Assembly: GCA_900763885.1 (NCBI GenBank)
Contig: CAAFLY010000155.1
Location: 1 to 48,291 of the forward strand
Reading direction: 5' to 3'
Length of the DNA: 48,291 bases
From: Clostridia bacterium
GTDB taxonomy: Bacteria; Bacillota; Clostridia; Oscillospirales; CAG-272
Part shown: in pieces, positions 1 to 48,291 of the stretch
Layout of the letters: every line of letters starts with the position of its first letter
How positions within the stretch are numbered: position 1 is the stretch's first letter
The notes under the pieces: generated by a model
Databases searched by the model: none
The model's input: the letters and a program-made list of their open reading frames with translations, nothing else
Told to the model about the DNA's origin: nothing
Translations under genes and position numbers: made by a program

Positions 1-174
1 ATTTATGAAGCTTCGGCTTTTTCGCACTGTCCGAATCCATTTTCGCAAGTCCGAATCCAGCCACAGAACCGATTGCTTTCGGAAAGACGAAAAAAACTTT
101 TCGCGAGTCCGAGTCCGGGCACAGTATCGAAAAGGGTAAAAGGGATTTATGAAACTCCGAAAAAATGCAGGATC

Positions 175-215
175 GAAAAAACGGGAGAAATCTCTCGAAA
201 TCTCCCGTTTTCTCG
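175..215. terminator. Bidirectional intrinsic terminator downstream of tRNA-Gln
   Basis: 8-bp stem ACGGGAGA (181-188) / TCTCCCGT (201-208) with a 12-nt loop. An A-run precedes it and a T-rich run follows, so it gives a U-tract on either strand. Confidence 0.6.
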
Positions 216-254
216 TTTTTCCTCGTTCGGATCTAAATTGACTTATCATCACGA

Positions 255-326
255 CTGGGGTAGCAGGATTCGGACCTGCGAATGCAGCAGTCAAAGTGCT
301 GTGTCTTACCGCTTGACGATACCCCA
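255..326 (-). tRNA. tRNA-Gln (anticodon UUG)
   Basis: The reverse complement folds as a cloverleaf. Acceptor TGGGGTA/TACCCCA; D-arm GTC-AAGCGGTAA-GAC; anticodon stem CAGCA/TGCTG with loop CTTTGAC (TTG); T-arm GCAGG-TCCGAAT-CCTGC; discriminator G. No CCA is encoded. As far as I recall it, the sequence closely resembles E. coli tRNA-Gln. Confidence 0.9.
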
Positions 327-336
327 ATACGGGGAT

Positions 337-365
337 ATTATAGCATATCCGCAGGGGTTTGTCAA
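337..365 (-). promoter_or_regulatory. Consensus sigma-70 promoter of tRNA-Gln
   Basis: The minus strand reads TTGACA (365-360), a 17-nt spacer, then TATAAT (342-337). The predicted start is a few nt upstream of the tRNA 5' end. Confidence 0.75.
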
Positions 366-384
366 GCGGTTTATCGTGGTTTTT

Positions 385-1547
385 CACAGCAACAGCATTT
401 ACTTTTTCGGGAATAAGATAGAGAGAAGAACAGCAGGATTGAGAGCGGCTTTAAACATCATTTTCTTTTTGCTGAGTCTGCCGAATTTTGCTTCGTTTAC
501 CAGAGTCAAAGCAAGTTTACGCAGAATATTCATGTTCAGCGGAGAATTGTCTTTTTTCGCTCTGGCTGCATCCTCACGGAATATTACATCAAGACACCAG
601 TGCAGCTGGTTTTCTATCGACCAGTGCTTCCTTACCGCATGGGAAAATTCATGCAAATCCGTCAAAGATGTAATATAATACCGTTTTTCCTCCCTGTCAA
701 CCCCGTTTTCCGTCACCTTGCTGTGTACCATCCCGATTCCTCGTAGATTTGTCCATGTATTCCAATCATAATCCCAATACTTCTCCGGTTCTCTCAGAAG
801 ATAATATGTTCTCCTTTCGATTCGCCCATGCCCTTTGTCAAGGGTTTCCTCGTGGGGCTGCTGATGCAGAAAGTCTCGGAAATAAAGCCTGCTGTCCTCA
901 TACAGCGCAGGCTGATTTTCTTTCAGCGCAATTACGTAATCTGCTTTTTTCTCTGTGATTTTTTTCGTGATCTCTTTCTGACAGCTCATGGCATCTGCTG
1001 TTACGATTGCGTTTTCTACGTCCAAAATATCCAACAGCTCCGGCACTGCGGTAATCTCATTTGTTTTTTCCTCTACCGTTATCTGACCGAGTGTGATCTG
1101 ATTCTCCGCCACAAATGCACTGACAACATGGTACGCTTTGTGTTTGCCGTTTCCGCTCCCTCGGATTGTTTTTCCGTCAATTGCTACTACCGAACGGGCT
1201 TCCCGCTCGATTTCAAGCCAATTCGTCAGGCAATTTGACAATTCTTTCGGGTCAATCCGTTCAAATACACGCCGGAATGTGTCACTGTCCGGGATTCCAT
1301 TCGGCAGTTCGAGGAAACTTTTGAGCCATTCCTCTCTTTCCAGACCAAACGTCTCCATATCGTTAAAGTCTTCGCCGCCGCAGATGACTGTACACAGTCC
1401 GAGTATGATGATGTCTGTCAGCTTGTGCCGGATGTTTCCGTAGGGCCGTCTCGGTTCCGTCACTTCTGCTAATGCTTTTTTCAGTTCTTCTATTTTCATG
1501 TCTCTATTTTATCACTTCTTTGAAAAAAAGTAAATGCTGTTGCCGTG
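385..1547 (-). mobile_element. Complete ISAs1-family insertion sequence
   Basis: Terminal inverted repeats CACAGCAACAGCATTTACTTTTT (385-407) and the reverse complement of 1525-1547 (CACGGCAACAGCATTTACTTTTT). It is flanked by a perfect 10-bp direct repeat CGTGGTTTTT (375-384 and 1548-1557). A single transposase ORF fills the element. It is visibly more AT-rich than its surroundings. Confidence 0.85.
399..1499 (-). CDS. ISAs1-family (H-repeat-associated / DDE) transposase
   Basis: 366-aa ORF. The N-terminal segment PRRPYGNIRHKLTDIIILGLCTVICGGEDFNDME and the C-terminal RKHWSIENQLHWCLDVIFREDA are typical of ISAs1 transposases. Confidence 0.85.
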   Translation of the reverse strand: MKIEELKKALAEVTEPRRPYGNIRHKLTDIIILGLCTVICGGEDFNDMETFGLEREEWLKSFLELPNGIPDSDTFRRVFERIDPKELSNCLTNWLEIEREARSVVAIDGKTIRGSGNGKHKAYHVVSAFVAENQITLGQITVEEKTNEITAVPELLDILDVENAIVTADAMSCQKEITKKITEKKADYVIALKENQPALYEDSRLYFRDFLHQQPHEETLDKGHGRIERRTYYLLREPEKYWDYDWNTWTNLRGIGMVHSKVTENGVDREEKRYYITSLTDLHEFSHAVRKHWSIENQLHWCLDVIFREDAARAKKDNSPLNMNILRKLALTLVNEAKFGRLSKKKMMFKAALNPAVLLSILFPKK

Positions 1548-1566
1548 CGTGGTTTTTGCACTTCGC

Positions 1567-2919
1567 TCACGCCCGATAATGCGGCAGAAACGCGCCCAGT
1601 GCCACGAGACGCTTTTGCAGCTCATGCGTGTCGATCGCGCGGATGTCGCAGTTTGCCGTGGTGTCGCAGGTCAGTGCCGCACCGATGCCTGCCGCCTGTC
1701 CGGTGATGTAGCAGCCCGGCATGACGCGCACGGAGGACTGCAGGTTCCGGTCGGTACAGATGCAGCGTCCGGCGACGTAGAGATTCGACAGCCCGGCGAC
1801 CGTCAGCGTGCGGTATGGGATCCCGTAGCTTTCGCCCGACTTATACTGATACTTCTGGATGTCGGCAAGGAATTTCCGGTACCCCTCCGCGGTATTGACC
1901 GGAGAGTGGATGTCCACGCCGTAGTTGTACCGGCCGATCTCGTCCTCGAACACGGCGCGGTTCACAAAGTCGTCGAGCACCAGCCGGTAATCGCAATCCA
2001 CGCGGCGGCTTTCGCGGATGCCGAGATAGGACGCGGAGTAGAGCAGCTCCGTATCCTCGTACCCGGTCAGGTATTCGCGGTAGTACCTCCGGTATTCCAT
2101 AAGCTGCCGTCTGCCGCGCACAATGCCCTCCGTGAGCGACGCGGCTTCTCTGGCGTCCACGTCGTACACATGACCCGCGTTCGATCCGCCGACGCCATTC
2201 GGGTACAGCGCGCCGTCCTCACCGCGTGTGCCCTCCGCGATGGGCCACATGCCAGGCAGATGGCGGTCCTCATTCTGGAACACATGATCCCGGAATGCCG
2301 CGTCGATGTTGCGGTTGTCCGGCTTCTTTACCCGGCCCCAGTCGATCCCGTCCCAGATCCCGCAGAGGGTCGCCGCCATGGTCTTGCCGTTTTCGTCGCC
2401 GTATTCGCTGTGCGCGCCTGCGTAATGGGCAAGATCGCCGTCGCCGGTACAGTCGATGTAAACCTTCGCCCGCACGCCGAACATACTGCCCTTCGCGGCG
2501 CAGATCACGGTGTCGATCCGCCCGTCCTTCGTGATCGCGTCCACGATGGAGGTGTGGAAGAGATACCTCACGCCCGCCTCCTCGATCATGTCGTCGTAGA
2601 GCCGCTTGAGCTGCTCCACCGGGATGGACATCGGGCAGTACCGCCGGAACCGCGGGAACGCGTCCGCTTTGAGCCTGTCATAGATCTCCCTGCCGATGCC
2701 GCCCGCCAAAAAGTTCTGGCTGTCCCCGAACGGCATGAACGCCGGAACGAGCATGGTGACCGCCGCGCCGCCGAACGCGGAAAACGAATCGACAACGAAC
2801 ACCTGCTTCCCTTGTCTCGCGCACGCGATGGCGGCGGCAATTCCGGCAGGACCTCCTCCGGCGACAAACACGTCCGGCGTATAGCGGATCTCAAGCCTCT
2901 TTTCATACGTAAATTCCAT
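1567..2919 (-). CDS. FAD-dependent oxidoreductase
   Basis: Start trimmed to MEFTYEK (ATG at 2919, preceded by AGGAGG). Dinucleotide-binding motif VAGGGPAGIAAAIACARQG. Confidence 0.7.
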   Translation of the reverse strand: MEFTYEKRLEIRYTPDVFVAGGGPAGIAAAIACARQGKQVFVVDSFSAFGGAAVTMLVPAFMPFGDSQNFLAGGIGREIYDRLKADAFPRFRRYCPMSIPVEQLKRLYDDMIEEAGVRYLFHTSIVDAITKDGRIDTVICAAKGSMFGVRAKVYIDCTGDGDLAHYAGAHSEYGDENGKTMAATLCGIWDGIDWGRVKKPDNRNIDAAFRDHVFQNEDRHLPGMWPIAEGTRGEDGALYPNGVGGSNAGHVYDVDAREAASLTEGIVRGRRQLMEYRRYYREYLTGYEDTELLYSASYLGIRESRRVDCDYRLVLDDFVNRAVFEDEIGRYNYGVDIHSPVNTAEGYRKFLADIQKYQYKSGESYGIPYRTLTVAGLSNLYVAGRCICTDRNLQSSVRVMPGCYITGQAAGIGAALTCDTTANCDIRAIDTHELQKRLVALGAFLPHYRA

Positions 2920-3097
2920 AAGTGTCCTCCTGAAACCGGCTCTGCATGACCGGTTGTTTTTCTGTAGTATACCGCATCGGCACGCGGATTGCAAGGAAAA
3001 GAAGCACGAAAAACCGGAAAAAACGAATATACAGCCCGCGCCGTCGGTCCGTTTGCTTTCCGTGCGCGAAAAATCGCATGAAAAAGCGAAAACACCC

Positions 3098-3126
3098 TTG
3101 TAAAAGCGCGCGTTTTTTGCTATACT
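3098..3126 (+). promoter_or_regulatory. Promoter of the hisS operon
   Basis: TTGTAA (3098-3103), 17-nt spacer, TATACT (3121-3126). Confidence 0.6.
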
Positions 3127-3187
3127 ATAGGATAAAGGTTTTGCTCCGGATTTCGGAGGACCAATGCAAAAGAAGGAACGACGATAT

Positions 3188-4438
3188 ATGGAAAAGATCA
3201 TGAAGCCGCGCGGGACGATGGACATTCTGGCTCCCGACGTATATACATGGAACTACATTGAAAAGGTAGTCCGCGATGTGGCAGCCCGGTTCGGGTTCTC
3301 GGAGGTGCGGGTACCTACCTTTGAGGAGATTGGGCTGTTCCGGCGCGGCGTCGGCGAATCCACGGACGTGGTACAGAAGGAAATGTACACGTTCACGGAC
3401 AAGGACGGTGCGATGTACGCGCTTCGTCCGGAGGGAACGGCGTCGGTGGCGCGCGCGATCATCGAAAACGGCAAGGCGTCGGATACGCTGCCGCTCAAAT
3501 ATTTCTACATCATCAACTGCTTCCGGTACGAAAAGCCGGAGGCGGGCAGAAGCCGTGAATTCGTGCAGTTCGGGACGGAAATGTTCGGCGCGCCCGGCGC
3601 GGGAGCGGATTTCACGATCATCTCTCTGGCGTCCACGGCGATCCGGGAGCTGGGGATCACGAACGTGCGGCTCCACATCAACTCCATCGGCTGTCCGCAG
3701 TGCCGTCCCGTCTACAGGGAAAAGCTGCAGGAATATCTGCGCGCGCATAAGGACGAGCTGTGCGACACGTGCCTCTCCCGCATGGAGACCAATCCCCTGC
3801 GCGTACTGGACTGCAAGAACGATTCGTGCCGGAAGGTAGCGGAGGGCGCGCCGCACACGATCGATCATCTCTGCCCGGACTGCGAAGCGCATTTACACGA
3901 ATTGCAGGCGGACCTTGACGCGGCGGGCATCCCCTACGTGATGGACCCGCACATTGTCCGGGGGCTCGATTACTACACGCGCACCGTCTTTGAGTTCATC
4001 GCGGAGGGCATCGGTGCGCAGAGCACGGTATGCGGCGGCGGACGGTACGACGGTCTCATGGAGGAGCTGGGCGGTCCGAAAATGGCGGGCATCGGCTTCG
4101 GCATGGGCATCACGCGGCTCATTCTGGCGATGCAGCAGTGCGGCGTGGTGATCGAAAACCCGAACAAGCCGAAATTATACATCGCGTCGATGGGCAAGGC
4201 GGCAGAGCAGCGCGCGCTCACGATCGTAAGCGGTCTGCGTGCCGCCGGTATCAACGCGGACTGCGACGTGCTGAGCCGGAGTCTGAAGGCGCAGATGAAA
4301 TACGCGGACAAGATCGGCGCGCAGTACGTTCTGATGCTCGGCGACAACGAGATCGAAACGGGCGTCGCCGTCCTCAAGGAAATGGCGACCGGCGAGCAGC
4401 GCGAAGTGCGCATTGAGGAAATCGGCGCGGCATTATAA
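3188..4438 (+). CDS. hisS: Histidine--tRNA ligase
   Basis: KPRGTMDIL N-terminus and class II HisRS-like sequence throughout (FRYEKPEAGRSREFVQFG, GGGRYDGL). The start could be 3164, 3188 or 3200; 3188 was chosen. Confidence 0.9.
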   Translation: MEKIMKPRGTMDILAPDVYTWNYIEKVVRDVAARFGFSEVRVPTFEEIGLFRRGVGESTDVVQKEMYTFTDKDGAMYALRPEGTASVARAIIENGKASDTLPLKYFYIINCFRYEKPEAGRSREFVQFGTEMFGAPGAGADFTIISLASTAIRELGITNVRLHINSIGCPQCRPVYREKLQEYLRAHKDELCDTCLSRMETNPLRVLDCKNDSCRKVAEGAPHTIDHLCPDCEAHLHELQADLDAAGIPYVMDPHIVRGLDYYTRTVFEFIAEGIGAQSTVCGGGRYDGLMEELGGPKMAGIGFGMGITRLILAMQQCGVVIENPNKPKLYIASMGKAAEQRALTIVSGLRAAGINADCDVLSRSLKAQMKYADKIGAQYVLMLGDNEIETGVAVLKEMATGEQREVRIEEIGAAL

Positions 4439-4499
4439 AGGGAGCGAGGGGAACGGTCGCCCCTCCGGAAATGGAATGTGTACATCGGAGGATTTTTCT

Positions 4500-5183
4500 A
4501 TGGCAGATGCGCGGATCGGGGAATTTCTGGATATGCAGCACCGGTTGGCTGTGGAAAAGGGGTGGATCGCGGACCGGGTGCCGGAGATGGGACACATGAG
4601 TCTGCTCTGGTCCATTGACGAAATGGGTGAGGTGATCGCGATCCTCAAGAAAAAGGGCACCGGTGCGATCATGGAAAACGACAGCGTACGGGCGCATTTC
4701 ACAGAGGAGATCGCGGATGTATTCATGTATCTCTTCGACATGATGGAGTGCTACGGGATCACGGCGGAGGAATTCACCGCGGCGTACCGGAAGAAATACG
4801 CGCACAACATGGGCAGAGACTGGCGGGAGAACGACGCGCTGTACGAAAAAAGCATGGGGACTATCCGCTATGTCTGCTTTGCGTCGTCTCTGTTCGGCGA
4901 AAAGGGAACGGAAGCGGCGGCACATGTACTGGATTCTCTCGCAAAGACCGATCTCACCGTAGCAATCGCGGCGGACGCACCTCTCTTTTTCGAAAACGAT
5001 GCCATAACGCGCGTGTCGGACCTGACCGTCCCCGCGGATTTCACGCCGGAGCAATGCCTGTTCTGCGTTTCGGACGAAAAAACGGCGCTTCCCTCCGGCG
5101 CGGGACGGTTTATACTGGATTTTGACGCACCGGAGGACGCGGAGCACGGCTGGGGCACACTGCTCTCCCATCTCGGCTTCTGA
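4500..5183 (+). CDS. MazG-like nucleotide pyrophosphohydrolase fused to an uncharacterised C-terminal domain
   Basis: ATG at 4500 preceded by GGAGGA. The N-terminal ~105 aa carry EXXE / EEXXD-type MazG motifs (IDEMGEV, FTEEIADVFMYL). The C-terminal ~120 aa are unassigned. Confidence 0.65.
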   Translation: MADARIGEFLDMQHRLAVEKGWIADRVPEMGHMSLLWSIDEMGEVIAILKKKGTGAIMENDSVRAHFTEEIADVFMYLFDMMECYGITAEEFTAAYRKKYAHNMGRDWRENDALYEKSMGTIRYVCFASSLFGEKGTEAAAHVLDSLAKTDLTVAIAADAPLFFENDAITRVSDLTVPADFTPEQCLFCVSDEKTALPSGAGRFILDFDAPEDAEHGWGTLLSHLGF

Positions 5184-5309
5184 CAACCGGCAATGAAAGG
5201 CGCGATTACGGATCATGCCGGATCGGATCGTGCCTGTGAGAGAACCACATACGGCGGGACGGACCGCGATATATCGATAAACATACACCGAAAGGAATAC
5301 AGACAAAAA

Positions 5310-7106
5310 ATGGAACTCTTTACAAAGGAAGACAAGCGCACACATTATTGCGGTACGCTGACGGGCGCGGATATCGGCAAGGAGGTCGCCGTACTTGGCT
5401 GGTGTCAGCGGCAGAGAGACCTCGGCAGTCTCATCTTCATCGATCTGCGTGACCGGACCGGTATCGTACAGCTTGCCTTTGACGACAAGACGGATCCCGA
5501 GCTTTTCAAGATCGCGTTCGGCGTACGTGCGGAATATGTGCTTGCGGCGCGCGGCGTCGTTCGTTCCCGCGGCGCGGATGCGATCAACAAAAATATGGCG
5601 ACCGGTGAGATTGAGATCGCGGTACACCACTTCAAGGTGCTCTCCGCCGCACAGACCCCGCCGTTTGAGATCAGCGACAAGGCGAATGTCGGCGACGAGA
5701 CCGCGCTGAAATACCGGTATCTCGACCTGCGCCGTCCGGAGCTACAGAAGAACATCCTGATGCGTCACGAGATCGCCCGCGTGACGAGGGATTACTACTA
5801 CGAAAACGGCTTCATCGAGATCGAGACGCCGATGATGATCAAGCCGACGCCCGAGGGCGCGCGCGATTATCTGGTGCCGTCCCGCATCCACAAGGGCAGC
5901 TTCTACGCCCTGCCGCAGTCTCCGCAGATCTACAAGCAGCTACTCATGCTCTCCGGCTTTGACCGCTACATCCAGCTTGCCAGATGCTTCCGCGACGAGG
6001 ACCTGCGCGCCGACCGTCAGCCGGAATTCACGCAGATCGACCTTGAGATGTCCTTTGTAGACCAGGAGGACATCATGGAGATGAACGAGGGCTATGTACA
6101 GCGGCTGTTCAAGGAGATCCTGAACGTGGACATTCCGCTGCCTCTGCCGCGTCTGACCTATCACGAGGCGATGGAACGCTACGGCTCCGACAAACCGGAC
6201 ACGCGCTACGGCATGGAGATCCAGAACATCACCGCGCTTGTACAGAACAGTGCGTTCCCTGTATTTGCGGACGCGATCGCGGGCGGTGGCAGCGTTCGTG
6301 CCATTGTCGCGAAAAATGCGGCGGCTGTATATTCCCGCAAGGAGATCGACAAGCTGACCGCACACGCCAAGGGGATCGGCGCAAAGGGTCTGGCGTTCAT
6401 CCGCTTCCATGAGGATACGCCGACCTGCTCGTTCGCGAAATTCCTCGGCGAAGGGGAGCTGGACCGGCTGATGGCGGCGATCGGCTGCGAAAAGGGCGAC
6501 GTCGCGCTCTTTGTGGCGGATCGGGACACGGTGGTGCTTCCGACGCTCGGCGCGCTGCGGCAGATGGTGGCACGCAAGCTGGACATCATTCCGAACACGT
6601 ACAATTTCCTGTGGATCACGGAGTTCCCGTTCTTTGAATGGGATGAGGAGAGCGGCACATGGCTTGCGATGCACCATCCGTTCACGATGCCTCTGGACGA
6701 GTGCCTCGACTACATCGACACCGATCCGGGCAAGGTACGCGCGAAGTGCTACGACCTTGTATTGAACGGCGTGGAGATCTCCTCCGGCTCCATCCGCATC
6801 ACGGACTACGCGCTTCAGCAGCATATGTTCCGCCGTCTCGGTCTGACCGAGGAAGAGATCGACCGCAAGTTCGGATTCCTCGTGGAAGCGTACAAGTACG
6901 GTGCGCCGCCGCATGGTGGAGCCGCGCTGGGACTGGACCGTCTCGCGATGATCATGTGCGGCTGCGACAGTCTGCGCGACGTGGTGGCGTTCCCGAAGGT
7001 GCAGAATGCGTCCGAGCTGATGTCGAAATGCCCCGCACCCGCCGATCCCGCCGCCCTTTCCGAGCTTGGGATCACGGTGACCGCGCAGGAGGACGAGGCG
7101 GAATAA
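5310..7106 (+). CDS. aspS: Aspartate--tRNA ligase
   Basis: Start trimmed to MELFTKEDKRTHYCG. Class IIb AspRS motifs are present (FYALPQSPQ, CFRDEDLRADRQPEFTQID, GLDRL). Confidence 0.92.
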   Translation: MELFTKEDKRTHYCGTLTGADIGKEVAVLGWCQRQRDLGSLIFIDLRDRTGIVQLAFDDKTDPELFKIAFGVRAEYVLAARGVVRSRGADAINKNMATGEIEIAVHHFKVLSAAQTPPFEISDKANVGDETALKYRYLDLRRPELQKNILMRHEIARVTRDYYYENGFIEIETPMMIKPTPEGARDYLVPSRIHKGSFYALPQSPQIYKQLLMLSGFDRYIQLARCFRDEDLRADRQPEFTQIDLEMSFVDQEDIMEMNEGYVQRLFKEILNVDIPLPLPRLTYHEAMERYGSDKPDTRYGMEIQNITALVQNSAFPVFADAIAGGGSVRAIVAKNAAAVYSRKEIDKLTAHAKGIGAKGLAFIRFHEDTPTCSFAKFLGEGELDRLMAAIGCEKGDVALFVADRDTVVLPTLGALRQMVARKLDIIPNTYNFLWITEFPFFEWDEESGTWLAMHHPFTMPLDECLDYIDTDPGKVRAKCYDLVLNGVEISSGSIRITDYALQQHMFRRLGLTEEEIDRKFGFLVEAYKYGAPPHGGAALGLDRLAMIMCGCDSLRDVVAFPKVQNASELMSKCPAPADPAALSELGITVTAQEDEAE

Positions 7107-7164
7107 CGGAGCGCGCGGCGCTTATGGTGTTTTTTGCGGGGAAAGTGTCCTGCCAATAGAAAAT

Positions 7165-7210
7165 AAGGGGGATCCTACAGCGTTATTTGCCGTAGGATCC
7201 CCTTTTTGTA
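7165..7210. terminator. Bidirectional terminator between aspS and the convergent SBP gene
   Basis: GGGGGATCCTAC ... GTAGGATCCCC hairpin with an A-rich run before it and a T-run after it. Confidence 0.8.
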
Positions 7211-7217
7211 TTGGTTC

Positions 7218-8717
7218 TCACCATTCCATCTCGCCCAGCTCCCGGTAGGCGGTCAGGATCTTGTCATTGTAGTACTTCTTGGTGGATTCCGCGTATCCGG
7301 CGAGGGTGGAGGACAGCTTGCCGTCGGAGCCCTTGAGCTTATAGTGGATGACCCACGTATAGTTGTTCGGGTCCGGATAGCTGTAGCCGATGTCGTATAC
7401 GCGCCCTGCCATGATGTAGTCGAGCATTTCGAGAGAATCCTCGTCGCGGGACAGCTTGAACGTCACCATGTTCTCAAGATATGCCGGGATCAGGTGCTGA
7501 TAGGAATCGGCGGACAGCGCTTCCAGGATCAGACCCGTGTTCTCGCGGTTTTCGGCGGCACTCACGATCGGTACCCCAAACGCGCCACAGCGGCAGTCGT
7601 CATAGGTATAGTATTTTTCCTGCTGTTCGTCGAATTTCGGATACGGTAGAAGTCCGTAGCCGCTCTCGTTCTGGCGGAATTTCTCCAGATCGTTGAACCA
7701 GATCGCCTGGATGAACACGCGGTTTTCGTCCCACTTGATATCGCATTCCTTGTCCCAACCGATCTCAAACGTATTGTTCGAGCCGTAGAGCATGTGATAG
7801 AGCCATTCCGTCATCGTGGAGAACTTCTCGCTCTGGTAGCCCAGCTCCACGCCGTCCTCTTTGAGGTGTATGCCCATTTCGCCGATCGCGTAGCACCAGG
7901 TCAGCGCGTGATAACCGAAGTTGGTCGCGTAGCCGTAGGTGTCGTTCTCGTCGTACCTGCCGTCGCCGTTTGTATCGGTCGTCACGCTTTCCACGATCTT
8001 TTGGAAGCTGTCCATCGTCCATGTCCCGTCGCGCACCATATCGTACAGTCCGTCGATCCCGCGGTCGTCCGCCATGGCCGTATTGTAGACGAGAAGGTTC
8101 GCGTACTGGTAGGAATTGAGGGAGTAGTCGGACAGAATCGCCGGGAGATAGCCGTACAGGGTGAAGGTGTCGTTGATCTCGGTGTGCCACCACGGCTTGT
8201 CGAAATCGATGTACGGGATCTTCAGCATATTGTAGAAGAGCTTGCCCTGCACCATCTGCGCCTGGAGCTGATACGTGTAGTAGATCGCGAGATCGTACAC
8301 ATCGTCCCCGGCGGCGACCAGATTGGTGAGCACCGTGCCCATTCTGCCCCACACATCGGAGCCCTCCGGCGGCACCACGTTGTAATTGAAGTTGAAACGA
8401 TCCTCCAGACGGGCCGTGCGGTTGTAGATCTCGTCGTTGATCAGCTCGCCGTTCAGCTCCTCCGCGGTAAAGGTCCATGTGCCGGACAGCGCGTCCTCGT
8501 GGCAGACGATGTCCATGTCCCAGCCGCCGAGATCCTTCTCCGGCAGATCATCGGAGAGCTCCGTCTCGGCAGGCGCCGTTTCGCTTTCCGCTGTCGCGTC
8601 GTTCTCCCCGCCGACGGTGTCCGCCGCGGGATTCTTGGTGTCCGCCGTGCCGCAGGATGCCATGAGCAGGAGTCCGCACAGCAGCAGGGAAAGCATTCTC
8701 TGATAGGCTTTCATCAT
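7218..8717 (-). CDS. ABC-transporter extracellular solute-binding lipoprotein (sugar type)
   Basis: Lipoprotein signal peptide with lipobox LLMASC. Large family-1 SBP-like sequence. No permease or ATPase genes are adjacent. Confidence 0.7.
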   Translation of the reverse strand: MMKAYQRMLSLLLCGLLLMASCGTADTKNPAADTVGGENDATAESETAPAETELSDDLPEKDLGGWDMDIVCHEDALSGTWTFTAEELNGELINDEIYNRTARLEDRFNFNYNVVPPEGSDVWGRMGTVLTNLVAAGDDVYDLAIYYTYQLQAQMVQGKLFYNMLKIPYIDFDKPWWHTEINDTFTLYGYLPAILSDYSLNSYQYANLLVYNTAMADDRGIDGLYDMVRDGTWTMDSFQKIVESVTTDTNGDGRYDENDTYGYATNFGYHALTWCYAIGEMGIHLKEDGVELGYQSEKFSTMTEWLYHMLYGSNNTFEIGWDKECDIKWDENRVFIQAIWFNDLEKFRQNESGYGLLPYPKFDEQQEKYYTYDDCRCGAFGVPIVSAAENRENTGLILEALSADSYQHLIPAYLENMVTFKLSRDEDSLEMLDYIMAGRVYDIGYSYPDPNNYTWVIHYKLKGSDGKLSSTLAGYAESTKKYYNDKILTAYRELGEMEW

Positions 8718-8750
8718 TTGCTCCTTATTTTATTCTCAAATTGCATAGAA

Positions 8751-8779
8751 AGCATACCACAGTTTCCCGCAAAAGTCAA
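8751..8779 (-). promoter_or_regulatory. Promoter of the SBP gene
   Basis: The minus strand reads TTGACT, a 17-nt spacer, then TGG-TATGCT. Confidence 0.55.
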
Positions 8780-8842
8780 GGGTAAAATGCATTTCCCACA
8801 AAACTTTCCGCGGCAGAAGCGGCGAAATCGTCCATTTTCCTA

Positions 8843-8871
8843 TTGCATCCGCCATTTCCCGGGTGTATACT
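8843..8871 (+). promoter_or_regulatory. Promoter of the anion-permease gene
   Basis: TTGCAT (8843-8848), 17-nt spacer ending in TG, TATACT (8866-8871). Confidence 0.6.
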
Positions 8872-8935
8872 ATACCTCGTGCGCCGGGATCCCCCCTGCG
8901 GCCTCTCCGCGCAACATCACTCCAGAGGTATCGTC

Positions 8936-10093
8936 ATGCAGTCTGCCCATCCGCGTATCCCGGCAAAATCCATCGGACTCCCCGAGCGCCTCGCCGCCTT
9001 CGTGCAGAAGAACACCGTGCTCTGCATCGCCGCCATTCTCGCTATAATCTCCGCCGTTCTCGTGCCGCCGGACAAAGCCTATCTCGGCTATTTCGATACG
9101 CGCACGCTGACCTGCCTCTTCTGCACACTGGCGATGGTCTGCGCGCTCCGCCATATCCGCTTTTTCACCTGCATCGCGTGCGGCATCATCTCGGTGACGA
9201 AAAATCTCCGCCGTTCGGTCCTCGCCCTTGTGTACATCACCTTCATCGGCTCCATGCTCATCGCGAACGATATGGCGCTGCTCACCTTTCTCCCGCTCGG
9301 CTATATCGTGCTGTCGGAGACCGGGGAGGAGCGGCACATGGCGTACGTCTTTATCCTGCAGAATATCGCTGCCAATCTCGGCGGAATGCTCACCCCCTTC
9401 GGCAATCCGCAGAATCTCTACCTCTACTCCTATTTCGCGATCCCAACCCCGGATTTTCTGCGCGTCATGTTCCCGCCGTTTCTTCTCTCCGTCGCCATGA
9501 TCACCGTCTGCTGTCTCTGCTTCCCCGCCGATTGGCTGACCGTGCGCACGGAAAAAATCGTTCTGCCGCGCCGTCGGACCATCGTCTATCTCGCGCTCTT
9601 TGCCTTCTCCATCGCCATTGTGTTCCGCGCGATCCCGTATTGGCTCGGCCTTGTCGTGATCCCCGTATCCCTGCTCCTTCTCGATCGGCGCGCGCTGTCC
9701 GATGTGGACTATCCCCTTCTCTGCACCTTTGTCTGCTTCTTTGTCTTCTCCGGCAATCTCGCGCGGATCCCGGCGGTGCAGAGCCTTCTGGGCGGACTGC
9801 TCTCCCATTCTCCGCTCGTCGTCTCCGCCCTGTCCTGCCAGTGCATCAGCAACGTGCCCTCGGCGATCCTGCTCTCCCACTTCACGGACAACTGGCGGGA
9901 ATTGCTGCTCGGCGTGAATATCGGCGGCGCGGGCACCATCATCGCCTCCCTCGCCAGCCTGATCACGTTCCGGGAGTTCTCGAGGCACAATCCGGGAAAA
10001 GCCGGCGCGTATCTCGCGAAATTCTCCCTTGTGAACTTCTCGTTTCTCGCGGTTCTGCTCCTGTTCTGCTATGTGCAGACGCGGATGTGGTAA
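8936..10093 (+). CDS. Anion permease (ArsB/NhaD / SLC13-citrate-transporter superfamily)
   Basis: Polytopic membrane protein. Start trimmed to MQSAHPRIPAK. Confidence 0.6.
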   Translation: MQSAHPRIPAKSIGLPERLAAFVQKNTVLCIAAILAIISAVLVPPDKAYLGYFDTRTLTCLFCTLAMVCALRHIRFFTCIACGIISVTKNLRRSVLALVYITFIGSMLIANDMALLTFLPLGYIVLSETGEERHMAYVFILQNIAANLGGMLTPFGNPQNLYLYSYFAIPTPDFLRVMFPPFLLSVAMITVCCLCFPADWLTVRTEKIVLPRRRTIVYLALFAFSIAIVFRAIPYWLGLVVIPVSLLLLDRRALSDVDYPLLCTFVCFFVFSGNLARIPAVQSLLGGLLSHSPLVVSALSCQCISNVPSAILLSHFTDNWRELLLGVNIGGAGTIIASLASLITFREFSRHNPGKAGAYLAKFSLVNFSFLAVLLLFCYVQTRMW

Positions 10094-10103
10094 AATCCAC
10101 GCG

Positions 10104-10160
10104 CGAAAAAAAGGATCCGTCCGGTCCCGTCTGTGGGGGTCGGATGGATCCTTCTTTTGT
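10104..10160. terminator. Bidirectional terminator (permease / hydrogenase operon)
   Basis: Long hairpin AAGGATCCGTCCGG ... TCGGATGGATCCTT (10111-10152), flanked by an A-run and a T-rich run. Confidence 0.75.
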
Positions 10161-10168
10161 TCTGGTTT

Positions 10169-10261
10169 TAAGGATGCTCTGAATAAATCGGGTTTTTGCG
10201 ATAAAAGGCTGAAATATAGGGGCTTTTATCGCAAAAATAACCTGAAATCAGAGTTTCCTTA
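10169..10261 (-). repeat. 93-nt nested-palindromic stop-codon-associated element, copy A
   Basis: Near-identical to 32593-32685 and 39181-39273. Sense orientation is on the minus strand. Its terminal TAA (10261-10259) is the hydrogenase stop codon. Confidence 0.9.
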
Positions 10262-11686
10262 GTCCTTCAGCATGGAAATCGCGTCGGTGATCGTCTTTTC
10301 ATACGCCTTTTTGCCGTATTTATCGACCTCCGCCTTGTTCTTTTCGCCATGCGTCAGACAGCCCGCGCCGCCGATACAGCCGCCGATACACGCCATGCCC
10401 TCGATGAAATTCGCGTCGAGGAGATTTTTGCTCTTTTTCAGCAGCGCGATCCGGCACTCCTCGATCCCGTCGCAGGCGCACGGCTTGAGCTCAAAATCGG
10501 TGATCCCGTGTTCCTTGAGTCCCTCGGCGACGGCATCGGAAAGACCACCGCAGCGTGCGAAAATCCGGCCGAAATAGGACGCGTTGTCCAGCACGCCCTC
10601 ATCGAGTGTGGTGATGTCCAGATCGCGGCTGTCAAAGAGCGCCTGCAGCTCCTCGAACGTCATGGCGACGTCCACCCACGGCTTGACGGAATCCTTCTGG
10701 ACCTCCATCTTTTTGGCGGTGCAGGGTCCGATGAAGATCGTCCTGCAGGGGGCCTCGTGTTCCTTGATGTATCTCGCGATCGCCCCCATCGGAGACAGAT
10801 TGTGCGACACGAGGGGCAGCAGCTGCGGGAACGCCTTCTCGACATAGGCGACAAACGCCGGGCAGCAGGAGCTGGTCAAAAAGCCCTTCTCGGCAAGCTC
10901 CTCCGATTCCGCGTAGGCGACCATATCCGCGCCGAGTGCCGCCTCAACGACGGTGTGGAACCCCAGCTCCCGCAGGCCGGTGATGACCTGTCCGAGCTTG
11001 GCGTAGGTGAACTGGCTGGAAATGGACGGCGCGACGATGGCGTAGACCTTGTAATTCCGGTTTTCGTCGCTGTTTTTCAAAATGTCGATCGCGTCCAGTA
11101 TGTAGGACTTGTCGGAGATCGCGCCGAACGGACACTGGTACACGCACGCGCCGCAGGAGATGCACTTGTCGTTGTCGATCGCCGCGGCCTTGTCCTCGTT
11201 CATCTTGATCGCCTTGATCTTGCACGCGTTTTCGCACGGACGCTTCCGGCTGATGATCGCGGTATACGGGCAGACCTTCGCGCACGCGCCGCATTCCTTG
11301 CATTTCGTTTTGTCGATGTGTGCCACGTGATTCTGGTCAAAGGTCAGCGCGCCGAACCGACAGGCGTCCTCGCAGCGATGCGCCAGACAGCCGCGGCAGG
11401 CGTTCGTCACCTCGTAGCCGCCCATCGGACATTCGTCGCAGGCGGTTTCGATGACCTCGATGACGTTCGGGTTGTTCCGGTCTCCGCCCATCGCGAGCTT
11501 GACGCGGTCGCCGAGAATCGCGCGTTCTTTATAGACACAGCAGCGCATGGTCGGTGTTTTTCCGGGGACGATCAGCTTCGGGATGTCCATGACGTTTTCC
11601 GCAAGCGTGCCGTTCCACGCGAACCGTGCGACCTCGCGCAAAACCTTGTATTTCAGGTGCTGAACCTTGGTATCAAATTTTCTCAT
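10259..11686 (-). CDS. [FeFe] hydrogenase, group-B-like monomeric type
   Basis: N-terminal Cys-rich / two 4Fe-4S ferredoxin motifs (CKECGACAKVCP, CISCGACVYQCP). H-cluster motifs TSSCCP, GPCTAKK and EGMACIGGCIGGAG. Confidence 0.85.
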   Translation of the reverse strand: MRKFDTKVQHLKYKVLREVARFAWNGTLAENVMDIPKLIVPGKTPTMRCCVYKERAILGDRVKLAMGGDRNNPNVIEVIETACDECPMGGYEVTNACRGCLAHRCEDACRFGALTFDQNHVAHIDKTKCKECGACAKVCPYTAIISRKRPCENACKIKAIKMNEDKAAAIDNDKCISCGACVYQCPFGAISDKSYILDAIDILKNSDENRNYKVYAIVAPSISSQFTYAKLGQVITGLRELGFHTVVEAALGADMVAYAESEELAEKGFLTSSCCPAFVAYVEKAFPQLLPLVSHNLSPMGAIARYIKEHEAPCRTIFIGPCTAKKMEVQKDSVKPWVDVAMTFEELQALFDSRDLDITTLDEGVLDNASYFGRIFARCGGLSDAVAEGLKEHGITDFELKPCACDGIEECRIALLKKSKNLLDANFIEGMACIGGCIGGAGCLTHGEKNKAEVDKYGKKAYEKTITDAISMLKD

Positions 11687-11777
11687 ATGGGGAATGTGCC
11701 TCCTAAATTACAATACAATCAATCGACGTGGTGTACGCGGCGCCGCCGGGGATCGCGTGTCGGCCCGTGTGTCCGGC

Positions 11778-12017
11778 TCAGAGCTTGGCGACAACGGCGG
11801 TTTCAAAGAATGCCGGCACGGTATCGGGGCTGACGGAATAAAATTCGTCGTCCACGGTCACACATACGCCCTTTTGACATTGTCCCATACAGAACGTACC
11901 CGCAAGCTCCACGCGGTCGCCGAGATCCTTTTGGCGAATCAGCTCCTGCAGCTGCTCCACCACCTGACGGGAGCCTTTGATATGGCAGGATGAGCCAATA
12001 CATACAGTGATTTTCAT
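11778..12017 (-). CDS. Thioredoxin-like [2Fe-2S] ferredoxin
   Basis: 79 aa with CX4C ... CX3C (C6, C11, C43, C47). Lies directly upstream of the hydrogenase. Confidence 0.7.
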   Translation of the reverse strand: MKITVCIGSSCHIKGSRQVVEQLQELIRQKDLGDRVELAGTFCMGQCQKGVCVTVDDEFYSVSPDTVPAFFETAVVAKL

Positions 12018-12074
12018 GAAATTTTGTCCTTTCTTCCTTGGTTTGATTGTACGTGTGCAATATATGAAATTTGC

Positions 12075-12812
12075 TTATTCACTCAAAAACGGGGTTAGGA
12101 ACGCGCGCGTATCCGCGTTGGCGTGTACATAGCGCACGACGGCGGCGAGCGGCAGATACAACCGCACATTTCTCTCGCCCGTGACCTCCTCGTAACGCGT
12201 GAGATAGGCGTCGGCAAACGCGCGTCCGTCACTGCGGCAGAGGAGCAGATACGTGCAGGCGGCGTCCATGGCGGGATTGCCGTGCGTGGCGTGGGACCAG
12301 TCGAGGATCCGGTAGCCGTCCCCCCCGGTCAGCACCACATTGGTCGGATCGAGGTCTCCGTGGCAGATCCTGTCCCCGTCGGTATCCAGTGCGGATTGCC
12401 GCCGACGGAGCCATTCCTTTTCCCGCTCGGGCAGCTGGGCAGCCGCGATGGACTGCGCCACCGTATCGCGCAGAGCGGGCAGGGCGGGACAGACGGAGTT
12501 GTGGATATGCTCCCCGATCCGGACAAAGGACGCGAGATAATTGACGCGCTGCTCCGGCAAATCGGCGTCCATCCTCTGGCGCATGGCGGTGCCATGTACG
12601 TATTCGGTGACAATCGTCCACCTGCCGTCCCAGATCGTCACGGAGAGCAGACGCGGCACCGGCAGTCCCACCTCGGATACGCTGGCAAGAAGCTGGGCTT
12701 CCCGCAGCACCTGAGAGGCGGAATACGCGTCGCTGAACACCTTGAAGCAGCGGTCGCCGTCGCGGTATACCGTTTTGTCGTTCCGCACCGCAATGATTCT
12801 GTCAAGCCGCAT
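12075..12812 (-). CDS. Phosphotransferase (APH / choline-kinase) family protein
   Basis: Catalytic segment HGDLDPTNVVL ... ILDWSHA. Confidence 0.7.
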   Translation of the reverse strand: MRLDRIIAVRNDKTVYRDGDRCFKVFSDAYSASQVLREAQLLASVSEVGLPVPRLLSVTIWDGRWTIVTEYVHGTAMRQRMDADLPEQRVNYLASFVRIGEHIHNSVCPALPALRDTVAQSIAAAQLPEREKEWLRRRQSALDTDGDRICHGDLDPTNVVLTGGDGYRILDWSHATHGNPAMDAACTYLLLCRSDGRAFADAYLTRYEEVTGERNVRLYLPLAAVVRYVHANADTRAFLTPFLSE

Positions 12813-12885
12813 ATTCCCACTCCCTTCCCGGATGGCGCATTGTGTATCGGTCGTTATGCCTGTATCCTCCCTGCGGCTCCGTTTC

Positions 12886-13812
12886 TCAACGGATCGTCTC
12901 CCGTTTGACGCGGATCAGGCACTCAATAAAGGCGTTGTCGAGCGGCGTCAGGGTGTAGTCCTTCCGATGGATGAACACGTCCTTATATACACCGCGATCC
13001 GCCGCGCATTCTCTCTCCACCAGTCCGTACCGATCGAGCATGGACTTGGGCAGCGGGGACACCCACATAAAGGTATCGGGATTTTCCGCGAGGAGCGAAA
13101 GCTGGCTGGCGCGCTCAAAAACGTAGATCCGCCGTCCGGATGGCTCAAAGGCGTCCTCCTTTTTGCCGTCCTCAATGGGCAGCGAGGGAACGGACGGATC
13201 GGCGTGCGCGATCTCCATGTACCGGCGCAGAGCATCGTAGGTGATCGTCTCCAATGCGGCAAGCGGACTGTCGGCGCGCATCAGAAGCACATAGCGAAAC
13301 TCCGTGACAAGCACGCCGGTCAGCTCCTTTTCCTCCATCAGCGAACGATAATAGCGGTCGTTGTCCTCGGAAAAGCGGATGATCCCGAGCCGGTAATCCT
13401 CCTTCTGCACGTTTTTGATCGTCTGGATGGAATTGGTCTCGCGATAGAACAGCTCCGCCTCCTCGTCCTCCGCAATCCCGCGGGAGAAGTGCGCGAACGC
13501 CTCGGCAATATAGCTGGCGCGCGGTACGGATAAGGAAAACCGCTTCCGGCTGACATCCCCCCGGGAGAACATCTCCTCCACGGCGTCCACCTGCTTGAGG
13601 ATCGTGCGGGCATAACGGATGAACACCTCCCCGTCCGGCGTGAGCGTCATTCCCCGTGCGCTGCGGTCGAACAGGGTCACGCCGAGCGAGGATTCCAGCT
13701 CCTTGATGGCACGGCTGAGCGCGGATTGACCGACATAGAGCTTCTCCGCCGCTTTGTTGATAGAGCTTGTTTCCGCGATTTCCACGGCGTACTTCATATG
13801 CAGAAGATTCAT
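12886..13812 (-). CDS. LysR-family transcriptional regulator
   Basis: Start trimmed to MNLLHMKYAVEIAETSSINKAAEKLYVGQSALSRAIKELE (wHTH), followed by a substrate-binding domain. Confidence 0.85.
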   Translation of the reverse strand: MNLLHMKYAVEIAETSSINKAAEKLYVGQSALSRAIKELESSLGVTLFDRSARGMTLTPDGEVFIRYARTILKQVDAVEEMFSRGDVSRKRFSLSVPRASYIAEAFAHFSRGIAEDEEAELFYRETNSIQTIKNVQKEDYRLGIIRFSEDNDRYYRSLMEEKELTGVLVTEFRYVLLMRADSPLAALETITYDALRRYMEIAHADPSVPSLPIEDGKKEDAFEPSGRRIYVFERASQLSLLAENPDTFMWVSPLPKSMLDRYGLVERECAADRGVYKDVFIHRKDYTLTPLDNAFIECLIRVKRETIR

Positions 13813-13990
13813 ACGCGCTTCCTTTCGATATACCGTTTCCCTATTGAAACAGACATAGGCATGCAATGATAGTATACCACATCTGTGTGAAAAAATAAAG
13901 GGGTATGGGAAGAAAAAATCGTTTTTTGCCAAACACGCGGATATGCAAAAAAAGAATACCGCCCATTCCGAAAAGAGATACCCCGCCACG

Positions 13991-14036
13991 GACAAAAAAA
14001 CGGAAAAAGCCGCGGCTGTCCGAAAACAGTCACGGC
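13991..14036 (-). terminator. Intrinsic terminator downstream of the CBM9-like gene
   Basis: Minus-strand hairpin GCCGTGACTGT / ACAGCCGCGGC followed by TTTTTCCGTTTTTTT. Confidence 0.65.
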
Positions 14037-14132
14037 CTTCTCCGGTTCGTAAGATGTCAACCCGGATGGAATAAGACAGAAACAGCGCGAAAGGAAAACG
14101 CTGTCCCGTAGGTTGCAGAAGGATGCGGGAAT

Positions 14133-14957
14133 TTATCTCTTCTTCGTGAGAGAATACCCGGCTGCGGAAACCACGGCGGCGATGACCGCGATCACACCCG
14201 CGTCAAAGGTCTTCGGGGCGATGGTTACGGTCTCGGCAGCGGCGTTGTCCACCACTTCCGGCGCGGCTTCGGTTTCCGGCTCCGGCTCTACGTACTTTTC
14301 GCCGGAGAGGGTGAGCTTGTCCATATTTTCGTCGGCAGCGGACCATTCCGCGGTCTGATCCGGTCCGGTAAAGGTCTGGAATTCACGGGAAGAGGCGTCG
14401 CCGTCGTTATCGTCATTGACACCCACGCAGAAGTCGATCACAGCGCCTTCCTTGGCGGTGTAATCCGAACCCCACGGGATCGCGACCTCGACGGTGTAGC
14501 CGTAATCGGTGATGGTGAACGCGAACGGCGCGTCGTCCATATTGTTCTCTCTGTGCATACCGCCGCCTGCCCATGCCGTAAAGTGCGGACCCATGGTGTA
14601 CTGTGCGGCATTGATGTCGGTGATGGCGCCGTATTCGCCGGAGAGATTGATGTAGTACTCCACGCAGTCGTTCGACCAGATGCTGGTAACGTCGGCTTCC
14701 GGAGTAACGGCGCTGTCCACAACCTCAGTATAGAGATACAGATACTCGTCGTCCCACGCGGCCCATGTCGTACCCAGAGCGGCGCCGTCTTCAATATCGT
14801 AATTGGAAACGATCGGCCCGGAAACGTATGCGAGATCCTTCACGCCGTCCACTACACAGGTGCCAAAGGACGCGGTGAACTGATTGACAGCGGACGCGGA
14901 AACCGCAAGCCCCACCAAAAGGAGTGTCGCCATGGTCAGTGCGAATAGCTTTTTCAT
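14133..14957 (-). CDS. Secreted, membrane-anchored CBM9 / DOMON-like carbohydrate-binding protein
   Basis: Signal peptide MKKLFALTMATLLLVGLAVSASA, a CBM9-like body, a PEPETE linker and a C-terminal hydrophobic helix plus KKR. Confidence 0.6.
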   Translation of the reverse strand: MKKLFALTMATLLLVGLAVSASAVNQFTASFGTCVVDGVKDLAYVSGPIVSNYDIEDGAALGTTWAAWDDEYLYLYTEVVDSAVTPEADVTSIWSNDCVEYYINLSGEYGAITDINAAQYTMGPHFTAWAGGGMHRENNMDDAPFAFTITDYGYTVEVAIPWGSDYTAKEGAVIDFCVGVNDDNDGDASSREFQTFTGPDQTAEWSAADENMDKLTLSGEKYVEPEPETEAAPEVVDNAAAETVTIAPKTFDAGVIAVIAAVVSAAGYSLTKKR

Positions 14958-15127
14958 GATGCTTACCTCATTTCTCGGAAGATCCGGAATCATAGTCGAT
15001 GCTCACATCGCTGACTCTATTATAACGGAGAGAAGAGGGATTGTCAACCGTTCCGCCGCAATAGTGACAAGCCAAACTATTCGCTGAAATTTTGTGCACT
15101 TTGCCCTTAAGCAGCTTTGGCGTCCGG

Positions 15128-15955
15128 TCACAGACGGTTTTGCGTCGCCTCCCGATATTCACCCGGCGTCATGCCCGTTGCCGCGCGGAAGACCCGATGG
15201 AAGTAGATCGCGGAATGGAACCCGTTTCTGGCGGCGATCTTCTCGACGCTGTCCTCCGTCGCCCGCAGATCCCACGCCGCGCACGCGATCCGCCGCTCAT
15301 TCCGATACCGGACCGGCGTCGTCCCCAACGCGGCACGGAACAGGTGATAGAGGTGGGACGGGCTGACGCATACCGCCTGCGAAAGGGTCTCCATATCGAA
15401 ATCCATGGCGAGATGGCTGTCGATGTACGCCACGGCATCCCGCAGAAGCGTGCTGTAGAGCACAGGCGGCGCGGTGATCAGATGGGGCAGCGCGTCGGCG
15501 TAAAAGGCGTAATACAGTCCGATGGCGCGCACCCGGTCGATCCGAGCCTGCTCCGGGGATTTGCCGCGGTCGCAGAACAGGGTGTAGATCCGGGAAAAGA
15601 GCGCACCGGTCGCAGGCACGGACAATTCTCCCACTCGCTGCACCGTATAGCGGTCGTTGTTCGCCATGTCGATCCGCTTGGAGACGATCCGCAGCGCGAT
15701 ATAGGAGATGCCGTCCGTGCCGTTCCAGAAGAGGTGTTCCCCGCTGTTCTCCGGCAGATACAGCACGTCCCCCGTGCCCACATGGAGGCGGGTCTGTGCC
15801 GATTGGACCGTCGCCTCTCCCGCGTACAGATAGAGAAACCGCGTATCCTCCCGCTCCGACGGCAGCTCCACCCGGTGACGCTCGGACGTTTCGTACCGTT
15901 CCACGCGCAGATCCGTCATACAGAGGTGTTTTTCGTAGATCTCATGCGTTTCCAT
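15128..15955 (-). CDS. AraC-family transcriptional regulator
   Basis: Cupin-like N-terminus and a C-terminal double HTH (SPSHLYHLFRAALGTTPVRY ... IAARNGFHSAIYFHRVFR). Confidence 0.85.
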   Translation of the reverse strand: METHEIYEKHLCMTDLRVERYETSERHRVELPSEREDTRFLYLYAGEATVQSAQTRLHVGTGDVLYLPENSGEHLFWNGTDGISYIALRIVSKRIDMANNDRYTVQRVGELSVPATGALFSRIYTLFCDRGKSPEQARIDRVRAIGLYYAFYADALPHLITAPPVLYSTLLRDAVAYIDSHLAMDFDMETLSQAVCVSPSHLYHLFRAALGTTPVRYRNERRIACAAWDLRATEDSVEKIAARNGFHSAIYFHRVFRAATGMTPGEYREATQNRL

Positions 15956-15999
15956 GCGCAAATCCTCCCGAAAAAAGCAGAATCGTTTATATATACGGC

Positions 16000-16039
16000 A
16001 GTATAGCATATGGCGCGTGGTTTGTCAATATGCTATACT
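16000..16039. promoter_or_regulatory. Divergent promoter pair built on a perfect 12-bp inverted repeat
   Basis: AGTATAGCATAT (16000-16011) and ATATGCTATACT (16028-16039). Each arm presents TATACT as a -10 box, one toward araC and one toward the oxidoreductase genes. Confidence 0.5.
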
Positions 16040-16088
16040 TTGTATAACGGAAAAAAGGAATGACACAGCCGCAAAGGAGGCAGAAAAT

Positions 16089-17093
16089 ATGGCGAAACTT
16101 CGTGTGGCACAGATCGGCGTCGGCCACGATCACGCGTCCGGCTTTATGGACACCATGCGCCGCATGCCGGAGACGTATGAGGTCGTCGGCGTATGCGCGG
16201 AATCGACGGAATATGAAGGGCTGCTCCGGACAAACCCATGCTATGACGGCATTCCGCGCCGCGATCGTGACGACATCCTGGGAGACGGCTCCATTGACGC
16301 GATCCTTGTGGAGACGGAGGAGCATTCCCTCGTTCCAAACACGCTTCTGGCGATCGGGGCGGGCTTCCCGGTGCACATGGACAAGCCCGGCGGCGAGGAG
16401 CTCTCCGCGTTCACGGAGATGGTACGGCGCGCGGAGGCAAAACGGCTGCCGTTCCAGATGGGCTATATGTACCGATACAACCCGGCGGTGCGTATGGCGG
16501 AAAAAATGGCGCGGGACGGAGAGCTGGGGGACATCATCGCCGTGGACGCGCAGATGAGTGTTCGCCATCCCCCGGAAAAGCGCGCGTGGCTGAACCGGTT
16601 CCGCGGCGGGATGATGTTCTTTCTCGGCTGCCATCTCGTCGACATGATCTACCGCTTCCAGGGGATCCCGCTCTCCGTCACGCCGATGAACCGGCACACC
16701 CGGACCGAGGGGATCGACTGCCCGGACTATGGCTTTGCCGTATTCGATTACGGGCGCGGCATCTCCTTCGCGAAAACGAGCGCGGCGGAGGTCAACGGTT
16801 TTGACCGGCGGCAGCTTGTCATCACGGGCACGAAGGCGTCTGTGGAGCTCAAGCCCTTTGAATACTACGTGAAAGGCGGCATGACGACCGGGATGAAGGT
16901 CACGCGCCACGAGCCGGGGAAGGAATGGCGCGACAACGGGGAAACGGTGGCGCTTCCGCCGATCGGACGGTACGACAAAATGATGGAGGAGTTTGCCGCC
17001 GCGGTGCGCGGGGATATGGCACTGCCCTACACGTACCAGAGCGAAATCGACGTGCAGAAAATGGTGCTCGAGGCGTGCGGCATTCCGGTATAA
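16089..17093 (+). CDS. Gfo/Idh/MocA-family oxidoreductase
   Basis: Start MAKLRVAQIGVGHDHA preceded by AAGGAGG. Rossmann N-terminus typical of the family. Confidence 0.8.
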   Translation: MAKLRVAQIGVGHDHASGFMDTMRRMPETYEVVGVCAESTEYEGLLRTNPCYDGIPRRDRDDILGDGSIDAILVETEEHSLVPNTLLAIGAGFPVHMDKPGGEELSAFTEMVRRAEAKRLPFQMGYMYRYNPAVRMAEKMARDGELGDIIAVDAQMSVRHPPEKRAWLNRFRGGMMFFLGCHLVDMIYRFQGIPLSVTPMNRHTRTEGIDCPDYGFAVFDYGRGISFAKTSAAEVNGFDRRQLVITGTKASVELKPFEYYVKGGMTTGMKVTRHEPGKEWRDNGETVALPPIGRYDKMMEEFAAAVRGDMALPYTYQSEIDVQKMVLEACGIPV

Positions 17094-17105
17094 GGAGAGG
17101 ACAGC

Positions 17106-18125
17106 ATGGAAACAAAACAGATCATCTTTACGAAAATCAACACGGCGGAGCTGTGCGACGTGCCGGTATACGAGCCCGGAGACGGTCAGGTGCTTGTGAA
17201 AATGGCGTACACTGCCATCAGCCGCGGAACGGAGCGGGCGAACATCACAGGCGACCCCAACATCAGCATATTCGACGGCGGCGCCGCCACGGTCCATTTT
17301 CCGCGTGCGCTCGGCTACAGCGGCTCCGGCATTGTCGAAAAAACCGGCGCGGGGGTGCGCGGTGTAAAGGTCGGCGATCGGGTGGCGGTCCTGAACAGTC
17401 AGCATCGCGGGTACTGCACCGTACACGGGAATCAGGTGATCCCGATCCGGTATGATGACGTGTCTCTGGAGGAGGCGGCGTTTTCGTATATCTGCACGTT
17501 CCCTCTCGCCGCGGTCCGGAAAACGCGTGTGGAGCTGGGCGAGGCAGCGATCGTGATGGGACAGGGGATCCTCGGCGCAATGGCGGTCCAGTTTCTCCAC
17601 GCGGCGGGCGCGTATCCCGTGATCGCAGCGGACCCTGTGCCATCCCGGCGTGATTTCGCTCTCACCATCGGCGCGGATCTCGCTCTGGATCCCACGGACG
17701 CGGATTTTGCCGCACAGGTGAAGGAGAGCACGCAGGGCGGCTGCAACGCGGCGATCGAGGTCAGCGGACAGGGGAAAGCTCTCGACACCGTCCTCGACTG
17801 CATGGCGAAATGCGGCAGAGTGGCACTGCTCGGCTGTACCCGCGATCCGAACTTCACCATCGACTACTACCGCAAGATTCACGGCCCCGGCATCACCTTG
17901 ATCGGCGCGCATACCTTGGCCAGGCCGGACACGGAATCCCACCCCGGCTGGTGGACCCACCGGGACGACATCCGCGCGACCCTCGCGCTCCAGCACGGCG
18001 GACGGATCCACATCGACCGGATCCTCTCGGAGATCCACGACCCCACCGAAGCGCAGTCCGTATACGACCGCGTGATCGGAGAACGGGATTTCCCGCAGGG
18101 CGTGCTGTTCCGGTGGAATATATAA
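17106..18125 (+). CDS. Medium-chain (zinc-type) alcohol dehydrogenase family protein
   Basis: GroES-like N-terminal domain plus Rossmann segment IVMGQGILGAMAVQF. Confidence 0.75.
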   Translation: METKQIIFTKINTAELCDVPVYEPGDGQVLVKMAYTAISRGTERANITGDPNISIFDGGAATVHFPRALGYSGSGIVEKTGAGVRGVKVGDRVAVLNSQHRGYCTVHGNQVIPIRYDDVSLEEAAFSYICTFPLAAVRKTRVELGEAAIVMGQGILGAMAVQFLHAAGAYPVIAADPVPSRRDFALTIGADLALDPTDADFAAQVKESTQGGCNAAIEVSGQGKALDTVLDCMAKCGRVALLGCTRDPNFTIDYYRKIHGPGITLIGAHTLARPDTESHPGWWTHRDDIRATLALQHGGRIHIDRILSEIHDPTEAQSVYDRVIGERDFPQGVLFRWNI

Positions 18126-18147
18126 GACTACAGGAGGATACCAGCCT

Positions 18148-19119
18148 ATGTACGCCATTCTCATCGATCCCGTGACCCGCGCGCTGTCCTATGCAGCCGT
18201 ACCCACACCGTCTCCGCGCGACGACGAGGTGCTCATCCGCGTCCATGCCGCCGGGGTGAACCGTGCCGATCTCCTGCAGCGCGAGGGGAATTATCCGCCG
18301 CCGCCCGGCTGTCCGGAATGGATGGGGCTGGAGGTATCCGGAGAGATCTGCGCGATGGGACCGCTCGCGGCGCGCCACTGGCGGATCGGGGACAGGGTAT
18401 GCGCGCTGCTCGGCGGCGGAGGATACGCACAATTCGTCGCCGTCCGGTACGATATGTGTCTGCCCGTCCCCGCAGGCGTATCCATGACCGAAGCCGCGGC
18501 GATCCCCGAAGCCTTTGCGACCGCGTATCTCAACCTGTTCCGGGAAGCGGACGCGAAATCCGGGGACACGGTCCTTGTCACAGCTGGCGGCAGCGGACTG
18601 GCCAGCGTGATGATCCCGATGGCAAAGTACGCGGGACTGTCTGTGATCACCACAGTGCGCAGCGCGGAAAAGGCGGCGGCGAGCGCGTCTCTTGGAGCCG
18701 ATGTGGTGCTGAACACGCGTGAAATCCCGCTGTCCGCCTATTTCGCGGCGCATCCGGGCGAGGTGGACATTGCCGTAGACTGCGTGGGAGGCGCGGAGGT
18801 CGGATTATGCCTGCCCCACATGGCGCGCGGCGGTCGGTGGATCGTGATCGCGTCATTGGGCGGGGAAACAGCGACCGTCGATCTGCGGCAGCTCTATGTA
18901 CGCGGCGTGCGTCTGGTCGGCAGCACCCTGCGCGCCAGAGCTCCGGCGGTCAAAGCGGAGATCCTCTCCTCCCTCCGGCGCGATTTTTTCCCGGCGATCG
19001 AATCCGGCGCGCTCCGTCCGACCCTGTTTGCCGTGTTCCCCCTCACGGAGGCGGCGGCGGCACACGAGCTGCTCTACCGAAGCGGCAATATCGGCAAGGT
19101 GGTCCTCACGGTGCGGTAG
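18148..19119 (+). CDS. NAD(P)H:quinone oxidoreductase (Qor / PIG3-like MDR)
   Basis: VNRADLLQREGNYPPPPG motif and a C-terminal GKVVL. Confidence 0.8.
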   Translation: MYAILIDPVTRALSYAAVPTPSPRDDEVLIRVHAAGVNRADLLQREGNYPPPPGCPEWMGLEVSGEICAMGPLAARHWRIGDRVCALLGGGGYAQFVAVRYDMCLPVPAGVSMTEAAAIPEAFATAYLNLFREADAKSGDTVLVTAGGSGLASVMIPMAKYAGLSVITTVRSAEKAAASASLGADVVLNTREIPLSAYFAAHPGEVDIAVDCVGGAEVGLCLPHMARGGRWIVIASLGGETATVDLRQLYVRGVRLVGSTLRARAPAVKAEILSSLRRDFFPAIESGALRPTLFAVFPLTEAAAAHELLYRSGNIGKVVLTVR

Positions 19120-19138
19120 CCTCCACAAATTTCACAAA

Positions 19139-19164
19139 CCGTCTCCGCGAGGGGGCGGTTTTTC
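19139..19164 (+). terminator. Intrinsic terminator after the oxidoreductase operon
   Basis: CCGTCTCC-GCGA-GGGGGCGG hairpin (GNRA loop) followed by TTTTT. Confidence 0.7.
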
Positions 19165-19178
19165 GTTGGTATTGGCAG

Positions 19179-19207
19179 TAGATTTTTGGATCCGTTTGTG
19201 GTATACT
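19179..19207 (+). promoter_or_regulatory. Upstream promoter (P1) of the carAB leader
   Basis: Extended -10 TGG-TATACT (19199-19207) with a weak -35. Confidence 0.5.
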
Positions 19208-19213
19208 ATTAAA

Positions 19214-19428
19214 AATACGAACGATGGAGGAACGCCATGACCGGAATCTGCCAGAGCGGGCTCAAGAAAACCACACCGCGCTCCCGCTGTTTCCATTTTG
19301 TTTTCCGTCCGGCGATCGTATCCGTAGGCACCCGTATTGCTTCTGTTCTGAAGGATCCGGCAGTACGGTTTGTGTTTCGTATTCCGGTGTTTCCATCCCG
19401 TCTGTTTCCCGACAGGCGGTTTTTTGTT
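19214..19428 (+). promoter_or_regulatory. U-rich leader RNA ending in an intrinsic terminator (candidate pyrimidine attenuator of carAB)
   Basis: About 215 nt between P1 and the terminator. AT-rich with several U-runs. Contains an SD plus a 67-codon ORF (19237-19440) that passes through the terminator. Confidence 0.45.
19398..19428 (+). terminator. Leader terminator upstream of carA
   Basis: CCGTCTG (19398-19404) / CAGGCGG (19413-19419), followed by TTTTTTGTT. Confidence 0.65.
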
Positions 19429-19434
19429 GCCCAT

Positions 19435-19466
19435 TTGTAGATTTATTCACAATTCTCTGGTATAAT
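19435..19466 (+). promoter_or_regulatory. Proximal promoter (P2) of carAB
   Basis: Extended -10 TGG-TATAAT (19458-19466). TTGTAG lies upstream at a non-ideal spacing. Confidence 0.5.
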
Positions 19467-19547
19467 GGAGAATATCGTATTTTTATGCACCATCCATGTG
19501 ATTTTCTGCATAGTTAGTCACATTCGGTGCGGAACAGGAGTGTTGGT

Positions 19548-20642
19548 ATGAGAGCGATGGATCGAAAGATCGTTTTGGAAGACGGCGCGGTATATCCCGG
19601 CTACGGCTTTGGCGCCATGACCGACCGCGTATGTGAGATCGTCTTCAACACCGCGATGGTCGGCTATCAGGAGGTGGTGTCCGACCCGTCGTATACGGAT
19701 CAGATGGTCGTGATGACCTACCCCTTGATCGGCAACTACGGCATCACGGACGACGATTTTGAATGCAAAAACCCCTCGATCGGCGGCATGATCGTGTGCG
19801 ATTACAACGACGCGCCGTCGAACTTCCGCTACACAAAAACCCTGTCGGAGCTATTGGAGGAAAACGGCATCCCCGGCATCTCCGGCGTGGACACCCGCAA
19901 GCTGACCCGCTCCATCCGCGATCTCGGCTCCCGCCGCGTGATCATCACCTCGATCGACACGCCCGTGGATGAGGCGCAGCACATTCTCGCGAGCACCCCG
20001 ATCCCGCACGATCAGGTCTCCCGCGTCAGCTCCAAAAAGCGGTGGTATTCCCGCACGTCCAACCCGCGCTTCAACGTCGTCGCCGTGGACTGCGGCATGA
20101 AGCTCAACATCATCCGCTCCTTAAACCGCTTCGGCTGCAATGTGACCGTCGTGCCGTATGATACGCCCGCGGAGGAGATCGCGTTCATGAAGCCGGACGG
20201 CGTATTCTTCTCAAACGGCCCCGGCGACCCGGAGGATGTAAAACCCGTGATCGAGACGATCCGCGGACTGCGGGGGAAATATCCCCTCTTCGGCATCTGT
20301 CTCGGCCACCAGATGATCGCGCTGGCGTACGGCGGCTCCACGTACAAGCTGAAATTCGGCCATCGCGGCGGCAACCACCCCGTCATGCGCCTGACCGACG
20401 GCAAAATCGAGATCACCTCGCAGAACCACAGCTACGCCGTAGACGAGGCCTCTCTTGCCGGCAGCGGACTGGTCGTGACCCATCGGAATCTCCTCGACGG
20501 CACCGTGGAGGGCATGGAATGCGCGGGGGAGCGGGTATTCTCCGTACAGTATCATCCGGAAAGCGCGCCCGGTCCCGAGGACAGCGTATACTTATTCGAG
20601 AAGTTTGTGGAAAACATGAAGGAGGGTGCGAAAAATGCCTAA
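19548..20642 (+). CDS. carA: Carbamoyl-phosphate synthase small (glutaminase) subunit
   Basis: ATG at 19548 after AGGAG. Class-I amidotransferase motif [10 protein letters not shown] and HRGGNHPV. Confidence 0.92.
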
Positions 20643-23600
20643 GAGAACGGACATAAAAAAGGTACTGGTGATCGGCTCCGGCCCGATCGTGATCGGTCAG
20701 GCGGCGGAATTCGACTATGCCGGAACTCAGGCTTGTCTCGCGCTGAAGGAGGAGGGCTACGAGGTCATTCTCGCAAACTCCAACCCGGCGACGATCATGA
20801 CGGACACCTCCGTCGCGGACAAGGTATATATGGAGCCTCTGACGCTGGAATTTCTGGCGCGCATCTGCCGGTATGAGCGGCCAAACGCCATCGTTCCCGG
20901 CATCGGCGGTCAGACCGGTCTCAACCTCGCGATGCAGCTGTACAAAAAGGGCGTTCTGGACGAATGCGAGATCGAGCTGCTCGGCACGGACGCGAAAAGC
21001 ATCGAATGCGCGGAGGACAGAGAGCTGTTCAAGGAGCTGTGCGAACGGATCGGTGAGCCGGTTGTCCCCTCGAAGATCACCTACACCGCCGATGAAGCCG
21101 TGGAAGCGGCAGCGGAGATCGGCTACCCCGTGATCCTCCGTCCGGCATTCACTCTGGGCGGCACGGGCGGCGGCTTTGCCTACACCCCGGAGGAGCTGCG
21201 CGAGATGATGAAAAACGCGCTCGCCCTCTCGCCGGTCCATCAGGTGCTTGTCGAGAAGAGCATCAAGGGCTACAAGGAGATCGAATACGAGGTGATCCGC
21301 GACGCGAACGATACGGCGATCACGGTGTGCAACATGGAAAACCTCGATCCGGTCGGCATCCACACGGGCGACTCCATTGTCGTGGCGCCGAGCCAGACGC
21401 TGACCAACCGCGAATACCAGATGCTGCGCAACAGCGCGCTGAAAATCATCCGGGCGCTCGGCGTGAAGGGCGGCTGCAACGTACAGTTCGCGCTTGATCC
21501 GCATTCGTTCCGGTATTACGTGATCGAGGTCAATCCGCGTGTGTCCCGTTCGTCGGCGCTCGCGTCCAAGGCAAGCGGCTACCCGATCGCACGGGTTTCG
21601 GCAAAAATCGCCGTCGGCATGGATCTGCACGAGATCCAGCTCGCGAACACGCCCGCCTCCTTTGAGCCGACGCTCGACTATGTGGTAACGAAGATGCCGC
21701 GCTTCCCGTTCGACAAATTCCCGGCGGCACAGAATACGCTGTCCACGCAGATGAAGGCGACCGGCGAGGTCATGAGCGTCGGACGGACGTTTGAGGAAAG
21801 TCTCCTAAAGGCGATCCGGTCCCTGGAGGAGGGCAAAAACCACATCCACATGGAAAAGTTCGACTCCGCGCACATGAGCGTGGACGAGCTGCTTGCCTAC
21901 ATCCAAAACGGCACGGACGACCGGCTGTACGCGATCTCGCAGCTGATGTGGATGGGCGTGGACCCGTCTCTCATCTGCGACATTACGCAGATCGATATGT
22001 TCTTCCTCGACAAGATCCAGCACATTGTGGATTTTGAAAAGGAGATGGAGGAAAATCCCTTTGACGCGGCACATCTGCGCGAGGCAAAGCGACTTGGCTT
22101 CTCGGATTCCTACGCGGCGGAGCTGTGGCACTGCACGGAGGATGAGATCTACGCGATGCGCCAATCGGAGAAGATGTATCCCGTATACAAGATGATCGAC
22201 ACGTGCGCAAGCGAGTTCGACAGCTATGTGCCGTATTTCTACTCCACCTACGCGGACGAAAACGAGTCGGTGGTATCGGACAAGAAAAAGGTGATCGTGC
22301 TCGGCTCCGGTCCGATCCGCATCGGGCAGGGCGTGGAATTCGACTATTCCACGGTACACGCGGTGCGCACGATCCGGGAATGCGGCTACGAGGCGATCGT
22401 CATCAACAACAACCCCGAGACGGTGTCCACGGACTACACGACCGCCGACAAGCTCTATTTCGAGCCGTTGACCGCCGAGGACGTGATGAACATCGTGGCG
22501 CTGGAGCGGCCGGAGGGTGTGATCGTAACGCTCGGCGGACAGACCGCGATCAACCTTGCCGCACCGCTTGCCGCACGCGGAGTAAAAATCATCGGCACGG
22601 GCTGCGCCGCCATCGACAAAGCGGAGGACAGAGACGCCTTTGACGCCGTGATCAAGTCGCTGTCCATCCCGAATCCGAAGGGGGAGGCGGTGACGGATAT
22701 CGAAAAGGGCGTAGCGGCAGCGGAAAGGATCGGCTACCCGGTGCTGGTGCGTCCGAGCTTCGTGCTGGGCGGCCGCGCCATGGAGATCGTGGCAAACGAG
22801 TCGATGCTGCGGAAATATCTGCGCACGGCGGTGGAGGTAGACGAGGACAAGCCGGTACTGATCGACAAATACTTAGTCGGCCGCGAGGTCGAGGTGGACG
22901 CGATCTGCGACGGACGGGAGGTATTCCTGCCCGGGATCATGGAGCTTGTGGAGCGGACCGGCGTCCATTCCGGAGACAGCACGAGCGTTTATCCGCCCTT
23001 CTCCCTGTCGCAGAGGGTGCGGGATGTGATCGCGGACTACACGCGCCGGCTCGGGCTGGGCATCGGGATTGTCGGCCTGTTCAACATCCAGTTCATTGTG
23101 GACCGCGAGGACAACGTTTACGTGATCGAGGTCAATCCGCGGGCATCGCGCAGTGTGCCGTTTCTCTCGAAATCGACGGGGGTGAATCTTGTGCAGATCG
23201 CGACCCGTGTGATGCTGGGCGAATCTCTCGCCGATCAGGGGATCACGGAGCTTCTGCCGCCGGACAGAGAGCGGTGGTACGTCAAGGCGCCCGCGTTCTC
23301 CTTTGCGAAGCTGACTGGCATGGACGCGTATCTCTCCCCGGAGATGAAGTCCACCGGTGAGGCGATCGGCTACGATAAGCGGCTCAACCGCGCACTGTAC
23401 AAAGCGCTGCAGGCGTCCGGCGTAAAGATGAAAGACTACGGCACGGTGATCGTCACTCTGGCGGACGAGGATAAGGAGGAGGCGCTGCCCCTCGTGCGCC
23501 GCTTCTACCGTCTCGGCTTCAACATCGAGGCGACCATCGGCACGGCTACGTTCCTGAAGGGGCATGGGATCCGCACCCGTGTCCGCGGCAAGCTCAGCGA

Positions 23601-23820
23601 GGGCAGCGAGGAGATCCTCGATTCCATCCGCGCAGGCTACGTGAGCTACATCATCAACACACGCGCGATCCTCTCCGGCGTCCATTTCGATGACGGGGTC
23701 GCGATCCGCCGCTGTGCCGTGCAGAACGGTGTGACCATCTTCACCTCTCTCGACACCGTCCGCATCGTTCTCGACGTGCTGGAGGAGACGATCCCCACGA
23801 TCTCGACGATCAACGAATAA
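20635..23820 (+). CDS. carB: Carbamoyl-phosphate synthase large subunit
   Basis: Starts [32 protein letters not shown], has duplicated ATP-grasp halves and overlaps the carA stop by 8 nt. Confidence 0.95.
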
Positions 23821-23911
23821 GAAAGCCTCTGATTTCATGTTATTTTTGCGATAAAAGCCCTTATATTTCAGCCTTTTATCGCAAAAATTCGATTTATTCA
23901 GAGGTTCCTAA
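23818..23911 (+). repeat. Stop-codon-associated palindromic element, copy B (94 nt)
   Basis: Begins with the carB stop codon TAA. The central ~47 nt are identical to the other copies and the ends are more diverged. Confidence 0.9.
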
Positions 23912-23927
23912 GAAAACGCCGATTTAT

Positions 23928-23984
23928 GGTCACGGATACTGTCTGTATGCTTGGACAGGCAGCCTCCGTGACCTGTTTGTTTTT
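23928..23984 (+). terminator. Intrinsic terminator of carAB
   Basis: GGTCACGGA ... TCCGTGACC with inner CTGTC/GACAG pairing, followed by TGTTTGTTTTT. It lies downstream of repeat copy B. Confidence 0.8.
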
Positions 23985-24058
23985 GGAGCGGTTTGACTGC
24001 TGGAGAAGCGGACACACAGCAGAATGGAAAAACACTGCTGTCTCCGCCCTTCTTTCTA

Positions 24059-24087
24059 TTGCAATATGCCGAAAAATAGTGTATAAT
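24059..24087 (+). promoter_or_regulatory. Promoter of the PHP-M28-nitroreductase-rSAM cluster
   Basis: TTGCAA, 17-nt spacer ending in TG, TATAAT. Confidence 0.65.
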
Positions 24088-24131
24088 AGCGGCATAGGAA
24101 ATCTTTCCCCACGCGAAAGGAGAAAAACACC

Positions 24132-24932
24132 ATGCGCTATGTATACGATCACGACCTGCACATCCACTCGAAGCTATCGCTCTGCTCCGGCGATCCGGAA
24201 GAGACGAACGAGCGGATCCTGCAATACGCGCGGTACAATCATCTGTCCACCATCTGTCTGACCGACCATTTCTGGGACGAGACGATCCCGCTGTCCGCCG
24301 ATTCGGCGTTTTACAGAGTCCAGAATCTCGCGCACGTGAAGGCGGCGCTGCCGTTGCCGCAGGCGGAGGGGATCCGGTTCCTTTTCGGCTGCGAGACGGA
24401 GATGGATCGGTTCATGACGGTTGGCGTCTCAAAGGAGCGGCTTGACGAATTCGCGTTTATCATCGTGCCGACGACGCATTTCCACATGACCGGATTCACC
24501 ATCCCGGCGGAACTCGTTTCCCCTGTGGACAAAGCGGATTTCTGGCTCCGAAAGCTGAACGCCCTGCTCGCTCTTGAACTGCCGTTTCACAAAATCGGGA
24601 TCGCCCATCTGACCTGCGGACTGATCGATCGAAACCGGCAGACGTTTCTCGACACCATTGCCGCCATCGACACGGATGGGATGTACAGGGCGTTCCGGCG
24701 CGCGGCAGAATGCGGGGTCGGGATCGAGCTGAACGCGGACGACATGAAATGCACCGACGCGGAGGCGGAAATCGCGCTTCGTCCGTACCGGATCGCGAAG
24801 GAAGCGGGCTGCAGATTCTATCTGGGCAGCGACGCGCATCATCCGGCAGCTCTGGACGCGGCAGGGGCAATCTTTGAGCGTGCCATCGATCGGCTGGAGC
24901 TGACCGAGGACGAAAAATTCATCTTGGCATAA
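24132..24932 (+). CDS. PHP-domain metal-dependent phosphoesterase
   Basis: N-terminal HDLHIHS motif and TDHF, typical of the PHP / histidinol-phosphatase-like family. Confidence 0.7.
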   Translation: MRYVYDHDLHIHSKLSLCSGDPEETNERILQYARYNHLSTICLTDHFWDETIPLSADSAFYRVQNLAHVKAALPLPQAEGIRFLFGCETEMDRFMTVGVSKERLDEFAFIIVPTTHFHMTGFTIPAELVSPVDKADFWLRKLNALLALELPFHKIGIAHLTCGLIDRNRQTFLDTIAAIDTDGMYRAFRRAAECGVGIELNADDMKCTDAEAEIALRPYRIAKEAGCRFYLGSDAHHPAALDAAGAIFERAIDRLELTEDEKFILA

Positions 24933-24953
24933 AGACAAAGGAGAGAGTGTACC

Positions 24954-26189
24954 ATGAATACAAAGCAGATCATGCAAATTTTCCGCGACACGGCGTATGT
25001 TCGGGTCAGCGGCAGTGACGAGGAAGCCAAAACCGCCGCCTATCTTACAGGAGTGCTCGCGAATATGGGCCTGAGTGCGCAGACTGAGCCGTTTGACGTG
25101 CCGATGGCGAGAAATGTATCGGCGACCCTTCTGGCGGACGGCGGTGAGATCCCGTGCGAGGGGTATCGTCTGGCGGGTTCGGGCGAGGTGGAAGCGCCGC
25201 TTTACTACCTGACGAGCGTGGATCCGTACTCCCTGTCCCAGTGCCGCGGAAAGATCGTGCTCATCGAGGGGTATCTCGGCTACTGGAAGTACCACGATCT
25301 GGTGGAGCACGGCGCGGTCGGCTTTATCACCTTTGACGGCAACGCGAATTACCGGGATTTCGATATAGACAAACGGGAGCTGCGCGCCTTTGTTGTGGAG
25401 GGCGCAAACGGGGTCAGACTGCCCGGCGTGAACATCAACGCAAAATCGGCGATCGCGATGGTCAAGAACAGGACAAAGACCGTGAAGATCACGCTGTCGC
25501 AGGAGGAATACACGGCACAGTCGCACAACATCATCCTTGAGCTGCCCGGTGAGATCCCGGAAACCATTGTTTTCACGGCACACTACGACTCTACCCCCCT
25601 CTCCCCCGGCGCATACGACAATATGTCCGGCTCCATCGGACTTCTCTGGATGGCGGAATACTTTGCCCATCACGCGCACCGCCATTCGCTGCGGTTCGTC
25701 TGGTGCGGCAGTGAGGAGCGCGGACTGCTCGGCTCAAAGGCCTATGTGGCGGCACATGAGGAGCAGCTCGACAAGATCGTACTGAACATCAATCTCGACA
25801 TGATCGGCTGCGCGATGGGCGGATTTGCCGCGTGCTGCACCGCGGAGGACAAGCTCGTGTCCTATATCCGCTATTTCGCCATGGAGGAGGGCTTTGGGAT
25901 CAAGTCGTACCAGGATGTGTATTCCAGTGACTCCACGCCATTCGCGGACAAGGGGATCCCGGCGGTATCGTTCGCACGCTGGGCACCGGGCAACACGGCG
26001 ACGATCCACAATCGGTACGACACGGCAGCGGTTATGCTCGGCGCGCGTATGGTGGAGGACTGCACGTTCATCACGAAATTCGCCGACCGGATGGCAAACG
26101 CCGCGATCTGCCCGGTGGAGCGGAAGATGCCGGACAATATGAAACAGAAGCTTGACTACTACCTCTGTCGCAAGAGAGAGGAGAAATAA
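24954..26189 (+). CDS. M28-family metallopeptidase with PA domain
   Basis: HYDS, DNMSGS, GSEERGLLGS and DMIG metal-ligand segments. Confidence 0.8.
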   Translation: MNTKQIMQIFRDTAYVRVSGSDEEAKTAAYLTGVLANMGLSAQTEPFDVPMARNVSATLLADGGEIPCEGYRLAGSGEVEAPLYYLTSVDPYSLSQCRGKIVLIEGYLGYWKYHDLVEHGAVGFITFDGNANYRDFDIDKRELRAFVVEGANGVRLPGVNINAKSAIAMVKNRTKTVKITLSQEEYTAQSHNIILELPGEIPETIVFTAHYDSTPLSPGAYDNMSGSIGLLWMAEYFAHHAHRHSLRFVWCGSEERGLLGSKAYVAAHEEQLDKIVLNINLDMIGCAMGGFAACCTAEDKLVSYIRYFAMEEGFGIKSYQDVYSSDSTPFADKGIPAVSFARWAPGNTATIHNRYDTAAVMLGARMVEDCTFITKFADRMANAAICPVERKMPDNMKQKLDYYLCRKREEK

Positions 26190-26209
26190 CCACAAAGGAG
26201 GATACACAA

Positions 26210-26731
26210 GTGAAGGAAACCCTACGTGATCTTAAGGAAAGACGGAGCTGCCGGGCGTATCTGCCGGAGCAGATCGGGGAGGAAGAATTGAACGCGATCC
26301 TTGAGGCCGGGACGTACGCGCCGACCGGGATGGGCAGGCAGTCCCCCGTGATCGTGGCGGTGCAGGATCCCGAAACCAGAGACGCGCTCTCCCGGATGAA
26401 CGCGGCGGTCATGGGCAGGGACGGGGATCCCTTCTACGGCGCGCCGACGGTGGTCGTGGTGCTGGCGGATCCCGAGATCGGCACGTATCTCTACGACGGC
26501 GCGCTCGTCATGGGCAATCTTCTGAACGCGGCGCAGGCGGTCGGCGTGGATTCCTGCTACATCTTCCGCGCGAAGGAGGTATTCGAAACCGCGGAGGGCA
26601 AGGCGCTGCTGCGCAAATGGGCCATTCCGGAGCGTTACGTCGGCATCGGCAACTGCATCCTCGGCTACGGCGCACCCGGCGGAAAAAAGGAAGCCGCGCC
26701 GCGCAAGGAAGGCTACATCGTGCGGGTGTGA
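26210..26731 (+). CDS. Nitroreductase-family protein
   Basis: GTG start. RRSCRAY ... APTGMGRQSP motif. Confidence 0.8.
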   Translation: MKETLRDLKERRSCRAYLPEQIGEEELNAILEAGTYAPTGMGRQSPVIVAVQDPETRDALSRMNAAVMGRDGDPFYGAPTVVVVLADPEIGTYLYDGALVMGNLLNAAQAVGVDSCYIFRAKEVFETAEGKALLRKWAIPERYVGIGNCILGYGAPGGKKEAAPRKEGYIVRV

Positions 26732-26878
26732 GCCGCGAGGGGTACTTTACCCGCACGGCATCGACTGCACCGGTACATACCATATGAACAGACAGTGCGA
26801 GAAAGGACACGGTATGAGAACAAACATCATCGCCTGTACAGGCGCGCGGACGGAACAATCCGGAGGAGACAGAACGTA

Positions 26879-27724
26879 ATGCTGCGCAAGGTCTATCTGG
26901 AGATCACCAATGTCTGCAACCTCCGCTGTGCCTTCTGTCCCGGCACCACACGGCCGCCGCGTTTTCTCACCGTGGACGAATTTTACACCCTCGCGGCACG
27001 GCTGGTCGGCCACACGGAATACCTCTATCTCCACGTGATGGGTGAGCCGCTATGCCACCCCAACCTCGCGGAAATCCTCGACATCGCCGCCGGACTGGGG
27101 TTTCGCGTCTGCCTGACGACAAACGGAGTGCTGCTCCCCGCCGTGTCCGATACGCTTCTCTCCCGTGCCGCGTCGCTCTACAAGATCAGCGTCTCCCTCC
27201 ACTCCCATGAGGCAAACGGCGGGGACAATCCGGAGCCGTATCTGCGCGACTGTGTGGCGTTCCAGAAGGCGGCGGGAGAGGCGGGGATCATCACGGTACT
27301 GCGGCTGTGGAACCGGGACGGCGAAAATCCGGGGCAGAACACGCAGAACGGGCGTATCTTATCCCTGCTGCACGAAGCGTTCCCCGGTCCGTGGACAGAG
27401 GTGCGCGGCGGCCCCCGGATGGCGAAGGGCTGCTATCTCGAATGGGGAGAGCGGTTCACGTGGCCCATCGAACGGGCGGGGAATCCGGATTCCGGACGGT
27501 TCTGCATGGCACTGCGCGATCAGGCGGCGGTCTTATGCGACGGCACGGTCGTCCCCTGTTGTCTCGACAGCGAAGGGAAGATCGCGCTCGGCAATCTCTT
27601 TGACACGCCCTTTGACGAGATCCTGTCCGCACCGCGCGCCAAAGCGATCCGCGACGGATTTTCGCGCCGTACCGCTGTGGAACCGCTCTGCCAAACCTGC
27701 GGCTACGCGACCCGGTTTTCCTGA
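26879..27724 (+). CDS. Radical SAM / SPASM-domain protein (short form, no obvious RRE)
   Basis: Start MLRKVYLEITNVCNLRCAFCPG (CX3CX2C) preceded by GGAGGA. C-terminal Cys-rich SPASM-like region (VPCCLD ... CQTCGY). Confidence 0.8.
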   Translation: MLRKVYLEITNVCNLRCAFCPGTTRPPRFLTVDEFYTLAARLVGHTEYLYLHVMGEPLCHPNLAEILDIAAGLGFRVCLTTNGVLLPAVSDTLLSRAASLYKISVSLHSHEANGGDNPEPYLRDCVAFQKAAGEAGIITVLRLWNRDGENPGQNTQNGRILSLLHEAFPGPWTEVRGGPRMAKGCYLEWGERFTWPIERAGNPDSGRFCMALRDQAAVLCDGTVVPCCLDSEGKIALGNLFDTPFDEILSAPRAKAIRDGFSRRTAVEPLCQTCGYATRFS

Positions 27725-27754
27725 ATCCCGGATCCCGCCCCTCCGGCCAACAGC

Positions 27755-27797
27755 AAAAAGGGAGCCCTTCCGTTTTTCGGATCGGTTCCCTTTTCTC
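27755..27797. terminator. Bidirectional terminator (rSAM gene / GH43 operon)
   Basis: AAAAA-GGGAGCCCTTCCG-TTTTT-CGGATCGGTTCCC-TTTT. Confidence 0.7.
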
Positions 27798-27800
27798 GTC

Positions 27801-29267
27801 TCATTTTGTCCCGTCCCGCACGCCGAACACGGTAAAATCGATCACCCCCGGCATTTTCAGCCCTTCCGGATGACCGAGGATCGTCAGGCGCACCGCTTCA
27901 CACGACGCGTCGGTAAACGTGCGGTAGTCCACGACGCGGTCGGTGTCGTTGTCCCGCGCGTCTATGAGAAGCGCCCATGTATCCGTATCGGGTTCGGTCA
28001 ATCCCTCCAGTATGTACCGATACGCGCCGGGCAGTCCGCCATGGTCGTAATCCAGCCCGATGTCCCGGAAGACGAGACGCGCGGCGGACACCAGATACGG
28101 CGCCTGCAGATCGATGGTCAGAGACGGCGCGGGATCCCCCTCCTCCGGCTGCCAATAGGTCAGAAGCGAGCTGTCCACGGCGTAGAACGGCGCTCTGCCC
28201 GGTGCAGAGGAGCTCGCCCGGATCATGGCGCGCTGCCGGTGGGTCAGAGGCAGGAGGCCCGTATCGTTCGCGGCGACCGGATCCGCCGTCACACCCGGTG
28301 CGTACTGCGGCGTATCCGTGATCCCGTGCGGCGCGTACAGCTCCCCGTCCCCGTTTATGGCGATGAGATCCATGCCGACCAGCCGCTCATAGATGTGTGT
28401 GTATCCGACGACGATGGTGTAAAACGCCCACAATGTGCCGCCCGGCCCCTCCGTGATACACCCATGCCCCGCGCCGGTGATGAAGCGGGAGCGGCTGATC
28501 GTGACGGGATTGTGCTTCTGCGGGCGAAATCCGGCAAGCGGCGCGGTATCGGAAACATATGCCGCCATGCAGTAATTCGTGTATTCCGTGCCGGAGGAAG
28601 CGTAGATAAGATAATACCTGCCACCGCGCTTCACCATCCACTGGCCCTCGATCCAGCCGCAGCACGTGTCTGCGTTGTGCTCGCCGAACCGTTCCCATTC
28701 GTGCGCGGGATCAAACTCCATGAGCGTGACCGGATCGGACAGCAGCCTGCGCGGGTTCTCCCCGTCCAGCTCCACACCGATCGAGCCGGAGACAAACGCG
28801 CGGCGGTGGGTGCTCGGGCGCATCGTGAACGCGTAAAGGTACAGTCTGCCGTCGTCGTCCACAAAAAGCGCGGGATCGACCGGATAAAAATCCGAGCCGT
28901 CCGGCTTTTTAAAGCTGCCGAGGAACGTGAAGTCCCCAAGGGGCGTATCGGCGATATAGAGGCCGTGGGAATGGGAGGTCATGAGGTATTTTCCGCGAAA
29001 CGGCACCACGGTCGGGCTGTATTTCATGTTGTAGGGATTGGTCCGCACATGCCGCCAGGTCGCGAAATCCTCGGTGACGTACGCCATGCCGTAGCTGGGA
29101 TAGAGGTACCACCTCCCGTTTTCATAGAGCACCGACGGATCGCTCACGGAACGGTAGTCGCGCGGCTCCTCTCCGGTGAACGCCATGACCGACCACGGGT
29201 CCACCCCGCGCGGAATATCGGGCAAGGGCAGCGGATTGCAGTAGGTCCGTTTGTCCATACGCGTCAC
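27801..29267 (-). CDS. Glycoside hydrolase family 43 with a C-terminal discoidin (F5/8 type C) domain
   Basis: Five-bladed-propeller signatures (SDPSVLYENGRWYLY, DPALFVDDDGRLYLY, EGQWMVKRGGRYYLIY). No signal peptide. Confidence 0.75.
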   Translation of the reverse strand: MTRMDKRTYCNPLPLPDIPRGVDPWSVMAFTGEEPRDYRSVSDPSVLYENGRWYLYPSYGMAYVTEDFATWRHVRTNPYNMKYSPTVVPFRGKYLMTSHSHGLYIADTPLGDFTFLGSFKKPDGSDFYPVDPALFVDDDGRLYLYAFTMRPSTHRRAFVSGSIGVELDGENPRRLLSDPVTLMEFDPAHEWERFGEHNADTCCGWIEGQWMVKRGGRYYLIYASSGTEYTNYCMAAYVSDTAPLAGFRPQKHNPVTISRSRFITGAGHGCITEGPGGTLWAFYTIVVGYTHIYERLVGMDLIAINGDGELYAPHGITDTPQYAPGVTADPVAANDTGLLPLTHRQRAMIRASSSAPGRAPFYAVDSSLLTYWQPEEGDPAPSLTIDLQAPYLVSAARLVFRDIGLDYDHGGLPGAYRYILEGLTEPDTDTWALLIDARDNDTDRVVDYRTFTDASCEAVRLTILGHPEGLKMPGVIDFTVFGVRDGTK

Positions 29268-30187
29268 CGGAGGGATTCAAGGATGAACCGCGCCGCGTCC
29301 ATGCCGTATTCGCTGCCGGCTCTGCCCTCCTCCATGCCCTCGAATTCCACGGACACATAGCCGTCGTATCCGGCGTCGCGGATCAGGCGCAGCGTTTCCC
29401 ACACGTCGAGATCGCCCTGCGCAAGAATCGAGCCGCGCAGCATGGACAGCCCCGAATTCGTGGAGAACCATGAACCGGCGTCGCACCGGAACAGACCGCC
29501 CACCCCGGTCAGCCGCTCCGTTTTGCGGATATAGAAGTCCTTCAGATGGACCATTTTCGCGACCTTCGCGCACTTTTTCACAGCCACGGTGCAGTCCTCG
29601 TCCACGCAGGCGAAGTTGCCCGTGTCGAGCAGCAGTCCGAAATTCTCTCTGTCCACGGCGTCGATGAGTCTGAGCACGCGGTCGGAGCCGTTGACGAAAA
29701 ATCCGTGGTTCTCGACGAGGGTGGTGATCCCAAGCGGCGCGGCGTAATCGGCAAGCAGCCGGCACGTCTCGACCGCCATCGGGAATTCGCGTTCAAAATC
29801 GAGCGGCGTATTCGTCTCAAGCGGGCGGCGGAAGGAGGAGATGTCGTGGCGCATCGTGGTCAGCCCCAGCTTGTGCGCGACATCGATGTGCCGCTTCAAT
29901 CGTTCCACCTCCGCCATACGCGCGTCCCGATCCCAGCGCAAAAGATCGCCAAGCACCGCGTAATTGGACAGGGGCAGGTCGATCTCGCGCGACGTTTCCC
30001 GGATCTCGCGGATGAGCGGCTCGTTGAACGCCCCCGTCCCGTCGTCGTACAGCGTGAAGCCAAAGGGGACAAGCTCGATCGCCGCGGCGTTTTTCGATTT
30101 TGCAAAGCGCATCACGTCGAGGATCGTCATCTCGCCCCGCATGATCTCCGCGTTGCAGCTATAGCTGGTCAGTCCGATTTTCATCAT
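29264..30187 (-). CDS. Sugar-phosphate isomerase/epimerase (xylose-isomerase-like TIM barrel)
   Basis: Family-typical sequence. ATGA overlap with the downstream GH43 gene. Confidence 0.75.
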   Translation of the reverse strand: MMKIGLTSYSCNAEIMRGEMTILDVMRFAKSKNAAAIELVPFGFTLYDDGTGAFNEPLIREIRETSREIDLPLSNYAVLGDLLRWDRDARMAEVERLKRHIDVAHKLGLTTMRHDISSFRRPLETNTPLDFEREFPMAVETCRLLADYAAPLGITTLVENHGFFVNGSDRVLRLIDAVDRENFGLLLDTGNFACVDEDCTVAVKKCAKVAKMVHLKDFYIRKTERLTGVGGLFRCDAGSWFSTNSGLSMLRGSILAQGDLDVWETLRLIRDAGYDGYVSVEFEGMEEGRAGSEYGMDAARFILESLR

Positions 30188-30780
30188 GGTTCTGTATTCT
30201 CCGTTTCTGTTCGTTTTTCGATTGCCGCGGCGATCTCCGGCAAGTGTCCGACGATGAACCGCTGCATCTGTGCGCTGTATAAGAGCACCGTGTAGTGCAT
30301 ACCACGACCGCTGCTGTAGCGCAGCTCCTCTGTGATACCCATAGCCTTTCCCGTCTCCGTAACGCGCATGCGTTTTTTGCCGTTTTCATCGGTTGTCGCC
30401 TGCAGGATCCCGTTTGCGGCAAGCCACGCGGCTACATCTCTGTGGCGGAGCTTGTACATACCTCTTTCGACATACCCATTGATCTGCACGACGATATTGT
30501 TCAGGGAAACCGGCGTATCGGAAATCTCGACCCCGGTCTGCATCGCCGCGTTCGGGGCAAACGGCAGCCTTCTCGACCGCCTTTCCCGACGAGCGCCGAT
30601 CTCCCCATCGTTCTCGATCACCTGTCCGAGCACATCCGAAACGTACACCAGACAGCGGCGGATCCTGTCCTGGCACACCACCTCGCCGGGATCGAGCATT
30701 TCCCCGGTCAGCGGATCGATCCCCCGGGAGAGCGCGTCGAGATACCCCCGCGCATGGCGTAGAATCGCACACTTGTCCAA
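30184..30780 (-). CDS. Hypothetical protein (198 aa)
   Basis: TTG start 8 nt after GAGGTGA. Its stop overlaps the isomerase start (ATGA). I recognise no family. Confidence 0.5.
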   Translation of the reverse strand: MDKCAILRHARGYLDALSRGIDPLTGEMLDPGEVVCQDRIRRCLVYVSDVLGQVIENDGEIGARRERRSRRLPFAPNAAMQTGVEISDTPVSLNNIVVQINGYVERGMYKLRHRDVAAWLAANGILQATTDENGKKRMRVTETGKAMGITEELRYSSGRGMHYTVLLYSAQMQRFIVGHLPEIAAAIEKRTETENTEP

Positions 30781-30903
30781 AATACCATCACCTCACTTTT
30801 TTCTGAAAATACGCTGACGACAGCGCGTTTTTGCGCCGGAATGCTCCAATACACGGGGTTTTGGCGCGCATTCGATCTTTTGGCAGCGCTTTTCCAAATC
30901 TTC

Positions 30904-30932
30904 TTGACTTTCCGTCCGTTTTCGGCTACAAT
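30904..30932 (+). promoter_or_regulatory. Promoter of the GH18 operon
   Basis: TTGACT, 17-nt spacer, TACAAT. Confidence 0.65.
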
Positions 30933-30965
30933 GTAGAAAAATACCGCAAAACGGAGGACTATATC

Positions 30966-31991
30966 ATGCTTCTTTGCGCCTATGTCTTCGGGCACTGCGA
31001 CGCGATCACCGACGAGGACGCGAAAATGCTCGATCTCATCAACATCGCCTTCGGACTGATCCGGGATGGCAGGCTCTTTGTGCCGGAGAGCGCCGCTTCT
31101 CCCGTGTGGGAACGTCTGCGGGCGGCAAATCCGTCTCTGCGCGTCCTGCTCTCCATCGGCGGCTGGGGGGCGGGCGGCTTCTCCACCATGGCGAAATCGC
31201 AGACCGCGCGGCAGGTCTTCATCGACTCCTGCCTGTCCGCCGTCGAAGCGTACGGTCTGGACGGACTGGATCTCGACTGGGAATACCCGACCATCGACTC
31301 CGCCGGAATCGACGCCGCCCCCGCCGACCGGGAGAATTTCACCGCCCTGCTCACCGAACTGCGCGCCGCTCTCGACACGCGGTATCCGGATACGCACAAA
31401 ATGCTCACCATCGCGGCAGGTGGCGGGGATTATTACATACACGCCGTGGAGCTTCCGAAGCTCGTGCCGGTGCTCGACTACATCTCCCTCATGACCTACG
31501 ATCTCGCCGGACTGCACGTGCCCGCCATGCACCACACCGCCCTCTACAGCACCGCGCTGCAGCCGAATTCCGTGGACGCGAATGTGAAGCGGTTCATGGC
31601 GGCCGGTGCTCCCGCGGAGAAGCTTGTCATCGGCGCGGCGTTTTATTCCCGGCGGTGGCTCCACATCCCGGACGGCGGCACCCATGGATTGGGGCAATCC
31701 GAGACGATCCGCGATCCAAGCAGCGGCGGCTTCGGTCCCGGGTTCGGTACCCTGTCCGCCATGCGCGGTCGTGACGGATTTACCGCCTATCGCGACGAAA
31801 CCGCCCACGCGCCGTATCTCTACAACGCGGAAACGGGCGAGTGGCTCAGCTATGACGACCCGGAAAGCGTCGCCGAAAAGGTCCGGTACGCCAAAGAGCA
31901 CGGTCTGTACGGCGTGATGTACTGGGAGCATGGCTGTGATCCGACGCGCGCACTGCTCGACGCCCTGTACACGGCGAAGAACGAGGGGTAA
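30966..31991 (+). CDS. Glycoside hydrolase family 18 (chitinase / endo-beta-N-acetylglucosaminidase-like), no signal peptide
   Basis: Catalytic motif DGLDLDWEYP. ATG preceded by GGAGGA. Confidence 0.8.
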   Translation: MLLCAYVFGHCDAITDEDAKMLDLINIAFGLIRDGRLFVPESAASPVWERLRAANPSLRVLLSIGGWGAGGFSTMAKSQTARQVFIDSCLSAVEAYGLDGLDLDWEYPTIDSAGIDAAPADRENFTALLTELRAALDTRYPDTHKMLTIAAGGGDYYIHAVELPKLVPVLDYISLMTYDLAGLHVPAMHHTALYSTALQPNSVDANVKRFMAAGAPAEKLVIGAAFYSRRWLHIPDGGTHGLGQSETIRDPSSGGFGPGFGTLSAMRGRDGFTAYRDETAHAPYLYNAETGEWLSYDDPESVAEKVRYAKEHGLYGVMYWEHGCDPTRALLDALYTAKNEG

Positions 31992-31992
31992 T

Positions 31993-32595
31993 ATGGCGTC
32001 GCTTGTCATGCATCTTGCCGCAGCCGTGCGGATCCTCCCGGAGCTGGGTATACCTGCCTCGGAGCGGAATCGTTTTCTGTGGGGACAGCTGCTGCCCGAT
32101 GCGCGCGGAGACGGTACGGCGGCAAAACGGGCCACGCATTTCCGCGCGATTTCTCCAGACGGCACACAGCTTTGCGATTTTCCCCGATTTCTGTGCGATT
32201 TTCCGCCGGCAACAGACAGCCTGTATCTCGGCTACTACTGCCATCTCTGCGAGGACTGGACGTTCCGCCATTTTCTCTACGACATCTGTGGGATCGTACC
32301 TACGCCGGCACTTGCCCCCACGCTGCACCGGGATTATTCTCTCCTGAACGCGCCGCTGATCCGCCGATACGCTCTGTCGCTCGATTTCGGAGACGTGCCA
32401 GAGCTCCCGGGACCGCTCATGGCGTATTTCCCCTACGACATATCCGCGTTACGCGCGATGCTGCACGCGAATTTCACCGATCCCGCCCCGGAAAACGAGA
32501 CGCCGACGCTCTTCACGCTCGATATGGCGCAGGCATACATCGAGGCGGCGGTCGCGGAGACCTTGGACAACGTGCGGAAGCTGCCAATCGAATAA
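31993..32595 (+). CDS. Hypothetical protein (possibly a zinc-dependent phospholipase-C-like fold)
   Basis: 200 aa, starting 1 nt after the GH18 stop. The His-containing segments (MHLAAA, THF, YYCHLCEDW) only loosely suggest a metal hydrolase. Confidence 0.5.
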   Translation: MASLVMHLAAAVRILPELGIPASERNRFLWGQLLPDARGDGTAAKRATHFRAISPDGTQLCDFPRFLCDFPPATDSLYLGYYCHLCEDWTFRHFLYDICGIVPTPALAPTLHRDYSLLNAPLIRRYALSLDFGDVPELPGPLMAYFPYDISALRAMLHANFTDPAPENETPTLFTLDMAQAYIEAAVAETLDNVRKLPIE

Positions 32596-32685
32596 GGAAA
32601 CTCTGATTTAAGGTTATTTTTGCGATAAAAGCCCTTATATTTCAGCCTTTTATCGCAAAAATCCGAATTATTCAGAGTATCCTAA
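32593..32685 (+). repeat. Stop-codon-associated palindromic element, copy C (93 nt)
   Basis: Begins with the TAA stop of the preceding CDS. It differs from copy D at 3 of 93 positions. Confidence 0.9.
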
Positions 32686-32690
32686 GCACT

Positions 32691-32735
32691 CCGCGGGGAG
32701 CCTGTCACACCGATACGATCCCCGCGGTGTTTTTA
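32691..32735 (+). terminator. Intrinsic terminator after the GH18 operon
   Basis: CCGCGGGGA ... TCCCCGCGG followed by TGTTTTTAT. It lies downstream of repeat copy C. Confidence 0.75.
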
Positions 32736-32791
32736 TGGCACAGCCATATCTGATTTAGGAATCAGGGCTCACCCGCGCGGGCCAATCTCAT

Positions 32792-33895
32792 TTACGCAAG
32801 CTCCAGCCGGGCGAGTGTGGTGCGGTTCAGACAGCCGCCGACATCCTCGCCGCCGCTGCAATAGGAGAGAAGCGCGGTTTTTTCGTCCATGAAGCACAGT
32901 CCCGGATAGCAGAAGCCGCGGCATTCGTCTTCCTCGAGCGTCTGCATCGGAGAAAAGGTCACGCCGTCCGTGCTTTCCGCCATCACAAGCGGGGTCCTGC
33001 CGCCGATCCATGCCGTTGTGGTGCGCGCTCTGCCCGGATATTCCGGCACGGGATTCCAGATCGCGTAATATTTGCCGGAATATGGGTTTTGCTTGATGAG
33101 CAGCGGCGAGGCGGGCGAGGTGAAGCGCGACGGCTGCGGAGTGAACCAGTGCGCACCGCGGTCGATGGACACCGTTTCGTACTGACACATCCGGTCGGTG
33201 CGGAAATACGCGTACCACACACCGCCGGGCAGCACGCACATTCCCGGCTCCTGCAGTCCCGTGCCGGTATAGGACGCGTCCGGGAGACTGAGCAGCGGCG
33301 CCATCTGATGCCACGTAAAGCCGTCGTCCGTCGATTCAAAGAAGCATGCCTGTGCTCTGCCGTCGTAGTGGATCTGTCCGTCGGACGCCTTGCCGAGCGA
33401 GGTGGGATGGCGCGCGGCGGGGAGCACCCAGTGTCCCTCGCCAATATGGCAGATGCGGTCGTTGTTCACCACATAATACGCCGGGAACCGGTCGGGCAGG
33501 ATCCGCGCTTCCCCGGAAAAGGTCGCGAATTCGTCCCCCGATCGGCGGATTATGCACTCCGAGGTCAGCGTTTCGCGATGCTTCAGAAGAAAGATCACCG
33601 CCGCGTCCCCGTTGTCCATCCGGGCGAGAGACACGCTCATCACGTTTTTCTCCCCGTATTCCTCCGCGCGTACCAGATTTCGGATATGCCCGGTGTCCCA
33701 CGTTCTGCCGCCGTCCGCGGAATATACCCCGGCAATCTCGCAGTCCGCGTGGTCGTCCGCGCTCTCCGCGTGATAGCGGCTGTAGGCAAACAGGATCCGG
33801 CCGTCGCACAGGGGCAGAAACGCGCCCTCGCTGTTGCGTGGATTTCCGCTTCCCGGCAACAGATACGCCGTTCTCGTATAGGATTGTATTTCCAT
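32792..33895 (-). CDS. BNR-repeat sialidase-like glycosidase
   Basis: Start trimmed to MEIQSYT. SxDxGxTW-type repeats are present (SADGGRTW, STDDGFTW, SIDRGAHW). No signal peptide. Confidence 0.75.
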   Translation of the reverse strand: MEIQSYTRTAYLLPGSGNPRNSEGAFLPLCDGRILFAYSRYHAESADDHADCEIAGVYSADGGRTWDTGHIRNLVRAEEYGEKNVMSVSLARMDNGDAAVIFLLKHRETLTSECIIRRSGDEFATFSGEARILPDRFPAYYVVNNDRICHIGEGHWVLPAARHPTSLGKASDGQIHYDGRAQACFFESTDDGFTWHQMAPLLSLPDASYTGTGLQEPGMCVLPGGVWYAYFRTDRMCQYETVSIDRGAHWFTPQPSRFTSPASPLLIKQNPYSGKYYAIWNPVPEYPGRARTTTAWIGGRTPLVMAESTDGVTFSPMQTLEEDECRGFCYPGLCFMDEKTALLSYCSGGEDVGGCLNRTTLARLELA

Positions 33896-33909
33896 GTCTT
33901 CCTCCCCAA

Positions 33910-36240
33910 TCACATCTGCAGCGCGATGGAGCCGGATTCCAGCGTATCCGATTCCGCGTACAGTCTGAATGTGTCGCACGCCTCCGTTTTTGCCATCCGC
34001 ACCGCCACCGTGATCCGTCCGGCGCGCATTCGTCTTGTCAGAGAGGACAGCGGCGCGTGATCGCTCACATCCGAGCCCGTCGCCACGATCTTTCCGCAGT
34101 GATTGACCGCAAAGCGCACCTCCGCCGCCGCATCCGGGACCTCTCTGCCCTCCGCGTCGAGACAGGTGCAGGTGAAAAACACAACGTTGCGTCCATTGCC
34201 CGTGAGATCCTCGGGATTGTCGCAGGACAGACAAAGCCGTACCGCCCTGCCCGTTGTCTCGCGGATATCCTCGCATATCGCCGCGCCGTCCGCATATCCG
34301 ATCGCCTGGAGCTTACCCGGCGCATACGGGACTGTCCATTCCGCATGACCGTATGGCTCGACCTCGCGGATACCGAGCGGTTTTTCATCAAGGAACAAGC
34401 CGACCGATGCGCAGTTGGTGTATACGGATACCCGGATCGGCTCTCCCTCACGTCCCCGGAAGTTCCAGTGCGGCAGAATATGGACCATCGGCTCCGTTGT
34501 CCAGTGGGATCGGTTCTGCCAGAACGCGTCCTTTTTCTGGAGGAACAGATCGATCGCGCCAGATTGGCTGCACAGCCGGGGCCACACCGTCTCGCCGCGA
34601 TGCTCAAACGCGATCCACTGATACCCGCCCATGATCCAGTCTCTCTCGGCGATGAACCTCCACGTCAGCTCCCGTGCCATAAATCCGGTACCGCGCGGGA
34701 TCGCGTCGTAGGCGCTGATATAGCCGTGGGCGGGATCGTCGTCATTGTACCAGCCGCGTGTCGTGCCGGTCGCGCAGTTTTCCGAGGAGAAGATCGCCTT
34801 GTCCGGGAAATGCGCGTGGAGCATATCGAAGTGCTGGAGATTGTAGTTCACGCCGATCACATCCACGTCGTCGTAGATGGTCGCTCTGTCCGGACGGTCG
34901 CAGGCGGCTGTCACCGGGCGCGTCGGATCGAGCTTTCCGACCAGTGCCATCATGGACGCGGCGATCCGTTTGCCCTGATCGGTGGTAAAGACGAATTCCT
35001 CATTGCCGACCGACCAGAAAAAGACGGAGGGACGGTTCCGGTCCCGCTTCACGAGCATGGCAAGCTCCGCCATATGCTCCGGTGCGGACGAAAACCAACG
35101 CGTTTCATCCATAACGATAAAGCCCGCCTCATCCAGCGCGTCCATCAGTGCCTCCGACTGCGGATAGTGGCTCGTGCGATAGCCGTTTGCGCCCATCTCC
35201 CGCATGAGACGCACCTTATAGCGGAACACGTTGTCCGGCACCGCCTTTCCGAGCAGTCCGCAGTCGTAATGGCCGCAGACGCCACGGATCTTCACGTGCC
35301 TGCCGTTGACAAACAGTCCCCTGTCCGGATCACAGACGAACGTCCGGCAGCCGAAGCGATCCGACACGGTATCCACCGCCGTATCCCCGCCATACACCGT
35401 CGTCTCGCACGTGTAGAGATACGGATCGTCCGGGTCCCACAGACGTGCGTCCGGCAGAGGAAATGCCGCTTTGGCGACACCGCTTTCCCTTGCGTCCACG
35501 GCGTATTCCGTCTCCCCACAGGCGGCGGTGTTCCCGTCTCTGTCGTATATCGTGTGTGTGATCCTGCCCTGCGCATGCGTATCCCCGTCGTTTGCGATCT
35601 CCGTCTCCACCTCGATGTGCCAGCCGGACTCCGTTTTCCGCGGCTTCACGAATACGCCGTACGGCGCGACATGGACGGGCGCGGTTTTGAAAAGCCACAC
35701 GTGCCGGTAGATGCCGCCGCCCTCGTACCACCAGCCCTCATGCTCCGTCGCGTCCACGAATACGGCGAGCACGTTGTCCGTATCGTAGCGCACAAAATCC
35801 GTAATATCCGCGAAAAAGCTGTTGTAGCCGCAGTGATTCTGTAGGATTGGCGAGCCGTTGCAGTATACGGTACACCGATTTGCGACCGCTTCAAAACAGA
35901 GCACCAGCCGTCGGCCCCGATCCTCCTCGGTCACACGGAAATGCTTGCGGTACCAGCCGACCCCATAGGGCAGATAGCCGAGCGTGCTGTTGTGATCCGG
36001 GGAGACGGTGCCGGAGATCACAAAATCGTGCGGCAGGGTGACGTTTTGCCAGGTCTCCGTACACAGCTCGCCGGAGGAATAATCGTCGGGATTGTCGTTA
36101 TGGTGGATCGCCGCGCCGCCCCACCGTTCTCTCTCCGTCTTGGCACTCGCGTACATCGGTCCTTTCGCGACCGGACGCTCCTTTGGGATCCCGCCGGGGT
36201 GGAATCGCCAGAGATCGTCAAACAGAAGTTTTTCGCGCAT
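33910..36240 (-). CDS. Glycoside hydrolase family 2
   Basis: WYEGGGIYRHVWL, NGYRTSHYP and WSVGNEE motifs. Confidence 0.85.
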   Translation of the reverse strand: MREKLLFDDLWRFHPGGIPKERPVAKGPMYASAKTERERWGGAAIHHNDNPDDYSSGELCTETWQNVTLPHDFVISGTVSPDHNSTLGYLPYGVGWYRKHFRVTEEDRGRRLVLCFEAVANRCTVYCNGSPILQNHCGYNSFFADITDFVRYDTDNVLAVFVDATEHEGWWYEGGGIYRHVWLFKTAPVHVAPYGVFVKPRKTESGWHIEVETEIANDGDTHAQGRITHTIYDRDGNTAACGETEYAVDARESGVAKAAFPLPDARLWDPDDPYLYTCETTVYGGDTAVDTVSDRFGCRTFVCDPDRGLFVNGRHVKIRGVCGHYDCGLLGKAVPDNVFRYKVRLMREMGANGYRTSHYPQSEALMDALDEAGFIVMDETRWFSSAPEHMAELAMLVKRDRNRPSVFFWSVGNEEFVFTTDQGKRIAASMMALVGKLDPTRPVTAACDRPDRATIYDDVDVIGVNYNLQHFDMLHAHFPDKAIFSSENCATGTTRGWYNDDDPAHGYISAYDAIPRGTGFMARELTWRFIAERDWIMGGYQWIAFEHRGETVWPRLCSQSGAIDLFLQKKDAFWQNRSHWTTEPMVHILPHWNFRGREGEPIRVSVYTNCASVGLFLDEKPLGIREVEPYGHAEWTVPYAPGKLQAIGYADGAAICEDIRETTGRAVRLCLSCDNPEDLTGNGRNVVFFTCTCLDAEGREVPDAAAEVRFAVNHCGKIVATGSDVSDHAPLSSLTRRMRAGRITVAVRMAKTEACDTFRLYAESDTLESGSIALQM

Positions 36241-36274
36241 GGAATCCTCTCCTTTGCGTTGTTTTTTGTTTGGT

Positions 36275-37333
36275 TCAGAGCAGCGGTCCGACCACGCCGC
36301 CGATCACGGTCGCCATCCGGGAGAAGCCGAGATCGTTCGGGTGGCAGCCGTCCACGGCGCAGGAATCGCGCCAATCGCCCTCGAATAACGTTTCACCGTC
36401 GATGAAATAGACAGCGCGGTCTCCCTCCGCCACCGCTTTTTCATATGTCGCGCGGATGATCGCCCGCCGCTTTTCATCCTCTGTGCCGGGATGGAAATCG
36501 GGCTTTGTGACAAACACGATCGGGGTCGCGGGCTGTGCGGCGCGGAAGACGCGGTAGAGCGGCTCGTGCGTGCTTTGGAGATGTGCCGCGGACGGGGCAT
36601 TGTGGTCGTAATCGCAGACGAACACGGAGCAGGGGATCTGTGCCAGATATTCCGCCATCACCGTTTCTCCGCGTGCCGAGCCGGAAAAGCCCAGATTGAT
36701 AAAATCCACGTCGAATCTGCGCGCGATCATCGCCTGATAGCCGTTGCCCGGTCGGGATGCGCAGCCGTCCTGTGTGATGGAGGACCCGTAATAGAGTACG
36801 GGGGTCTGGTGCGTATACGGCGCCGCTTCCCGGATCTCGGATCCCTTCGCCAGTCCGACGTACAGCTCGTTCACACCGTCGTAAAGCGGCATATGGATCG
36901 TGTAGTCGCGCATACCCACCCTGCCGTATTCCGCAATCGCGGAGAAGCCGGGGAGAAGTCCGTACGGCGGGATGAAGGAGGCGACATAGCTGTAGTTGCC
37001 GTCCTTCTGCGTGTACAGGTCGAATCCGGACTGTCCGAGCTTGGTGATGTGGGACATCGTGGAGGAGGCGGGCTGCACGGAACGGATGGCGATGTACGGC
37101 GAATCGGTCGCGAAACGGATTCTGCCGCCCGCGGTATGCCAGTTCAGACCGGATACACCCTCGTTTGCCGCGTCCGCCACGGCGGGATCCATCCGGTGAA
37201 ACGCGCCCGGCTCCGTCGGATGACAGAGTCCGTGGATCGAAAACGGCGCTTCCCGGACGTTCAGCCAGACAAGATCGTCTCTCCGGATGTTCGTCTCCAC
37301 CTTCAAATTCTTATCGATGTCTTCAATACGCAT
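36275..37333 (-). CDS. SGNH/GDSL-family hydrolase (carbohydrate esterase-like)
   Basis: YYGSSIT (Ser block) and DGCHPNDLG (Asp-His block). Confidence 0.75.
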   Translation of the reverse strand: MRIEDIDKNLKVETNIRRDDLVWLNVREAPFSIHGLCHPTEPGAFHRMDPAVADAANEGVSGLNWHTAGGRIRFATDSPYIAIRSVQPASSTMSHITKLGQSGFDLYTQKDGNYSYVASFIPPYGLLPGFSAIAEYGRVGMRDYTIHMPLYDGVNELYVGLAKGSEIREAAPYTHQTPVLYYGSSITQDGCASRPGNGYQAMIARRFDVDFINLGFSGSARGETVMAEYLAQIPCSVFVCDYDHNAPSAAHLQSTHEPLYRVFRAAQPATPIVFVTKPDFHPGTEDEKRRAIIRATYEKAVAEGDRAVYFIDGETLFEGDWRDSCAVDGCHPNDLGFSRMATVIGGVVGPLL

Positions 37334-37386
37334 AGATTTTCCCTCGTTTTTCGTAAGCTTGCCGCATATGGCGGACTGTTACCGGT

Positions 37387-37415
37387 AGTATACCACACTC
37401 CTCCGGCAAATGCAA
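37387..37415 (-). promoter_or_regulatory. Promoter of the SGNH-GH2-BNR operon
   Basis: The minus strand reads TTGCAT, a 17-nt spacer ending in TGG, then TATACT. Confidence 0.65.
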
Positions 37416-37528
37416 CAACAAACCGCGGCCGCAAGCCAAAATTCCTGTCATTTTTCCGCTGTGCAGCCCCGCTTCGCCCTGGACGCGCCGGAGTGCAAAA
37501 AAATTTCCGAAAAATGCACAAAAATCTA

Positions 37529-37557
37529 TACAAAAGCGCGCGCGTCTGTGCTATACT
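37529..37557 (+). promoter_or_regulatory. Promoter of vanZ
   Basis: TATACT at 37552-37557 with a TGC extension. Shares two long identical blocks with the hisS promoter. Confidence 0.55.
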
Positions 37558-37597
37558 ATAGGAAAGCCCGTACATTGGCGGAAAGGAACGGCGGATC

Positions 37598-38119
37598 ATG
37601 GACAAATACAGGAAAGCGGTGCGAAAAAGGCTCTGGCGTCTTCTCCCGGCGATACTTCTGATGGCACTCATCTTCCATTTCTCCGCCGAGGACGCGACCG
37701 CTTCCGCCCAGTCCAGCGGCAGCACGATGCTCTGGCTCCTGCGCCTGTTCCATGTATCGGACACAGACGCCATTGTGGGAAACAGTGAACTGTACTCCCT
37801 CCTCGATTTCTGTATCCGCAAGGGCGCCCATTTCTCCCTCTACACGGCGCTGGGTGTCGCCCTCTCGCTTGCCCTGACCGCTTTTCCGGCGATCCAGCAG
37901 TGGAAGCGCACGGCCTACGCGGTGCTGTGCGGCATCTTCTACGCGGCGACGGATGAGTTGCACCAGTATTTTGTCCCCGGCAGGGCGTGTCAGGTGCGCG
38001 ATGTGTGCATCGACACGGCAGGGGTGCTGCTCGGCTGCGCGGTATTCTGGTGCGTCGGCTGGCTTCTCCGGCATCACCGCGAGAAAAAAGAAAAAACCGC
38101 GGAACGCGGCGTAAAATAA
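37598..38119 (+). CDS. VanZ-family membrane protein
   Basis: Four hydrophobic segments and the family-typical RKGAHF ... ATDELHQYFVPGR motif. Confidence 0.8.
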   Translation: MDKYRKAVRKRLWRLLPAILLMALIFHFSAEDATASAQSSGSTMLWLLRLFHVSDTDAIVGNSELYSLLDFCIRKGAHFSLYTALGVALSLALTAFPAIQQWKRTAYAVLCGIFYAATDELHQYFVPGRACQVRDVCIDTAGVLLGCAVFWCVGWLLRHHREKKEKTAERGVK

Positions 38120-38220
38120 GGAGACGCTGATTTCGGTTGATTCCCGTGCTAAAACCCTACAGTCAGGTTTTTTTCGCAAAAGCTCGACGTACTTGCGCAA
38201 ACGGATTCAGCGCGTCCTGA
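38117..38220 (+). repeat. Diverged member of the stop-codon-associated palindromic element family (copy E)
   Basis: Starts at the vanZ stop as TAAGGAGACGCTGATTTCGG and ends CGGATTCAGCGCGTCCTGA. The terminal architecture matches copies A-D but the core differs. Confidence 0.6.
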
Positions 38221-38249
38221 AAACTTATATGTAAAGGCAGGTATTGATT

Positions 38250-39032
38250 ATGGCATTTTTACAGGTGAACTTCTTCTCCTCGGTCCTTGGCATGTGCACC
38301 GCGATGAACGTGATCCTCCCGCAGACGACGAGCACGCGCGGTCTGATCGGCGTGGACACCGCGGACGCGGACGTAACGTATCCGGTCCTGTACCTTCTCC
38401 ACGGCATGAGCGACGATCACACGATCTGGAGCCGGCGCACCTCCATTGAACGGTACGCGGACGAGCGCGGGATCGCTGTCGTCATGCCGACCACGGAGCT
38501 GGGCTGGTACACGAACATGAAGCACGGCAGACAGTGGCGTTCCTTCATCGGCGAGGAGCTTCCGGCGATCTGCCACGATTTCTTCCCGCGCATCTCCCAG
38601 AAGCGTGAGGATACATACATCGCGGGACTGTCGATGGGCGGCTATGGTGCGTACGCGCTGGCGATGACGTATCCGGAGCAGTACAGTGCCGCCGCCGCTC
38701 TGTCCGCCGCGTTCCTGCCGCTTCGTTTCGGCAGAGATACGGAGCCGTTCTGGCAGGATATTTTCGGCACGATGAGCGAATATACCGGCGGTGAAAACGA
38801 TCTGATCGCGCTCTCCAGCCGTCTCGTGCGGGAAGGCGCGCCTCTGCCGCGGTTGTATATGTGGTGCGGCACGGAGGACGGACTGTACTCGCAGAACATC
38901 GCCATGCGCGATCACCTGAACAAGCTCGGCTGGGAGGACTTCACCTACGAGGAATCCGCGGGCAATCACAACTGGAGATGCTGGGACGAGAAGATCCAGA
39001 CGGTCCTTGCATGGCTCCACGCGGGCAGATAA
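38250..39032 (+). CDS. Esterase-family protein (esterase D / tributyrin-esterase-like alpha/beta hydrolase)
   Basis: GLSMGGYGA nucleophile elbow. ATG at 38250 is preferred over the upstream TTG. Confidence 0.8.
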   Translation: MAFLQVNFFSSVLGMCTAMNVILPQTTSTRGLIGVDTADADVTYPVLYLLHGMSDDHTIWSRRTSIERYADERGIAVVMPTTELGWYTNMKHGRQWRSFIGEELPAICHDFFPRISQKREDTYIAGLSMGGYGAYALAMTYPEQYSAAAALSAAFLPLRFGRDTEPFWQDIFGTMSEYTGGENDLIALSSRLVREGAPLPRLYMWCGTEDGLYSQNIAMRDHLNKLGWEDFTYEESAGNHNWRCWDEKIQTVLAWLHAGR

Positions 39033-39048
39033 CAGCACATTTTGAAAA

Positions 39049-39082
39049 AAGTCGGGGGACGAACGCGCTCCCGACTTTTCTC
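39049..39082. terminator. Bidirectional terminator (esterase / queH)
   Basis: AAAAAA-GTCGGGGG ... CTCCCGAC-TTTTCTC. Confidence 0.75.
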
Positions 39083-39180
39083 ATAGGGATGGACTGTGCC
39101 GAAAAGACCGCATACATAGGTTCACAGCGCAAGGTCAGTCTGAGACAAGCTCTCTCGTGACCGCATCCTGTTTCTGATCC

Positions 39181-39273
39181 TTAGGATACTCTGAATAAAT
39201 CGGATTTTTGCGGTAAAAGGCTGACATATAAGGGCTTTTATCGCAAAAATAACCTTAAATCAGAGTTTCCTTA
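39181..39273 (-). repeat. Stop-codon-associated palindromic element, copy D (93 nt)
   Basis: Sense orientation is on the minus strand. The queH reading frame runs 5 codons plus the stop into it. Confidence 0.9.
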
Positions 39274-39911
39274 GCCGCCGCGCGTCGTTTTTCGGCATCC
39301 CGTGCCGAGTAGACACAGCCGCAGAAATCCTGCCGGTACAGTCCGTATTCCCGCGACAGAACGATCGAGCGCTGATACCCGCCGCGCTTTTTGAAATCCG
39401 AGGTCAGGTACACGCCGCCCATCTCCGCCGCTGTCTGTGCGCCGATCTCATTGAGCCACACGGCGTTTTTGTAGGGACTGATCGACAGCGTGGTCGTGAA
39501 ATAGTCATATCCACCCGCCTGCGCCTGTTTTGCCGTCTCCCGCAGCCGCATTTCGTAGCAGAGACGGCATCGCGCCCCTCCCTCCGGCAGCTCCTCCATA
39601 CCGCGCGCCATAGCGTAAAACCGCTCCGGCTCATAGGCACCAGCGATCACGGTGATCGGGCAGCCGTAGGACACGCGCTCGACAAGGTGCGTCAATTCCG
39701 CAAGACGCAGCGCGTATTCCGCCTCCGGCGAGATGTTCGGATTGTAGAAAAGCACATCGATTTTCCGAAAATGCGGCGAGAGGTACGCAAGCGTATACGA
39801 GGAGCAGGGCGCACAGCACGCATGGAGCAGAAGCGTCGGCTTCTCTGCGCGCGTGTCGATCTCCGCAAGCGTTTTTTCAAGGATCTTCCCGTAATCCACT
39901 CTGTTTGTCAT
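39255..39911 (-). CDS. queH: Epoxyqueuosine reductase QueH (DUF208)
   Basis: Start trimmed to MTNRVDYGK. LLLHACCAPCSSY motif and conserved C-terminal Cys residues. Confidence 0.85.
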   Translation of the reverse strand: MTNRVDYGKILEKTLAEIDTRAEKPTLLLHACCAPCSSYTLAYLSPHFRKIDVLFYNPNISPEAEYALRLAELTHLVERVSYGCPITVIAGAYEPERFYAMARGMEELPEGGARCRLCYEMRLRETAKQAQAGGYDYFTTTLSISPYKNAVWLNEIGAQTAAEMGGVYLTSDFKKRGGYQRSIVLSREYGLYRQDFCGCVYSARDAEKRRAAAKETLI

Positions 39912-39915
39912 GCGT

Positions 39916-40602
39916 TCACTCCCATTTCTGCCCGGCAAGCCGTCTCTCGGCCTGTCTGAGTCCGTCCAGTCTTTCCCGATATTCCGGCATCCATGCCCCA
40001 ACCTGCGCCCAGAACGACGCGCTGTGGTTCATATGCAGCAGATGCGCAAGCTCATGTGTGACAACGTACGCGCCGATTGCCGGATCCATCGCGGACAGCA
40101 TCGCATTCAGGCGGATCGATCCGGCGGATGTGCAGGAGCCCCACCGCTTCCGCGGATGCGTCACCGATACCGCCTTCCATCTGTCCGCCACACTGTACCT
40201 TTCCGCGAGCGCCTGACACAGTGGCAGAAACACCCGTTTTGTCTCCGTCTCGTACCATTTGCGCATGGCGGCGGCAAGAGAGGGGGTATCCGCCGGAAGG
40301 GACAGCGTATCGCCTGCCAGAATCCCCTCAGGGATCCGGCGCGGGATCGTGTGTCGCGTGGGATCCGGCGTCAGGCGCACCTCACATCCCCAGACCGGCA
40401 CCGTGTCTCCGAACGACAGCGGCCGCGGCACCGGAGAGAGCGCGAGATGGCTCTCGATCCACGCGGTGTGCGCGAGAACAAACCGGTCAATCTCCCGCAT
40501 GGACATCCGTTCCGGCGCGCGCACGAGCACCTCTCCCTCGCGGATCTGGATGGATATGGTTCTCCGGTCGGAGCGGATCAGGGTATATTTCTTCTCTGGC
40601 AT
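39916..40602 (-). CDS. YgjP-like (DUF45 / M48-related) metallopeptidase
   Basis: HELAHLLHMNH (HEXXH) motif. Start trimmed to MPEKKYTLIR. Confidence 0.8.
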   Translation of the reverse strand: MPEKKYTLIRSDRRTISIQIREGEVLVRAPERMSMREIDRFVLAHTAWIESHLALSPVPRPLSFGDTVPVWGCEVRLTPDPTRHTIPRRIPEGILAGDTLSLPADTPSLAAAMRKWYETETKRVFLPLCQALAERYSVADRWKAVSVTHPRKRWGSCTSAGSIRLNAMLSAMDPAIGAYVVTHELAHLLHMNHSASFWAQVGAWMPEYRERLDGLRQAERRLAGQKWE

Positions 40603-40638
40603 AACGTCCCCTTCTGTATGTTTTTTCGATTCAGGATT

Positions 40639-40667
40639 AGTATACACCTTTTTCGGACGCATTGCAA
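40639..40667 (-). promoter_or_regulatory. Promoter of the ygjP-like / queH operon
   Basis: The minus strand reads TTGCAA, a 17-nt spacer ending in TG, then TATACT. Confidence 0.65.
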
Positions 40668-40716
40668 GAGGCTATATGAGGCGAGATATGGCGCCGTTCA
40701 TTTTTTACCAAATCTA

Positions 40717-40745
40717 TTGACAATCCATCTGCGGCATGGTACACT
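40717..40745 (+). promoter_or_regulatory. Promoter of the 515-aa hypothetical gene
   Basis: TTGACA, 17-nt spacer ending in TGG, TACACT. Confidence 0.65.
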
Positions 40746-40880
40746 AAGGGAACGTTGATATAAGGATTGATTCCCTGTGGATTCAGCCGTATCCATCCCC
40801 GGAAGAGTGTGCATCGGAGCTTTTTCGTGCGGCTCTTCCCCCCCCCGACACTGTGCTTATTCTATGTGAGGTATCCCATC

Positions 40881-42428
40881 ATGCCAAGACAAATTATCAA
40901 TATCGTCAACTTTATCCGTGCCGTGGAGCCGCGGTCCGATGTCGATCTGCTGCGGGTCGTGCGGGAGCAGATCCGGCTCATCGACAAAAACGGGCTGCGC
41001 GCCACGTTTCTCCTTCAGTACGACGCGCTTTTGCTGCCGGAATTCACGGATCTGCTCCGTTCCCTCGATCCCGCGCGGTATGAGCTCGGTATCTGGTACG
41101 AGGTCGTGGAGCAGCTGACCGACGCGTGCGGTATTCCGTGGACCGGCCGCTGGTCGTGGGACTGGCACTGCCACTGCGGCTTCCCGGTCGGATATACTAA
41201 GCCGCAGCGCGAGGCGATGATCGACGAATTCTTCCGCAAATTCAAGGAGGTGTTCGGGCAATATCCGCGCGTGTTCGGCTCGTGGCTCTTTGATTCCCAC
41301 ACCGTCCGCTACATGACGCGCAAATACGACATGGACGCGCTGTGCAACTGCAAGGAGCAGTACGGCACCGACGGCTATACCCTCTGGGGCGGCTACTACG
41401 GACAGGCGTATTACCCAAGCGCGACCAACGTATTCATGCCGGCGCAGCGTGCGGAGGAGCAATTGCCCGCGCCGCTGTTCCGTATGCTCGGTTCCGACCA
41501 GGTCCGCCAGTACGATTTCGGCATGGATCCCGACAATGGCGCGAATACCTGCCAGGGGGTGATCACCCTTGAGCCCGTGTACTGCGCGGGAAACGGCGGG
41601 GGCGGCGGTGTTCCGGAATGGGTGGATTGGTATCTACGCGAGAATTTTAACGGTGAATGTCTCAGCTTCGGCTATGCGCAGGCGGGGCAGGAAAACAGCT
41701 TCGGATGGGACGCGATGCGCGCCGGTCTGACCGATCAGTTCGCGAAATTCGCCGCGCTGCAGCGGGAAGGCAGACTCACCGTGGAGCCAATGGGAGAAAC
41801 CGGCCGCTGGTACAAGGAAACGTACAGCACGACTCCGGCGTCCGCGATCACGGCGCACGGCGCATGGGACGATCCCGCGCTGGATTCCGTGTGGTTCTCC
41901 GACAGATTCTACCGCGCGAACCTCTACGGCGACAAAAAATCGGTGCGCGTGCGCGATCTGCATATTTTCGACGAAGGTACGCCCGATCCGTTTGAGGATA
42001 CCGTATGCACCGCGAACGAGGCGGTATACGAAACGCTGCCCGCCGTCGATGGGAACCGCTACAGCGGAAACGGCGTTGTCGCGGGACTGTACCCCGTGGA
42101 CGAGACGACCGGCGAACCGTTCGCGTATGAAAAGATGGAGTTTACCGATCTCGGCGAGGGCAAGGCGCGGGTCATCTTCGGCAGCATCGTCTTTGGTATG
42201 CGCGACAACCTGCTCCTCTGCACCGCAGATCGCCCGTTCCGGCTCGAAAACCGCATCGGTAAGGACGGCGGTCATCTGCCCACAGTCGTATCGCTGACGG
42301 AAAAAGCGCTGACGCTCTCCTACGACGGACGCACGTATCGGATCACCCTCGAAAAAGGAACGTTCCGCGACGCGAAAACGCTCCTGTCGGAGAACAGCAT
42401 CGTATCCGCACGGTTCACGCTCGCATAA
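40881..42428 (+). CDS. Hypothetical protein, probably carbohydrate-active (family not confidently recognised)
   Basis: 515 aa, start MPRQIINIVNFIRAVEPR. Trp/Tyr-rich with no signal peptide. Confidence 0.5.
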   Translation: MPRQIINIVNFIRAVEPRSDVDLLRVVREQIRLIDKNGLRATFLLQYDALLLPEFTDLLRSLDPARYELGIWYEVVEQLTDACGIPWTGRWSWDWHCHCGFPVGYTKPQREAMIDEFFRKFKEVFGQYPRVFGSWLFDSHTVRYMTRKYDMDALCNCKEQYGTDGYTLWGGYYGQAYYPSATNVFMPAQRAEEQLPAPLFRMLGSDQVRQYDFGMDPDNGANTCQGVITLEPVYCAGNGGGGGVPEWVDWYLRENFNGECLSFGYAQAGQENSFGWDAMRAGLTDQFAKFAALQREGRLTVEPMGETGRWYKETYSTTPASAITAHGAWDDPALDSVWFSDRFYRANLYGDKKSVRVRDLHIFDEGTPDPFEDTVCTANEAVYETLPAVDGNRYSGNGVVAGLYPVDETTGEPFAYEKMEFTDLGEGKARVIFGSIVFGMRDNLLLCTADRPFRLENRIGKDGGHLPTVVSLTEKALTLSYDGRTYRITLEKGTFRDAKTLLSENSIVSARFTLA

Positions 42429-42437
42429 ACACGCGAA

Positions 42438-42485
42438 AATCCCCTGTACCCGCCGTTTTTTCGGTCGATACAGGGGATATTTTTG
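42438..42485. terminator. Bidirectional terminator (hypothetical gene / pyr operon end)
   Basis: ATCCCCTGTA ... TACAGGGGAT followed by ATTTTTG, with an A-run upstream. Confidence 0.75.
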
Positions 42486-42573
42486 CGCACGCATCTGCGC
42501 CCACACCGCGTTTTTCCGCCGGATCGCCCGATCACACGGCTTCGGACGCGAAAGAGGATTGTTCCGCGCTTTC

Positions 42574-43002
42574 TTATTTTTCCGCCGGCGTATCGCAGTA
42601 GAGGCAGCGGTATTCGCCCTCTCCCTCGCCGCAGAGCTTGAAGATATGCGCAAGCTCCTGCTCCGTCGAGGTGATGCAGCGCGGATTTTTGCACCGGATC
42701 ACGTTGCGCAGTACCGTCGGGCGGGACAGATGCCGCTTTTCCACGCATTTCCCGCCCGCGATCCGGTTGACGGTGATGCCGGGATCCACGTAGCCGAGCG
42801 CGTCAAAGTCGATATTCGCAAGCGCGACCTGTGCGCCGATCTTGATGATGTCCTTTCTGCCCATCTTCCCGGACGGTACGTTTTTGAGGATCGCCACCGT
42901 GCAGTCGAGCGCGTCCAGACCGAGCGTTTCGTATACGCGCATCCCCCGTCCGGCGGTGATGTGGTCGAGGACGATGCCGTTTTCTATCGAATCAATGTAC
43001 AT
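42574..43002 (-). CDS. pyrI: Aspartate carbamoyltransferase regulatory chain
   Basis: 142 aa. N-terminal [10 protein letters not shown] and a C-terminal zinc-domain Cys pattern (CKNPRC ... CLYC). Confidence 0.9.
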
Positions 43003-43936
43003 TTTCTTCCCCCGTAATCTCCGGCGTCAGGCCGAGCAGCATCAGTATCAGCGCCATACGCATGAGCTTTCCGCAGTATACCTGCTTGAAATAGCACGCC
43101 CGCGGATCGCGATCGATCGCCACGGAAATTTCGTTGACGCGCGGCAGCGGATGGAGGATCGACATATCCGCCTTCGCGCAGGTCAGCTTGTCCGCGGTGA
43201 GAATGTACGTGTCGCGCAGACGGAGATATTCCTCCTCACTGACGAACCGTTCCTTCTGGACGCGCGTCATGTAGAGAATGTCCAATTCCGGCATCGCGTC
43301 CTCCAGCTTTGTCGTTTCGCGGTACGGGATCCGTTCCTTGACGAGGATGTCCCGGCGCACGTATTCCGGCAGACGCAGCTCAGCGGGCGAGATGAGGACG
43401 AATTTGATCCCCGTGTACCGGGACAGCGCGGCGATGAGGGAATGGACGGTCCGCCCGAATTTGAGATCCCCGCAGAAGCCGACGGTGAGATCGGACAGGC
43501 GCCCCTTTTCCCGGCGGATCGTGCAGAGGTCGGCAAGGGTCTGGGTCGGATGGCTGTGTCCGCCGTCGCCCGCGTTGATGACCGGGATCGACGCGTTCAT
43601 GGAGGCCACAAGCGGCGCACCCTCCTTCGGATGACGCATGGCGATGATGTCCGCGTAGCAGCTCACCACTCTGGCGGTATCGGCGACACTTTCCCCCTTG
43701 GACGCGGATGAGCTTTGCGCCTCCGAGAAGCCGATCACGTGGCCGCCGAGCTCATACATAGCCGCTTCAAAGCTCAGTCTGGTGCGCGTGGACGGCTCAA
43801 AGAAGAGGGTCGCGAGCTTTTTGCCGTCGCAGAGGTGCGCGTATTTCGCCGGATTTTTCTCAATGTCGAACGCCGTGGCGATGAGGGAATCGATCTCCGG
43901 CACGGACAGCTCCAAAATATCGATGAGACTTCTCAT
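42992..43936 (-). CDS. pyrB: Aspartate carbamoyltransferase catalytic chain
   Basis: [13 protein letters not shown] and HPLPR motifs. Confidence 0.93.
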
Positions 43937-43940
43937 GCGC

Positions 43941-44588
43941 TCACTCCTTTGCCGCGTGCATCCAGCTCTCGTCGGCGGGATTGTCGCGGAAATGGCGCAG
44001 CCGGTCGATGTCCGTGGGCGCGATATAGCCGTTCTCCGCAGCCACCGCGCAGATCTCGTCGAAATTCGTCAGACTGACATTGCGCACCTCTGCCGCCGCC
44101 AGCCGATCGATGCCCTTCTGCATACCGTAGGTGAAGATGCTGACTACGCCGAGCACTACAGCGCCCGCCTCTCTGAGTGCATCCACGACCTCGATCACGC
44201 TGCCGCCTGTGGAGATGAGATCCTCAATGACGACGACCTTCTCGCCCGCATCCAGTCTCCCCTCGATCCGGTTCTGTCTGCCGTGATCCTTGTTGCCGGA
44301 GCGGACGTATCCCATCGGCAGGCCGAGAATGTGCGCGGCAATGGCGGCGTGTGCGATTCCGGCGGTCGAGGTCCCCATCAGCGCCTCTGCCTCCGGGAAT
44401 TCCCGCTTCACAGTCTCGGCGATCGCGTTTTCCACGTCCGTGCGCACATCCGGTGCGGACAGCGTCAGGCGGTTGTCGCAGTAGACGGGGCTTTTGATCC
44501 CGCTTGCCCATGTGAACGGCTCGTTCGGACGGAAAAATACCGCCTGTATCTTCAACAGATCCCTTGCAATCAACGTTTTCGTATCCAT
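43941..44588 (-). CDS. pyrE: Orotate phosphoribosyltransferase
   Basis: [13 protein letters not shown] and PRPP-binding loop [16 protein letters not shown] at 44588 follows AAGGAG. Confidence 0.9.
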
Positions 44589-44600
44589 ATTCCGCACTCC

Positions 44601-45311
44601 TTATCGATTCTCAGAAAATTCCGCGACACACCGTCTGTATGCCGTCAGCGGGTCTGCCGCCTGTGTGATCGGTCTGCCGACTACGATGTAGTCCGAACCG
44701 AGCCGCCATGCCGCTGCCGGTGTCGCGATACGGACCTGATCCCCCGCGTCTCCGTCGGCAAAGCGCACACCAGGGGTGACCGTGGCGAAATCCGCCCCGA
44801 GCCGTTCATGGATCGCGCCCGCTTCCCACGGGGAGCATACCACGCCGTCCAGTCCCGCCGTACGCGCGTTTTCGGCATAGTGGAGCACCGTTTCCTCCAT
44901 GGAATGCGGGATCCACAGCTCGTCGTGCAGTCTCTGCTCGCTCGTCGAGGTCAGCTGGGTCACGGCGATGCACTTGGTTTTGCGCTCCCCATTCACGGTC
45001 AGCCCCTCGATGGCGGCACGCATCATATCGATTCCACCGGCGGCGTGCAGATTCGTCATGTCCACACCGAGCCCCGCCAGCACCGCCATTGCCTTTTTCA
45101 CCGTATTCGGGATGTCGTGGAGCTTCAGATCGAGGAAGATCTTGTATCCGCGCTCCCGCAGCGTTTCCACCATCGACGGACCGGCGGCGTAGTACAGCTC
45201 CATGCCGATCTTCACGTACGGCTTGTCCTCCTCGAACCGGTCGAGAAACGCGAGCGTCTCCGCAGCCGACGGAAAATCACAGGCGATGATCACTTCTCTT
45301 TTTGCGTTCAT
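44601..45311 (-). CDS. pyrF: Orotidine-5'-phosphate decarboxylase
   Basis: IIACDF, VKIGMELY and FLDLKLHDIPNTV motifs. Confidence 0.92.
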   Translation of the reverse strand: MNAKREVIIACDFPSAAETLAFLDRFEEDKPYVKIGMELYYAAGPSMVETLRERGYKIFLDLKLHDIPNTVKKAMAVLAGLGVDMTNLHAAGGIDMMRAAIEGLTVNGERKTKCIAVTQLTSTSEQRLHDELWIPHSMEETVLHYAENARTAGLDGVVCSPWEAGAIHERLGADFATVTPGVRFADGDAGDQVRIATPAAAWRLGSDYIVVGRPITQAADPLTAYRRCVAEFSENR

Positions 45312-46222
45312 ATATGTGCTCCTCCTACCATATCCATCCAGTTTTCGATTCCGTATTTTTCCATTGTCTCCGGCAGGCGGGCGATGATGTCCCGACAGAC
45401 CGTCGGCTCCGTGAGGTTGGCCGCGCCGATCTGTACCGCACTCGCGCCTGCCAGCAGCATTTCCACACAGTCCTCTGCCGACGAGACGCCGCCCATACCG
45501 ATGAGCGGGATTTTTACCGCCTCATACACCCGGTAGACCATCGCGACCGCCACCGGAAATACCGCGGGGCCGGACAGTCCGCCCGTTTTGTTCGCGAGGA
45601 TCGGACGGCGGCGGCGCAGATCGAGCCGCATACCGACTAAGGTATTGATGAGCGACAGTCCGTCCGCTCCGGCAGCCTCACACGCACGCGCGATCTCCGT
45701 GATGTCCGTGACATTGGGGGTCAGCTTCACAAAAACGGGCTTTTTCGCGACTTTTTTTACCGCGGAGGTGACCTCGGCCGCAAGCGCCGGGGAGGTGCCG
45801 AAGCCCATGCCGCCGCCGTGTACGTTCGGACAGCTGATGTTCACCTCGAGGATGCCGACGTTTTCCGCCGCGTCCAGCTTTTGTGCGCAGGATACGTATT
45901 CCGCGACCGAGAAGCCGCCGATGTTGGCAATGACCGGCTTGCCGTAGATCTTCTGCAGGTTCGGCAGCTCCTCCGCGACCACGCGATCCACACCGGGATT
46001 CTGCAGACCAACGGAATTGAGCATTCCCGCAGGCGTTTCCGCGATTCGCGGCGTGGGATTGCCGAAGCGTTCGTTCTCCGTCGTTCCCTTGATGGAGATG
46101 GAGCCGAGGCAGCGGATATCGTATATCTGTGCAAATTCTCTGCCGTAGCCGAATGTGCCGCTTGCCGGGATCACCGGATTGTCGAGCGTCAAACCGGCGA
46201 GCTGTACCGTCATATTCACCAT
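45308..46222 (-). CDS. pyrD: Dihydroorotate dehydrogenase B, catalytic subunit
   Basis: NPVIPASGTFGYG and SGPA motifs. Paired with pyrK. Confidence 0.92.
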   Translation of the reverse strand: MVNMTVQLAGLTLDNPVIPASGTFGYGREFAQIYDIRCLGSISIKGTTENERFGNPTPRIAETPAGMLNSVGLQNPGVDRVVAEELPNLQKIYGKPVIANIGGFSVAEYVSCAQKLDAAENVGILEVNISCPNVHGGGMGFGTSPALAAEVTSAVKKVAKKPVFVKLTPNVTDITEIARACEAAGADGLSLINTLVGMRLDLRRRRPILANKTGGLSGPAVFPVAVAMVYRVYEAVKIPLIGMGGVSSAEDCVEMLLAGASAVQIGAANLTEPTVCRDIIARLPETMEKYGIENWMDMVGGAHI

Positions 46223-46944
46223 ACGATCACCTCTCTCTCAAGCACCGGACCGTCGCGGCAGATCCGGATCGAGCCGTATTTCGTCTTGCAGCTGCAGCCC
46301 ATGCACGCGCCGAAGCCGCAGCCCATCCGCTCCTCGAAGCTGTATTCGCCGGGACAGGTCAGTCTGTCGTACACGGCATGGAGCATCGGGATCGGTCCGC
46401 ATGCGTAGCTGTAGGTGCAGGCGTCGTCGAGCAGTCCGATCACCGTTCCCGTCTCCCCATACGTGCCGTCCATGGTCGCCGTCCGTACGGTGCAGCCGAG
46501 CGCGGCAAATTCCTCTGTGTAAAAGACGTCCTCCCGCGACGCAAAGCCGCAGATCACCGTTACCGGCACGTTTTTTGCCCGCAGCCGTTTTGCCAGTCCG
46601 TAGAGCGGGGGTACGCCCACACCGCCGCCGACCAGCACAGGACGCGCGCCGCAGCGATCGACGGAAAATCCGTTGCCCAGTCCCGTGAGCAGATCCAGCT
46701 TCTCGCCGGCCGCTCTCTCCGACAGCCACTGTGTCCCGCCGCCGACCACCTTATAAATGAGTGTGAGCCCATCCCCGTCCCAGTCGCATACCGAGATCGG
46801 ACGGCGCAGGTAGTATCCGTCGGCGCGCACATTCACAAACTGTCCGGGAGATGTGAGCTCCTCCGTGTTTCCGGCAAGGCGCATCCGCCAAACGTCCCGC
46901 GCGATCCGGGTATTCTCCGCGACCGCAAACCAATCCTTGCGCAT
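46216..46944 (-). CDS. pyrK: Dihydroorotate dehydrogenase B, electron-transfer subunit
   Basis: FAD/NAD-binding RRPISV motif and a C-terminal 2Fe-2S pattern (CGFGACMGCSC). Confidence 0.9.
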   Translation of the reverse strand: MRKDWFAVAENTRIARDVWRMRLAGNTEELTSPGQFVNVRADGYYLRRPISVCDWDGDGLTLIYKVVGGGTQWLSERAAGEKLDLLTGLGNGFSVDRCGARPVLVGGGVGVPPLYGLAKRLRAKNVPVTVICGFASREDVFYTEEFAALGCTVRTATMDGTYGETGTVIGLLDDACTYSYACGPIPMLHAVYDRLTCPGEYSFEERMGCGFGACMGCSCKTKYGSIRICRDGPVLEREVIVW

Positions 46945-48246
46945 TTATTCTCCCTCGCTTTCGCTGTATACCGTCTTTCCGTCCGCCACCGTGCAGACAC
47001 ATTTTCCGTATACCGTCCACCCGGCAAACGGGGTCGCGCGGCCCATTGTGGCAAATCGCTCCGGATCTATGGTGTATGCGTGCTCTGTGTCCCATACGGT
47101 GAGGTTTGCCCGCGCGCCGACTGTGAGCTCTCCCCCGTCCAGCGCAAACCGTCCCGCTGGTGCCGCAGTCAGCATCGCGAGGATCCGGGCAAGCGGCACG
47201 ATCCCCGGCAGACAGAGCTCTGTGTACACCACTGGGAACGCCGTCTCCAGTCCGACTACGCCCATGAGACTGCCCCGCAGCCCGCGCGATTTTTCCTCCC
47301 GGCTGTGCGGCGCGTGATCCGTGGCGAGCATATCGATCGTCCCGTCGCACACGCCCTCTATGAGCGCGTCCCGGTCGGCTGCCGCGCGGATCGGCGGATT
47401 CATCTTGAACCTGCCCTCATCCCGCAGCGCCGCGTCCGTCAGCGTGAGATAATGGGGGGCTGTCTCCGCGGTCACGTCCACACCGGATCTTTTCGCGTCC
47501 CGGATGAGGGATACTGCCTCCCGCGTCGATATGTGGCACACGTGGTACGCGCAGCCCGTCTGTGCCGCCAGTGCCAGATCCCTTTCGATCATCCTCCACT
47601 CGGATTCCGATGCGATGCCGGGGATGCCGTGCGCCCTTGCCCAGTCCCCCTCGTGGATCACCCCGCCGCGAAGCAGGTCGTTCACCTCACAGTGCGCCGA
47701 TATGGTCTTTCCGACCGCTTTGCACCGCTCCATCAGCTCCCGCATCAGTCCCTCGTCCTGCACGCCGCGGCCGTCATCGGAAAATCCCGCGACATAGGGG
47801 GCAAGTCCCTCGATGTCCGACGGGGTCTGGCCGCCCTCGCCAATCGTCAGCGCGCCGAACGGCACCACGCGCACCACGGCGTCCCGCTCGATACGCTCTG
47901 TCTGAGCACGGAGATGCTCCACGCTGTCCGGCACCGGATTCAGATTCGGCATGGTGCAGACCGTGGTGTATCCGCCGTGCGCCGCCGCCATGGAACCCGT
48001 GCGGATCGTCTCCTTATACAAAAATCCCGGCTCACGGAAATGCACATGGACATCCGTAAAACCGGGGAAAACCGCACAATCGCCAAAATCACGGCACACA
48101 AAACCGTCCGCGAAAGCCGGAAGGGAAACAGAAGCGCCATACTCTTTTTCAATACGCGTGATTCTGCCGTCCTCGACAAACACCGCCGCGGGAGAAAATC
48201 CACCGTCCAGCCATACGCGCCGACTCACGAACACCATCTTCGGCAT
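46945..48246 (-). CDS. pyrC: Dihydroorotase
   Basis: DVHVHFREPG motif. Amidohydrolase fold sequence throughout. Confidence 0.9.
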   Translation of the reverse strand: MPKMVFVSRRVWLDGGFSPAAVFVEDGRITRIEKEYGASVSLPAFADGFVCRDFGDCAVFPGFTDVHVHFREPGFLYKETIRTGSMAAAHGGYTTVCTMPNLNPVPDSVEHLRAQTERIERDAVVRVVPFGALTIGEGGQTPSDIEGLAPYVAGFSDDGRGVQDEGLMRELMERCKAVGKTISAHCEVNDLLRGGVIHEGDWARAHGIPGIASESEWRMIERDLALAAQTGCAYHVCHISTREAVSLIRDAKRSGVDVTAETAPHYLTLTDAALRDEGRFKMNPPIRAAADRDALIEGVCDGTIDMLATDHAPHSREEKSRGLRGSLMGVVGLETAFPVVYTELCLPGIVPLARILAMLTAAPAGRFALDGGELTVGARANLTVWDTEHAYTIDPERFATMGRATPFAGWTVYGKCVCTVADGKTVYSESEGE

Positions 48247-48261
48247 ATTCCGTCCTCCGTA

Positions 48262-48291
48262 ACAAAAAAATCTGCGCCGCGCGAGACGGTA
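48262..48291 (-). terminator. Partial terminator/attenuator immediately upstream of pyrC (cut by the window edge)
   Basis: The minus strand reads ...CGCGCGGCGCAGA-TTTTTTT-GTTACGGAGGACGGAATATG. A GC-rich segment and a U7 tract lie just before the pyrC SD. The 5' half of any stem is outside the window. Confidence 0.35.

Follow-up and report, generated by a model that had tools for sequence, protein, structure and literature searches.

The 48,291-nt stretch of clostridial DNA analysed here (the window) has a GC content of ~60% and carries, within 48 kb, five to six copies of a short repeat that is markedly more AT-rich than its surroundings. The sequence-only reading of this DNA had described four near-identical copies and a diverged one, and all five were found again when both strands of the window were searched with an nhmmer profile built from the four near-identical copies. 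These four were recovered at exactly the positions and on the strands first given, with scores of 92-100 bits, and the diverged copy with 27 bits. Copies have a length of 93-94 nt and, as first described, C differs from D at 3 positions and from A at about 6 (97% and 94% identity over 94 nt). The orientation of the element can be called despite its near-palindromic nature, since the opposite strand of the copies scores only ~30 bits. Inverted-repeat arms of 31-39 nt lie inside each window copy, and the 18-nt arm of the core is matched eight times in the window, compared with 0.05 matches expected by chance.

Genes were called with a self-trained codon-usage caller and spot-checked with Pfam, which identified the neighbours of the copies as first named: an Fe-hydrogenase, CarB, a 221-aa protein without Pfam hit, QueH and VanZ. 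Copy A (10169-10261, minus strand) is joined to the TAA stop of the Fe-hydrogenase gene (10259-11686, minus) and lies between this stop and the terminator of the gene (10111-10153, minus), a GC-rich hairpin followed by T7 that was found by hairpin search 16 nt downstream of the copy. Copy B (23818-23911, plus) is joined to the TAA stop of carB (20626-23820, plus), and copy C (32593-32685, plus) to that of the gene for the 221-aa hypothetical protein (31930-32595, plus), upstream of a terminator composed of a hairpin (CCGCGGGGA...TCCCCGCGG) and a T-run (32691-32735, plus). The diverged copy E (38117-38220, plus), which belongs to a related second family, is joined to the TAA stop of a vanZ-like gene (37598-38119, plus), whereas copy D (39181-39273, minus) is located within the 3' end of queH (39255-40001, minus). 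The stop codon is therefore the first TAA of the element in four of the five cases (A, B, C and E), in agreement with the sequence-only reading. The common termini proposed there, TAAGGAAACTCTGATTT at the start and ATTCAGAGTATCCTAA at the end, apply literally to copies C and D; copy A ends with ...GAGCATCCTTA and copy B starts with TAAGAAAGCC. A tentative mini relative that consists of little but the ends of the element (TAA-GGGAACGTTGA...TTCAGCCGTATCC; ~40745-40794, plus) is found in a 5' region, after a promoter-like TTGACA-17-TACACT sequence.

Ends, related families and empty sites

A scan for the core hairpin in one genome per species yielded 26 loci in five uncultured gut Clostridia/Eubacteriales MAGs, the window species not being among them, and a metagenome scan for the element added 15 further contigs. 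Together, the window and the five gut MAGs contain 35 copies; adding the metagenome contigs and merging orthologous sites results in 48 distinct insertion sites. The non-window loci were fetched by an exact core pattern, and the core looks nearly invariant in the alignment partly as a result of this selection. Alignment of 43 unique copies reveals terminal inverted repeats (TIRs) with the sequence GGAA[A/G]CCTCTGA opposite TCAGAGGTTCC. Just outside the TIRs, copies are flanked by 3-bp direct repeats of the forms TAA..TAA, TTA..TTA, ATA..ATA and GTA..GTA, with TAA or TTA dominating. The two flanking 3-mers are identical in 15 of the 26 copies that have xTA or TAA at both ends (permutation p = 0.006), and seven copies combine TAA on the left with TTA on the right.

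Besides the main family (family 1), the loci contain a second, related family with the TIR GGAAACGCTGA, of which copy E (GGAGACGCTGA...TCAGCGCGTCC) is a member, as well as TIR-only mini derivatives of ~35-50 nt that lack the core hairpin. The latter occur in the window (~40745-40794) and in loci L044 (15628), L002 (4465), L024 (171-207), L025 (4141) and L037 (~2929-2965). The mini copy in L044 is orthologous to the one in the window, and at least one of these derivatives (L002) is flanked by TAA..TAA repeats. In several loci, a family-1 copy runs straight into a family-2 left end (GGAAACGCTGATTT...), with one TAA common to both (L001 5543-5690; L016; L004 4158-4290; L006; L013; L025 5586-5750), an arrangement that looks like repeated insertion beside the end of an existing element. 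The sequence after copy B (GAAAACGCCGATTT) was considered as a family-2 remnant and rejected; it aligns with the orthologous flank of an empty site in a relative (L065) and is probably just flank.

Empty orthologous sites were identified in relatives for all five window copies. Copy A is absent from L038-L040, relatives with 94% protein identity, in which the stop codon directly abuts the same terminator hairpin, and a 96% relative (L037) has a TIR-only remnant exactly at the copy A position. The empty site for copy B in the 88% relative L065 reads AACGAA-TAAG-AAGAGAACGC. Copies C, D and E are all absent from the 93% relatives L044-L046, where the site of copy C reads ATCGAA-TAAG-GAAG, followed directly by the terminator. 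The empty sites (...AAA-TAAG-GAT, ...GAA-TAAG-AAG and ...GAA-TAAG-GAA) thus carry a single trinucleotide where filled sites show flanking repeats. Within the window species (contigs with 98.6-100% nucleotide identity), copy A was present in 10/10 conspecific contigs and copies C and E each in 8/8, so that these three are fixed, whereas D is polymorphic. Variation within species was also seen for a family-2 copy, which appears as TTA-element-TTA-GTATAC in two strains, compared with a single TTA-GTATAC in others; the same site reads TAA in L044. The polymorphism of copy D and of this family-2 copy among conspecific strains indicates that the family has recently been active. A family-1 copy in L047 is flanked by GTA..GTA, and L044 is without the element there, its flanks being too diverged to define the target. 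Apart from the repeats, a two-gene indel (a 544-aa HTH_3/GFO_IDH protein and a 501-aa protein) is polymorphic among conspecific strains; it lies between a YgjP-like gene and a gene for a 515-aa protein and is absent from the window (40663-40766), as opposed to L067/L072 (9270-12880) and L044 (12197-15560).

Two of the window copies have rewritten the ends of their host genes. Copy D is not a stop-codon insertion but sits at an out-of-frame TAAG. Its first TAA is not in the reading frame of queH, which extends 16 nt into the element and closes at the second TAA, such that the element supplies the last five codons (KETLI) and the stop in place of a native tail of 16 codons. This copy was found in only two of nine conspecific contigs, the window and L071, the latter from an NCBI assembly, and is absent from the other seven. 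The QueH proteins of strains without copy D are 16 codons longer and end in ...AAAGDQKQDAVTRELVSD*. The insertion is located in the non-conserved tail of the protein, past residue 234 (of 248), where the Pfam QueH domain ends. The sampled empty alleles (L067-L070 and L072-L074, ~7880-7960) read TGG at the position for which the filled allele shows TAA on either side of the element. Three further SNPs are clustered within ~45 nt of the insertion point. In the case of copy E, the TGA directly after the element (window 38221-38223) aligns with the native vanZ TGA stop of element-free relatives (L044 9964-9966), which suggests that the TAA of the element now serves as the vanZ stop and that the TGA is the old stop or a duplicate of it at the other end.

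Target site, stop codons and orientation

Read in element orientation, the right-hand repeat is followed (+1) by G in 18 of 26 copies; of the 13 copies not located at stops, 11 have this G (p = 4e-5). The left-hand repeat, by comparison, is preceded (-1) by C in only 5/26. The frequent G on the right and the scarcity of C on the left point to a polar target with the sequence T-W-A-G. Base composition beyond +1 is weakly purine-rich. Going by these sequences, the duplication could equally be described as 3 bp plus a preferred G or as 4 bp (TWAG), and both descriptions would predict the same empty sites. The polarity of the target is unexpected for a symmetric TIR transpososome and is the one unusual feature of the element.

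Across the 48 unique sites, 13 copies are exactly fused in sense orientation to the stop codon of the upstream gene, and three more are read into by it. Three copies are exactly fused in antisense orientation and one is read into from that side. More than 20 copies are situated elsewhere, in divergent promoters, between cistrons, in a conjugative element or more than 100 nt from any gene end. Genes fused in sense include alaS, gatB, recG, a sulfatase gene and others; those fused in antisense include a gene for a LuxR-type regulator (Pfam). The sequence-only reading had described the repeat as always fused to a stop codon and always in sense orientation, a description that does not extend to the full set of 48 sites (16 sense, 4 antisense, more than 20 elsewhere). 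The ratio of sense to antisense is 13:3 for exact fusions, 16:4 when read-in copies are included and 20:6 when a gene end within 20 nt is accepted. The 16:4 ratio departs from 1:1 (p = 0.012); when the copies of the window are left out, 12:4 remains, which does not differ significantly from a sense fraction of 0.5 (p = 0.08). We considered the idea that only the sense orientation quickly closes all three reading frames and dismissed it, because copy C, whichever way it is read, provides stops in all three frames within 18 nt.

With a polar target, fusion in sense requires a TAA stop followed by G (TAA-G), and fusion in antisense a TAA stop preceded by C (C-TAA), as is present in all three exactly fused antisense copies. 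Among genes not adjoining an element, 33% of the TAA stops are followed by G and 6% preceded by C. With TAA-G stops being ~5 times commoner than C-TAA stops, most stop-associated copies are expected to point in the direction of the gene. In the sampled DNA, TAA-G stops are occupied in 13/44 cases and C-TAA stops in 3/8 (p = 0.69), and the sense fraction expected from the stop contexts is 0.84-0.85, compared with 0.77-0.81 observed. Equal occupancy per site together with the greater abundance of TAA-G indicates that target polarity multiplied by stop context is enough to account for the sense excess. In intergenic DNA, per-site use of TTAG exceeds that of TAAG ~4-fold (p = 0.03); with the same preference at stops, the expected sense fraction would drop to 0.58, against an observed 13/16 (p = 0.075), which leaves room for a modest extra sense preference beyond target availability.

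We consider it likely, with a probability of about 0.78, that the repeat is a non-autonomous, target-specific MITE whose sense excess is set by the frequency of suitable stop sites. It would represent a ~90-nt DNA transposon with two 11-12-nt TIRs, subterminal arms and a 15-bp palindromic core, which a trans-acting transposase may integrate at T-W-A under duplication of three bases. In genomes with ~60% GC, the TWAG sites that tolerate an insertion would largely be TAA stops followed by G. The duplication would rebuild the stop, leaving the gene unharmed and the element between stop and terminator, in the 3' UTR. This proposal builds on direct observations (the TIRs, the flanking direct repeats, the empty sites, the strain-level polymorphism, the polar flank and the site census). 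It also agrees with the earlier statement that a randomly inserting MITE would not give such a pattern, which was correct, as the pattern fits a target-specific MITE.

Target-specific insertion, as put forward in the sequence-only reading, does place copies on stops: TWAG sites at stop codons are occupied in 16/52 cases and other intergenic TWAG sites in 12/282, a ~10-fold difference (p = 1e-7) in which absolute occupancy is inflated by the choice of loci for containing the element but the comparison between classes stands. We infer that purifying selection rather than active targeting lies behind this excess. The gap between stop and terminator would be neutral ground, unlike promoters and intercistronic sites, and copies would accordingly be tolerated at stops. 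MITEs and ISs, pneumococcal repeats among them, are generally enriched at convergent gene ends, which is usually put down to tolerance (PMC3049150). Alternatively, the stop and sense excess could reflect active targeting, either of sequences like the element's own TAA-GGA end or through coupling to transcription or translation termination. Such homing would be in line with the situation in the window, where 4/8 TWAG sites in stop-sense context are occupied as opposed to 0-1 of ~20 intergenic ones, with the empty sites of copies A and C (TAAGGAT and TAAGGAAG), which resemble the left end of the element (TAAGGAA), and with the family-1 copies found repeatedly directly upstream of a family-2 left end. 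However, the similarity beyond +1 amounts to a weak purine richness, and the empty sites of copy B (TAAGAAGAG) and of the family-2 copy (TTAGTATAC) read differently. Active targeting therefore strikes us as improbable.

RNA structure and possible 3' UTR function

Each copy folds into a long hairpin, with z-scores of -2.8 to -6.7. The core hairpin is not a canonical terminator, as already recognised in the sequence-only reading: its AT-rich stem is followed by A5, without a U-run. Separate canonical terminators are located downstream of copies A and C and, at the corresponding empty sites, directly after the stop. These two terminators were overlooked or assigned to the wrong strand by a simple scanner (that of C has a loop of more than 8 nt); they were recognised by reading the sequence itself and by their conservation at empty sites. 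The position of A and C between the stop codon and an intrinsic terminator makes it likely that they are co-transcribed with the upstream gene.

It is conceivable that the repeats, although mobile, retain their location and sense orientation through selection for a function of the RNA in the 3' UTR, such as protection of mRNA 3' ends or processing by RNase III or E, and selection of this kind had been suggested from the first five copies. The expected transcription of A and C, the stability of the hairpins, the ten times higher occupancy of stop-proximal TWAG sites and the residual sense excess that remains if TTAG is intrinsically preferred are all compatible with this idea. There are also precedents, in that orientation-dependent RNA effects of ERIC and RNase III cleavage of Correia elements are documented in work cited in PMC3049150. 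However, folding favours the antisense over the sense RNA by 6-12 kcal/mol, and covariation analysis yielded no support for an RNA structure among the aligned copies (covariation term 0.04). Almost all stem pairs are either unchanged or disrupted on a single side, and double changes are few and come from divergent copies on conjugative elements. The insertions are specific to lineages or strains, being absent from orthologous sites in sister lineages and, for copy D, also from most conspecific strains, and copy A has decayed to a remnant in one lineage. Moreover, many copies lie in promoters, in 5' regions or antisense to genes, and occupancy per site is equal for both orientations. Searches against Rfam 15 at the gathering threshold matched only a tRNA in the window, and a permissive search over copy C returned only generic miRNA-precursor hairpin models, far below threshold. 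We therefore see little reason to invoke a selected RNA role, for which the odds appear low. A target-specific MITE offers a simple account, in which a designed-looking pattern would result from target sequence multiplied by site availability, with no need for an RNA function.

Mobilisation and relation to known systems

Neither the window nor ~400 kb of related loci contain an autonomous IS with matching TIRs (ends of the type GGAARCCTCTGA...TCAGAGGYTTCC); a search of the fetched loci for TIR matches returned only TIR-only mini copies and family-2 ends. Comparison of the element with plasmids and phages by BLAST and a pattern scan of viral contigs gave no match, and when viral contigs were scanned for the TIRs alone, a single, apparently fortuitous hit emerged. 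The window encodes just one transposase, which belongs to a complete ISAs1-type IS (385-1547, minus; transposase ORF 399-1499; Pfam DDE_Tnp_1_assoc and DDE_Tnp_1). Its TIRs measure 23 nt (CACRGCAACAGCATTTACTTTTT) and its direct repeat 10 bp (CGTGGTTTTT), and the IS adjoins a tRNA gene (255-326, minus) in a stretch of low GC content (48.7%, compared with ~60%). It was rejected as a partner, given that its 23-nt TIRs are unrelated and its duplication measures 10 bp. We conjecture from the 3-bp AT-rich duplication that the mobilising enzyme may be an IS5/PIF-Harbinger-like DDE transposase; both IS5 and PIF/Harbinger elements produce 3-bp duplications at AT-rich targets (PMC4122938).

Several metagenome contigs carry the element between conjugative-element genes, with four or five copies per contig in L059 (13.1 kb) and L061 (9.8 kb) and further cases in L049, L050, L055, L058, L060 and L062. 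The surrounding genes encode a VirB4/TraG-like ATPase, PrgI, NlpC/P60, a CD1107-like protein, a topoisomerase and Bro-N/ANT proteins. None of these copies has TWA direct repeats; instead, the 3-mers on either side form an inverted pair (xGA...TCx), which lengthens the TIRs by 2-3 bp. One copy on a conjugative contig lies inside an ORF of 355 aa without Pfam hit. Their presence on conjugation contigs suggests a plausible route between species. A bolder version, in which TIR integration is truly polar, with T-W-A-G dictating orientation, and is combined with active stop targeting, such that a DDE-type element homes to gene ends and spreads on conjugative elements, is an unlikely scenario in our view.

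The polar target, with orientation fixed relative to the element, and the folding of the whole element into a hairpin are reminiscent of REP/REPIN-RAYT and IS200/IS605 systems, which likewise feature dispersed palindromic repeats near gene ends and a polar relation to a short flanking motif. The sequence-only reading had raised single-strand transposition of this kind, in which a Y1 enzyme (RAYT/TnpA) would move the element to a position next to a fixed tetranucleotide. However, those systems are without TIRs or target duplications and need a Y1 transposase, whereas this element has true TIRs, its left and right trinucleotides co-vary (TAA/TAA, TTA/TTA, ATA/ATA, GTA/GTA) and match a trinucleotide present in a single copy at empty sites. 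It is also AT-rich and 93 nt long, as opposed to the GC-rich REPs of 20-40 nt. Pfam analysis of 32 of the 41 ORFs called in the window returned no Y1 transposase, the sole transposase being the ISAs1-type DDE enzyme with its unrelated ends. A Y1-driven mechanism thus appears extremely improbable. Similarity to integron attC sites, which are also imperfect palindromes placed directly after the stop of the upstream ORF in fixed orientation, was likewise considered and discarded: the ends read GGAA.../...TTCC, there are no R''/R' motifs (RYYYAAC/GTTRRRY) and there is no integrase or cassette array, the neighbours being housekeeping genes with empty sites.

Judged by the criteria for bacterial MITEs, which we used to assess membership, the element has all sequence-level hallmarks except an identified partner (PMC3184786). 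It has TIRs and flanking direct repeats, the latter with the caveats that the empty allele of copy D reads TGG and that copies on conjugative elements are without them. It is shorter than 200 bp and free of a transposase gene, it is dispersed in many copies (48 unique sites in at least six genomes or metagenome bins), and filled and empty sites are found. The 3-bp AT-rich TWA duplication typical of IS5/PIF-Harbinger (Tourist-like) elements was found as well. The repeat is thus a new MITE family, a known sort of mobile DNA, in uncultured gut Clostridia. For the uncultured Clostridia of the human gut, a poorly known group, this means an additional MITE family with recent activity, whose polymorphism among strains could make it useful as a strain marker. 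It also rewrites gene ends, as exemplified by the shortening of QueH by 16 codons.

Like the BOX, RUP, Correia/nemis, ERIC, bcr1 and Nezha MITEs, the element is small, AT-rich relative to its host and non-coding, with TIRs and direct repeats (PMC3049150, PMC3184786). It further resembles them in forming a long hairpin, in the occurrence of filled and empty sites between relatives and in its enrichment downstream of genes. In pneumococci, 36 genes have their stop codon encoded by a BOX repeat (PMC3049150), and the element studied here supplies that of queH in a similar manner. At the same time, it shares no sequence similarity with any of these MITEs, and its hosts are uncultured gut Clostridia with ~60% GC. 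Its duplication of 3 bp at TWA differs from the 5-bp duplication of bcr1 as well as from the TA duplicated by Correia and RUP elements. Unlike in known MITEs of 3' regions, moreover, the link with stop codons follows from the target itself, and this target is polar.

The 3-bp TAA/TTA duplications and TIRs beginning with GG are shared with Tourist/PIF-Harbinger and IS5 elements, in which the element's membership is putative, with no partner transposase found in the searched loci. Maize PIF prefers CWC-TTA-GWG, so that a G after the duplicated TTA is common to both. However, whereas the extended target of PIF is palindromic, only the right side is constrained here (G in 18/26 copies, against C in 5/26 on the left), and this polar target is a feature that a transposition specialist might follow.
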